In this document: positions 1 through 64,000 of the stretch, in pieces
How the letters are laid out: the number at the start of each line of letters is the position of its first letter
Position numbering within the stretch: the first letter of the stretch is position 1
From: Escherichia coli
GTDB taxonomy: Bacteria > Pseudomonadota > Gammaproteobacteria > Enterobacterales > Enterobacteriaceae
NCBI RefSeq assembly: GCF_003334385.1
Contig: NZ_QOWN01000022.1
Reading direction: 5' to 3' (one strand)
DNA: 64,000 nucleotides
Notes under the pieces: model-generated
What the model saw: only the letters and a program-made list of their open reading frames with translations
Databases searched by the model: none
Told to the model about the DNA's origin: nothing
Translations under genes and position numbers: made by a program

Positions 1-84
1 TTATCGTGAGAGTAATTCATCGGCACGTTAAATCATATCAGGCGTAATACCACAACCCTTAAGTTAGCGCTTATGGGCGCTTTT

Positions 85-124
85 CCCCTCACCCTAACCC
101 TCTCCCCAGAGGGGCGAGGGGACC
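85..124. repeat. REP-like imperfect palindromic unit (ccctctcccc-aga-ggggcgaggg stem-loop)
   Basis: Inverted repeat 98-107/111-120 read directly; C/G-rich palindromic unit typical of enterobacterial intergenic repeats; related copy in opposite orientation at 275-307. Confidence 0.4.
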
Positions 125-274
125 GTATTGTGCAAATATTGTTACCCCAGCAACAAACAGGCTCATACAGCCCCTAACCCTTTCATGGCGATGGCTGGGA
201 CGGTTCAGACCTTGCCGAATATTCTCCAGCACCGTCTCCATGTTTTCACCACAACAGCTATTCGGCTCGGTCTG

Positions 275-307
275 CCCCCTCGCTCTTTCAGGGAGAGGGT
301 GACCGGC
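275..307. repeat. second REP-like palindromic unit, overlapping the last codons and stop of ycjD
   Basis: ccccctcgctctttcagggagagggtgacc resembles the reverse complement of the unit at 85-124; ycjD stop codon (288-290) lies inside it. Confidence 0.35.
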
Positions 308-641
308 GGTTCAGTTCCTGCAGAATATTCTCCAGCACCGTCTCCTCATTACAATCAATCTCGTTATTCCAGAAACGCAGCACGGTCCAGCCCTGCGACT
401 CAAGCCAGCTAGTGCGCCTGGAATCATAGGCAACTGCTAAATCATGCTGCCCACCATCCAGCTCAACGACTACACGCGCCGAGCAGCAAGCAAAATCGAG
501 AATGTAGCTCCCCACTGGATGTTGACGGCGAAATTTGAAATCACTAAAACGTCGGCTGCGAAGATATCGCCAGAGCTTTCGTTCCTGCAAAGTGAGATTG
601 CGTCTTAAATCACGCGCATTTGATTTAATTTTATCTATCAC
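288..641 (-). CDS. ycjD: DUF559 / Vsr-like endonuclease-domain protein
   Basis: 117-aa ORF; position immediately downstream of sapF matches E. coli synteny; protein text recognised. Confidence 0.8.
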   Translation of the reverse strand: MIDKIKSNARDLRRNLTLQERKLWRYLRSRRFSDFKFRRQHPVGSYILDFACCSARVVVELDGGQHDLAVAYDSRRTSWLESQGWTVLRFWNNEIDCNEETVLENILQELNRRSPSP

Positions 642-708
642 CTCATTCTGACAAGATTTAATCTTTTGTCAGAATGAGGTGAATAATCTGGAAGGAGGAT
701 TCAGAAAA

Positions 709-1515
709 TTAGCGATCTTTACGCCACGCATCCGCCGTCAATGCCTCGCCAAAATGACCGGCAATCAGCCGTTTGGTGAGTTCATGCAGCGGCGATGCCA
801 GCACATCCGCGGTGCTGCCTCGCTCGACAACCTCGCCCTGATGCATCACCAGCACCTGGTCGCTAATGTGCTTCATCATTCCGATATGCTGGGTAACATA
901 AATATACGAAATGCCCTGTTTTTCCTGTAATTCCAGCATCAGATTAATCAACTGCGAACGCATCGACATATCCAGTGAAGCGAGGGCTTCATCGGCAATA
1001 ATGACTTTTGGGCGCAATATCAGCGCGCGCGCCAGACCCAGACGCTGTTTTTGTCCGGGTGCCAACATATGCGGATAGTAACTGACGTGATCCGGTAGCA
1101 GCCCAACCATACGCATCGTTTCAATAATCTGTTTGCGACGCTGTTCCGGTTCCAGGTCGGTGTTCAGGCGCAGTGGAAAATCCAGAATTTGCGAGATACG
1201 TTGACGGGGATTCAACGAGGTCGAAGGATCCTGAAAAATCATGCGAATACGCTGACTGCGGAAGGAATAATCGCCAAAATGCAGTGGATGATCGTCAATC
1301 AATAACTCGCCGCTGGTAGGCTCTATCATTCCCGCCAGCATTTTTGCCAGCGTGGATTTACCCGAACCATTCTCGCCAATAATCGCCAGTGTCTGGCCTT
1401 CACGTAGCGTAAAGCTCAAGGGTTTTACCGCTTCTACGGTCTGACGACGAAACCAGCCGGTCCGGTAGCGGAACGTTTTACTTAAATTACGCACTTCAAG
1501 CAGCGTTTCGATCAT
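709..1515 (-). CDS. sapF: peptide/putrescine ABC transporter ATP-binding protein SapF
   Basis: 268 aa, Walker A GENGSGKST, last gene of sapABCDF. Confidence 0.93.
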   Translation of the reverse strand: MIETLLEVRNLSKTFRYRTGWFRRQTVEAVKPLSFTLREGQTLAIIGENGSGKSTLAKMLAGMIEPTSGELLIDDHPLHFGDYSFRSQRIRMIFQDPSTSLNPRQRISQILDFPLRLNTDLEPEQRRKQIIETMRMVGLLPDHVSYYPHMLAPGQKQRLGLARALILRPKVIIADEALASLDMSMRSQLINLMLELQEKQGISYIYVTQHIGMMKHISDQVLVMHQGEVVERGSTADVLASPLHELTKRLIAGHFGEALTADAWRKDR

Positions 1516-1516
1516 C

Positions 1517-2509
1517 TCACTCTTTCTCCATGTTCAGCGGGAAATGACAGGCATAGAGATGATTTTTCGCCCCCGTCAAACGTGGCGTCACAATGCATTC
1601 TCGTTGTGCATACGGGCAACGTGGCCCCAGACGACAACCAATCGGTAACTGTTCCAGCAGTGGGATAGCGCCGGGCAGCGTATTGAGGCGACTTTTATGC
1701 GGCATCGCGCTGCCGAAGTCTGGTATCGCGCGGATCAGCGCCTGGGTATAAGGATGATGTGGCATCGTCACCAACTCCTTACTCGGCGCGGTTTCCACTG
1801 TTTGACCGCAGTAAAGCACGTTAATTTTATCCGCCCATTGGCTAAGCATTTGTAAGTCATGGCTGATAAGCAAAATAGTGGTATTGCTGTTTTGGTTGAG
1901 ACGCGTCAGCAGGCGAAAGATTTGCGCCTGGGTTGTTGGCTCCATTGAGTTGGTCGGTTCGTCAGCAATCAGCAGACGCGGTTGATTCGCCAGTGCAATG
2001 GCTATCATCACTTTCTGACATTCACCTTCGGTCAACTCATAGGGAAAACTGCGCATCGCATCTTTGTGATCTTTAATCCCCACGCGGTGCAGCAGTTCAA
2101 TGGCACGGCGTTTGCGCCAGCCAAAACGCTGCCACCAACGGCCTTTATAGGTCCAGGCTGGGATGTTTTGCATCAACTGGCGGCCCACACGTTCTGAAGG
2201 GTCAAGACACGACTGCGGTTCCTGGAAAATCATCGACACGTTATGGCCAACCAGTTTGCGCCGTTCGCGTGCGGAGAGACGCAGCAAATCGATATCATCA
2301 AAACGCATACGGTCAGCAGTAACACGCCAGTTATCTTTATTCACCCCACAAATCGCTTTCGCAATCAAACTCTTGCCGGAACCGGATTCACCAACAAGAC
2401 CGCGGATTTCACCTTCGGTTAAGGTCATACTTACCCGGTCGACGGCTTTAACCCACTCATCACCGGTTTTAAATTCAATGGTCAGGTTACGAATATCGAG
2501 TAATGGCAT
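1517..2509 (-). CDS. sapD: ABC transporter ATP-binding protein SapD
   Basis: 330 aa, Walker A GESGSGKS, Opp/Dpp-type C-terminal extension; 1-nt overlap with sapC. Confidence 0.93.
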
Positions 2510-3399
2510 TATTCCACCCCCGCAATAATCGCACGACGAACGCCATCGCCAAGGAGGTTAACCAACAACACGCTAATCATAATTGCCGCACCTGGCAGCA
2601 TGACAGTCCACGGGGCGACATAAATCAGTTCCAGCGCATCACCGAGCATCGCTCCCCATTCAGGCGAGGGGAGTTGTGCGCCGAGATCGAGAAAGCCCAG
2701 CGCGGCGATATCGAGAATTGCCATCGACAGTGCGCGGGTGATCTCGGTGACCAGCCCGGCGGTGATGTTTGGCATCACAGCAAACCAGAGAATATTCAGC
2801 GTTGATGCGCCATCCAGACGGGCGGCGATAACGTACTCTTTTTCCAGTTCGTCATGCACCATGCTGTAAATCGAACGTACCATACGCGGCAGCAATGCCA
2901 GCCAGACAGCAAACATAGCGTGGGACAAACTCGGTCCGGCAAACGCTACAACGATAATTGCCAACAGCAGCGAAGGGATCGCCAGTAAGGTATCCAGAAT
3001 ATGGTTAAGCACCGCTGAGCGGAGGCCGTGTGTCGCCCCGGCGAAGGTGCCCAGTACCAGGCCACAGATCGTCGCGGCAAGCGTCACCACAAATGCGCCA
3101 CCCACGGTTGGCGCAGCTCCGCTCAGTAAACGGCTTAAAACATCGCGTCCGAGGTCGTCAGTCCCCAGGAAGAAAGAAACTTCGCCATAGCGCGACCATG
3201 ACGGCGGCAATAATTGATAACCGAGAAATTGCTGGTCGATGCCGTAAGGCGCAAACCAGCCGCCAAAAATACACAGTACAGCCAGCCCCGCGCAGCCGTA
3301 CAGGCCGACCATCGCAGAGGCGTCACTATAAAATTTGCGCCAGGCGGTACGCAGCGTGCCCGGCGGGCGCTTTTCGCTGTATACGCTATCGTAAGGCAT
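2509..3399 (-). CDS. sapC: ABC transporter permease SapC
   Basis: 296 aa polytopic membrane protein, DppC/OppC-like; overlaps sapB by 14 nt. Confidence 0.93.
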
Positions 3400-4351
3400 A
3401 CCATTCCTTATGTTTCAGAGGGTTAGCCATGGCACCCAAAATATCAGAAATCACGTTAACAATAATGACCAGTGAGCCACACACCATCACTCCGGCGGAA
3501 ATGGCTGCGTAATCCTGCTGGCGGATGGCGTTAATTAACCAGCGCCCTAAACCCGGCCAGCTAAAAACCATTTCGGTGATCATCGCCAGCGTCAGCATGG
3601 TGGAAAACTGTAAGCCCAGGCGAGGAATAACCGGCGGTAACGCGTTATGCAGAACGTGGCGACGCAAAATAGTAAAGCGCGACAAACCGCGGGTCGCCGC
3701 CGCTTTTACATAGTTCTGGTCATACACTTCGATAGTGCTGATACGCATCAGGCGGATCACTTCAGTTGTTGGCGCAACCGACAGGGTGATCACGGGCAAT
3801 ATCATATGGCGGATTGCGCTCATGATCATTTCATCCCGCCATGGTGAGTCCGAAAGCCAGGCATCAATCAACGCAAAACCGGTAATCGGTTTCACTTCGT
3901 AGAGCAGATCGAAACGCCCTGAAACGGGCAACCAACCTAGCGTGAGTGAACAAAACAGCGTCAACAGAAGCGCCAGCCAGAACACCGGGATTGAAAAGCC
4001 CAGTAAGGCGATGGCGTTGATCAAGTTATCCTGCCACTTATGGCTCGTAATCCCGGCAATCATCCCCACGGGGATGCCAACAATCAGCGCAAAACCGAAG
4101 GCGAGGATGCACAGTTCCATCGTCGCCGGGAAGACCTCTTTTAACTGTTCGGCAATCGGTTGACCGTTAATGCTGGAAACACCAAAATCCCAGTGGATCA
4201 GGCCGTTAAACCAGAACACCCAGGCATTCCACAGTGACGCGCCTTGTAACGGCGCATGAGGGGTGAAATAGCTCAAGCTGAAGCCAACGAAGGTCAGCAG
4301 GAACAAGGTGACAATCAATAACAAAATGCGGCGTAAGGTGAAGATAATCAT
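3386..4351 (-). CDS. sapB: ABC transporter permease SapB
   Basis: 321 aa, DppB/OppB-like permease; 4-nt overlap with sapA. Confidence 0.93.
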
Positions 4352-5991
4352 GGTTTTTTCAGCTCATCCTGTTTCTCGCGATACACCCCAGCAAAGGAGG
4401 CGTTACCAAACGGGCTAAGTACCAGACCTTTGATATCGTACCGATAGGCCTGCAAACGCAATGACGACGCCAGCGGCAAAATGGGCAATTCCTGCGCCAG
4501 AATACTCTGCGCTTCGTCATAGGCTTCAATACGCGCCGCCAGCTGCTGCGAAGAGAGCGCCTTACGCAATACGCTGTCGAATTTCGGATCGCACCAGTGG
4601 GCGAGGTTGGTCTGCGAATGAATTGCCGCGCAGCTCAGTAACGGACGGAAGAAACTGTCCGGGTCGTTACTGTCCGTCGCCCAACCGGATAACGTCAGAT
4701 CATGGCTCATATCCATCAACCGCGCCTCCTGAAAGCGACCTTCTACCGGCACAATCACCACTTTTACGCCAACCTGCGCCATATCCGCCTGAATCAGTTC
4801 GGCAGTTTTCAGTGGACTGGGGTTCCACGCCTGCGAACGTGTGGGCACCCACAGTTTCAGCGTTAAATTTTCCAGCCCCAACGACTTCAACTGTTCGCGC
4901 GATTTCGCCGGATTGTATTCAGTAATTTTAGCCTCGTTGTCATAGGCCCACGAGGCGCGCGGTAAAATAGAGGCCGCCGTTTCAGCCGTACCATAATAGA
5001 TGGATTGCATCAGGCGCTGGTTATTAATCGCCAGTGCCAGCGCATGGCGGACAGCGGGATTATTTAGCGGCGGTTTGGCGGTGTTAAATGCCAGATAGGC
5101 GACGTTCATCCCAGGACGCAGCGTTAAACGCAAGCGCGGGTCGTCACGCAAAATGGATAGCTGGCTGGCAGCAGGCCAGGCCAGAACGTCGCATTCCCCG
5201 GTCAGGAGTTTCGACAGACGTCCGGTGCCGCCGGAGCCTAAATCCACCACTACCTGCGGCATTAACGGTTTACCGCGCCAGAAGTCATCATGACGTTGTA
5301 GGCGAATAAATTGCCCGGCGCGGTATTCCGACAACTGATACGGACCGGTGCCGACCGGTTGACGGTCGAGTTGCTCCTGGCGATCTTCTTTCTCTAACTT
5401 CCGGGCATATTCTGCCGACATGACCGAAGCATAATGGGTTGCGAGGTGCCACAAAAAAGAAGCATCCGGCTGGGCGAGTCGGAACTCAACGGTATGATTA
5501 TCCAGTTTGCGGACGCTTTTCACGTTATCGGCAAATTGCAGGCTGTCGAAGTAGGGGAAGTTGCTGCCGTTGACGTTATGCCACGGGTTGTTGCGGTCAA
5601 AAATTCGCTGGAAGGTAAACACCACATCGTCGGCATTCATTTTACGAGTGGGAGTAAACCAGTCGGTTTTTTGAAACGGAACATCGCGACGCAGGTGGAA
5701 GCGATAGGTCGCGCCGTTGTCGAGTACTTCCCAGCTTTCGGCAAGTTCCGGCATCAGGCGATAGGTATAGGGATCGACATCCAGCAGTCGATCATAAAAC
5801 TGGGCGGCAAGGGTATCGACAATTAACCCACTGCTCGCTTTGGATGGGTTAAAGGTGTTGACTTGCCCGCTGACGCAATAGACAAAACCGCTGTCGCGGA
5901 TATCAGCATGCGGGGGAGATTCAGGCGCGGCGATTGCCTGACCACTCACAAGTCCAGCAATCACCAAAAGAGACGATAATACCTGGCGCAT
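4348..5991 (-). CDS. sapA: periplasmic substrate-binding protein SapA
   Basis: 547 aa with N-terminal signal peptide; family-5 solute-binding protein. Confidence 0.93.
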
Positions 5992-6237
5992 AATATTAAG
6001 GGATTTTATGTAAAGAGGCTATCTTACTAATATTTAATGACATTTGCCATTACCGTTTGTGTTCAGGGGTCGTAATGAGGGCCGTGTGGTTGGTCGTTGA
6101 ACAGGTGACGTCGCCATCTGTTCAACATTCGTACCCGTGATTTCTCTATAACTATAACTCACAGAACAACTTAGCGAGGAGCAGAGCGGTACGATCGTGA
6201 GAAACCCATTAAAGCACGCTGCAGTGCGTGTCATTGT

Positions 6238-6275
6238 TAGCCAGATGCGGCGTGAACGCTTTATCCGGACAACGA
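6238..6275. repeat. REP element
   Basis: gccagatgcggcgtgaacgctttatccggac matches the REP consensus halves GATGCGGCG ... CTTATCCGG. Confidence 0.5.
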
Positions 6276-6303
6276 TACTGACCGATCGTCTGCAATTAAA
6301 TCA

Positions 6304-6549
6304 TTACTCATTACCCCATTGATTCAAAAACTCTGCGATCTCATCAATGCGTACGGGATTAATCCCCGCTTCAGCAGCCATTTCATGTTGGGCTTCTTCG
6401 CTGATCTCTTCATTGTTCATCAAACGGGTGAGCAGTAACTGGAAGTAGTGGGCCAGCGGTGTGCGTTCAGCCTCTGCGACAGGCTCTGCGCATTCGGTCG
6501 CGTACTCATCGGCAATATCAAAATATTTTAGCGGGATATCGTGGTTCAT
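6304..6549 (-). CDS. ymjA: small conserved protein YmjA
   Basis: 81-aa acidic ORF between sapA and puuP, as in E. coli. Confidence 0.7.
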
Positions 6550-6682
6550 TATTTGCCCCTGGGGTTAATGCGCTAAGCATAAGGGCGGATGATAGCACTC
6601 GTGATCCGGGTCATACATCTTTTTATAGTTAATGGCGCGGCGCGTTACCCTCAGGCAGGATAATGCGCCGCGCATCCGACTA

Positions 6683-8068
6683 TTACGTTTCACTCACCGG
6701 CGTTCTGTCACCATCATACAACGGCACTTTGCGATAGCGGCGGATCAGATACCATAAATATGCGCCGCCTAACGAAGCCCATACCAGACCGAGTGTCAGT
6801 GACGTTGACTCGAGGTTAACCCACAGCACACCCACCGTCAGCGCGCCAACCAGCGGCATCAGCAAATAGTGGAAGTGATCCTTCCAGCTTTTATTCATTC
6901 CTTTACGCCGCCAGAAATGATTAAACACCGACAGATTCACGAAGGTAAACGCCACCAGAGCACCGAAGTTAATTAACGCTGTGGCGGTAACTAAATCGAA
7001 GAACAGCGCCGACAACGCGACAATCCCGACCATAATGACGTTGAGTGCCGGAGTCCGCCATTTTGGGTGCACATAGCCAAACACGCGCTCCGGAAACACA
7101 TTGTCACGCCCCATCACATACAGCAGACGCGACACGCTGGCATGTGAAGCCAGGCCAGAGGCTAACGTGTTCACAAACGTGGTGCAGAGGAAAATCGACT
7201 GGAAGAGCTTGCCGCCGACGTACAGCGCAATTTCAGGCAGTGCGGCATCCGGATCTTTAAAGCGGCTGATATCGGGAAAGAACAGCTGCATAAAGAACGA
7301 CGCCGCGATAAAGATAACGCCACCGTAGACCGCCGTCAGGAAGATGGCTTTCGGGATCACGCGTGCGGCGTCCGGCGTCTCTTCCGAAAGCGTGGTCACC
7401 GCATCGAAACCGAGGAAGGAGAAACAGACAATCGTCGCCCCGGTAATAATCGGGATCAGGTGCGCGTTCTCGCTGATAAACGGCTGAAGTGACCAGACGG
7501 TGCCAACGCCTTCTCCTTTATGCAGTCCCTGAACTACCAGGAAGATAAACACCACCATGATGGAGATTTGCACCAGTACAAACAGGGTATTGAAGTTAGC
7601 GACCAGGTTGACGCTCTTCAGATTCGCGGCGGTTAAAATGGCGACGAAGGTTACCACCCACACCCACGGCGGCACTTCCGGGAAGAGGGCGGAGAGATAG
7701 ATTTTCGCCAACAAGACGTTAATCATCGGCAAAAAGAGATAATCCAGCAGCGATGACCAGCCGACCATAAATCCGACGTGCGGGTTAATCGACTTTTGCG
7801 CGTAGGTATAGGCCGAACCGGCCTCCGGAAACTGGCGAACCAGTTTGCCGTAGCTGATAGCGGTAAACAGCACACCCGCCAGCGCCAGCAAATAGGACGC
7901 CGGAACGTGACCGTCGCTAATGCCGGAGACAATACCAAAAGTATCAAATACGGTCATCGGCGTGAGATAGGCCAGACCCATCATCACCACCTGCCACAAT
8001 TTCAGTGATTTTCGCAGACGGGTTTTGCCGGGTTGCGCAGCAATATTCAGTGGTGAATTAATAGCCAT
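6683..8068 (-). CDS. puuP: putrescine importer PuuP (APC family)
   Basis: ORF-track ORF trimmed to the [15 protein letters not shown] start (461 aa); 12-TM amino-acid/polyamine permease. Confidence 0.9.
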
Positions 8069-8345
8069 AATTGCTGCCTCCCCTGCGTAATAAGGTTTGC
8101 GGTCGTGTCGACCTGAAATCAAACCTGTTTAGCAAGGGAAGCAAAGGGGGCGGAGTCCAGTCAGTAGCAGGAGGGGCGCATACGCAGCCTCCCTCGCCAT
8201 GCGGGGATTTAATCATCGGCATCATCTCATTTCCTCGTCACAGTCTTAATCGTTAACGGAAGCCCGTTGCCGCCCGCGCTCCATAACGCGACATCCGGGA
8301 AATGTCTGGATTACCAGCAAATGTCAGGCCTGGCTCCGCTCAGGC

Positions 8346-8370
8346 CGATGAAACAACCCCGCAAGGGGTA
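8346..8370 (-). terminator. hairpin immediately downstream of the puuA stop (possible attenuator between puuA and puuP)
   Basis: ccccgcaagggg stem-loop at 8357-8368 followed on the minus strand by a weak U-rich tract. Confidence 0.35.
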
Positions 8371-9789
8371 TTACGCGTTTTTCAACATCCACTCAATTTC
8401 TGTTTCTGTGATGAGGCGCTCAAACTGCAACAGCTCATCATTTTTACAGGCGTGATAGACATGGCAGAAGCGTTCGCCTAAATAGCGGCGCAGGTGATCA
8501 TTCTCGATAAACTCACCCAGGGCATCGCTCTGGCGAATCGGAAAGGGTAAGCCTTCCTGTTCCAGCCCGTTGCCTTCGACTTCTTCCTGCAACGGCAGCT
8601 CGTTATCAAGGCCATGCAAAATACCGGCAAAAATCGCTGCCATCACCAGATATGGGTTGGCATCGGCACCCGCCACGCGATATTCCACGCGGTGATTATG
8701 ACGGTCGCCGCACGGAATACGCAGGGCGACGGTGCGGTTGTTATGGCCCCACGACGCCTGCGTCGGCACATACATTCCCGGCTGGAAGCGGCGATACGAG
8801 TTCACGTTTGGTGCCAGCAACGCCATCGACGACGGCATCAGGTCAATCATCCCGGCGAGCATCTTTTTCAGCAGCGGCGAATCTTCGCCTTCCGCGTCAG
8901 AAAGCACGTTCTCGCCACGATTATTTTGCATACTGATATGGATATGCATTCCGCTGCCCGCGTGCTCTTCATACGGCTTCGCCATAAAAGTGGCGTGCAT
9001 CTTATGCTTTTCTGCCATCAGACGCACCAGGCGTTTTAGTGCCAGCGCATCATCGCAGGCTTCCAGCACGTTATCAGTATGGTAAAGGTTGATTTCAAAC
9101 TGACCCGGCGAGGCCTCAGCGACCGCGCCATCTGCCGGAATCAGCTGTAACTGCGCCAGTTCATCAATATCATTGAGCACGTCGGCGAAGTGGTTGAGGT
9201 TATCAACGGAGTAAACCTGGCTTTGTGTATTGCGGTCATCGGTGCCAGGCGCGCAGGGCGGTTGCAGATACCCTTCAGCGTCGCGCTGGCGATCCAGTAA
9301 ATAGAACTCCAGCTCTACCGCTACGACCGGGAACAATCCGCGCTGGCGCAGCTGCTGCCACAGGCGGTTAAGAACGTTCCGCGGCTCAACGTCAAAGGGA
9401 GCGCCATCTTCATCGACCATGGTCAGGAGCATCTGACCGATAAACTCTGGATCGGCGGCAGAAGGAGTTAAGGAACCGAGAACAGGAACACAGGTACGAT
9501 CCGGCTCGCCCATTTCCTGACCCAGACCTGCTTCTTCTACTACGTTGCCCAGAATATCCATTGCAAATACCGAGGCCGGGAAATAACACCCTTTCTCGAG
9601 CTTCTTCAGGCTTGAAACAGGAATACGCTTTCCACGGAAGCAACCATTTAAATCGGTAAGTAAAACATCAACATATTGCGTATTCGGGTAGCGCTCCAGG
9701 TAGCGTTTCACTTCCTGCGTAAAGGCGCTACCCCGCCTCTCTTCTGACTGCTGAACAAAGTTCTCTACTTCAACGATATTGGTTTCCAT
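8371..9789 (-). CDS. puuA: glutamate-putrescine ligase PuuA (glutamine synthetase family)
   Basis: Start set at METNIVEV (472 aa); GS-like catalytic domain text. Confidence 0.93.
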   Translation of the reverse strand: METNIVEVENFVQQSEERRGSAFTQEVKRYLERYPNTQYVDVLLTDLNGCFRGKRIPVSSLKKLEKGCYFPASVFAMDILGNVVEEAGLGQEMGEPDRTCVPVLGSLTPSAADPEFIGQMLLTMVDEDGAPFDVEPRNVLNRLWQQLRQRGLFPVVAVELEFYLLDRQRDAEGYLQPPCAPGTDDRNTQSQVYSVDNLNHFADVLNDIDELAQLQLIPADGAVAEASPGQFEINLYHTDNVLEACDDALALKRLVRLMAEKHKMHATFMAKPYEEHAGSGMHIHISMQNNRGENVLSDAEGEDSPLLKKMLAGMIDLMPSSMALLAPNVNSYRRFQPGMYVPTQASWGHNNRTVALRIPCGDRHNHRVEYRVAGADANPYLVMAAIFAGILHGLDNELPLQEEVEGNGLEQEGLPFPIRQSDALGEFIENDHLRRYLGERFCHVYHACKNDELLQFERLITETEIEWMLKNA

Positions 9790-9832
9790 GATTCTTCGCC
9801 TTTGGTTTGTTTTCCGCTCGTTATCAAAGCGT

Positions 9833-9847
9833 AAAATATAATGACCA
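9833..9847 (+). promoter_or_regulatory. PuuR operator-like box (aaaatataatgacca)
   Basis: 14/15 match to the PuuR recognition 15-mer AAAATATAATGAACA as I recall it from the literature; in the puuA-puuD divergent region. Confidence 0.5.
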
Positions 9848-10000
9848 CCATTCGAATCTGTATGCAAACTAAATGTTTGTCAAATGTTAAATTGAGTTTG
9901 CAAAAATGAAAACCCACTGCTAGATTGAAAAAATATTGAACATAAAGGTCATTTAAAGCGCAGTAATGGCGATAATTTAGTCCACTTTGTGAGATTGAGC

Positions 10001-10765
10001 ATGGAAAATATAATGAACAATCCGGTTATCGGTGTCGTAATGTGCAGGAACAGGCTTAAGGGTCATGCGACCCAGACTCTGCAAGAAAAGTACCTGAATG
10101 CCATCATCCATGCAGGCGGCTTGCCTATTGCGCTACCACATGCGCTGGCGGAACCGTCATTACTTGAACAACTTTTGCCGAAACTCGATGGCATTTATCT
10201 TCCTGGTAGTCCCAGCAATGTGCAGTCGCACCTATATGGTGAAAACGGCGATGAGCCTGACGCCGATCCCGGGCGTGATCTTCTGAGCATGGCGATAATT
10301 AATGCCGCACTCGAAAGGCGCATCCCCATTTTCGCCATCTGCCGGGGTTTACAAGAACTGGTGGTGGCAACCGGTGGTTCGTTGCATCGCAAGCTGTGCG
10401 AACAGCCTGAATTGCTGGAACATCGGGAAGATCCCGAACTGCCGGTGGAACAGCAATATGCACCGTCGCATGAAGTTCAGGTTGAAGAGGGGGGATTACT
10501 GTCTGCGTTGTTACCTGAATGTAGCAACTTTTGGGTAAACTCTCTACATGGACAAGGGGCGAAGGTCGTTAGCCCACGGTTGCGTGTTGAAGCTCGCTCG
10601 CCGGATGGCTTAGTTGAGGCGGTTAGCGTCATCAATCATCCTTTTGCGCTGGGCGTACAGTGGCACCCGGAATGGAACAGTAGCGAGTACGCGCTTTCGC
10701 GTATATTGTTCGAGGGCTTTATCACCGCTTGTCAGCACCATATCGCTGAAAAACAGCGACTCTGA
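10001..10765 (+). CDS. puuD: gamma-glutamyl-gamma-aminobutyrate hydrolase PuuD (class-I glutamine amidotransferase fold)
   Basis: Start set at MENIMNNPVIGVV (254 aa). Confidence 0.9.
   Translation: MENIMNNPVIGVVMCRNRLKGHATQTLQEKYLNAIIHAGGLPIALPHALAEPSLLEQLLPKLDGIYLPGSPSNVQSHLYGENGDEPDADPGRDLLSMAIINAALERRIPIFAICRGLQELVVATGGSLHRKLCEQPELLEHREDPELPVEQQYAPSHEVQVEEGGLLSALLPECSNFWVNSLHGQGAKVVSPRLRVEARSPDGLVEAVSVINHPFALGVQWHPEWNSSEYALSRILFEGFITACQHHIAEKQRL
10005..10019 (+). promoter_or_regulatory. PuuR operator-like box (aaaatataatgaaca), overlapping puuD codons 2-7
   Basis: Exact 15/15 copy of the recalled PuuR 15-mer; a degenerate copy also at 9928-9943. Confidence 0.5.
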
Positions 10766-10791
10766 CCACTACAGTTTAAGGAAATGCAAAT

Positions 10792-11349
10792 ATGAGTGAT
10801 GAGGGACTGGCGCCAGGAAAACGCTTGTCGGAAATCCGCCAGCAGCAGGGGCTTTCACAACGTCGTGCCGCCGAACTCTCCGGGCTGACTCACAGTGCTA
10901 TCAGTACGATAGAACAAGATAAAGTCAGCCCTGCCATCAGTACGCTGCAAAAGCTGCTGAAGGTGTATGGTCTGTCACTCTCGGAATTCTTTTCCGAGCC
11001 GGAAAAACCTGATGAGCCGCAGGTCGTCATTAATCAGGACGACTTAATTGAGATGGGTAGTCAGGGTGTGTCAATGAAGCTGGTTCATAACGGTAACCCG
11101 AATCGCACGCTGGCGATGATCTTTGAAACGTACCAGCCGGGCACAACCACTGGGGAAAGAATTAAGCATCAGGGTGAGGAAATAGGCACTGTACTGGAAG
11201 GTGAAATTGTTCTGACGATTAATGGTCAGGATTACCACCTCGTCGCGGGGCAAAGTTATGCCATTAATACCGGCATCCCGCACAGTTTCAGTAATACGTC
11301 GGCAGGTATTTGCCGAATTATCAGCGCCCATACGCCCACCACGTTTTAA
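10792..11349 (+). CDS. puuR: HTH/cupin repressor PuuR
   Basis: 185 aa; N-terminal XRE-type HTH and C-terminal cupin. Confidence 0.9.
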   Translation: MSDEGLAPGKRLSEIRQQQGLSQRRAAELSGLTHSAISTIEQDKVSPAISTLQKLLKVYGLSLSEFFSEPEKPDEPQVVINQDDLIEMGSQGVSMKLVHNGNPNRTLAMIFETYQPGTTTGERIKHQGEEIGTVLEGEIVLTINGQDYHLVAGQSYAINTGIPHSFSNTSAGICRIISAHTPTTF

Positions 11350-11410
11350 TCTTTTTGTTCTGTAAGCCGGGTAAGCGCAATGCGCCCGGCAATCTATACA
11401 CAAAATCATT

Positions 11411-44803: not shown

Positions 44804-45046
44804 TGTTTTATCAGGCTCCTCCAGATAATTGTCGTCATGCCGGAAACCCCTGGCGGGGCTATTTTACCGCGACAATTCATTCAGATCATCAATAGTCAGG
44901 GAAGGAAGTAGCAACATTAGCTAACTAATCAATGCGTTGATTGTAAATCCAGCTAAGAGGTGAGGTTTTCAGAGCAGACAACGGTGAAATGTCATGGTAT
45001 TGTTACGTTTAGGTAACAAGAAATTTGTCTGCACAAGGATTACATC

Positions 45047-45304
45047 ATGATTATGGCGAAACTGAAGTCAGCGAAAGGGAAGAAATTTCTCTTTGGTTTG
45101 TTGGCGGTTTTCATTATTGCGGCGTCGGTTGTGACTCGCGCGACCATCGGCGGCGTTATAGAACAGTACAATATTCCGCTGTCTGAGTGGACGACATCAA
45201 TGTATGTGATTCAGTCATCGATGATTTTTGTTTATAGCCTGGTCTTTACTGTGTTGCTGGCAATCCCGTTGGGAATTTATTTCCTTGGCGGCGAAGAGCA
45301 GTAA
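45047..45304 (+). CDS. ynaJ: small inner-membrane protein (DUF2534)
   Basis: 85 aa, two predicted TM segments. Confidence 0.8.
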   Translation: MIMAKLKSAKGKKFLFGLLAVFIIAASVVTRATIGGVIEQYNIPLSEWTTSMYVIQSSMIFVYSLVFTVLLAIPLGIYFLGGEEQ

Positions 45305-45313
45305 GTAAAAAAT

Positions 45314-45333
45314 AGGCCCGATAACTCGGGCCT
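45314..45333. terminator. hairpin between convergent ynaJ and uspE (likely uspE terminator)
   Basis: aggcccg-ataact-cgggcct with an A-run upstream, i.e. U-run after the hairpin on the minus strand. Confidence 0.5.
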
Positions 45334-45353
45334 TGTCAGTTATTGAAGAGTCG

Positions 45354-46304
45354 TTAATCGTCTTCTTCGTCATCCAGTTCAACGGGTGTCTGATACTGGT
45401 CAGGTTTAATGACCAGCAGGTCGCAGCGAAGATGATCAATCACCTGTTCCGCCGTGTTGCCGAGGAATGCTGCTGAAATACCGGTGCGTCCTACCGTGCC
45501 CAGAACCACAATCCCCGCCTGTAAGTGCTCCGCCAAATCAGGAATCACCTCTTCTGGCAGACCTTTTTCTACGTGCGTCATGTTTTCATTAATGCCGAAT
45601 TTCTGCCGCAGGGCTTTCATTGCCAGCAAATGTTGCCCACGAATGGCATCGTTATAAACGCTCGGGTCAAATTCCGGCAGTTCAATCGCGATATTAATTG
45701 GCGTTACCGGATAAGCGCCAACCAGATGAACTTCGGTATGGTTGACTTGTTCTGCCAGTTCGATCGTCTCTTTGACCAGTTTTTCATTGAGCGCATTATG
45801 ATACGGCTCTTCACTGGCGAGATTCACCGCCACCAGCGCCTTGCCTCCTTCCGGCCACGGCTGGTCTTTCACCATCCACACCGGGCTTGGGCATTTGCGT
45901 AACAGATGCCAGTCCGTTGGCGTAAAAATCACCGCTTCCAGACGGTCATGTTGGTGCGCCATTTTTAGCACCAAATCGTGTCCGCCGCTGATCACTTCCT
46001 GAATGATGGCTTCGAAAGGACGGTTATGCCAGACCACTTTAATTTCAATGGGAACGCCAGCATTGAGATAATATTTTGCCTGCTCGTGGATCCAGGCTGT
46101 ACGCTGGCTGATGACGCCCTGACGCATAGCGGTACGTTCGTCCGGGGAGAGCAGGGTGGTCATTTCGTATGAGAAGTCATAGATCGGCAAAAAGGCTTTA
46201 ATTTTGCCACCAATCCGTTGATGTAAATAAACAGCTCGCCGCAATGCTGGTTGGTCGTCCTGGTTAGGATCGATAACAACGAGCATGTTCTGATACATAG
46301 CCAT
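45354..46304 (-). CDS. uspE: tandem-domain universal stress protein E
   Basis: Start set at [13 protein letters not shown] (316 aa). Confidence 0.9.
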
Positions 46305-46455
46305 ACAGGGTCTCCTTACAACAACTGTCAACGCAGTTTGTAATTAAAAGATTAACCCATATCTGGTGAATGAAACAGTGATGAACCTTCTGCCAGATCA
46401 ATAAATCAGAAAAATTTAATGATATGACAGAAGGATAGTGAGTTATGCGGAAAAA

Positions 46456-47208
46456 TCAGGCAACGTTACGCGTATGACCAGCAAGCTGGGCCAGCGCATC
46501 GTTATTTTCGATGGTGATGTATTTACCTTTGACTGCCAGCATGCCGCTTTTCTGGAAGCGACCCAGCAGACGGCTGATGGTTTCTACCGTCAGGCCCAGA
46601 TAGTTACCGATATCGCCACGAGTCATCGTCAGGCGGAATTCACGAGGGGAGAAGCCGCGTTGGGCAAAACGACGGGACAGGTTGTAGATGAATGCAGCCA
46701 GACGTTCCTCGGCATTTTTCTTCGACAACAGCAGGATCATGTCCTGATCGCCTTTGATTTCACCGCTCATCAGACGCATCATCTGCTGACGCAGATTCGG
46801 CATTTTACCGGACAAATCGTCCAGCGTTTCGAACGGGATTTCACATACCATCGAGGTTTCCAGCGCCTGCGCGAAGCTCGGGTGATGGCCGCTGCCGATG
46901 GCGTCAAATCCCACCAGGTCGCCTGCTAAATGGAAACCAGTGATTTGCTCGTCGCCTTGCTCAGTGATGGTATAACTTTTAATCGTACCGGAGCGGATGG
47001 CATAAAGCGATTTAAGTTCATCACCAGCCTTAAACAGCGTCTGGCCTTTCTGAATAGGCTTCTTCCGCTCAATGATATTATCAAGCTGATCAAGCTCATG
47101 TTCGTTGAGTGTGAACGGGATGCAAAGCTGGCTGATGCTGCAATCCTGGCAATGGATAGCACAACCGCCAGACTGAATGCGCCGTATAATTCGCTTTTCC
47201 GGGATCAT
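46456..47208 (-). CDS. fnr: anaerobic global regulator FNR (CRP family, Fe-S)
   Basis: Start set at [23 protein letters not shown] (250 aa). Confidence 0.95.
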
Positions 47209-47227
47209 AGGTCTGCTCAAGCCGTAA

Positions 47228-47241
47228 TTGATATTTGTCAA
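47228..47241. promoter_or_regulatory. FNR box in the fnr promoter (autoregulation)
   Basis: TTGATatttGTCAA, 20-33 bp upstream of the fnr ATG. Confidence 0.55.
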
Positions 47242-47330
47242 TTTTAACATCTTTTTAGGGAGCAAGTAAGTCTAAGCAAACCTTAACAGCAGAGAATTCC
47301 GATATTAGATGTAAATATATGTCTATCTAT

Positions 47331-47355
47331 TTGAAAACCCTTAAGTTGTTAAGGG
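47331..47355 (-). terminator. rho-independent terminator downstream of ogt
   Basis: cccttaa-gttg-ttaaggg hairpin followed on the minus strand by UUUU. Confidence 0.6.
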
Positions 47356-47402
47356 TAACTTTACATAAAAGTGTGAACAAGCTGGCACAAATTGTTTAAT
47401 GT

Positions 47403-47918
47403 TTACAGCAAAAGATAACCTTCATGGCGCAATAACCACTCTTTTCGCTGAACTCCGCCTGCATATCCGGTCATGGTGCCGTTTCGGCCAATAACCCGAT
47501 GGCAAGGTACGACGATGCTGATGGGATTCGATCCGTTTGCCGCACCAACGGCACGCGCCGCGCCAGGACGGCCCAATTGCTCAGCCAGTTGGCCGTAATG
47601 CATTACCTGCCCGCAGGGGATAGTGCGTAGTGTTTTCCAGACTTCGCGCTGAAATGGCGTCCCCCCCGTAGCAGTGGGAAGCGTATCAATAATGCTAAGA
47701 TTACCGGCAAAATATTCACGAAGCTTGTCGCTTAAACCGCCTGGATTGGTGGCAGAAATGCGCTCATAGCCTTCTTTGCGATAATGGATGTCCAGCAGCT
47801 GCACCATGCGTTCGCTGTACTCTTCCCATTCAACCGCCCGCAGGCGAAATTGCTCATCGCAAATCACCCACAGTGGACCCAGTGGCGTGGCAATTTTTTC
47901 TTCAAGTAATCTCAGCAT
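47403..47918 (-). CDS. ogt: O6-methylguanine-DNA methyltransferase
   Basis: 171 aa; active-site PCHRV. Confidence 0.92.
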
Positions 47919-47928
47919 CCGTTCTCTC

Positions 47929-49455
47929 TTAAGACAAACGTGGGTAAATACCCGGACCTATCGGCAGACCGACAAGATACCACGCCAGCAACATCAGCAG
48001 CCATACCACCAAAAAGATAAGTGGATAGGGCAAGACTAACGAATAGTAAGTACCCAGTTTCGCGTCTGGTTTGTAGCGTTGCAGGAATCCAAGAAACAGT
48101 GGAACAAAAGGAGATACCGGCGCTAAAGGCAATACGGATGAGTCGGCAATACGAAAGAGGATTTGCGCAAATGCCGGGTGAAAGCCAAGTAGCATAAACA
48201 TTGGTACGAAAATGGGGGCAAGAATCGACCAGATTGCGGAACCGCTGGCAATAAACATGCATAAGAAAGAGGAAAGCAACGCCAGACCGACAAACGCCGG
48301 GATGCCGCTAAGCCCTGAACTTTCCAGTATATCGGTCAGCCCCACGGCGATGAATTTCCCCATGTTGCTCCAGTTAAACATGGCGACAAATTGGGCGAGG
48401 GGAAAAACCATCACGATAAATCCCGCCATCTCTTTCATCGGTTCAATCATTAAATGCGGTAAATCCGCCTGACGTCGAATTGTGCGGGTAGCGATGCCAT
48501 AAGCCAGCGAGACAACAAAGAAAAAAAGAATGATCAGTGGCACGATACCTTTAATAAAGGGTGATGGCATCACGGTGTGATTAATCGGATCGCGCAATAT
48601 CCCGTTTTGCGGGATCACCATCAGCGCAATCGCAGCAATAAAAAGTAGCGATACGACACCTGCTATGCGTAAACCAAAACGCTGACTTTCGGTCAATGTC
48701 TGCAGTTTCTCATCGCTGTTTCCCTGCCATTGACCTAACCGTGGCTCGATGATTTTGTCGGTTATCAGGCCGCCAACAATCGTCAGTACGACTACGGAGC
48801 TGGCCATAAAATACCAGTTATCAATTACACTGACGTGCATTTGCGGATTGAACGCAGCTGCCGCTTCCGTGCTGATCCCCGACAGCAACACGTCGGTTGT
48901 GACAATCAGTAAATTAGCCGTAAAGCCGCAACCTACGCCTGCAATGGCAGCCAGTAAACCTGCAACTGGATGCCTGCCCACCGCCAGAAAAATCAGCGCA
49001 CCCATCGGTGGCATGATCACTAACGCCGCATCGGAAGAAATGTGGCTGAAAAAAGCAATAAACAGCACCATATAACTGGCGTAGCGGGCATTAACATGCG
49101 ATGCCATTTTAACCATTAGTGCTGGCAGTAAGCCGACGCGCTCCGCCAGACCGGCACCTAAAACCAGCGCCAGGATCGCACCAAGTGGAGCAAAACCGCT
49201 AAAGTTTTTAATAACATTGGGTAAAAACCAGTGTAATCCTTCCACACTGAGCAGGTTTTTCACCACGACCGGCGTACCATCGGTCGGGTTTTTCGCACTG
49301 ACGCCAAAGGCCGACAAAATTGCCGTCGTCACCATGAGTACGATAATCAAATAGATAAAGAGCAGAAAAGGATGGGGAACCTTGTTACCAATTCTTTCGA
49401 CCCAGCCATAGAGCTTCCCGGATTGGGAGGACGACGGTATGGATGACATACTCAT
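47929..49455 (-). CDS. abgT: p-aminobenzoyl-glutamate transporter (AbgT family)
   Basis: Start set at [11 protein letters not shown] (508 aa). Confidence 0.9.
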
Positions 49456-49491
49456 GGGCATTCCTCGGTTGTTGTGTTTGCGTTGTTGTTG

Positions 49492-50937
49492 TTATTTTAA
49501 AGGTGACGGTGTCACGTTTTTCGGGATAGGGCAGTGATACGGTTGCGTGTCCGTTACTTGCTGATGCTCTTGTTGGCATTCTTGCAATAGCCCTGAATCA
49601 AGGAAGAGATTGACTGTGGTTGCTGCCATAGTTTTCGCCGCCAGCAGCATTCCTTTATGAGCAATAGATGTTCGCCCCTGGCTAACCAGTTGCCACGTAT
49701 GTAGCGGTGTACCGACGGCAAAACAGGGGCTGAAACACTGGGCAACAGGCAGTTTCCAACTGACGTCGCCGACATCAGTCGATGCCGCAAGCACGTTATC
49801 GGTGGCGGCATATGGAGCGACTTCATTCGCCAGTACCGTTTCACGATGACGTAGTGCAAAAACCTTGCCGTTTTCGCCACCGGTTGCGGCGATATTATTC
49901 AGACTGTTTTGCCGATCGTTGGAGGTGAGCGTAGCCTGAATTTGTTTCGCAAAAGCCAGTTCTTCGGAGTTCCATTCCGGGGTACCAAAATGGGATAGGG
50001 CCTGGTACATGGCATTTTCTAAGGTGCGATTCGGGAGATAACTGGAACAGGCTTTGTCGAAGCGGCATTCAACCGTGGTTTCGGTCATCAATGCCGCACC
50101 TTCGGCGATTTTGGCGACCCGATCATAAATATGCTGCACGTCGGTCATTTCGGGGGCGCGGATAAGATAAAGCACTTCTGCCTGCGCCTGGACCACGTTG
50201 GGCGAGATCCCGCCGCTATTTGTGATGGCATAGTGTACGCGCGCTTTTTCAATAATATGTTCGTTGAGGAAGTTGGTGCCAGTGGTCATCAACGTTACGG
50301 CATCAAGGGCGCTGCGTCCCAAATGAGGGGAATTCGCGGCATGTGCTGCGATCCCTTTAAAGCGCCATGATGCCTGAATGTTTGCCAGCGTGCGGGTATT
50401 GAACATACCGGCAAAGGCTTCCGGGTGCCAGGTGAGTGCCGCATCCACATCATCAAATACCCCCTCGCGAACCATGAACGTTTTACCCGAGCCGCCTTCT
50501 TCGCCAGGACAACCATAAAAGCGCACCGTGCCGCCTTGCCCATATTGTTCCAGCCATTTCTTGACGGCTATTGCAGCGGCAAAGGCGGCGGTTCCCAGCA
50601 AATTGTGTCCGCAACCGTGACCATTTTCACCGGGCGTCACGGATGTAGGTTGCGCGCAACCTGCTTGCTGACTTAAACCTGCCAGGGCGTCATATTCTCC
50701 CAGCAGGGCGATAACCGGTTTGCCTTGACCAAACGAAGCAATAAAGGCATTTGGGATATTGCCTACGTTGCGGGTAACGGTGAAGCCTGCAGATTCCAGC
50801 GCCGAAGCCAGATGCTCCGCTGACCAGAACTCTTCAAAACGTGTTTCTGGATGATCCCAGATTTGATCGGCAATATCGGTATAACGTTGGCGATCGGCTT
50901 CAATCGCATCGTCGATAAAACGATAGATTTCCTGCAT
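49492..50937 (-). CDS. abgB: p-aminobenzoyl-glutamate hydrolase subunit B (M20 peptidase)
   Basis: 481 aa. Confidence 0.9.
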   Translation of the reverse strand: MQEIYRFIDDAIEADRQRYTDIADQIWDHPETRFEEFWSAEHLASALESAGFTVTRNVGNIPNAFIASFGQGKPVIALLGEYDALAGLSQQAGCAQPTSVTPGENGHGCGHNLLGTAAFAAAIAVKKWLEQYGQGGTVRFYGCPGEEGGSGKTFMVREGVFDDVDAALTWHPEAFAGMFNTRTLANIQASWRFKGIAAHAANSPHLGRSALDAVTLMTTGTNFLNEHIIEKARVHYAITNSGGISPNVVQAQAEVLYLIRAPEMTDVQHIYDRVAKIAEGAALMTETTVECRFDKACSSYLPNRTLENAMYQALSHFGTPEWNSEELAFAKQIQATLTSNDRQNSLNNIAATGGENGKVFALRHRETVLANEVAPYAATDNVLAASTDVGDVSWKLPVAQCFSPCFAVGTPLHTWQLVSQGRTSIAHKGMLLAAKTMAATTVNLFLDSGLLQECQQEHQQVTDTQPYHCPIPKNVTPSPLK

Positions 50938-52247
50938 CAGATACCTCGCGTCCAGGGAAAATTGAGCGCGGTGCGCGCCAGCGTTTCGACGGCAATAGCG
51001 AGAACCTGCTCGTCAAAATCGAATTTTTCGTTGTGATGACCTGCCGCCAGCTGTGTGCCAAACACCACGTAGGAGGCTTGCCCTTGATGTTGCTGCACGC
51101 GGGCCATCATTAATGTGGCATCTTCGGAACCCGCAGGCGCTTCAACACGTTCAATGGCCTGATTGACCCCCGCGACCTGAGCCGCCTGACTTTGCAACCA
51201 TGCGACCCATTGCGGCGAAGGAGAACTGGCGGTAGCTGCACCCATCAGACGAGTTTCAACGCCGACACCATACATGGTTGCTGCGCCCTGAATCGCTTGT
51301 TGTGCACGGTCAAAAACATATTGATTAATGACGTCGCTGGCCCCGCGTGTTTCCACTTTCAGCAACGCCGAGGCAGGAACAACGTTACGACCGCTTCCTG
51401 CCTGCATAACGCCCACGTTTACTCTGGAAGCTCCTTCGCTGTGCGGGGCGATTGCATGCAGTGCAAGAGTGGCTTGTGCTGCCGCCAACAAGGCATTGTG
51501 ACCGTCTTCTGGTTTTGCGCCTGCGTGAGCGGCGGTACCGGTGAAGTGCGCGTCAAATTTGGTGGTTGCCATAAAATTATCACTGCCGCACACCACGGTG
51601 CCCGCAGGTACGCCAGTGCCAATGTGCACGGCAGTAAAATAATCAACATCATCTACGACACCTGCATCGACCATCGCCCGCGCGCCACGCGTACCTTCCT
51701 CTGCAGGCTGAAAAATCAGTTTGATGACGCCATGTAGTCCGGACTCGAACTGTTTAAGGGTATGCGCCAGCCCAAGCCCAATGGCGGTATGTCCATCATG
51801 ACCACAGGCATGCATCATTCCGGCGTTACATGACGCAAAACCGTCGCGGTAGGGGCGATGGCTGACATCCTGCTCTTCACTGAGATCCAGCGCGTCCATA
51901 TCGACACGGAAAGCCATCACCGGACCGGGGCGACCGGTATCCAGGGTGGCGACGATACCAGTGAAACCACCTTCAAAAGCCGCAATCCATTGTGCTAGCG
52001 CACCCTGTTGACGAGCGCGCTCGAATTCGCGTTGTAGAGTGAATTCATCAGGTAATCCCATCCGGCTACTTTCATTAACTACTTCGCGACCCAGCGCCAG
52101 TGAATAGCCGAGCTGGTGCAATTCTTCCGCAACAAGGGTGGCAGTGCGGAATTCCACCCAGCCAGACTCTGCATAGTGATGAAAATCACGTCGCCAGTGC
52201 GATAATTTTGGGGCAAGCGAATTAACAAATTGATTCAAAGACTCCAT
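50937..52247 (-). CDS. abgA: p-aminobenzoyl-glutamate hydrolase subunit A (M20 peptidase)
   Basis: Start set at MESLNQFVNS (436 aa); 1-nt overlap with abgB. Confidence 0.9.
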   Translation of the reverse strand: MESLNQFVNSLAPKLSHWRRDFHHYAESGWVEFRTATLVAEELHQLGYSLALGREVVNESSRMGLPDEFTLQREFERARQQGALAQWIAAFEGGFTGIVATLDTGRPGPVMAFRVDMDALDLSEEQDVSHRPYRDGFASCNAGMMHACGHDGHTAIGLGLAHTLKQFESGLHGVIKLIFQPAEEGTRGARAMVDAGVVDDVDYFTAVHIGTGVPAGTVVCGSDNFMATTKFDAHFTGTAAHAGAKPEDGHNALLAAAQATLALHAIAPHSEGASRVNVGVMQAGSGRNVVPASALLKVETRGASDVINQYVFDRAQQAIQGAATMYGVGVETRLMGAATASSPSPQWVAWLQSQAAQVAGVNQAIERVEAPAGSEDATLMMARVQQHQGQASYVVFGTQLAAGHHNEKFDFDEQVLAIAVETLARTALNFPWTRGI

Positions 52248-52422
52248 AACCTTTCCCGTCATCAGTAAAAAGTGTGACCCGGTTCACGTAGCGATAGTTT
52301 TTACTTATCACTAACTGATTTTTCACAGTTTTAACCGTTCATAAATTACCCTGACACAATCATCTGCATTAAAGTAGATGCCAGTTTCTTTGGTCTGATA
52401 AATAACGGTTATCGGTGGCGTC

Positions 52423-53331
52423 ATGGCTTTTCAGGTAAAAATTCATCAAATTCGGGCTTTTGTTGAAGTGGCTCGTCAGGGCAGCATTCGCGGAGCGAGC
52501 CGAATGTTGAATATGTCGCAACCGGCACTGAGTAAATCTATTCAGGAGCTAGAAGAAGGGTTAGCGGCGCAACTCTTTTTTCGCCGTAGTAAAGGCGTGA
52601 CGTTAACTGATGCCGGTGAAAGTTTTTATCAGCACGCCAGTCTAATTCTTGAAGAGCTGCGCGCAGCCCAAGAGGATATTCGCCAACGACAAGGGCAACT
52701 GGCAGGGCAGATTAATATCGGCATGGGGGCCAGTATTTCCCGCAGTCTGATGCCAGCTGTCATATCTCGTTTTCATCAGCAGCATCCGCAGGTAAAAGTA
52801 CGCATTATGGAAGGGCAACTGGTGTCGATGATTAATGAATTGCGTCAGGGAGAATTGGATTTCACCATCAATACCTATTATCAGGGACCGTACGACCACG
52901 AATTTACTTTTGAGAAATTACTGGAAAAGCAATTCGCGATCTTTTGCCGCCCGGGACACCCCGCCATTGGTGCCCGTTCGATCAAACAGTTACTGGATTA
53001 CAGCTGGACAATGCCGACGCCACACGGCAGCTACTACAAACAGTTGAGTGAATTGCTTGACGATCAGGCGCAAACGCCACAGGTCGGTGTAGTCTGCGAG
53101 ACGTTCTCAGCCTGTATCAGTCTGGTGGCAAAAAGCGATTTTCTCAGCATACTGCCTGAAGAAATGGGCTGCGATCCCTTGCACGGACAGGAGCTGGTGA
53201 TGTTGCCGGTTAGCGAAATTTTACCGAAAGCGGCCTATTATTTGATTCAGCGGCGTGATAGTCGCCAGACACCACTGACCGCGTCATTAATCACGCAATT
53301 CCGGCGAGAATGCGGCTATCTGCAAAGTTAA
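52423..53331 (+). CDS. abgR: LysR-type regulator of the abg operon
   Basis: 302 aa, divergent from abgA. Confidence 0.9.
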   Translation: MAFQVKIHQIRAFVEVARQGSIRGASRMLNMSQPALSKSIQELEEGLAAQLFFRRSKGVTLTDAGESFYQHASLILEELRAAQEDIRQRQGQLAGQINIGMGASISRSLMPAVISRFHQQHPQVKVRIMEGQLVSMINELRQGELDFTINTYYQGPYDHEFTFEKLLEKQFAIFCRPGHPAIGARSIKQLLDYSWTMPTPHGSYYKQLSELLDDQAQTPQVGVVCETFSACISLVAKSDFLSILPEEMGCDPLHGQELVMLPVSEILPKAAYYLIQRRDSRQTPLTASLITQFRRECGYLQS

Positions 53332-53338
53332 AACTGCA

Positions 53339-53433
53339 TAAAAAAATAGAGTCTGTCGACATCCGCCAGACTCTACAGTACACACAGCAGTGCATCCGCG
53401 TCTTAAATCCGGCATTGTCTCCTCTGCGCCGGT
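53339..53433 (-). ncRNA. mcaS: small regulatory RNA McaS (IsrA)
   Basis: Reverse complement reads ACCGGCGCAGAGGAGACAATGCCGGATTTAAGACGCGG...GTCGACAGACTCTATTTTTTT, matching the McaS sequence as I recall it; ends in a terminator hairpin plus U-run. Confidence 0.75.
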
Positions 53434-53660
53434 GACTGTGTTATAACGGTTTTAACCTTTAGTTGCCAATTTTCTTCAGTGACAGATTTCACGAAAATAT
53501 AAGTTACATTATTAATATCGTGAATGAATAATCATGCATAAGTATTTTGCTTAAAATATCGGCAATATTTGGAACTTATTACTGGAAATTTGGGTAATAC
53601 GTTGTTGGACCGACCCGGTCTGGTTATCATATCGCGCTCTTAATTGCGGGAGGATGTAAC

Positions 53661-54224
53661 ATGAACCTTGACGACAAATCGCTGTTTCTTGACGCCATGG
53701 AAGATGTCCAGCCGCTGAAACGTGCTACCGATGTCCACTGGCATCCAACGCGTAACCAACGTGCGCCGCAGCGTATCGACACGCTGCAGCTTGATAATTT
53801 CCTCACCACCGGATTTCTCGACATCATCCCACTAAGTCAGCCGCTGGAGTTTCGGCGGGAAGGGTTGCAACATGGGGTGCTGGATAAGCTGCGCAGTGGT
53901 AAATATCCGCAACAGGCGAGCCTGAATCTTTTGCGCCAGCCGGTGGAAGAGTGCCGCAAAATGGTGTTCAGTTTTATTCAACAAGCCCTGGCGGATGGTT
54001 TGCGTAACGTGCTGATTATTCATGGTAAAGGGCGGGATGATAAATCGCATGCCAATATTGTCCGCAGCTATGTGGCGCGCTGGCTGACCGAATTTGATGA
54101 TGTTCAGGCATATTGCACCGCGCTACCGCATCATGGCGGCAGCGGGGCGTGTTACGTCGCACTACGTAAAACGGCGCAGGCGAAGCAAGAAAACTGGGAG
54201 CGCCACGCTAAGCGCAGTCGTTGA
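53661..54224 (+). CDS. smrA: Smr-domain DNA endonuclease
   Basis: 187 aa. Confidence 0.85.
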   Translation: MNLDDKSLFLDAMEDVQPLKRATDVHWHPTRNQRAPQRIDTLQLDNFLTTGFLDIIPLSQPLEFRREGLQHGVLDKLRSGKYPQQASLNLLRQPVEECRKMVFSFIQQALADGLRNVLIIHGKGRDDKSHANIVRSYVARWLTEFDDVQAYCTALPHHGGSGACYVALRKTAQAKQENWERHAKRSR

Positions 54225-54244
54225 TCTCGAGACGCATCCGCGGC

Positions 54245-55477
54245 TTATGCCGCCAGCACGCGGTTGCGTCCATCATTTTTCGCCCGATACAAAGCATCAT
54301 CAACGCGTTTAAACAGTTCATCGATGCTTTCATTTCCTTCGTGATGCGCCACACCAATGCTGACGGTAAAGCGTGGTAAGCCCGAAATACTCACTTTTGC
54401 CACGCTTACGCGGATAGTTTCAGCCAGCGAAAGCGCGGTATCCAGTGGGGTTCTTGGTAGCAATAAGACAAACTCTTCGCCTCCCCAACGAAACACCAAA
54501 TCGCCTTTGCGAGCGCAACTTTCGAGGGTGCGGGCGAGGGCGCATAACACCTCATCACCTTTAGAATGCCCATAGAGATCGTTAATGTGTTTAAAACGAT
54601 CGGTGTCGATGAGCAACAAGCTGTAATCCTGAGCGATGGCGAGATGCTGCATTTGGCCTGGTTCCGTAATGTGATAAAACTGTCGCCGATTCAGTAATCC
54701 GGTCATCGCGTCATGGTGAGCAGCATGTTCCAGCTGCTCCTCCAGCCGTTTTTGCTCAGTAATATCATGCACAATACATAACATGAGCTTGTCGCCATAA
54801 ATTTCAATCGGTCCGGCATAGGTCTGCACATGACGAGTCGAACCATCCGCCAGTTTATGAACAAAATTCAAAGGTTTATGACCACCGGGTAAATGCGAGA
54901 TTTCATGCATGATAGGCATGACGCGACGCCCGAGCATATTTATTTCCCAGGTATGTTTCTGGCACATCGTTTCATGGTTATAACCATAGAAATTGAGCGC
55001 GGCGAGGTTAGCATCGACGATTTGTCCATCTCGTGACGGGTCAATCAACAACATTGGTGCAGAGTTAGTCAGAAAAAAGCGCGCATAAAAACCTTGTTTT
55101 TTGCGCTGATAATTTGCCGAGCGACTGGCTTTTAAACCCAGCGTTGCCGGCGCTTCGATACCTTCGAAAATAATCACCGGTTCTGTTTCTGTCAGCTTTC
55201 GCAAAACAAGCCGACAGCTCAATGCTGTTTCCTCTTCTTTACGCTGAACAGTGAGGATTTCGATAATATCGTGTTGGTTTTGCAGATCGGAGAGGTATTT
55301 CGGCAGTTCTTTTTGTGAGGAGACGGAATAGGGTCCGGTTCGTAGCTGACTAAACGTGAGGTCTTGCATCAACAGTTTCGCCGCGCTATTGGCATAAATT
55401 AACTGTTCCTCAAAGGGCGAAACGATCCAGACAGGACTGGTGAGTAAGTCCAGGGTATTGAAGTTGTGCGTAATCAT
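54245..55477 (-). CDS. dgcM: diguanylate cyclase with tandem PAS domains
   Basis: Start set at MITHNFNTLDL (410 aa); GGEEF motif RWGGEEFVLLL. Confidence 0.9.
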   Translation of the reverse strand: MITHNFNTLDLLTSPVWIVSPFEEQLIYANSAAKLLMQDLTFSQLRTGPYSVSSQKELPKYLSDLQNQHDIIEILTVQRKEEETALSCRLVLRKLTETEPVIIFEGIEAPATLGLKASRSANYQRKKQGFYARFFLTNSAPMLLIDPSRDGQIVDANLAALNFYGYNHETMCQKHTWEINMLGRRVMPIMHEISHLPGGHKPLNFVHKLADGSTRHVQTYAGPIEIYGDKLMLCIVHDITEQKRLEEQLEHAAHHDAMTGLLNRRQFYHITEPGQMQHLAIAQDYSLLLIDTDRFKHINDLYGHSKGDEVLCALARTLESCARKGDLVFRWGGEEFVLLLPRTPLDTALSLAETIRVSVAKVSISGLPRFTVSIGVAHHEGNESIDELFKRVDDALYRAKNDGRNRVLAA

Positions 55478-55710
55478 TGAGATCCCGTTATTTTTATCAA
55501 TTTTTGTTGCTATCCGATCGCAAAAAAGCCACGTCATATGATCAGATAATTCTGATAATGATAGACGCTATTTAACACTTCACACGGTTTGTATACGGAA
55601 AAGCATTTTGCTTTTTGTATTCAATTTAGACAGAATTTTATTAATCATTTCAGGGTAATGGGGTGATGAGATGTTGCGTAACAGGGCCAGAAGGCTAGAC
55701 TACAAAATAA

Positions 55711-56715
<1,005 letters not shown>

Positions 56716-56761
56716 CAAAAGCAATTTTTCCGGCTGTCTGTATACAAAAACGCCGCAAAGT

Positions 56762-56775
56762 TTGAGCGAAGTCAA
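56762..56775 (+). promoter_or_regulatory. FNR box activating fnrS
   Basis: TTGAGcgaaGTCAA centred about 42 bp upstream of the fnrS 5' end. Confidence 0.6.

Positions 56776-64000: not shown

What the first reader, a model, noticed from the sequence alone, without database searches (positions are those of the whole stretch)
85..346. The C-terminus and stop codon of ycjD are supplied by a REP-like palindromic unit inside a 39-bp imperfect duplication
Two related C/G-rich palindromic units lie in opposite orientation at 85-124 and 275-307. The last residues of ycjD (…RRSPSP) and its TGA (288-290) are encoded inside the second unit. A 39-bp segment is present twice in direct orientation (202-240 ggttcagaccttgccgaatattctccagcaccgtctcc, and 308-346 ggttcagttcctgcagaatattctccagcaccgtctcc, 35/39 identical), the second copy being ycjD coding sequence. 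This looks like a duplication or repeat-insertion event that remodelled the 3' end of the gene.
Basis: seen in the sequence. Interest (0 to 1): 0.42.

Follow-up and report, generated by a model that had tools for sequence, protein, structure and literature searches.

The report
BoxC repeat forms ycjD gene end
The last codons and stop codon of the E. coli nuclease-like gene ycjD are written inside a BoxC (TMECO) repeat, and the same small gene sits next to such repeats in many distant bacteria, which points to a possible protein partner for a repeat family that has had no known function since the 1990s.

Summary
A 39-nt direct repeat (201-239 / 307-345, 35/39) and two inverted G+C-rich units are present, and ycjD's SPSP-stop lies in the second unit.

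The units are not REPs. They are BoxC / PIT / TMECO elements, and unit 1 is TMECO #9 of MG1655.

The remodelling idea is not supported. Related YcjD proteins in other enterobacteria nearly all end in a TMECO-encoded PSPxPSP-stop, and Escherichia alleles without the duplication have the same tail. In K-12 the gene's TMECO lost one block through a 12-bp in-frame deletion.

The 39-nt repeat is the best-kept core of a 106-133-bp partial duplication of the last ~17 codons plus their TMECO. That event left a decaying orphan 3' end at 171-241. Short gene conversion inflated the identity in K-12, and recombination between the copies has twice produced fused 147-148-aa alleles.

Unexpectedly, YcjD-like DUF559 genes in Proteobacteria, Cyanobacteria and Deinococcus are bracketed by lineage-specific TMECO-like elements: 88 of 112 elements fall in 9% of the sequence (P~6e-69). 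This geometry resembles REP/RAYT and I found no report of it. A functional nuclease-repeat link is inferred, not shown.

The parts
1..74 (-). Right end of an IS186/IS421 copy (transposase ATG at 18-20). This is context, not part of the feature; it is inserted about 10 bp from unit 1.
   Evidence: K-12 matches the window only from base 75 onward, and K-12 reads GGGGGGG-CGCTTTT-CCCC at the insertion site.
85..120 (-). Unit 1: a complete BoxC/PIT/TMECO element, type A with one stem mismatch. The - strand reads CCCTCGCCCCTCTGGGGAGAGGGTTAGGGTGAGGGG.
   Evidence: Identical in sequence and position to TMECO #9 of MG1655 (1,351,204-1,351,239) in Table 1 of PMC4666352. Pattern hits; fold.
121..170 (-). 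Spacer between the orphan and unit 1. It holds a weak terminator-like hairpin (159-173, - strand). It is collinear with the spacer that follows the gene's own TMECO in alleles without the duplication.
171..200 (-). Decayed TMECO of the orphan copy. In K-12 it carries a 13-bp deletion and point changes. It is longer in L004 and L094 and intact in L006.
   Evidence: Allele alignment and sequences. The L004 orphan still reads ...NIRQGLNHHSLSPQPSP-stop in one frame.
201..241 (-). It encodes METVLENIRQGLNR...
242..273 (-). Junction 'filler' of the duplication; origin unresolved.
   Evidence: No significant similarity to the coding sequence of the ycjD family. A 23-nt, 78% inverted match to the orphan (I2).
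275..303 (-). Unit 2: a truncated TMECO that forms the 3' end of ycjD. Hairpin CCCTCGCTC / TTTCA / GGGAGAGGG. The third block was lost through a 12-bp in-frame deletion. The stop codon is the complement of 288-290.
   Evidence: The full element CCCTCGCCCTTTCAGGGAGAGGGTTGGGGTGAGGGT is present in L003, L004, L005 and L006.
288..641 (-). The ycjD coding sequence, 117 aa: a DUF559 protein of the Vsr-like PD-(D/E)xK nuclease fold.
   Evidence: NCBIfam PRK09767 equivalog, 268 bits. Pfam PF04480 and PF18741. PDB 3HRL, E 4e-34.
307..345 (-). Copy B: ycjD codons ...EETVLENILQELNR, the counterpart of copy A within the gene.
638..704 (-). Conserved 5' leader of the ycjD unit. hp2 (638-654 / 666-682) is a perfect 17-bp stem that encloses the Shine-Dalgarno sequence and the GTG start. 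hp1 lies at 688-704.
   Evidence: I3. The leader is conserved in three different enterobacterial gene contexts. 79% of cells are paired, against 34-50% when the partners are slid.

Best explanation
Bases 85-346 are the 3' boundary of a conserved unit made of a ycjD gene and BoxC/TMECO repeats.

Shown:
- The two palindromic units are BoxC/PIT/TMECO elements (C-block, loop, G-block, 3 nt, G-block).
- In this protein family the C-rich strand of one element is the sense strand of the gene's end: CCC TCA CCC CNN CCC TCT CCC TGA gives PSP-x-PSP-stop.
- A second element in the opposite orientation lies downstream (unit 1).
- This design is ancestral in Enterobacteriaceae.

History of the window's arrangement, inferred from allele comparison:
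1. Before E. coli split from a divergent Escherichia lineage, a 106-133-bp partial duplication copied the last ~17 codons plus their TMECO. It left an orphan 3' end downstream (171-241) and did not change the protein.
2. Slippage between the two C-blocks then deleted 12 bp in frame from the gene's TMECO, turning SPSPQPSP into SPSP. A 13-bp deletion and point changes degraded the orphan's TMECO.
3. In the K-12 lineage, short gene-conversion tracts homogenised 25 nt of the two copies. This gives the 35/39 identity and the K-12-specific residues T101 and N105.
4. Unequal recombination between the copies recurrently deletes the 106 bp between them, producing fused 147-148-aa alleles.

These steps are what the published TMECO-associated instability predicts.

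Inferred, with roughly 0.4-0.5 confidence on its own: the gene and the repeats are functionally coupled. YcjD-type nucleases would recognise TMECO DNA, in a way comparable to RAYT and REP, because homologs across phyla are bracketed by inverted, lineage-matched TMECO-like elements.
For: Identity of the units: the pattern and Table 1 of PMC4666352 and the pattern searches.

The tail is ancestral:
- Protein alignment and C-termini.
- 20 of 22 enterobacterial loci have a C-oriented TMECO at the stop and a G-oriented one 10-130 nt further on.
- The gene sits in at least three unrelated contexts: sapF-fabI, hemW-yggN and next to cysP.
- The solved homolog 3HRL ends before the tail, so the tail lies outside the fold.

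Duplication, deletions and fusions:
- The alignment of 13 Escherichia alleles.
- The no-duplication alleles L003 and L005.
- The fused alleles L088 and L090, which arose on two different backgrounds.
- The 12-nt length difference was noted independently in PMC12817139.

Gene conversion:
- K-12 gene versus orphan is 0.86 identical, against about 0.76 in the other lineages.
- Both copies carry TCGC in L006 and CCG in E. coli.

Coupling:
- An independent generic detector on 56 non-enterobacterial loci finds an element upstream in 38, downstream in 37 and on both sides in 31.
- 88 of 112 elements lie in 9% of the sequence, P~6e-69. Only 7 of 157 other ORFs have an element near their stop.
- Flanking pairs within a locus are more alike than pairs from different loci, 0.87 against 0.78.
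- The pattern recurs in a sample drawn with a tail-less query: Azospirillum, Sphingomonas, Picosynechococcus, Pseudanabaena, Deinococcus, Neisseria. It also recurs in two of the five contigs from the viral collection that carry a good homolog.
- E. coli phylogroups with ycjD hold 13-30 TMECOs, and those without it hold 0-13.
Against: - The 32-nt junction of the duplication (242-273) has no identifiable source, so the event was not a clean tandem duplication.
- Alleles without the orphan could be secondary losses through recombination between the copies. The polarity therefore rests on the other enterobacterial genera, which serve as outgroups.
- The general signal for concerted evolution is weak: within-strain identity 0.776 against 0.762 between strains. 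It rests on a few diagnostic sites.

Against functional coupling:
- No biochemical data exist.
- E. coli of phylogroup B2 and O157 lack ycjD but keep 1-2 and about 11 TMECOs.
- K. oxytoca has the gene but only 1-2 TMECOs.
- The phylogroup correlation is confounded by descent.
- 18 of 56 loci show no upstream element.
- Enterobacteria carry hairpins upstream instead of a TMECO.
- The one DUF559 protein with genetic data, Caulobacter VsrA, is interpreted as a mismatch-repair nuclease.
Confidence: 0.8

Rival explanations
1. One reading: a REP-like unit inserted, or a duplication occurred, inside ycjD and supplied a new C-terminus and stop codon. The ancestral C-terminus would have continued through the 202-240 copy.
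For: The stop codon lies in the unit, and a second copy of the last codons lies downstream. Some E. coli alleles do read through copy A (P0004 and P0012).
Against: Alleles without the duplication, and homologs in other genera, have the same TMECO-encoded tail. The alleles that read through copy A lack exactly the 106 bp and end in a frame with no homolog, so they are derived deletions. They arose twice on different backgrounds. The units are not REPs.
Confidence: 0.05
2. Coincidence or passive co-location. TMECOs tend to settle in permissive spots just past gene ends, and ycjD happens to run into one. The link across phyla would reflect shared junk-DNA niches rather than any tie to the gene.
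For: Holder et al. found no functional class among TMECO-flanking genes and no promoter or terminator activity. Several TMECO-bearing E. coli lack ycjD.
Against: 88 of 112 elements lie within 220 nt of DUF559 gene ends, against 9% expected. Only 4.5% of the other ORFs in the same loci have one near their stop. Elements occur on both sides as matched inverted pairs. The reading frame and junction are constant across enterobacterial genera in three different gene contexts.
Confidence: 0.05
3. The flanking TMECOs are cis-acting expression signals for a potentially toxic nuclease gene, such as insulators, 3' mRNA stabilisers or terminators. The protein does not act on them.
For: The elements bracket the gene tightly and overlap the stop codon. 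A leader hairpin sequesters the Shine-Dalgarno sequence and start codon in enterobacteria. REPs are known 3' stabilisers (general knowledge).
Against: PIT/TMECO elements showed no promoter or terminator activity in published assays. This model does not explain why the same elements are dispersed in tens to more than 100 copies, often as inverted doublets. It also does not explain why element sequence is conserved from Deltaproteobacteria to Enterobacteriaceae.
Confidence: 0.2
4. The inverted units 85-120 and 275-303 are the arms of a programmed inversion that switches the C-terminus of YcjD.
For: 'DUF559 domain-containing protein' is 14-fold enriched among predicted gene-altering programmed inversions. 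The two units are in opposite orientation, with one inside the coding sequence.
Against: All 13 aligned Escherichia alleles are collinear. Every sampled genome matches the region in a single piece, except one interrupted by an IS1 insertion (H31). The arms are only 25 nt and 80% matched in K-12. No invertase gene lies nearby.
Confidence: 0.04

Closest known systems
BoxC / PIT / TMECO repeats of E. coli (Bergler 1992 and Bachellier 1990s as cited; Hoyne/Maher 2000; Holder et al. 2015, PMC4666352)
   Same: Unit 1 is TMECO #9 of MG1655, base for base. Unit 2 is the same element minus one block. The local indels, duplication and deletions match the published TMECO-associated instability, including deletions that keep a hairpin.
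   Different: The paper states that TMECOs are always intergenic and found no associated gene or function. Here one element supplies 4-7 codons plus the stop codon of a gene, and the gene family is linked to such elements across phyla.
REP/BIME elements with RAYT (REP-associated tyrosine transposase); REPIN-RAYT systems
   Same: A short, dispersed, hairpin-forming repeat that often occurs as inverted doublets. A small gene sits in one conserved context in every contig sampled, is conserved in position within a genus, and is bracketed by inverted copies of the genome's own repeat variant.
   Different: The repeat has a third block and lacks the GTAG/CGTC head and the REP consensus. The protein is a Vsr-like PD-(D/E)xK nuclease (DUF559), not an HUH Y1 transposase. 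No activity on the repeats has been shown. In Enterobacteriaceae both elements lie downstream of the gene.
Vsr and solitary Vsr-like DUF559 nucleases (E. coli Vsr; N. gonorrhoeae 3HRL; Caulobacter VsrA, PMC12907096)
   Same: YcjD matches the DUF559 profile and 3HRL over residues 15-112. The D, E-x-D and H positions are invariant in the family alignment.
   Different: No cytosine methyltransferase partner lies nearby. The TMECO-encoded tail and the flanking repeats are not part of any description of Vsr-like proteins that I found.
Homing endonucleases of the Vsr-like fold (I-Bth0305I type, PDB 3R3P; placed in the same clade as DUF559 in PMC3424549)
   Same: A small free-standing nuclease gene of the same structural clade, found in several unrelated chromosomal contexts.
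   Different: No intron or intein context. No empty or occupied target site has been demonstrated, and copies are old (78-83% identity between paralogs within one genome).
Rickettsia palindromic elements, and REPs that overlap gene ends (own knowledge, not tested here)
   Same: Palindromic repeats that contribute codons to open reading frames.
   Different: Those are scattered insertions into many unrelated genes. Here one gene family carries the element at the same codon position in many genera.

Membership tests
BoxC / PIT / TMECO | Sequence pattern CCCTCNCCC N3-6 GGGNGAGGG N3 GGGNGAGGG (at most one stem mismatch) | tested here: met
   Unit 1 (85-120, - strand) fits the pattern and equals TMECO #9 in Table 1 of PMC4666352. 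Unit 2 fits in alleles L003, L004, L005 and L006.
BoxC / PIT / TMECO | All three blocks present (triplex-capable) | tested here: not met
   Unit 2 in the window and in K-12 lacks the third block because of a 12-bp deletion, and its C-block reads CCCTCGCTC. The pattern search does not find it. It is a degenerate member.
BoxC / PIT / TMECO | Intergenic location ('always located intergenically', PMC4666352) | tested here: not met
   Unit 2 overlaps ycjD codons 114-117 and the stop codon. The same holds for 20 of 22 enterobacterial homolog loci.
REP / BIME (PU) | REP consensus (…CTTATCMGGCCTAC tail, GTAG/CGTC head) | tested here: not met
   The tail consensus with up to 2 mismatches hits five other sites in the window and none in 85-124 or 275-307.
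DUF559 / Vsr-like PD-(D/E)xK nuclease | Profile match and conserved acidic and His positions | tested here: met
   NCBIfam PRK09767 equivalog, 268 bits against a cut-off of 218. PF04480 and PF18741. PDB 3HRL, E 4e-34. D49, E60, D62 and H66 are invariant.
REPIN-RAYT-like system | Gene bracketed by inverted copies of a repeat that is dispersed in the same genome | tested here: met
   31 of 56 non-enterobacterial loci have elements on both sides, and matched pairs reach up to 97% identity. Dispersal in E. coli, Enterobacter, Azospirillum and others comes from Table S1 of PMC4666352. In the window itself both elements lie downstream of the gene.
REPIN-RAYT-like system | Encoded protein is an HUH Y1 transposase | tested here: not met
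   The protein is DUF559 / PD-(D/E)xK.
REPIN-RAYT-like system | Protein binds, cleaves or mobilises the repeat | not testable with these tools
   Requires biochemistry or genetics.
Anti-phage defence systems (PADLOC) | Match to a defence-protein model | tested here: not met
   0 families at E<=0.01.

The most novel reading that the evidence does not exclude
YcjD-family DUF559 nucleases are the cognate proteins of BoxC/PIT/TMECO repeats. This would be a second, independently evolved repeat-plus-resident-enzyme partnership like REP/RAYT, built on a Vsr-like PD-(D/E)xK nuclease that recognises the hairpin or triplex element. ycjD would be the E. coli master locus, and TMECO doublets would be non-autonomous derivatives of the gene-bearing unit, or its homing sites.
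Probability: 0.4. Interest if true: 0.85.

Novelty: new variant of a known kind. Interest (0 to 1): 0.62.

Why it matters
BoxC/PIT/TMECO elements were described in the early 1990s (in the envM/fabI paper, by my recollection). They form stable triplexes in vitro and mark unstable loci, but they have had no known function, origin or associated protein.

A small nuclease-like gene ends inside such an element in enterobacteria and is bracketed by matched elements in several phyla. That makes the question directly testable: YcjD binding and cleavage assays, ycjD deletion strains, and comparative genomics.

It also bears on four smaller points:
- It explains why YcjD has at least six C-terminal forms in E. 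coli.
- It re-reads the '12-nt insertion' reported for ST69 and ST182 as a deletion in phylogroups A, B1 and C.
- It probably accounts for the enrichment of DUF559 among predicted programmed inversions.
- It warns that the 'PSPRPSP'-type tails in this family are repeat-derived.

Tried and rejected
- Rfam scan of 1-1000 at a permissive threshold: only noise hits on the leader hairpin.
- RNAalifold on the 5' leaders gave no consensus structure. I tested the structure by explicit pair counting instead.
- I tested whether the duplication junction (242-273) is diverged ycjD coding sequence or comes from an Enterobacter-type allele. Local alignments against 19 homologs with shuffles gave nothing significant after multiple testing.
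- I looked for a second orphan next to the K-12 TMECO doublet #10/#11, whose type-B member closely resembles ycjD's element. None was found.
- Programmed inversion between the two units: all alleles are collinear.
- Plasmid or phage carriage: only 19 of 72,556 plasmid records, mostly chromids or mislabelled chromosomes, and 5 good hits in 2.9 million viral contigs. The unit is therefore not a typical plasmid or phage passenger.
- Multiple copies in TMECO-rich Enterobacter: every contig carrying the E. asburiae protein shows one conserved context.
- A general within-strain versus between-strain test for concerted evolution was only marginal, 0.776 against 0.762. The conversion claim therefore rests on specific sites.
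- PADLOC defence models: no match.
- Possible ascertainment bias from the SPSP tail in the query. I checked it using the 12 loci whose match stopped at or before residue 110, of which 11 have an element. I also repeated the test with a tail-less query.
Full report
**Where we are.** The window is E. coli. Bases 75-720 are 100% identical to K-12 strains. The order on the - strand is sapD, sapF (709-1515), ycjD (288-641), then the fabI upstream region. Bases 1-74 are the end of an IS186/IS421 copy. Only one of 5,426 complete genomes, strain 4/2-1, has it at this place.

**Checking the observation.** The direct repeat is real: 201-239 and 307-345, 39 nt, 90% identical, spacing 106. The two G+C-rich units are real and inverted: arms 97-121 / 276-300, 80% complementary. 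Each folds into a hairpin of -20 to -26 kcal/mol. YcjD ends ...NRRSPSP. SPSP and the TGA are the complement of 288-302, which is the loop and 3' arm of unit 2.

**What the units are.**
- They are not REPs. The REP tail consensus hits five other sites in the window but neither unit.
- They fit the BoxC = PIT = TMECO pattern CCCTCNCCC-N3-6-GGGNGAGGG-N3-GGGNGAGGG of Holder et al. 2015 (PMC4666352).
- Unit 1 is listed in Table 1 of that paper as TMECO #9 of MG1655 (1,351,204-1,351,239, type 'A mm'), base for base.
- That paper reports that TMECOs form triplexes in vitro, are 'always located intergenically', have no known function, and mark unusually variable loci.
- Unit 2 in K-12 is a truncated member. 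Other Escherichia alleles carry the full element CCCTCGCCCTTTCAGGGAGAGGGTTGGGGTGAGGGT at this place and encode ...R(R/L)SPSPQPSP-stop. K-12-like alleles lack 12 bp, which is one block plus its 3-nt linker, and this keeps the frame and the stop codon.
- The EefABC study noticed the same 12-nt length difference and called it an insertion in ST69 and ST182 (PMC12817139). Comparison with the outgroups shows it is a deletion in the majority lineage.

**The repeat-encoded tail is ancestral, not a remodelling.**
- Of the 120 best database homologs, 67 carry PSPxPSP, nearly always as residues 114-120 of 120. These include Kluyvera, Enterobacter, Klebsiella, Lelliottia, Leclercia, Phytobacter, Scandinavium and Franconibacter.
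- At the DNA level, 20 of 22 enterobacterial loci read CCC TCA CCC CGG CCC TCT CCC TGA/TAA. This is the C-rich strand of a type-B TMECO, with the stop codon in the hairpin loop. A type-A TMECO in the opposite orientation follows 10-130 nt later.
- These loci fall in at least three unrelated gene contexts: sapF-fabI in Escherichia; yggT-rdgB-hemW / yggN-yggL-trmB-mutY in Enterobacter, Leclercia and Phytobacter; and next to cysP/cysUW in Klebsiella and Kluyvera.
- A conserved 5' leader with two hairpins travels with the gene.
- The solved homolog 3HRL aligns to profile positions 15-112 only. The TMECO-encoded residues are therefore a tail outside the nuclease fold, which explains why losing PSPQ is tolerated.

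**What the 39-bp repeat is.** I aligned 13 Escherichia alleles from the GWTVLR codons to fabI.
- Two alleles have no duplication: L003, a rare E. coli allele 85% identical to K-12, and L005, Escherichia sp. E1V33. Their TMECO is followed directly by the spacer that, in the window, follows the orphan.
- All other alleles carry an extra 106 bp (K-12 type) or 133 bp (L004, L094, L006). It consists of a 32-nt junction, about 17 codons of ycjD 3' end, and a second TMECO.
- In L006 the orphan TMECO is intact. In L004 the orphan still reads NIRQGLNHHSLSPQPSP-stop in one frame. In K-12 it has lost 13 bp and is barely recognisable (171-200).
- The duplication therefore copied the gene end together with its TMECO and did not alter the protein.
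- The junction (242-273) has no detectable source. It shows short inverted and direct matches to neighbouring sequence (I2), which hints at template switching.

**Why K-12 shows 35/39.** The ancestral gene sequence is GAG GCG GTG CTG GAG ATT ATT (EAVLEII), seen in L004, L005, L006 and L092. The family consensus is also EEAVLE. K-12 and L091 have ACG and AAT (T101, N105), which are the orphan's bases. The K-12 and L092 orphans in turn carry the gene's GGTGCTGGAG where L004 and L006 have GGATGATGAAG. K-12 thus has a 25-nt identical tract, where other lineages have about 10 nt. Gene-orphan identity is 0.86 in K-12 and about 0.76 elsewhere. In L006 both copies have ...TCGC where both E. coli copies have ...CCG. 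I read this as short-tract gene conversion in both directions. This is an inference, and the global within-strain excess is small (0.776 against 0.762).

**Consequences of the repeat.** Two assemblies have lost exactly the 106 bp between the copies. L090 did so on a K-12-type background and L088 on an L092-type background. The result is 148- and 147-aa proteins that run through the orphan and end inside unit 1 (...GPLAPLGRGLG). These are two independent unequal recombinations. Other database forms read through the gene's TMECO to the orphan's stop (159-160 aa), or carry further deletions, as in the S. dysenteriae 158-aa form. The 12-bp deletion itself occurs in two versions, retaining CCCTCTCCC or CCCTCACCC. 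All of this fits the published TMECO-associated instability.

**Population picture.** 3,378 of 5,426 complete E. coli genomes carry this region. About 3,190 are at least 95% identical to the window, about 180 are the L004 type and 6 are the L003 type. In most of the rest, an 8-kb eefRABCD-type efflux island lies between fabI and sapF and ycjD is absent, as described in PMC12817139. No TMECO is present there, but a hairpin homologous to the ycjD leader hairpin hp2 remains beside the sapF stop.

**The wider and unexpected result.** I looked at the 56 non-enterobacterial loci returned for the YcjD alignment: Beta-, Gamma-, Alpha- and Deltaproteobacteria, Nitrospira and others.
- Many genes again end in or next to TMECO-like elements, in various frames and orientations. 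Examples are Gallionella ...PLPQAGEGLG-stop, with the TGA inside the last GGGTGAGGG block, and xanthomonads ...LSPTPLPEGEGL-stop.
- I then used a detector that does not assume the E. coli sequence: a C-rich 9-mer, a loop, its complement, 2-4 nt, and a repeat of the G-block. With it, 38 of 56 loci have an element within 200 nt upstream of the start, 37 of 56 within 200 nt after the domain end, and 31 of 56 have both. Usually the pair is inverted.
- 88 of 112 elements lie in the 9% of sequence next to the gene (binomial P~6e-69). Only 7 of 157 other ORFs of at least 150 aa in the same loci have one near their stop.
- The two flanking elements of a gene are near-identical inverted copies of a lineage-specific variant. 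Within-locus identity is 0.87 and between-locus identity 0.78, and some pairs reach 94-97%.
- Ascertainment through the SPSP tail does not explain this. 11 of the 12 loci whose match stopped at or before residue 110 have elements.
- A tail-less query against the plasmid collection gave the same picture in Azospirillum, Sphingomonas, Deinococcus and Neisseria. It also did so in two cyanobacteria, with short-block variants read by eye, for example Pseudanabaena CCCCCC-TAG-CCCCCC-AATTCT-GGGGGG across the stop codon.
- Two of the five good hits in the viral contig collection also show flanking pairs.
- The gene sits in one conserved context in every contig sampled and is conserved in position within genera. 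It is rare on plasmids and phages.
- TMECO counts in E. coli are 13-30 in the phylogroups that have ycjD and 0-13 in those that lack it. This contrast is confounded by phylogeny.

**Interpretation.** The geometry is that of REP/RAYT systems: a small resident gene bracketed by inverted copies of a dispersed, doublet-forming, hairpin repeat. The enzyme class differs, however. It is a Vsr-like PD-(D/E)xK nuclease rather than an HUH transposase.
- I found no report of this link. The papers that mention DUF559 or ycjD, and the one paper that uses the term TMECO for these repeats, do not make it.
- The 14-fold enrichment of DUF559 among predicted programmed inversions (PMC9881135) is probably an indirect trace of the inverted pairs.
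- Whether YcjD acts on TMECO DNA is not shown. Counter-indications are TMECOs in ycjD-less strains, a gene-bearing K. oxytoca with only 1-2 TMECOs, and the mismatch-repair reading of Caulobacter VsrA.

**Verdict.** The 'REP' label and the 'remodelled 3' end' interpretation are not supported. The local structure is a BoxC/TMECO-built gene end with an orphan duplicate, shaped by slippage, conversion and unequal recombination. The lasting interest is the cross-phylum coupling of YcjD-type genes with TMECO-like repeats.

Noticed in passing
window 1-84: An IS186/IS421 copy ends at about base 74, roughly 10 bp from TMECO #9. It sits at the K-12 sequence GGGGGGG-CGCTTTT-CCCC, which is a G-run/C-run target of the kind IS186 is known to prefer (own knowledge), about 160 bp upstream of the fabI start. 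Only one of 5,426 complete E. coli genomes has this insertion.
   Followed up: partly
window 638-704: Two hairpins lie upstream of ycjD. hp2 is a perfect 17-bp stem that encloses the Shine-Dalgarno sequence and the GTG start. Both are conserved with the gene in three different enterobacterial contexts: 79% of cells are paired, against 34-50% when the partners are slid. Rfam has no family for them.
   Followed up: partly
L087 8039-8085 (E. coli BEN2908): In a strain that has eefRABCD and lacks ycjD, a hairpin homologous to hp2 (CACCTCATCCTGA...TCAGGATGAGGTG) survives between the eef island and the sapF stop. This suggests the island replaced a ycjD unit rather than the reverse. PMC12817139 proposes the opposite direction.
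   Followed up: partly
L101 1995-2691 (N. gonorrhoeae): An array of triple-block elements with a 281-nt period lies 150-850 nt downstream of the DUF559 gene, whose protein is the solved structure 3HRL or a close relative of it.
   Followed up: no
L007, L013, L018, L027 (Enterobacter, Pluralibacter, Leclercia), 0-350 nt after the DUF559 stop: Tandemly repeated hairpin units lie between the gene's TMECO and the downstream inverted TMECO. This is another form of local instability at the same place.
   Followed up: no
window 159-173 (- strand): A weak terminator-like hairpin followed by a T-rich run lies directly after the orphan TMECO. In alleles without the duplication it directly follows the gene's own TMECO, so it may be the real ycjD terminator.
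   Followed up: no
L118-L120 (Logan assemblies of Enterobacter): Three of the five loci shown, all short-read Logan contigs, break within a few bases of the DUF559 stop, that is inside the TMECO. This is what one expects of a repeat dispersed through those genomes.
   Followed up: no
window 73-177 (+ strand): A spurious 34-aa ORF (MGAFPLTLTLSPEGRGD...) is generated by TMECO #9. Peptides of the 'LTLTLSPxGRG' and 'PSPRPSP' type in databases are likely translations of these repeats.
   Followed up: no

Follow-up and report, generated by a model that had tools for sequence, protein, structure and literature searches.

The puu locus lies in a 64-kb window (the whole stretch of DNA that was analysed), in which the 601 bases surrounding the three 15-mer copies discussed below share 100% identity with the puuA-puuD DNA of Escherichia coli K-12 MG1655. 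In the RefSeq annotation puuD, puuR, puuC and puuB are placed on the plus strand and puuA on the minus strand. The genes that flank or follow the regulatory region are:

8371-9789, minus strand: puuA coding sequence (glutamate-putrescine ligase), divergent from puuD, with the start codon at 9787-9789 (RefSeq annotation of the identical MG1655 DNA)
10001-10765, plus strand: puuD coding sequence (gamma-glutamyl-GABA hydrolase), with the ATG at 10001 invariant across all species and GAGG/GAGA upstream of it (RefSeq annotation)
10792-11349, plus strand: puuR coding sequence (repressor with an XRE helix-turn-helix (HTH) and a cupin domain), in an operon shared with puuD (RefSeq annotation)

The spacer between puuA and puuD comprises 211 bp (9790-10000). 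The identities of PuuR and PuuD were confirmed by the NCBIfam equivalogs NF007408 (385 bits) and NF008471 (571 bits, profile positions 1-254), respectively. Two changes within the coding regions of the window, a C>T substitution at 10226 (PuuD P76S) and the loss of 1 bp near 12160-12162, which shifts the puuC reading frame, were each seen in 0 of ~4,370 complete E. coli genomes carrying the locus.

Both strands of the window were scanned with the 15-mer AAAATATAATGAACA, which we take to be the 15-bp PuuR consensus printed in the 2012 paper on this repressor. An exact copy (15/15) is located at 10005-10019, a copy with one mismatch (14/15; AAAATATAATGACCA) at 9833-9847 and a copy with two mismatches (13/15; AAAAAATATTGAACA) at 9928-9942; beyond these three, no match with up to two mismatches was found on either strand of the 64-kb window. 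The initial annotation had reported all three: the exact copy was recovered over puuD codons 2-7 (from the second base of codon 2 to the first base of codon 7), the 14/15 copy reappeared at the same position, and the degenerate copy is present with its end at 9942 instead of 9943. The exact copy had also been described as overlapping the puuD start codon, which is true of an extended 18-mer (10002-10019) and not of the 15-mer itself, which makes no contact with the ATG. Block shuffles of the window, which keep the local composition, gave a chance expectation of 0.2 matches with up to two mismatches per 64 kb, and shuffling of the AT-rich 241-bp region gave 0.005 expected matches, with three being reached in 0 of 20,000 shuffles. 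The three copies are clearly non-random. An Rfam search of positions 9000-12000 gave no match at any of them.

The operator unit is captured better by an 18-bp pseudo-palindrome, TGGnCAwTATAwTnnACA, which occupies 10002-10019, and in this register the following boxes were delimited (promoter-relative positions refer to the transcription start site (TSS) at 9933, presented below):

9830-9847, minus strand: PuuR box 1, TGGTCATTATATTTTACG in the minus-strand reading; contains the 14/15 copy and faces puuA
9925-9942, plus strand: PuuR box 2, TTGAAAAAATATTGAACA; contains the 13/15 copy, occupies -8 to +10 of the puuD promoter, position conserved at -74/-75 relative to the puuD ATG
9967-9984, plus strand: candidate PuuR box 4, TGGCGATAATTTAGTCCA; in the puuD leader at +35 to +52, a conserved block with TGG...CCA arms
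10002-10019, plus strand: PuuR box 3, TGGAAAATATAATGAACA; contains the exact 15-mer, spans the TG of the start codon and codons 2-7, at +70 to +87 from the mapped TSS

The 18-bp consensus of the boxes, TGGnCAwwATwwTgnaCA, is an imperfect inverted repeat, and all four boxes share T-G-G-n-c-A-w-w-A in the left half and T-w-T-t-g-n-a-C-A in the right one; the left arm of box 3 is made up of the TG of the ATG and the invariant G of codon 2. In a column-shuffle test the dyad symmetry was significant for the four boxes taken together (P=0.0002) and individually for box 3 (P=0.002), box 4 (P=0.005) and box 1 (P=0.012), and not significant for box 2 alone. Such an 18-bp inverted repeat fits a putative dimer of PuuR, a repressor of the XRE-type HTH class; a paper of 2025 (PMC12645834) describes the PuuR site as not palindromic and reports no evidence of a dimeric PuuR. 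A search for a PuuR structure gave no entry.

A position weight matrix (PWM) was built from boxes 1 and 3 only, leaving box 2 out. With this matrix box 2 scores 16.1 bits and ties for the best independent match in the 64 kb, 0.14 matches being expected per window at this score; the match tied with it (3454-3471) lies within a coding region and is probably due to chance. The 18-mer of box 3 reaches 23.8 of a maximum of 29.6 bits, a value that is not independent, as the matrix was partly built from this box. Box 4 matches the matrix weakly (<8 bits) and because of this poor score it is treated as a candidate fourth site; its block in Serratia reads CGTTCATAATTTCGAACA, which is a clear GTTC-N8-GAAC palindrome. 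Another segment considered as the fourth PuuR site, 9871-9892, matches the reversed 15-mer at 10/15 positions, but it is a poor match to the 18-mer and was rejected; this conserved block more likely holds the puuA -35 hexamer and sites of other factors.

A scan with PuuD, using one genome per species, yielded 38 Enterobacterales loci (including Escherichia albertii, Pseudocitrobacter, Klebsiella, Raoultella, Citrobacter, Enterobacter, Cedecea, Buttiauxella, Yokenella, Pluralibacter, Serratia, Hafnia and Pantoea) and 41 loci of distant homologues. Every complete Enterobacterales locus has a divergent puuA and a downstream puuR, and the PuuR proteins are 83-100% identical; PuuR is absent from all 41 distant loci. 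Box 3 was found at +2 in 37 of the 37 other Enterobacterales loci, all of which have a detectable PuuR except for two truncated ones (L032 and L038). In the PuuR-bearing species box 1 lies at -168 to -171 and box 2 at -74/-75 relative to the puuD ATG. The 41 PuuR-less loci, those of Pseudomonas included, show no PuuR-type box at the gene start, and among these 41 loci matches of at least 10 bits are limited to the upstream spacers of five Kiloniella loci. The copies had initially been called PuuR operator-like, and their reading as PuuR operator sequences is supported.

An alignment of positions -260 to +48 around the puuD ATG revealed near-invariant islands amid a diverged spacer. These are the box at 9830-9849, the block 9871-9892, TTTGCAA at ~9897-9903, the island 9917-9942 (CTGCTAGATTGA plus box 2), the island 9972-9984 (ATAATTTAGTCCA) and the puuD start (ATGGnnAATATAnTnnACA). 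The cross-species consensus of box 1, when compared with box 3 in reverse complement, agrees at 15 of 18 positions. The distances between box centres (95 bp for boxes 1-2, 42 bp for 2-4, 35 bp for 4-3 and 77 bp for 2-3) are kept within 1-2 bp across genera, the last being 76-77 bp in all species. Within E. coli, 9991-10030 is identical in 4014 of 4371 genomes vs 3974 of 4372 for the adjoining 10031-10070, a comparison without resolving power. Two blocks internal to puuD, 10236-10258 and 10316-10338, are invariant in 36 species, synonymous sites included, and are mutually complementary, forming a 20-bp interrupted helix; a 5' end in the table of Kim et al. 2012 is located at 10249, inside the 5' arm of this helix.

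PuuR has been reported to bind the puuA and puuD promoter regions (Nemoto et al. 2012, J Bacteriol 194:3437, as cited in PMC9951944, PMC7901475 and PMC9397018). According to PMC9951944, the same work placed four PuuR DNA-binding motifs in the puuA-puuD spacer, and according to PMC9951944 and PMC7901475 it reported that putrescine releases PuuR. A full-text literature search with the 15-mer or parts of it returned no relevant paper. The primers of a PuuR biosensor published in 2023 (PMC9951944) map to 9790-10038 (full puuD promoter) and 9790-10025 (full puuA promoter), and the truncated fragments to 9857-10000 and 9790-9913. The full fragments end just past box 3 (10019), and one primer opens exactly with the reverse complement of TGGAAAATATAATGAACA, which indicates that its authors counted the intragenic copy among the four motifs. 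In that work PuuR repression in Corynebacterium glutamicum was 36-fold for 9790-10038 vs 6.9-fold for 9857-10000 (PMC9951944). In this comparison boxes 1 and 3 were removed jointly, the leader was changed and the host was C. glutamicum, and the difference would agree with a role of box 1, box 3 or both. Judged by its conservation, box 3 is a genuine, deeply conserved operator, and PuuR binding at 10002-10019 itself is taken from a secondary source and from the primer design.

The start of puuD transcription and the promoters of the divergent region were assigned as follows:

9933, plus strand: puuD TSS (Kim et al. 2012, Table S1: NC_000913.2 position 1359076, 5 reads, 68-nt 5' UTR)
9898-9926, plus strand: puuD promoter, with -35 TTGCAA (9898-9903), a 17-bp spacer and -10 TAGATT (9921-9926), proposed from the TSS and from conservation, both hexamers lying in conserved blocks
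9855-9884, minus strand: putative puuA promoter, with -35 TTGACA (9884-9879) and -10 CAGATT (9860-9855), in a conserved block

The puuD TSS was placed in the window by mapping of a 51-nt string, the reads come from non-inducing conditions, and 9933 is the sole puuD start in this genome-wide TSS table. The table of Kim et al. 2012 contains no puuA TSS; the putative puuA promoter would put box 1 at approximately +2 to +19, i.e. at or just after the puuA start. The hexamer TTGAAC inside box 2 was discarded as a puuD -35 element, the closest -10 candidate being ~29 bp off. A -10 hexamer GATAAT (9971-9976) with a start near 9984 was displaced as the main puuD promoter by the TSS at 9933 with its conserved hexamers, and it is kept as a rival.

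These assignments bear on the way in which box 3 may act. Promoter occlusion is expected for operators placed at about -50 to +20 of the TSS; box 2 (-8 to +10, over the -10/+1 region) lies within this range and box 3 (+70 to +87) outside it. Box 2 is likely to be the primary, promoter-occluding operator. The initial annotation had proposed that an operator inside the first codons would repress puuD through occlusion of the initiation region, which is understood here as PuuR at 10005-10019 blocking RNA polymerase at a promoter just upstream of the start codon. This would suit a -10 element and start within the conserved ATAATTT...CCA block at 9972-9984, which would put the box at approximately +19 to +36, and the TSS at 9933 does rest on 5 reads obtained under non-inducing conditions. 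However, the only experimental TSS lies 68 nt upstream of the ATG, and the -35 and -10 hexamers preceding it are conserved and properly spaced. The interval 9940-9984 gave no sigma-70-like promoter call, and a start near 9984 would still leave the box past +18. Nor could a DNA-bound protein mask the ribosome-binding site on the mRNA. Since box 3 at +70 to +87 is well past an initiating polymerase, occlusion of initiation does not fit and is left unsupported; we regard it as improbable, albeit less so than the other alternatives considered here.

With good confidence, we consider the three 15-mers to be the PuuR operators of the divergent puuA/puuDRCBE region, with box 3 as an auxiliary operator that does not block initiation. 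Box 3 is probably a downstream auxiliary or roadblock operator that would strengthen repression, a role deduced from its position. In the model that follows from this arrangement, PuuR dimers on box 2 would exclude polymerase from the puuD promoter and PuuR on box 1 would block puuA, while box 3 and the leader box 4 may raise occupancy cooperatively, box 3 possibly by looping with box 2, and/or may block any elongating polymerase that gets past the promoter. The centres of boxes 2 and 3 are 77 bp (7.3 helical turns) apart and out of phase, a spacing that does not favour a simple loop; boxes 1 and 2 are separated by 95 bp (9.0 turns) and boxes 2 and 4 by 42 bp (4.0 turns). The puuR gene is located 773 bp downstream of box 3 within the same operon, and PuuR would therefore autoregulate its own synthesis through the boxes of the puuD operon. 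Putrescine, acting on the cupin domain, would release PuuR from all sites.

Auxiliary operators in or near coding sequences are known from other systems, e.g. gal OI at +53.5 in galE and lac O2 at +401 in lacZ. Box 3 resembles them in being a secondary operator downstream of the promoter, in the first structural gene, that would aid a promoter-proximal operator. GalR/HU and the LacI tetramer have been demonstrated to form loops in gal and lac, respectively, whereas in puu looping is putative and the 77-bp spacing of boxes 2 and 3 corresponds to a non-integral number of turns. Another parallel is the PurR roadblock operator situated in the purB coding region. As with box 3, the site lies within coding DNA a long way past the TSS, where a bound repressor could block the elongating polymerase. 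Unlike puuD, which has box 2, purB is devoid of a promoter-proximal operator, and a roadblock by PuuR is putative. The closest known system is the set of PuuR operators of E. coli K-12 puuA-puuD itself (Nemoto et al. 2012), for which organism, locus and repressor are all the same; what goes beyond that set is the 18-bp dyad register, the conservation in 37 species, the dual-coding PuuD N-terminus and the position relative to an independently mapped TSS. The Pseudomonas regulators PauR and PsdR (PMC7901475, PMC10965056) share with PuuR the N-terminal XRE HTH and C-terminal cupin sensor, and likewise repress nearby catabolic genes until the substrate of the pathway releases them, but they are different proteins with different operators.

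Box 3 overlaps the first codons of puuD, and selection on the operator was weighed against selection on the encoded peptide or on the mRNA. The N-terminus of PuuD varies by genus (MENIMNN, MENIMYK, MGNIFDK, MVDIFDK, MDNIFDR, MGNIFNR) while the DNA pattern of box 3 is fixed. Each of codons 2, 3, 5, 6 and 7 stands for two to four different amino acids, but of the 18 bases that make up codons 2-7, 10 are invariant in 36 sequences, among them the G at position 1 of codon 2 and the C at position 3 of codon 6. Invariant third positions were found in codons 3, 4 and 6 (3/6), compared with 14 of 242 degenerate ones elsewhere in the gene (Fisher p=0.005). Ile4 is encoded by the rare codon ATA in 36 of 36 sequences, a codon used for 11% of the Ile residues elsewhere in these genes. 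From this pattern of codon use, it is the need to keep box 3 that would have fixed the DNA of puuD codons 1-7.

Codons 2-7 might instead be conserved for translation initiation, either as an unstructured, A/U-rich start or for the N-terminal codon context, rather than for repressor binding. The region is indeed A/U-rich, and the leader with the start region is free of stable predicted structure (z=+0.31), as selection for an accessible start would give. The same folding result, with no unusual RNA structure in the leader and start region, means that an RNA-level explanation is not needed. Selection for low structure limits composition and not ten specific bases, and it leaves unexplained the dyad symmetry, the 15/18 identity to box 1 on the opposite strand, and the invariant G of codon 2 and C of codon 6. 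Conservation for translation initiation is thus very unlikely in comparison with conservation of a PuuR operator.

The initial annotation had offered as its own alternative that the intragenic copy is a coincidence of coding, i.e. that the 15-mer merely encodes ENIMN and is not used by PuuR. AT-rich codons are frequent right after start codons and the exact 15-mer is restricted to Escherichia among the species compared, both of which speak for a coincidence. However, it is the box-defining nucleotides that are conserved and not the peptide, codon choices such as those seen at codons 3, 4 and 6 would arise with a probability of ~0.03 (from ATA and NAY codon frequencies), box 3 matches the reverse complement of box 1 at 15/18 positions and the box is missing from the PuuR-less homologues. 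Since ATA is invariant (36/36) and the DNA is conserved while the peptide varies, this alternative was rejected, and the chance left to it is negligible. Just as hard to credit is the proposal that box 3, through its TATAAT core, supplies the -10 element for an internal promoter (TTGTGA, 16 bp, TATAAT, 9987-10014): it is the sole sigma-70-like match (10/12) in 9750-10060, but shuffles yield 1.2 such matches in this region, TATAAT is found only in Escherichia/Klebsiella-type sequences and is replaced by TATATT in most species, TTGTGA is not conserved as a hexamer, the puuD start codon would be left out of the transcript, and Kim et al. 2012 list no TSS at this place.

Returning to box 3 as a PuuR operator, we tentatively propose, as a possibility with somewhat less than even chances, that the true operator unit is an 18-bp dyad to which a dimer binds, in place of the asymmetric 15-mer of the databases, and that the start-codon copy is dual-coding, PuuD residues 1-7 being a by-product of the operator. 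If this is true, a site placed on the start codon would be an efficient roadblock, since a polymerase halted at box 3 would not yet have freed the ribosome-binding site and there would thus be no ribosome to push it through.

The 15-mer copies constitute the already known PuuR operator set. That PuuR represses puuA and puuD through sites in the spacer has stood in textbooks and databases since 2012, and a fragment with the start-codon copy is already in use by engineers. The location of this copy, far downstream of the mapped promoter, bears on the trimming of PuuR-based putrescine biosensors. The additions made here are modest: the operator is better taken as a dyad of 18 bp that takes in the start codon, and it would be the operator, not the enzyme, that sets the N-terminus of PuuD across the Enterobacterales.

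Two blocks within puuD, 10223-10276 (codons ~75-92) and 10316-10340 (codons ~106-113), were found to be near-invariant at the DNA level, including synonymous sites, in 36 Enterobacterales species, and together they account for 13 of the 17 third positions that are invariant in the entire gene. Positions 10236-10258 are complementary to 10316-10338, which gives a 20-bp interrupted helix, present in both the E. coli MFE fold and a 21-species consensus fold, with a variable loop between its arms. In the consensus fold 99.6% of the helix cells are paired and the sole changes are GC/GU, while compensatory covariation is absent; the energy z-score is modest (-1.09). This pairing is a candidate for a conserved mRNA structure located 5' of puuR.

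The table of Kim 2012 (a published genome-wide list of E. coli start sites) contains two 5' ends that are assigned to puuR:

10249, inside puuD: 5' end, 18 reads
10548, inside puuD: 5' end, 23 reads

The former falls within the conserved helix, in its 5' arm, and a search for a sigma-70-like promoter at this position gave none. The 5' end at 10249 may be a processing site or, alternatively, a weak internal promoter feeding puuR independently of PuuR repression.

Two differences set the window apart from other genomes. At 10226, inside the ultra-conserved stretch of puuD, the window has T (changing Pro76 of PuuD to Ser) versus C in MG1655, in each of the 4,372 E. coli genomes that contain the locus, and in 36 of 36 other species; this T is a sequence error or else is unique to the source of the window. 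In puuC, a 1-bp deletion relative to MG1655 (GGCCCGG to GGCCGG, ~12160-12162) breaks the gene up into two ORFs (11528-12187 and 12121-13110). The deletion is absent from all 4,367 E. coli genomes that matched this stretch; it reflects a frameshift, a pseudogene or an error in the sequencing of the source. In the gap between puuR and puuC, the Rfam model V_AS5 (RF02818) was matched below threshold on the plus strand at 11394-11517; the match covers the whole model with 44.8 bits (E=8e-8) versus a gathering score of 96.

Within the puuA-puuD spacer, a strongly conserved block, AATGTTTGTCAAATGTTAAAT (9871-9892), lies between both promoters. Its minus strand carries a perfect TTGACA, the inferred puuA -35 element, and the block's TGTT repeats, spaced by 11 bp, resemble an ArcA-type direct repeat. 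According to a review (PMC9397018, citing Partridge 2006), FNR and ArcA sites have been described for this spacer. A sigma-70-like match (TTGTGA-16 bp-TATAAT, 10/12) occurs at 9987-10014, and its -10 element is the core of the PuuR box overlapping the puuD start codon (10002-10019); the match is confined to Escherichia/Klebsiella-type sequence and is probably fortuitous.

The K. pneumoniae orthologue of 10001-10765, KPN_01020, is annotated as 753 nt versus 765 nt in E. coli, which places the annotated start at the codon equivalent to Met5. Since this position of PuuD is Phe in most genera, the upstream ATG, which is also an operator arm, is the conserved puuD start.

The PuuR box matrix, built from the operators at 9830-9847 and 10002-10019, also matched TGGTCATTATTGTTAACG (3454-3471, minus strand, 16.2 bits), within a coding region ~6 kb from the puu cluster. 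This is probably a chance occurrence, given that 0.14 matches are expected per window. Clear spacer palindromes scoring 13-16 bits with the same matrix, e.g. TGTTCGTTATATTGATCA, were found at five loci of the alphaproteobacterial Kiloniella spp. (L051, L055, L056, L057 and L059), at these positions relative to the puuD homologue:

about -172 and -301..-324: palindromes of the other four loci
-60: palindrome of L059

A divergent puuA-like gene accompanies these five loci, with 43-44% identity in four of them; that of L059 shows 32% identity and is located on the other side. No PuuR homologue was detected in the retrieved flanks of the five loci. The Kiloniella palindromes suggest that a distant lineage has a related type of operator.

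Follow-up and report, generated by a model that had tools for sequence, protein, structure and literature searches.

The ynaI-ynaJ spacer of a close natural relative of Escherichia coli K-12: an unoccupied, most likely ancestral, form of the K-12 IS5F site

The window, i.e., the whole 64,000-nucleotide stretch of E. coli DNA analysed here, carries the divergently oriented genes ynaI and ynaJ, both of which are intact (Table 1). YnaI is a small-conductance mechanosensitive channel, and the homologs of the inner-membrane protein YnaJ carry PF10749. The minus-strand ynaI ATG ends at 44803 and the ynaJ ATG begins at 45047. The first-pass annotation, made from the letters alone, had described two divergent starts separated by 243 bp, with neither a transposase reading frame nor IS terminal inverted repeats between them; its coordinates proved exact, and both the open reading frame listing and the repeat search agree with its view of the spacer. 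No reading frame of at least 40 aa lies wholly within 44804-45046, and thus there is none for an InsH-type DDE transposase (approx. 326 aa). A repeat search of 44600-45250 returned inverted-repeat arms of at most 8-9 nt, none with the geometry of IS ends, and the 16-bp terminal inverted repeats of the approx. 1195-bp IS5 (GGAAGGTGCGAAYAAG) were not found in the same interval. Likewise, MG1655 IS5F had no blastn match in the entire 64-kb window, and a permissive Rfam search (E up to 1) of 44600-45400 found no RNA family. Downstream, ynaJ and uspE are convergent, with 49 bp between their stop codons (45305-45353) and a hairpin, GGCCCGataactCGGGCC, in the gap; ynaJ is named in two bioRxiv preprints that deal with collisions between RNA polymerases and with bidirectional termination.

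Table 1. Coordinates (window positions) of the genes, sequence elements and insertion sites discussed in the text
Feature	Position	Strand	Remarks
ynaI	43772-44803	-	Open reading frame; RefSeq annotation in matching genomes; MG1655 coordinates correspond; small-conductance mechanosensitive channel, 343 aa, intact
ynaI-ynaJ divergent intergenic spacer	44804-45046		243 bp, uninterrupted; empty IS5F site
Conserved ynaI-proximal block	44859-44893	-	TAAAAT, -10-like, 44861-44866; TCATCAAT 44886-44893
Poorly conserved spacer centre	44904-44928		Low cross-genus conservation; four independent IS insertions in other genomes
IS1A insertion, strain WEM25	44904-44912		9-bp duplication
IS1A insertion, strain NCTC9966	44914-44922		9-bp duplication
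IS5 insertion, K-12	44921-44924		
CTAA tetramer, K-12 IS5F target	44921-44924	+	Duplicated in K-12; overlap of MG1655 prefix and suffix
Unrelated 0.9-kb IS5-family element, strain FDAARGOS_943	44925-44927		At CTA; ends GGCTGTGTCCCTTAAT
6-4-6 palindrome AATCAATGCGTTGATT	44927-44942		Just right of the IS5 target; repeat search
Predicted ynaJ core promoter	44974-45003	+	-35-like cAGACA in GCAGACA 44974-44980; 17-nt spacer; extended -10 TGGTATTGT 44995-45003
7-6-7 perfect palindrome TTGTTAC-GTTTAG-GTAACAA (TTGTTACGTTTAGGTAACAA)	45000-45019		Overlaps predicted ynaJ -10 and start region
ynaJ	45047-45304	+	Open reading frame; RefSeq annotation; DUF2534 inner-membrane protein, 85 aa, intact

The spacer contains CTAA at 44921, 44925 and 44953 and TTAG at 44917 and 45009. 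CTAA is the usual target of IS5, as the first-pass annotation had pointed out, and the first CTAA of the CTAACTAA doublet is the site used in K-12. Five such tetramers exceed the 0.69 expected from the window-wide rate (P=0.0007), whereas 2.45 are expected from the composition of the spacer itself (42% G+C; P about 0.10). The number of tetramers is therefore unremarkable, because it does not rise significantly above what an AT-rich spacer of this composition would be expected to hold, and an enrichment of target sites was rejected.

In the MG1655 chromosome (NC_000913.3), IS5F is annotated at 1396044-1397238 (1195 bp, insH4, b1331), between ynaI (b1330) and ynaJ (b1332), which bears out the statement in the first-pass annotation that an IS5 copy (insH) separates these genes in MG1655. 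The MG1655 intergenic region measures 1442 bp, i.e., 243 + 1195 + 4, so that it equals the window spacer plus 1199 bp (IS5 and a duplicated CTAA). It shares its first 121 and its last 126 bases exactly with the window spacer; the shared prefix runs to 44924 and the shared suffix begins at 44921, and the two overlap in the CTAA at 44921-44924. MG1655 reads TTAGCTAA followed by GGAAGGTGCGAAC at one side and GCACCTTCC followed by CTAACTAATC at the other. With the ends of IS5F being GGAAGGTGCGAACAAG and GGAAGGTGCGAATAAG, the left junction is TTAGCTAA joined to GGAAGGTGCGAACAAG and the right junction is CTTATTCGCACCTTCC joined to CTAACTAATC, which identifies an IS5 bounded by its terminal inverted repeats, with CTAA duplicated as the 4-bp target. 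The reference thus consists of the window sequence, an element and a second, directly repeated copy of a 4-bp YTAR target, and the alignment that the first-pass annotation had proposed as a check gave what it predicted, an insertion of approx. 1.2 kb with a 4-bp duplication. Both the relationship between the two sequences and the target duplication are direct observations. The same genes (mppA, ynaI, ynaJ, uspE, fnr and ogt) flank the site in both chromosomes, and the window flanks are 99.97-100% identical to those of MG1655 (left flank, a single mismatch over 4044 bp; right flank, no mismatch over 2762 bp); what differs is that the 1195-bp element is missing from the window and that CTAA stands there singly, where MG1655 has two copies. 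The K-12 copy of IS5 at this site is already in the literature: it is one of eleven catalogued in BW25113 (PMC11677980), and, in a W3110 stock, recombination between “the known IS5 element b1331” and another IS5 copy close to ogt deletes ynaJ-uspE-fnr (PMC2072959), a report that also refers to earlier fnr deletions in MG1655 stocks. Both the insertion and its part in deletions of the fnr region are therefore published, and the window spacer represents the unoccupied allele, which is the common one, at a K-12 IS5 site that is well documented; it is an ordinary strain difference rather than a novelty.

The frequencies of the two states were observed across 5426 complete E. coli genomes, of which 5423 contain the sequence surrounding the spacer and about 5056 (93%) have the spacer uninterrupted. 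A 200-bp query across the MG1655 left junction was fully covered in 355 genomes, and a 60-bp query confined to the K-12 junction in 356. An even sample of 58 of these 356 junction carriers was inspected, and among these 58 the occupied state was restricted to the K-12 laboratory lineage, as judged by name or genome size; a natural, non-laboratory carrier may exist among the 356. The empty state is widespread. The sampled carriers include MG1655, W3110, BW25113, DH1, WG1, J53, MC4100, XL1-Blue, HMS174, NCM3722 and NEB strains; the others have K-12-sized genomes (4.5-4.9 Mb) and are labelled as laboratory strains or transconjugant recipients. At the site itself, nothing distinguishes the window from the empty spacer of most natural E. 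coli, such as SCU-118, ET210, HL15 and EC06. SCU-118, ET210 and other isolates agree with the window at every base of the 1201 bp around the spacer (100% identity), and in HL15 and EC06 the empty spacer lies inside a near-identical 25-kb stretch; over such 25-kb stretches, however, no complete genome matches the window perfectly, and even the best ones are off by a few bases.

In E. albertii, E. fergusonii, Salmonella enterica and Citrobacter amalonaticus, ynaI and ynaJ are likewise divergent, with 238-243 bp of uninterrupted spacer between them. Because of this conservation in relatives and of the genome frequencies, the empty site is most likely the ancestral state and IS5 an insertion of the K-12 lineage. 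Downstream of uspE, E. fergusonii ATCC 35469 (locus 4066-5348) has a beta-lactamase-family gene and a resolvase gene where E. albertii, Salmonella and Citrobacter have fnr, and its ynaJ is called with a 30-residue N-terminal extension. The Enterobacter roggenkampii homolog of YnaJ (78% identity) is encoded away from ynaI; its gene lies between ecotin and MFS transporter genes, near a phage-type integrase gene.

The window strain itself is very close to K-12. Positions 75-64000 are colinear with MG1655 1351194-1416319 and 99.96-99.97% identical to it; this stretch takes in the beginning of the Rac prophage, which has the same location in both. The first-pass annotation had suggested a lineage other than MG1655, citing, besides the spacer, an intact ycjV and a frameshift in puuC; this suggestion was right, but the lineage in question is a very near one. 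Over the 64 kb, 19 SNPs and three 1-bp indels, the latter all within homopolymer runs, separate the window from MG1655. Natural isolates equal or surpass K-12 as matches, namely SW070917, 4/2-1 and PSS-16 over the left 25 kb and HL15, SF10, A134_1EC and EC06 over the right 25 kb. A member of the K-12 lineage would show near-zero SNPs and share its IS positions; what is found is 19 SNPs, three indels, no IS5F and an intact ycjV. It follows from the SNPs and indels, together with natural isolates that match as well or better, that the window strain is a close natural relative of K-12 and not K-12 itself.

The individual differences are as follows. In puuC, a CCC to CC deletion at 12160 relative to MG1655 shifts the frame; the best natural matches span 25001 bases for a 25000-base query, which fits a deletion private to the window strain, and the change may be real or a homopolymer sequencing error. 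In ycjV, an extra G at 30655 (GGGGG to GGGGGG) undoes the MG1655 frameshift that makes ycjV/ymjB pseudogenes there. In Rac, a 1-bp deletion in an A run lies at 61622, between the ralR and recT homologs, and here too the best natural matches are longer than the query by one base. The Rac cryptic prophage (intR, xisR, ralR, recT, recE side) occupies approximately 59581-64000, at the same ttcA site as in K-12, with coordinates derived from colinearity with MG1655 1411899 onward. Positions 1-74 have no counterpart in the MG1655 sequence upstream of 1351194 (fabI-ycjD intergenic region); because natural isolates match the window from base 1, or only from base 53 or 75, this segment is a variable junction beside repeat-like sequence.

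An empty site in so close a relative of K-12 could also have arisen if the window strain descended from K-12 and IS5F had been excised precisely, so that a single CTAA was restored. Such an event leaves exactly the window sequence, indistinguishable from a site that was never occupied, and both the near-identity of the flanks and the shared position of Rac are in keeping with it. However, 19 SNPs, three indels and differing first 74 bp are far above the divergence among K-12 sublines, the window ycjV is the intact allele, and IS5F is kept in all sampled K-12 sublines, the early stock WG1 included. Moreover, isolates from duck, human and wastewater sources match the window at least as well as K-12 does, and the site is empty in four of them. 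Excision in a K-12 derivative is therefore highly improbable. Less probable still is a loss in assembly, in which the real genome would have an IS5 copy that disappeared through repeat collapse. IS5 is a multi-copy repeat of the kind that short-read assemblers handle poorly, and the three homopolymer indels hint at some sequencing error; however, repeat trouble breaks contigs at IS ends and does not leave the two flanks cleanly joined through a single CTAA, and the joined sequence is base for base the allele of about 5000 complete genomes. The preferred reading remains that of a natural strain whose site was never occupied.

An alignment of the spacers of E. coli, E. albertii, E. fergusonii, Salmonella and Citrobacter (Enterobacter roggenkampii was left out, as its ynaJ context differs) shows two conserved zones near the genes and a variable centre. 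On the ynaJ side, GCAGAC (44974-44979) and CATG.TATTGTT (44993-45004) are invariant and have a fixed spacing in all five groups. In the window, GCAGACA, 14 nt and then TGGTATTGT lie about 45-75 bp upstream of the ynaJ ATG and could form a core promoter. This candidate scores 8/12, and a simple sigma-70 consensus scan of the spacer, with a cut-off of 9/12, found no promoter that reached it. On the ynaI side, a block about 55-90 bp upstream of the ynaI ATG includes TATTTTACC, which is conserved in the cross-genus alignment and reads TAAAAT on the minus strand; no matching -35 element was found 16-18 nt from this TAAAAT. From the conservation pattern, we infer that both blocks are promoters, and the spacer most likely is an intact divergent promoter region. 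Compared with shuffled sequences, the predicted ynaI 5' leader showed no better folding (z = -1.0), and a leader structure was accordingly discarded as a candidate, as was a terminator-like hairpin on the plus strand at 44838-44855, which faces no gene end.

Two palindromes in the spacer were considered as possible regulatory sites. The outer parts of the one at 45000-45019 (TATTGTT..C....A.GTAA) are partly conserved across genera, and this palindrome is possibly an operator; its arrangement, TTGTTAC-N6-GTAACAA, has a spacing that is not typical of CRP, DeoR or GntR operators. The other palindrome, AATCAATGCGTTGATT, is unconserved outside E. coli and E. albertii and, for this reason, is probably not a conserved regulator site. 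As an FNR/CRP-type site it was rejected because its half-sites are in inverted order and because of the same lack of conservation. Together with the CTAACTAA doublet, it belongs to the poorly conserved centre (roughly 44900-44970).

Every IS insertion found in the spacer falls in this variable centre, with four independent events within 25 bp (Table 1). Most simply, this would mean that the spacer tolerates insertions only between the two putative promoter-proximal blocks. It is also conceivable that 44904-44928 is a true IS hot spot, beyond mere tolerance, where, for example, bent or easily melted DNA draws transposases. The clustering of four independent insertions of three kinds of element within 25 bp speaks for such an attraction, as does the presence of the CTAACTAA doublet. 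However, these are four events among about 5400 genomes, in which only insertions that survived selection are visible, and the spacer on either side of the centre is conserved and probably does not withstand disruption. A hot spot thus seems unlikely; it is compatible with the main explanation and would add to it. Insertions were also seen within the flanking genes, with IS1B inside ynaJ (45115-45122) in strain P24_WM1_05.20 and ISVsa5 (IS4-family) inside the 5' end of ynaI (44734-44746) in strain Res13-Lact-PEB01-20.

The preferred explanation can thus be put together as follows. IS5 (IS5F, insH4) would have entered the K-12 lineage at the CTAA at 44921-44924 and duplicated it, whereas the window strain, a natural close relative of K-12, would never have received the element. 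The spacer would be a compact divergent promoter region, with a conserved block on the ynaJ side, another on the ynaI side and a variable, AT-rich centre that, we infer, tolerates insertions. It is very probable that this combined reading is correct, i.e., that the 243-bp spacer is the unoccupied and most likely ancestral state, that IS5F is a K-12 insertion and that the spacer most likely serves as a divergent promoter region.

In K-12, IS5 insertions upstream of glpFK, fucAO, bglGFB and flhDC alter the expression of neighbouring genes. The flhD case is listed among the references of PMC5009759. IS5F resembles these insertions in that it also lies at a CTAA in a (predicted) promoter region, whereas the window has no IS5 at all. 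In K-12, the element cuts ynaI off from everything to the right of 44924, and its right end points towards ynaJ from about 80 bp upstream of the start predicted for that gene. A literature search found no report of an effect of IS5F on ynaI or ynaJ expression. It has been reported for K-12 that ynaI mRNA is readily detected while native YnaI protein is below detection, that ynaI is apparently controlled by EvgA (PMC3508906), and that ynaJ is highly expressed (bioRxiv 10.1101/2024.03.27.586983); ynaJ is also a predicted CRP target in genomic SELEX (PMC3105977). All of these expression, EvgA and CRP data come from an IS5-bearing background. It might thus be supposed that IS5F changed ynaI and ynaJ expression in K-12, that the K-12 data are unrepresentative of the species, that the window spacer is the native layout and that the 25-bp centre is a genuine IS hot spot. 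Taken jointly, these suppositions are tentative and on the whole doubtful.

The empty site matters little beyond strain typing, for which it offers a quick marker separating K-12 from its close natural relatives. In some K-12 stocks, ynaJ-uspE-fnr is deleted by recombination between two IS5 copies (PMC2072959), and the window strain, having no IS5F, lacks one of these two partners. K-12 work on YnaI and YnaJ expression has used a putative promoter region split by a 1.2-kb IS5, whereas about 93% of E. coli genomes have this region intact. If IS5F did change the expression of its neighbours, the K-12 data touched would be the apparent EvgA control of ynaI, the undetectable native YnaI and the high expression of ynaJ.

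Follow-up and report, generated by a model that had tools for sequence, protein, structure and literature searches.

A conserved inverted repeat midway between the ynaI and ynaJ promoters of Escherichia coli as a candidate IHF site

What, if anything, recognizes the short inverted repeat that lies between the divergent genes ynaI and ynaJ of Escherichia coli is the question considered here. The window, by which we mean the whole stretch of DNA analysed (64,000 nucleotides), is E. coli chromosome and carries mppA, ynaI, ynaJ, uspE and fnr. The two genes and the repeat between them, of which the former were taken from the RefSeq annotation of identical DNA, are placed as follows:

43772..44803, minus strand: ynaI, low-conductance mechanosensitive channel, 343 aa
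45047..45304, plus strand: ynaJ, DUF2534 inner-membrane protein, 85 aa
44927..44942, no strand assigned: inverted repeat AATCAA-TGCG-TTGATT (AATCAATGCGTTGATT) in the ynaI-ynaJ intergenic region, the dyad under study

An earlier note on this DNA had described the element as a perfect 16-bp palindrome in the ynaI/ynaJ divergent promoter region. The location is correct in this strain, with gene identities supplied by RefSeq, and differs in K-12, where IS5 lies between the dyad and ynaI. The distances given there also hold, since the dyad is 105 bp from the ATG of ynaJ (45047) and 124 bp from that of ynaI (44803). As for the palindrome, the coordinates and the complementary 6-bp arms stand, but the spacer TGCG is not self-complementary, and the 16-mer, read on the opposite strand, gives the different sequence AATCAACGCATTGATT; because of this asymmetric spacer the description was an overstatement. 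A true 16-bp palindrome, AATCAATGCATTGATT, is found in the divergent E. coli AST85 (L051) and e1-39 (L053), in which the spacer is TGCA, the sites concerned being those equivalent to 44926 and 44936.

Inverted repeats of this size are common in the region. With a 4-bp spacer between 6-bp arms, 27 occur in the window where approximately 15.6 would be expected; seven with arms of at least 6 nt fall within the 243-bp intergenic region, and when the local 65-bp segment is shuffled, a repeat with 6-bp arms arises in 10% of cases (P = 0.10). Judged as a dyad alone, the ynaI/ynaJ element is no more than chance would provide. The pattern ATCAA-N4-TTGAT occurs once in the window when matched exactly and six times with one mismatch, against 3.0 expected. 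Two perfect 8-nt inverted repeats, both longer in the arm than the dyad, were also seen in the same intergenic region: GCAGACAA/TTGTCTGC (44974-44981 and 45025-45032) brackets the ynaJ promoter, and AATTGTCG/CGACAATT (44827-44834 and 44870-44877) brackets the ynaI promoter.

The position of the dyad relative to the two promoters depends on the following elements:

44854..44866, minus strand: ynaI core promoter, with -10 element TAAAAT (44866 to 44861) and transcription start site (TSS) G at 44854
44847..44858, no strand assigned: GC-rich dyad CCCC-TGGC-GGGG, covering the discriminator and transcript start of the ynaI promoter (-4 to +8)
44975..45011, plus strand: ynaJ core promoter, with -35 element CAGACA (44975-80), extended -10 element TGgTATTGT (44995-45003) and TSS A at 45011
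44999..45019, minus strand: ArcA box TTGTTACCTAAACGTAACAAT over the ynaJ TSS, a neighbouring element separate from the dyad (from the supplement of Park et al. 2013; the window sequence is identical)

The ynaI TSS, MG1655 position 1395973, corresponds to 44854 in the window and is the only experimentally validated one according to the Reg-Seq supplement, which relays it from Mendoza-Vargas 2009. It falls 7 nt downstream of TAAAAT, the RNA polymerase footprint in Reg-Seq agrees with this core promoter and contacts of RNA polymerase alone were seen there, and the sigma70 ChIP-seq peak of ynaI maps to about 44839 (Myers et al. 2013). The core promoter sequence TATTTTAC is unchanged in 24 orthologous regions. 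For ynaJ, the TSS is placed at 45011 because the published ArcA site spans -12 to +9, and the sigma70 ChIP-seq peak maps to 45016 (Myers et al. 2013). The pair CAGACA-N17-TGgTATTGT, kept in all 24 aligned regions, is read by us as the putative -35 and extended -10 elements of this promoter. The dyad centre (44934.5) thus lies at -76.5 from the ynaJ TSS and at -80.5 from the ynaI TSS, within 2 bp of the midpoint between them (44932.5).

The GC-rich dyad, which had been noticed earlier at about 44855, was confirmed at 44847-44858, straddling the ynaI TSS. As its span from -4 to +8 begins before the TSS, the ynaI mRNA does not include the whole hairpin. Comparison across genera yielded no consensus RNA structure for this dyad or for the ynaI 5' UTR. 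The 51-nt ynaI 5' UTR folds moderately (-14.3 kcal/mol, z = -1.85).

The arms of the dyad contain the pentamers of FNR half-sites, and the earlier note had accordingly placed it near the FNR/CRP family as a plausible dimeric regulator site while adding that it is not a canonical FNR box. The latter remark is right: the arrangement is ATCAA-N4-TTGAT, with half-sites facing outward, and not the inward TTGAT-N4-ATCAA. The dyad has its pentamers and its 4-bp spacing in common with an FNR box, but its everted half-sites could not be read as a pair by one dimer, and on a direct reading neither has an adjacent partner half-site at N4 spacing. That an FNR-like dimer nevertheless uses these pentamers as an operator of the FNR/CRP family would be favoured by their identity to FNR half-sites, by the fnr gene 1.5 kb away, by the dependence of ynaJ expression on FNR and oxygen (Myers et al. 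2013) and, on the CRP side, by the inclusion of ynaJ among the CRP targets predicted by genomic SELEX. The FNR binding data are unfavourable: no ChIP-chip or ChIP-seq peak was reported at ynaI or ynaJ in K-12, and neither a peak nor a PWM-predicted FNR site at these genes appears in Tables S5 and S6 (Myers et al. 2013). The FNR-like matches of the window are all located elsewhere, and no CRP-like TGTGA-N6-TCACA with up to three mismatches was found in 44804-45046.

The oxygen response of ynaJ, moreover, already has an explanation. A strong ArcA ChIP-seq peak with an ArcA box at -12 to +9 was described for this gene, which was derepressed 3.4-fold in an arcA mutant (Park et al. 2013), and direct ArcA repression at that site accounts for the response. 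Aerobic cells have a sigma70 peak at ynaJ about 9-fold higher than that of anaerobic ones, the ratios for wild-type aerobic versus anaerobic K-12 in Table S12 are 2.5 for ynaJ and 0.40 for ynaI, and sigma70 occupancy at both genes shifts in the same sense (Myers et al. 2013); from these ratios and occupancies it follows that ynaI and ynaJ respond to oxygen in opposite directions. The ynaJ promoter and the overlapping ArcA box are common to Escherichia, Citrobacter and Salmonella. TGTTA repeats are likewise present upstream of ynaJ in Enterobacter, which suggests, from the sequence pattern, that ArcA control of ynaJ may be ancient. Although the ArcA box belongs to the same intergenic region as the dyad and ArcA is a documented regulator of ynaJ, the box is built of TGTTA direct repeats and stands at a distance of 65-90 bp on the right of the dyad, and no ArcA half-sites were found within the dyad. 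Given the outward half-sites, the missing FNR peak or predicted site, and the lack of a CRP-like match, we rejected an FNR/CRP operator, a reading that we regard as scarcely credible; of the earlier proposal, the conserved half-sites and free spacer expected of a dimeric site survive, but the link to this family does not.

Comparison with relatives changes the picture that the dyad gives when judged alone. A total of 47 ynaJ loci were fetched from other species, and the promoter alignment comprised 24 regions. In Escherichia, Citrobacter and Salmonella, ynaI and ynaJ are divergent and separated by approximately 244 bp, an arrangement not observed in Enterobacter and its relatives. Across genera, both core promoters and the ArcA box are kept but the dyad is not; it was not found in the aligned ynaJ upstream regions of Citrobacter, Salmonella or Enterobacter. 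When dyad symmetry at the equivalent place was considered irrespective of sequence, most Citrobacter and Salmonella had no significant dyad, and only the C. braakii clade had a strong one. In that clade (L017, L018), the segment aligned to 44915-44945 holds a far stronger palindrome, AGCGCTATTT-tcggcg-AAATAGCGCT, with 10-bp arms, a length reached by none of 300 shuffles.

Within the genus, seven Escherichia lineages were compared (the window, divergent E. coli, L003, L004, L005, E. whittamii and E. albertii). ATCAA is unchanged in all seven, TTGAT has one change apiece in two of them, and all four positions of the spacer vary (TGCG, TGCA, TCTG, CGAG, TGGG, TATA). Variation in the intergenic region is greatest in some 7 bp on the left side of the dyad and some 25 bp on its right, and the arms are the sole invariant stretch inside its most variable 45 bp. 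Invariant columns make up 8/10 in the arms versus 5/35 in the flanks (Fisher p = 2e-4, a test that ignores shared ancestry among what are about four independent lineages), and cells that differ from the window make up 2/40 versus 66/140 (p = 2e-7, with shared ancestry again ignored). Among the sampled E. coli variants, SNPs occur in the spacer or flanks and none in the arms. Kept half-sites around a free spacer are the classical signature of a protein-binding site, and this pattern of substitutions argues for a functional one here.

Before binding data from the laboratory strain are brought to bear on this question, a peculiarity of K-12 needs to be considered. One further feature is relevant:

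44921..44928, no strand assigned: CTAACTAA, two tandem IS5-type target sites

In K-12, the CTAA at 44921-24 carries an IS5 insertion, and the dyad begins 2 nt past the duplicated CTAA, so that IS5 separates it from ynaI. This junction was found in 350 of 5426 complete genomes, which are essentially the K-12 laboratory lineage (L001/L050). In FDAARGOS_943 (L002), a different IS5-family element occupies the adjacent CTA (44925-27) and abuts the dyad. In the remaining matched genomes, the arrangement is that of the window, with no interruption. An insertion hot spot was considered and rejected, as only these two independent events, in the K-12 lineage and in FDAARGOS_943, were detected. The latter strain is also without 10 bp (gatcatcaat) of the conserved ynaI -35 block (about 1545-1560 in L002, about 44884-44893 in the window). 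Nearly all experiments on the ynaI/ynaJ region have been done in K-12, and because IS5 lies 2 nt from the dyad, published K-12 data upstream of ynaI do not test it.

Which protein might be involved is suggested by a match that the earlier note had missed. IHF, a heterodimeric nucleoid protein, introduces a bend of about 160 degrees into DNA. Its core consensus is WATCAANNNNTTR (PMC1874591), and ATCAA-N4-TTG is precisely this core. Two exact matches overlap within the dyad:

44927..44939, plus strand: IHF core match AATCAATGCGTTG, exact to WATCAANNNNTTR
44930..44942, minus strand: IHF core match AATCAACGCATTG, exact, in reverse orientation

The core is read on both strands because ATCAA-N4-TTGAT is symmetric. 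In the 64-kb window, WATCAANNNNTTR has seven matches against 2.65 expected, two of the seven being those of the dyad. The WATCAA element is present as AATCAA on both strands, followed 4 bp 3' by the TTR element as TTG, also on both strands and kept in six of seven lineages; L003 has CTGAT, that is, CTG for TTG, and this single base breaks both IHF orientations. Four other Escherichia lineages carry the core at an identical offset, -119 relative to the ynaJ ATG: L004, L005 and L006 in both orientations and E. albertii (L007) in a single one. In the other genera examined, no IHF core match was found upstream of ynaJ. A free N4 between ATCAA and TTR is what the IHF consensus predicts.

IHF sites are further characterized by a pair of kinkable steps, mostly AA/TT, at which prolines intercalate 9 bp from one another, and by an optional fourth element, a 5' A-tract of 4-6 A (PMC1874591). 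No A-tract was found on either 5' side of the dyad. In the minus-strand site (GGATTTACAATCAA), a TT step stands 9 bp 5' of the AA of ATCAA, which in the register of the lambda H' site would be the place of a putative kink, and the plus-strand site has TA at this position. The lambda H' site likewise has a TT step 9 bp 5' of the AA of its ATCAA. The dyad resembles known IHF sites, such as lambda attP H' and those of many E. coli promoters, in its exact core, its four unconstrained positions and its intergenic upstream placement, but differs from them in being palindromic (with the core in both directions), in its want of a 5' A-tract, in its restriction to Escherichia and in being a candidate by sequence.

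Some observations count against IHF. A consensus match is neither necessary nor sufficient for binding, the element is missing in Citrobacter, Salmonella and Enterobacter and is therefore not essential to the conserved promoters, and IHF needs only ATCAA and TTR, which leaves over the kept last AT of TTGAT; binding in two orientations, or a symmetric dimer, would account for these two bases. IHF ChIP-chip in K-12 under anaerobic growth in glucose minimal medium gave no peak over the dyad (Myers et al. 2013): the nearest peaks, at 1392853-1393174 and 1402582-1402777 in v2 coordinates, are approximately 2 kb and 7 kb away from the dyad (1395269-84). This missing peak is weak evidence because it concerns a single condition and because the K-12 site abuts a multicopy IS5. 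On balance, a candidate IHF binding site with an architectural role is the most likely reading of the dyad, and we hold it tentatively; IHF occupancy there, and any effect on transcription, we infer. As a candidate, it is an ordinary site of a well-known kind, so far without annotation.

Two other readings are the main rivals of IHF. The dyad may have arisen by chance and have no function of its own, its conservation reflecting a few related lineages or an unrelated constraint, which we consider somewhat unlikely. The abundance of comparable dyads in the window, in the intergenic region and among the shuffles is what such a view expects, and so are the disappearance of the element outside Escherichia while both core promoters persist, the want of any reported IHF or FNR ChIP signal in K-12, the tolerance by K-12 of the IS5 that, at 2 nt from the dyad, disconnects it from ynaI, and the neglect of phylogenetic non-independence by the Fisher tests, with only about four independent lineages behind them. 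However, arms kept around four varying spacer positions are hard to obtain by drift alone. The same arms, preserved over both 5-bp halves and hence beyond the ATCAA and TTR that IHF uses, with the spacer free, would suit the operator of an uncharacterised symmetric dimeric factor that co-regulates ynaI and ynaJ in Escherichia. Its central placing between the two TSSs also fits, and symmetry is raised in several lineages: in AST85 and e1-39 through the spacer, and in L004 and L006, where ATCAAC-GA-GTTGAT extends it. Nevertheless, class I activators do not canonically bind with centres at -76.5 or -80.5. ATCAA-N4-TTGAT and the 16-mer found no mention in the literature searched. No E. coli factor is known to have such a motif, and in a by-eye comparison with the consensus sequences of Fis, CpxR, SlyA, the MarA/Rob marbox, PhoB, the LacI family and the GntR family, none appeared to fit at the right spacing. 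Reg-Seq reported no transcription-factor sites at PynaI, which is no real test since in the K-12 context the dyad is 1.2 kb away. We judge such a dimeric factor unlikely, below chance origin in our estimation.

A structure in RNA or DNA, rather than a protein site, was also considered, as a stem kept around a variable loop would be expected of a hairpin as well, and the minus-strand 46-mer folds marginally better than shuffles (z = -1.7). Yet the dyad is upstream of both mapped TSSs, which makes a role at the level of DNA likelier than one at the level of RNA; the plus-strand fold is no better than shuffles (z = -0.8), the two arm changes are not compensatory, there is no T-tract, a terminator scan made no call at the dyad, and other genera have no conserved dyad symmetry here. 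For a DNA cruciform, the 6-bp arms were judged too short for extrusion. An RNA hairpin or terminator was rejected on account of the position upstream of the TSSs, the weak fold z-scores, and the lack of a T-tract and of covariation, and a hairpin or cruciform explanation is altogether very improbable.

If IHF does occupy the dyad, its U-turn at the midpoint would fold the DNA back so that the promoter arms of ynaI and ynaJ approach each other, and the bend would set the contacts of upstream DNA or of RNA polymerase alpha subunits with each promoter. IHF would then act as an architectural modulator and not as a signal-sensing switch. A bolder possibility, which we regard as decidedly improbable, is a genus-specific symmetric operator at the midpoint, bound by a dimeric regulator or by IHF in two orientations, that reciprocally couples ynaI and ynaJ and is hidden in K-12 by IS5. 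If true, this operator would couple the anaerobically favoured ynaI with the aerobically favoured, ArcA-repressed ynaJ; since IS5 breaks up the region 2 nt from this operator in K-12, no work on that strain could have revealed the coupling.

The importance of the dyad itself is modest. Of more practical use is the caveat on the K-12 IS5: what ChIP, Reg-Seq and TSS mapping show in K-12 does not describe the native region upstream of ynaI as approximately 93% of E. coli genomes have it. If bound, the dyad would provide one more architectural site for a poorly studied divergent pair that encodes a minor mechanosensitive channel and a small membrane protein.

Follow-up and report, generated by a model that had tools for sequence, protein, structure and literature searches.

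In Escherichia coli, the DNA-repair gene ogt begins directly behind abgT, the last gene of an operon for the use of p-aminobenzoyl-glutamate. This raises the question of whether ogt is expressed as a part of that operon, or forms a transcription unit of its own. The locus was analysed in a window of 64 kb (the whole stretch of DNA under study), which carries the gene order abgR / abgA-abgB-abgT-ogt-fnr of the E. coli K-12 type (Table 1). The product of abgT showed near full-length similarity to structurally characterised members of the AbgT family, with alignments reaching the C-terminus (MtrF, PDB 4R1I, E = 2e-109, query residues 9-503; YdaH, PDB 4R0C, E = 5e-90), which places it within this family. 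An earlier note on this DNA had extended abgT upstream to 49461; this position is an in-frame ATG lying farther upstream than the start given by RefSeq, 49455. The translation of ogt is identical to WP_000945011.1 (methylated-DNA--[protein]-cysteine S-methyltransferase), and the same protein is found in strains of the K-12 type and in strains from which abg has been deleted. The abgA and abgB genes overlap by 1 nt, and a gap of 36 nt separates abgB from abgT. An Rfam scan of the whole window matched only McaS, FnrS and RalA, all of them elsewhere, and gave no match within abgT-ogt-fnr.

Table 1. Features of the abg-ogt-fnr region, with positions in the 64-kb window.
Feature	Position	Strand	Description and basis
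abgA	52247-50937	minus	Among the first genes of the abg operon; RefSeq annotation mapped from an identical genome
abgB	50937-49492	minus	RefSeq annotation mapped from an identical genome
abgT	49455->47929	minus	p-Aminobenzoyl-glutamate transporter, 508 aa; TAA at 47931-47929; ORF list and RefSeq annotation, identical genome
Breakpoint of natural abgR-abgABT deletion	48078-48074	minus	Window aligned with ATCC 11775 and strain E24
NarL I 7-2-7 site, TACTTACtaTTCGTTA	48052-48037	minus	Centred at -77.5; bases placed by arithmetic from published position and TSS
NarL II 7-2-7 site, TATCTTTttGGTGGTA	48019-48004	minus	Centred at -44.5, abgT codons 479-484; published position and mapped TSS
Extended -10 and -10, TGgTATCTT	47982-47974	minus	abgT codons W492-Y493-L494; hexamer TATCTT from Ruanto et al. 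2020
ogt TSS (+1)	47967	minus	Within abgT, 36 nt ahead of the stop codon; Kim et al. 2012 sequence matched to the window
abgT-ogt spacer, gagagaacgg	47928-47919	minus	10 nt; direct sequence reading
ogt	47918->47403	minus	O6-alkylguanine-DNA alkyltransferase, 171 aa; PCHRV active-site motif; ORF list and RefSeq
Hairpin ACCCTTAAcaacTTAAGGGT followed by TTTC	47356-47333	minus	47 nt past the ogt stop; the 'terminator' of the earlier note, weak, E. coli-specific
FNR-consensus site, TTGACaaatATCAA	47241-47228	minus	Centred at -0.5 of the fnr TSS; read from sequence

The junction between the two genes is as tight as the earlier note had described, with exactly 10 nt between the abgT stop codon and the ogt ATG (47918-47916), and both genes on the minus strand. 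A purine-rich, Shine-Dalgarno-like sequence, AAGAGAG (47930-47924), overlaps the abgT stop. The same arrangement, a gap of 9-12 nt with a TAAGGA/TAAAGGA Shine-Dalgarno sequence right after the abgT stop, was found in 19 other species from at least 8 genera. A terminator scan called no intrinsic terminator in the abgT-ogt interval, and the genes show two of the features expected of an abgABT-ogt operon, namely a common strand with a spacer shorter than about 30 nt, and no intrinsic terminator between them. The junction folded no better than shuffled sequence (z = -0.46), and no conserved RNA structure was detected at this place among 20 tight-junction species. The idea that the ogt 5' UTR folds into a structure for coupling or attenuation was considered and rejected, as the weak hairpin of E. 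coli was no better than shuffles and was not conserved in the 20 species. In this hairpin, seen in E. coli alone, the last abgT codons pair with the ogt Shine-Dalgarno sequence and AUG.

The ogt gene has a documented promoter, and this promoter lies inside abgT. Kim et al. 2012 (Table S1) map the TSS of ogt to NC_000913 1398309(-), 49 nt of UTR upstream of the gene, and list a promoter sequence that ends ...GGTATCTTGTCGGTC; this start corresponds to position 47967 of the window, where the flanking sequence matches. This position agrees with the -10 numbering of Ruanto et al. 2020 (PMC7419079), where the -10 hexamer is TATCTT and the mutation p11C alters its A; the element TGgTATCTT also stands at the right distance from the mapped start. 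In the window p11C corresponds to A to C at 47978, a change that is not silent in abgT, as codon Y493 goes from TAT to TCT (Ser). According to the published work, in which NarL-dependent activation is analysed in detail, the promoter is activated by NarL under nitrate and repressed by Fis, its NarL 7-2-7 sites are centred at -44.5 and -77.5, with the former 32 bp upstream of the -10 element, and the Fis site overlaps NarL I. The rationale put forward there for induction by nitrate is a prophylactic repair of alkylation damage caused by reactive nitrogen species while the cell respires nitrate. The mapping of start sites within the 3' end of abgT, proposed in the earlier note as a check, is thus already in print. 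That note had also allowed for any ogt-proximal promoter, in addition to read-through from abgABT; such a promoter does exist, and was given too little weight, being on the published record the chief source of ogt expression. It was reportedly also the subject of a study by Squire et al. 2009 (Biochem J 420:249), made in E. coli K-12. Gene order, the internal NarL-dependent promoter and the mapped start of ogt are therefore all published knowledge.

The placement of the two NarL sites rests on the literature and on arithmetic, as the sequence alone cannot recognise them. A 7-2-7-like sequence is present at both positions, with 4 mismatches each, which is indistinguishable from chance in silico. 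When the window was scanned with the NarL consensus TACYYMTNNAKRRGTA at up to 3 mismatches, 34 matches were obtained against 29 expected, and both ogt sites were missed, so that the scan is uninformative. NarL II is conserved in Enterobacter and its relatives, in the form TATCTTTTTAGGGGTA. A NarL-like site near smrA (53529-53544) was considered as a relative of NarL II and was set aside, since part of it is missing from Escherichia sp. MOD1 and nothing equivalent occurs in other genera.

A deletion that removes abgABT, with one and the same junction, occurs in 1172 of 5426 complete E. coli genomes (~22%). These genomes keep ~148 nt of the abgT 3' end together with an intact ogt, and the DNA retained past the breakpoint includes the ogt promoter from about -109 to +1. 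Remnants of abgR and AbgT appear in the annotation. The abg-deleted strains are of the B2 type, and some of them carry a 12-bp deletion in the promoter. Among 80 other enterobacterial species, ogt is followed by fnr on the same strand in all 80. Upstream of ogt, 54 of these species have no abgT, 19 have a full abgT at a gap of 9-12 nt, 5 have it at 179-749 nt and 2 have remnants; the wider separation is that of Klebsiella and Raoultella, in which another small ORF stands between the two genes. By co-inheritance and adjacency, over the 80 other species and the 5426 E. coli genomes, abgT and ogt thus fail to behave as an operon. As ogt and its promoter persist where abgABT has been lost, the two genes do not form the odd functional pairing that the earlier note had seen in them; abg is dispensable for ogt, and it is fnr that stands beside ogt in every one of the 80 species. 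We therefore consider it probable that ogt is primarily its own transcription unit, with read-through from abg in a secondary role, and that its juxtaposition with abgT is historical rather than functional.

The position of the promoter within a coding sequence appears to have left a mark on abgT. Where ogt abuts abgT, the synonymous diversity of codons 479-495 was 0.256 versus a gene mean of 0.403, the third lowest of 488 windows of codons, whereas in species where ogt is separated it was 0.387, above the gene mean of 0.291, a contrast between two clades (19 versus 5 species) that is not phylogenetically independent. At the synonymous positions, 18 of the 19 species with a tight junction, E. 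coli among them, show no change in the hexamer TATCTT (TAT 19/19, CTT 18/19), as compared with TAT in 2/5 and CTT in 0/5 of the separated species. With a profile of the abgT tail, matches at the syntenic place ahead of ogt were obtained for 13 of the 54 abg-less species and for 0 of 20 shuffled sets, and AbgT peptides, e.g. LLIFLGVWL and LAWY..SLPI, are recognisable there. The C-terminus of AbgT is kept in MtrF and YdaH, suggesting that the coding function of this end of abgT is older than the promoter. A gain of the abg cassette, rather than its loss, is less likely, in view of the AbgT-like remnants in abg-less species and the ancient AbgT C-terminus. On balance, we favour, with some reserve, a dual-use reading, in which the ogt promoter was born within codons for the final transmembrane helix of AbgT. 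The promoter would freeze the synonymous sites beneath it (TAT-CTT at Y493-L494; ATC-TTT-TTA-GGG-GTA over NarL II) as long as ogt abuts abgT, and, after several independent losses of abgR-abgABT, it would remain as a noncoding abgT fossil that still drives ogt.

Downstream of ogt, the earlier note had recognised the only convincing terminator of the region, at 47331-47355. The structure is a perfect 8-bp hairpin, ACCCTTAA-caac-TTAAGGGT, at 47356-47337, followed by the tail TTTC at 47336-47333. Only 3 of its 8 pairs are G-C, its dG is -8.6 kcal/mol, and it is more stable than shuffled sequence (z = -2.5). An intrinsic terminator was taken as a G+C-rich stem with a U-run directly after it, at least 5 U in 8, and the scan did not call this hairpin, the tail UUUCAAAU failing on the T-run. 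Escherichia sp. MOD1 has a shorter form of the hairpin, and neither E. albertii nor any of the other genera examined has it at all. It is thus far from convincing, and is possibly a weak terminator instead. One may also suppose that it is no terminator at all, that ogt transcripts end elsewhere or run into fnr, and that the transcriptional neighbourhood conserved in evolution links ogt to fnr and not to abgT. The weakness and narrow distribution of the hairpin speak for this, as do the invariable adjacency of ogt and fnr on one strand and the spacer of 166-226 nt between them, which lacks a canonical terminator in most species. In addition, the 3' arm of the hairpin with its T-run, TTAAGGGTTTTCAA, is located at -103.5 relative to the start of fnr transcription, where an upstream FNR site has reportedly been described. 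However, fnr has its own mapped start (1397576, window 47234), which marks a separate fnr promoter downstream of ogt and carries an FNR site at -0.5, and the hairpin does surpass its shuffled versions and is followed by U4. We regard an ogt-fnr neighbourhood of this kind as possible, but rather unlikely.

Judging from the sequence, read-through from abgABT into ogt is plausible whenever the abg operon is on, because the genes lie on one strand at a gap of 10 nt with no terminator between them. EcoCyc and RegulonDB presumably list an abgABT-ogt transcription unit. In those supplements of long-read, Term-seq and operon studies that we searched, we found no entry for ogt or abgT. The abgABT genes are reported to be CRP-activated and to be 24/41/26-fold RpoS-dependent, and an asterisk set on them in the RpoS table means that another gene of the known operon failed the criteria. 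This asterisk may be a sign that ogt departs from the behaviour of abgABT, in which case read-through would add little ogt mRNA, or would be blocked. A block, by NarL/Fis roadblocks, by Rho or by RNA processing, would insulate ogt from abg transcription and leave its own promoter as the sole source. The NarL I, NarL II and Fis sites do stand in the path of read-through, and ogt is unreported as RpoS-dependent while abgABT shift 24-41-fold. Nevertheless, such insulation seems improbable, as there is no intrinsic terminator, activator sites seldom fully block an elongating polymerase, and the translation of abgT to within 10 nt of ogt should leave no untranslated stretch for the loading of Rho. 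Least credible of all is that abgABT-ogt is a functional operon to which ogt truly belongs as fourth gene, its co-expression with the uptake and cleavage of folate catabolites having been selected and its tight junction serving transcriptional and translational coupling: this would suit the 9-12-nt spacer with its Shine-Dalgarno sequence, which E. coli shares with 19 other species from at least 8 genera, the junction devoid of a terminator or conserved structure, and a published RpoS table that takes the known operon as larger than abgABT, but ogt, its promoter and fnr remain in the 54 of 80 species and ~22% of E. coli without abgABT upstream, the genes lie 179-749 nt apart around a small ORF in Klebsiella and Raoultella, ogt is apparently not co-listed with abgABT as RpoS-dependent, and we know of no biochemical link between the use of p-aminobenzoyl-glutamate and O6-alkylguanine repair.

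The reading that we prefer, ogt as mainly a transcription unit of its own, can be set out as follows. An activator-dependent sigma-70 promoter, with the extended -10 element TGgTATCTT, a poor -35, tandem NarL sites and Fis over the upstream NarL site, is confined to the final ~120 nt of coding sequence in abgT. Transcription from it starts at 47967 and is turned on by nitrate via NarX/NarL. The junction, with its 10-nt spacer and neither hairpin nor U-tract, would be expected to halt neither RNA polymerase nor ribosomes, and translation of abgT would reach almost to the ogt Shine-Dalgarno sequence. Transcripts from the abgA promoter, whose operon is reported to depend on RpoS and CRP and to be otherwise poorly expressed, would then enter ogt as a secondary, condition-specific input. 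The overlay of the promoter on the sequence that codes for the final transmembrane helix of AbgT probably dates from an ancestor of the Enterobacteriaceae. The promoter may now constrain the synonymous sites of abgT, and each independent loss of abgR-abgABT may have left a promoter-bearing abgT stub.

Several known systems resemble this one. The abgABT operon with its divergent abgR was reportedly described by Hussein et al. 1998 and Carter et al. 2007, and the window shows the same order and orientation, abgR / abgA-abgB-abgT, in which neighbouring genes overlap or lie close together; this gene order also occurs in K. pneumoniae (KPN_01530-01535). The difference is that ogt has no part in p-aminobenzoyl-glutamate function and survives the loss of the cassette. 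The major rpoS promoter sits inside nlpD, a comparable case of a downstream gene with its promoter in the 3' part of an unrelated gene of the same strand, with no terminator in between and two classes of transcript. In contrast to that case, the upstream gene abgT is accessory and often deleted, and the promoter then survives as a noncoding relic. The E. coli K-12 ogt promoter is the same DNA, with an element identical to that found here, and Ruanto et al. 2020 (PMC7419079) also describe a variant of pathogenic strains with a deletion of ~10 bp and Salmonella promoters without NarL I, both of which we observed independently. The parts of the ogt promoter literature consulted lay no stress on the overlap of the promoter with the coding sequence of abgT, or on the origin of free-standing ogt promoters in other species as remnants of that gene.

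These findings have little consequence for the biology of E. coli, since the arrangement is already known, and an additional input to ogt from transcripts of the abg promoter, in stationary phase or through CRP, would be a small regulatory detail. The locus has a modest didactic value, as an example of a promoter in a coding sequence that leaves a synonymous footprint and outlives its host gene. If the dual-use reading is true, a promoter concealed within the lost gene determined where the breakpoints of the loss fell, and Klebsiella and Raoultella would carry an intact abgT with a drifted tail, as well as a separate fossil tail beside ogt. For annotation there is a warning: roughly one in five E. 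coli genomes carries, ahead of ogt, a stub labelled 'hypothetical protein' or 'AbgT family transporter, partial' that is in fact functional promoter DNA.

The locus in the window is of the E. coli K-12 type. A 2.4-kb query spanning the abgT-ogt region matched 5405 of 5426 complete E. coli genomes, many of them with 100% identity. The RefSeq annotation of an identical genome places abgR on one strand and abgA, abgB, abgT, ogt, fnr and uspE, in this order, on the other. The earlier note had claimed that ogt starts 10 bp after the abgT stop on the same strand, and the coordinates (47929 to 47918) confirmed this, the spacer gagagaacgg being exactly 10 nt. The abgT boundary used there, 49461, is an upstream in-frame ATG and differs from the annotated start. 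The tight junction is old: 19 other species (in Enterobacter, Lelliottia, Silvania, Pluralibacter, Buttiauxella, Franconibacter and others) have a full-length abgT whose stop carries TAAGGA or TAAAGGA and lies 9-12 nt ahead of ogt.

Features of the abg-ogt-fnr locus and other elements in the window
Feature	Position	Strand	Basis or remark
abgA	52247-50937	minus	RefSeq annotation, identical genome
abgB	50937-49492	minus	RefSeq annotation, identical genome
abgT	49455-47929	minus	RefSeq annotation, identical genome
ogt	47918-47403	minus	RefSeq annotation, identical genome
fnr	47208-46456	minus	RefSeq annotation, identical genome
abgT stop TAA	47931-47929	minus	sequence
ogt ATG	47918-47916	minus	sequence
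NarL I, TACTTACtaTTCGTTA	48052-48037	minus	placed from start site 47967; identity from literature
NarL II, TATCTTTttGGTGGTA	48019-48004	minus	placed from start site 47967; identity from literature
TGgTATCTT (extended -10 and -10)	47982-47974	minus	placed from start site 47967
ogt start site	47967	minus	end of Kim et al. 2012 promoter string; 36 nt before abgT stop codon
Post-ogt hairpin, ACCCTTAA-caac-TTAAGGGT (TTTC follows the hairpin)	47356-47337	minus	sequence and fold; perfect 8 bp
Weak FNR-like sequence TTAAGggttTTCAA	47331-47344		centred -103.5 of fnr start site
FNR-consensus site TTGACaaatATCAA	47228-47241		fnr promoter; centred -0.5 of mapped fnr start 47234
McaS/IsrA sRNA gene	53338-53433	minus	Rfam
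FnrS sRNA gene	56811-56928	plus	Rfam
RalA sRNA gene	61238-61416	plus	Rfam; antitoxin RNA of Rac prophage, consistent with a K-12-like genome
Gap small ORF (Klebsiella/Raoultella)	L028:3571-3690, L033:3407-3535; also L038, L044	minus (L028, L033)	39-42 aa, MQYM(M/L)TG..., hydrophobic

The only convincing terminator had been said to follow ogt. A consensus terminator scan of 46300-53400 found none between abgT and ogt, the 101 nt around the junction folded no better than shuffles (z = -0.46), and a 20-species alignment of the junction showed no conserved structure. Terminator-like sites in 46300-53400 numbered 9, against 8.9 expected from shuffled sequence. The post-ogt hairpin has 3 G-C pairs (dG -8.6 kcal/mol, z = -2.5) and fails the T-run rule of the scan. 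It is confined to E. coli: Escherichia sp. MOD1 has a shortened form, and E. albertii and all other genera compared lack it, the 166-226-nt ogt-fnr spacer of most of these containing no canonical terminator. In view of these null results and the weak, E. coli-only hairpin, the absence of a terminator before ogt stands, whereas the strength of the one after it was overstated. TTAAGggttTTCAA coincides in part with the hairpin's 3' arm and T-run, so that the two functions may share DNA; an upstream FNR site has been described at -103.5 of the fnr start.

Read-through from abgABT into ogt is plausible from the arrangement of the genes (same strand, short terminator-free spacer), and abgT translation, reaching to within 10 nt of ogt, would leave no naked RNA for Rho. 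The published transcript data searched contained no evidence for or against such read-through. An indirect hint speaks against it: in E. coli O157, abgA, abgB and abgT are 24-, 41- and 26-fold RpoS-dependent, and an asterisk on the abg entry of that RpoS table denotes that another "known operon" gene, presumably ogt, failed the criteria. The asterisk suggests that a larger abgABT-ogt unit is already in databases and that ogt mRNA does not simply track abgABT. EcoCyc and RegulonDB probably list such a unit, which would agree with the first of these suggestions. abgABT is also reported to be CRP-activated. In one strain, E. coli PigCaeca_1 (NZ_CP039298.1), abgT is interrupted by IS1 ahead of ogt, another natural disruption of any read-through. 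The contribution of read-through to ogt is probably secondary, and the interpretation in the earlier note, partly right, misses a documented ogt promoter within abgT and the historical, accidental nature of the pairing.

According to Ruanto et al. 2020 (PMC7419079), nitrate induces the E. coli K-12 ogt promoter via NarL; the promoter has NarL 7-2-7 sites centred at -44.5 and -77.5, a Fis site overlapping the upstream one, and an extended -10 whose hexamer, TATCTT, has its second base at position -11. They argue for a prophylactic role of the induction, against alkylation by reactive nitrogen species in nitrate metabolism. Kim et al. 2012 (PMC3415461, Table S1) give an experimentally derived ogt start site (NC_000913 1398309(-), 49-nt 5' UTR) and the promoter sequence TCTTTTTGGTGGTATGGCTGCTGATGTTGCTGGCGTGGTATCTTGTCGGTC, which ends at window 47967. 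The NarL sites placed from this position are spaced as reported ("32 and 65 bp upstream of the -10"), and all these promoter elements lie within abgT codons 469-495. As the published start falls before the abgT stop, the start-site mapping inside the abgT 3' end that had been proposed as a check was already available. A NarL consensus scan gave 34 matches against 29 expected and missed both real ogt sites; these are not recognisable from sequence alone, and their identity rests on the literature. For abgA, the table of Kim et al. 2012 (PMC3415461) gives a start site that is weak (3 reads), at ~52869 (NC_000913 1403211, minus strand, 622-nt 5' UTR), which would fall inside divergent abgR, and no proximal abgA promoter. 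Elsewhere, a near-consensus NarL/NarP-like 7-2-7 sequence, TAATCATGCATAAGTA (53529-53544, 1 mismatch; 0.07 such expected per window), lies between the McaS gene and smrA (start 53661, plus). Escherichia sp. MOD1 (L004) has lost part of this sequence, and none was seen in the other genera compared.

The promoter has left a footprint in abgT codons. In the 19 tight-junction species, including E. coli, synonymous-codon diversity over codons 479-495 (NarL II to -10) was 0.256, compared with a mean of 0.403 for the gene, and ranked third lowest among 488 windows; with ogt separated (five species) it exceeded the gene mean, at 0.387 against 0.291 (rank 453 of 492), the two groups being clades and not independent samples. 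Y493 TAT was used in 19/19 and 2/5 species, respectively, L494 CTT in 18/19 and 0/5, I480 ATC in 18/19 and 0/5, and V484 GTA in 16/19 and 0/5. The five separated species carry a free-standing promoter copy beside ogt (for example Raoultella, TTATCTTTCAGGAGTATAG...GTGATATCTTGTC). Also conserved, within the abgT-ogt gap of Klebsiella oxytoca, K. michiganensis, K. grimontii and Raoultella, is a small opposite-strand ORF, probably encoding a small membrane protein, for which an NCBIfam match was not found.

A deletion found in 1172 of the 5426 complete E. coli genomes, ATCC 11775 (the type strain) and E24 among them, has taken out abgA and abgB entirely, the greater part of abgR, and abgT except its last ~148 nt; the breakpoint lies at ~48076, roughly -109 of the ogt promoter. 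These genomes keep the UTR, the -10 and both NarL sites and encode an identical Ogt protein (WP_000945011.1), and the stub is annotated "hypothetical protein" or "AbgT family transporter, partial". ATCC 11775 has a 12-bp deletion (L002:5075-5090, window ~48030-48019) by which NarL I comes nearer by about one helical turn and the first base of NarL II is altered; E24 shares the abg deletion but not the 12-bp one. A variant of this kind, with ~10 bp deleted, is mentioned for pathogenic strains by Ruanto et al. 2020 (PMC7419079). In 80 other species, retrieved by way of Ogt, fnr was next after ogt on the same strand in all 80; abgT was absent upstream in 54, only a stub of it was left in E. albertii and Escherichia sp. 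MOD1, and it was separated from ogt by 179-749 nt in the five Klebsiella/Raoultella species. Because divergent smrA stands 160-1100 nt upstream of ogt in most abg-less species, the abgR-abgABT cassette is either there or missing as a block. Breakpoints relative to the ogt ATG differ (E. coli B2-type ~-159, E. albertii ~-140, Escherichia sp. MOD1 ~-106, Salmonella ~-83), which indicates independent losses; at least NarL II and the -10 were kept in each. These natural losses, with ogt retained, argue that the pairing, earlier called functionally odd, is not a functional one.

An abgT-tail profile gave syntenic matches upstream of ogt in 13 of the 54 abg-less species (E < 0.01) and in 0 of 20 shuffled sets, although in older relics NarL binding and the -10 alone would preserve part of this similarity. 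Translated relics, set beside the corresponding 25-residue AbgT stretch, read LLIFLGVWL...YLIWL in Cedecea, LLFLGVW...YLSGRWGLPARG in Enterobacter sp. R1(2018) (L056) and LAWYRGSLPI in Enterobacteriaceae RIT691 (L021). The promoter relic of C. amalonaticus and Salmonella, both abg-less, has the McaS terminator directly upstream of it. Conservation of the AbgT C-terminus extends to Neisseria MtrF and Alcanivorax YdaH, so its coding function predates the promoter. As Ruanto et al. 2020 (PMC7419079) already noted variant ogt promoters in pathogenic E. coli and Salmonella, novelty may be limited to the framing as an abgT fossil; everything central was already known. Apart from terminator strength, the original observation is real; the abgT-ogt pairing is a historical accident. 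The ogt promoter marks synonymous codons of abgT and outlasts it.

Follow-up and report, generated by a model that had tools for sequence, protein, structure and literature searches.

Is a palindrome in the divergent intergenic region of dgcM and zntB in Escherichia coli an operator through which a dimeric regulator acts on dgcM? The gene encodes the diguanylate cyclase DgcM, which acts with PdeR and MlrA to license transcription of csgD and formation of curli/cellulose biofilm, and the shut-off of this module by envelope stress is currently explained by the small RNA RprA only.

Position of the dyad at the dgcM promoter

The window (the whole 64-kb stretch of DNA that was analysed) is E. coli chromosome, and its positions 55400-55800 are at least 99% identical, in single copy, in 5392 of the 5394 matching complete genomes. 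RefSeq annotation and the list of open reading frames place dgcM at 54245-55477 (minus strand, 410 aa) and zntB at 55732-56715 (plus strand), with 254 bp between them. An earlier note on this DNA had described a perfect inverted repeat upstream of dgcM and had proposed it as a candidate operator for a dimeric regulator of that gene. The description was correct on sequence and annotation in all respects (coordinates, perfect 6-bp arms with a 4-bp spacer, distance to dgcM, and the dgcM/zntB setting): the plus strand at 55541-55556 reads ATCAGATAATTCTGAT (that is, ATCAGA-TAAT-TCTGAT), a 16-bp palindrome whose 6-bp arms are perfectly complementary around the spacer TAAT and whose near edge lies 64 bp from the dgcM ATG. 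Such repeats are common, however. The window holds 27 perfect 6-4-6 inverted repeats (15.6 expected under uniform composition), each spacer class from 0 to 10 contributes 14-35 perfect 6-bp inverted repeats (mean of approximately 21), which amounts to about one per 270 bp of window for any of these spacers, and the intergenic region itself carries two other 6-bp dyads. With 27 repeats of the same 6-4-6 layout in the window, the palindrome was rejected as significant in itself, and any significance of the dyad must therefore rest on its position, motif identity and conservation.

The position relative to transcription was taken from published work on the dgcM leader. The 5' UTR is given as 74 nt, and the nucleotides numbered in the same source include G54, G66-68 (part of the Shine-Dalgarno sequence), G83 and G101/G102, as well as a site for pairing with OmrA/B at nt 91-102 (Hoekzema 2019, PMC6443205). 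When this numbering was applied to the window sequence, all of these positions fitted only a +1 at the A at 55551 on the minus strand, in which case nt 91-102 reads UCAAUACCCUGG. The 74-nt leader thus occupies 55478-55551, with its Hfq (AAN)n site (leader nt 48-64) at 55488-55504, and the OmrA/B site lies just inside the coding sequence at 55450-55461 (all minus strand; PMC6443205). The pairing site of RprA is also just inside the coding sequence, at +3 to +37 of the ydaM (dgcM) coding region, and transcription of ydaM is sigma-S-dependent (PMC3465796).

With this start site, the dyad spans -5 to +11 of the dgcM promoter, straddling the transcriptional start site (TSS), where repressors classically bind, and directly follows a sigma-S-type -10 element (TCTATCAT). 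The sigma-S -10 consensus is TCTATACTTAA; at dgcM, TCTATCATTAT ends 4 nt before +1, the extended -10 of T(-14), C(-13) and TATCAT(-12 to -7) lies at the right distance from the TSS (55558-55565, minus strand), and an A/T-rich discriminator follows it. The -35 region is poor and differs between species. A sigma-70 promoter scan returned a sole match, which overlaps the ATG and was dismissed as irrelevant, the real promoter being of the sigma-S type and placed from the published leader length. An in-frame ATG at 55535-55537 (minus strand, +15 to +17 of the mRNA) would extend the open reading frame to 430 aa (54245-55537); it is probably not used as a start, because it falls within the loop of the hairpin predicted for the leader, at 14 nt from the 5' end, and no Shine-Dalgarno sequence precedes it.

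Match to the RcsB box and conservation in Escherichia

RcsB is the response regulator of the Rcs phosphorelay, which responds to envelope stress. Its binding site, the RcsB box TN(G/A)GA-N4-TC(T/C)NA, has been defined by crystal structures of RcsB on DNA and by EMSA with mutated sites (Huesa et al. 2021, PMC7913699). In a pattern match, the 14-bp core of the dyad, TCAGATAATTCTGA (55542-55555, -4 to +10), agreed with this box at every specified position. RcsB was picked post hoc, after comparison of the dyad with many transcription-factor motifs, and the consensus is low in information (approximately 14 bits; six fixed and two two-fold positions), with 2 matches in the window against 2.4 expected. 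Of the RcsB consensus sites in Salmonella, no more than about a quarter are at differentially expressed genes (PMC7913699). The core was also compared with two validated sites of Salmonella Typhimurium, the fepE box TCGGATAATTCTGA, bound by RcsB in DNase I protection and EMSA, and the ytfK box TTAGATAATTCTGA, bound in EMSA (Huesa et al. 2021, PMC7913699). It is identical to each at 13 of 14 positions, TAAT spacer included, with the mismatch at a degenerate position only; the window would be expected to hold 0.00 and 0.02 sequences that differ from the fepE and ytfK boxes, respectively, at no more than one position. The likeness is thus one of 14-bp architecture and spacer. The two Salmonella boxes sit upstream of the respective promoters (-36 to -22 for fepE and -50 to -36 for ytfK), whereas the candidate box at dgcM lies on the TSS, in another organism and at another gene, and they carry EMSA or footprint evidence, whereas the dgcM box is a prediction from sequence. 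A search of the available literature that included E. coli RcsB ChIP-seq found no EMSA, footprint or ChIP data on the dgcM dyad, no report tying RcsB directly to dgcM, ydaM or zntB, and no report containing the dyad sequence string.

Conservation was followed in a profile scan that used one genome per species and covered 80 dgcM loci. The RcsB box was exact and in register in E. coli, three cryptic-clade Escherichia, E. whittamii and E. albertii, lineages whose DgcM proteins are 88-99% identical to the query. It was absent at approximately 70 dgcM loci of Citrobacter, Enterobacter, Lelliottia, Kosakonia, Yersinia, Klebsiella and others, and the 300 nt upstream of the non-Escherichia dgcM loci contained 1 RcsB box match against approximately 1.5 expected. 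Deep phylogenetic footprinting found the dgcM promoters outside Escherichia not alignable save for the Shine-Dalgarno region. In the alignment of the six Escherichia lineages, 77% of the intergenic columns were invariant, and the longest invariant intergenic run was a 29-nt block that includes the dyad (CGTCTATCATTATCAGAATTATCTGATCA, 55539-55567, minus strand, -16 to +13; next longest run 14 nt; permutation p = 0.018). Among five divergent E. coli strains, leader SNPs occurred at 55487, 55492, 55503 and 55532, none of them in the block. E. fergusonii (DgcM 75% identical) has kept the -10 element as CTACTAT and has lost the dyad, which reads ATCGGGATAGCCATTT. As the dyad is exact only in the E. 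coli-E. albertii clade, it would, if functional, be an innovation of that clade.

A candidate RcsB operator and its alternatives

What was observed is the sequence, where it lies with respect to the published TSS, its fit to the motif and how it is conserved; RcsB binding and repression are inferences, which differ in strength. RcsB~P probably binds the dgcM dyad in vitro; that the dyad is an RcsB~P operator occluding the dgcM promoter, in parallel to the Rcs-RprA repression of dgcM mRNA, we rate a little short of an even chance. In such a mechanism, an RcsB homodimer, as suggested by the full symmetry of the dyad, would occupy the start of the sigma-S-dependent promoter with its core at -4 to +10. 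Envelope stress would raise the level of RcsB~P and bring a dimer to the dyad, where it would keep RNA polymerase from binding, from forming an open complex or from escaping the promoter, and lower dgcM transcription would reduce the DgcM/PdeR/MlrA input to csgD and curli. RcsB at dgcM would then form the transcriptional arm of a coherent feed-forward loop, of which the post-transcriptional arm is known (RcsB activates RprA, and RprA pairs with dgcM mRNA).

Boxes in comparable positions are mostly associated with repression. In Salmonella, 7 of the 10 RcsB boxes that overlap the TSS or lie downstream of the TSS or ATG are at repressed genes, examples being SL1344_1235 (-6 to +8, log2FC -3.35), flhD (+4 to +18) and ymiA (-13 to +1) (PMC7913699). 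The SL1344_1235 box and the RcsB/RcsAB box of flhDC P1 (+4 to +18), which overlap or follow the TSS and repress, resemble the dgcM candidate in position and in expected outcome (occlusion or roadblock), whereas the flhDC box differs in having GGA/TCT half-sites and a TTTT spacer and can involve RcsA, the dgcM dyad being fully symmetric. The RcsB box of E. coli gadA adjoins the -10 element and, as a core-promoter box, has been proposed to obstruct RNA polymerase at high RcsB activity (Castanie-Cornet 2010, PMC2887963), much like the candidate at dgcM; it has a very low affinity and works with a GadE-RcsB activating site (PMC2887963), whereas dgcM shows no evident partner site for activation. 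The promoters of hmsT and hmsCDE, c-di-GMP synthase genes controlling biofilm in Yersinia, are bound by Rcs regulators, as proposed here for dgcM, although these genes are not orthologous to dgcM and the repression is partly indirect (PMC4325325).

Few inputs to dgcM are known, and Rcs is among them, with RcsB activating RprA (PMC3465796), and deletion of rcsB leads to more curli expression. In the fusion experiments described by Mika 2012 (PMC3465796), a ydaM::lacZ translational fusion was lowered in an rcsC mutant with activated RcsB, and an rcsB knockout relieved this effect; within the curli cascade, the rcsC effect was relieved by knockout of rprA as well as of rcsB, with ydaM stated to be 'similarly affected'. 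On these data, relief by the rprA knockout argues that whatever effect is independent of RprA is small, at least where Rcs is mildly activated, and the genetics leans against a large direct effect of RcsB on dgcM under mild induction. The Rcs-RprA control of ydaM/dgcM and csgD reported there has the same Rcs input and the same target as the candidate box, whereas RprA acts post-transcriptionally within the coding sequence (+3 to +37; PMC3465796) and the dyad would act on transcription initiation. If true, a direct RcsB operator would add a transcriptional arm that accounts for a robust shut-off under strong Rcs activation, and would be an example of a recently gained regulatory site confined to the E. 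coli-E. albertii clade; if the site is inert, it is a case in which matching a low-information consensus means little in spite of a striking position. The operator proposed in the earlier note is accordingly plausible, contradicted by no finding and more specific than before, not established: the TSS-straddling position, the perfect RcsB box and the conserved block speak for it, and the weak consensus, the missing site in E. fergusonii and other genera, Rcs genetics that points to RprA, and an alternative origin in the leader hairpin and discriminator speak against it.

This alternative, which we consider quite possible though on balance doubtful, holds that the dyad is incidental and has no dedicated regulator, its left arm (-5 to +1) being the A/T-rich sigma-S discriminator with the start site, its right arm (+6 to +11) belonging to the 5' arm of a leader hairpin, and the two complementary by chance. 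The predicted 5'-proximal hairpin (55510-55549, minus strand) has a 10-bp stem of nt 3-12 (UUAUCUGAUC, 55540-55549) with nt 33-42 (GAUCGGAUAG, 55510-55519), and may shield the 5' end of the mRNA or give shape to the leader, which is under Hfq/sRNA control. It is both the minimum free energy (MFE) and the centroid structure and is predicted in 6 of 7 Escherichia lineages; 98.6% of the alignment cells in the stem pair, and the three variable pairs switch between U-G and U-A only. Chance is made easier by the abundance of 6-4-6 dyads and by the low information of the RcsB consensus, E. fergusonii retains the -10 element and not the dyad, the genetics reported by Mika 2012 (PMC3465796) assigns Rcs control of ydaM to RprA, and the -10 element, discriminator, TSS and hairpin arm could between them account for the conservation from -16 to +13 without a regulator. 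However, the hairpin is not backed by compensatory (two-sided) changes, the three variable pairs changing on one side only, the z-score of the leader fold is only -0.62, and shuffles do not discriminate. The 4 stem columns that vary all fall on the 3' arm, and the 5' arm, which overlaps the box, has none (hypergeometric, approximately 0.04), a bias that RNA-only constraint does not predict and that for this reason suggests a DNA-level constraint beyond RNA pairing. The 13 of 14 identity to two validated RcsB sites, spacer included, is also left unexplained.

An operator for another regulator, either Fur or an uncharacterised dimeric transcription factor, is unlikely. For Fur, there are GATAAT repeats at 55545-55550 and 55554-55559 together with GATAGA, and a Fur-box-like 19-mer, GATAATGATAGACGCTATT (55554-55572, plus strand), shares bases with the -10 element and the dyad's edge; no other sequence in the window comes as close to the Fur consensus, although the match is weak (14/19). 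A Fur box was taken to be the 19-bp GATAATGATAATCATTATC or at least three contiguous NAT(A/T)AT hexamers; here, the 19-mer has a single good half (10/10, the other being 4/9), only two hexamers are contiguous, the third GATAAT being offset by 3 bp, and the element is not centred on the dyad. Deletion of fur does affect curli upstream of csgD, but a site on the -10 element would repress, so that the deletion should raise curli, and it in fact lowers it. Fur was rejected on the weak half-box and on this wrong direction of the curli genetics. By-eye comparison with the consensus sequences of other E. coli dimeric regulators gave no fit to the dyad for CRP, LexA, IHF, MqsA, HipB, NarL, UvrY, CsgD, MlrA, OxyR or MetJ. 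LysR-type regulators, whose consensus is ATC-N9-GAT, did not fit either, the dyad having ATC-N10-GAT, and FNR was rejected on the wrong orientation of the half-sites. A 'ydaM/ydaN' peak with no FNR site assigned to it is reported in a 2006 FNR ChIP-chip study (PMC1802558); this peak is probably due to the FNR-dependent promoter of FnrS, 1.2 kb away. The FnrS small RNA was located at 56811-56928 (plus strand), between zntB and ynaL/dbpA (Rfam RF01796, 134.8 bits).

That the dyad acts as a nucleic-acid hairpin itself, either as an RNA stem-loop of both arms or as a DNA cruciform, is scarcely credible and was rejected in spite of the perfect complementarity of the arms: the TSS at 55551 splits the dyad, so that of the upstream arm only A(+1) is transcribed and both arms cannot pair in the mRNA, the predicted RNA fold pairs the right arm with nt 33-42 instead, and a stem of 6 bp around a 4-nt loop is too weak to extrude as a cruciform.

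The candidate RcsB operator could also be imagined in a wider role, to which we give very little credence. The dyad would here be a lineage-specific operator (E. coli-E. albertii clade) common to the divergent dgcM and ynaN-zntB promoters, through which envelope or zinc stress, acting via Rcs, would shut the DgcM c-di-GMP input to curli and adjust the zinc transporter ZntB, and the overlapping conserved Dam site (GATC, 55540-55543) could make occupancy methylation-sensitive and thereby add to the bimodality of curli expression.

Other features of the locus

The 74-nt dgcM leader contains three GATC (Dam) sites (55540-55543, 55516-55519 and 55481-55484) against approximately 0.3 expected. Of these, the first, which is invariant in Escherichia, takes in the end of the dyad and the RcsB box's first base; the second pairs with it in the leader hairpin, and the third is specific to E. 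coli. A second dyad in the intergenic region, AAAAGCA-TTT-TGCTTTT at 55599-55615, has longer, 7-bp arms and is centred at approximately -56 of the dgcM promoter; its symmetry is broken in other Escherichia species by a G-to-A change (TGCTTT to TACTTT), and the palindrome is not conserved. In Escherichia sp. MOD1-EC7003 (L003, approximately 1700-1880), the dgcM promoter upstream of about -75 has been replaced by unrelated DNA that looks like a repetitive-element insertion, with the core promoter and dyad untouched. dgcM is annotated as a pseudogene in E. coli ST-131 (NZ_CP157672.1, truncated) and NCCP 15734 (NZ_CP097001.1, frameshifted), and this annotation despite an intact promoter region in both suggests a recurrent loss of DgcM function in some lineages. 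On the zntB side, a 15-codon open reading frame at 55671-55718 (plus strand) lies just upstream of zntB; it is annotated in RefSeq as 'protein YnaN' (gene name ydaN) and may be a leader peptide or upstream open reading frame for zntB.
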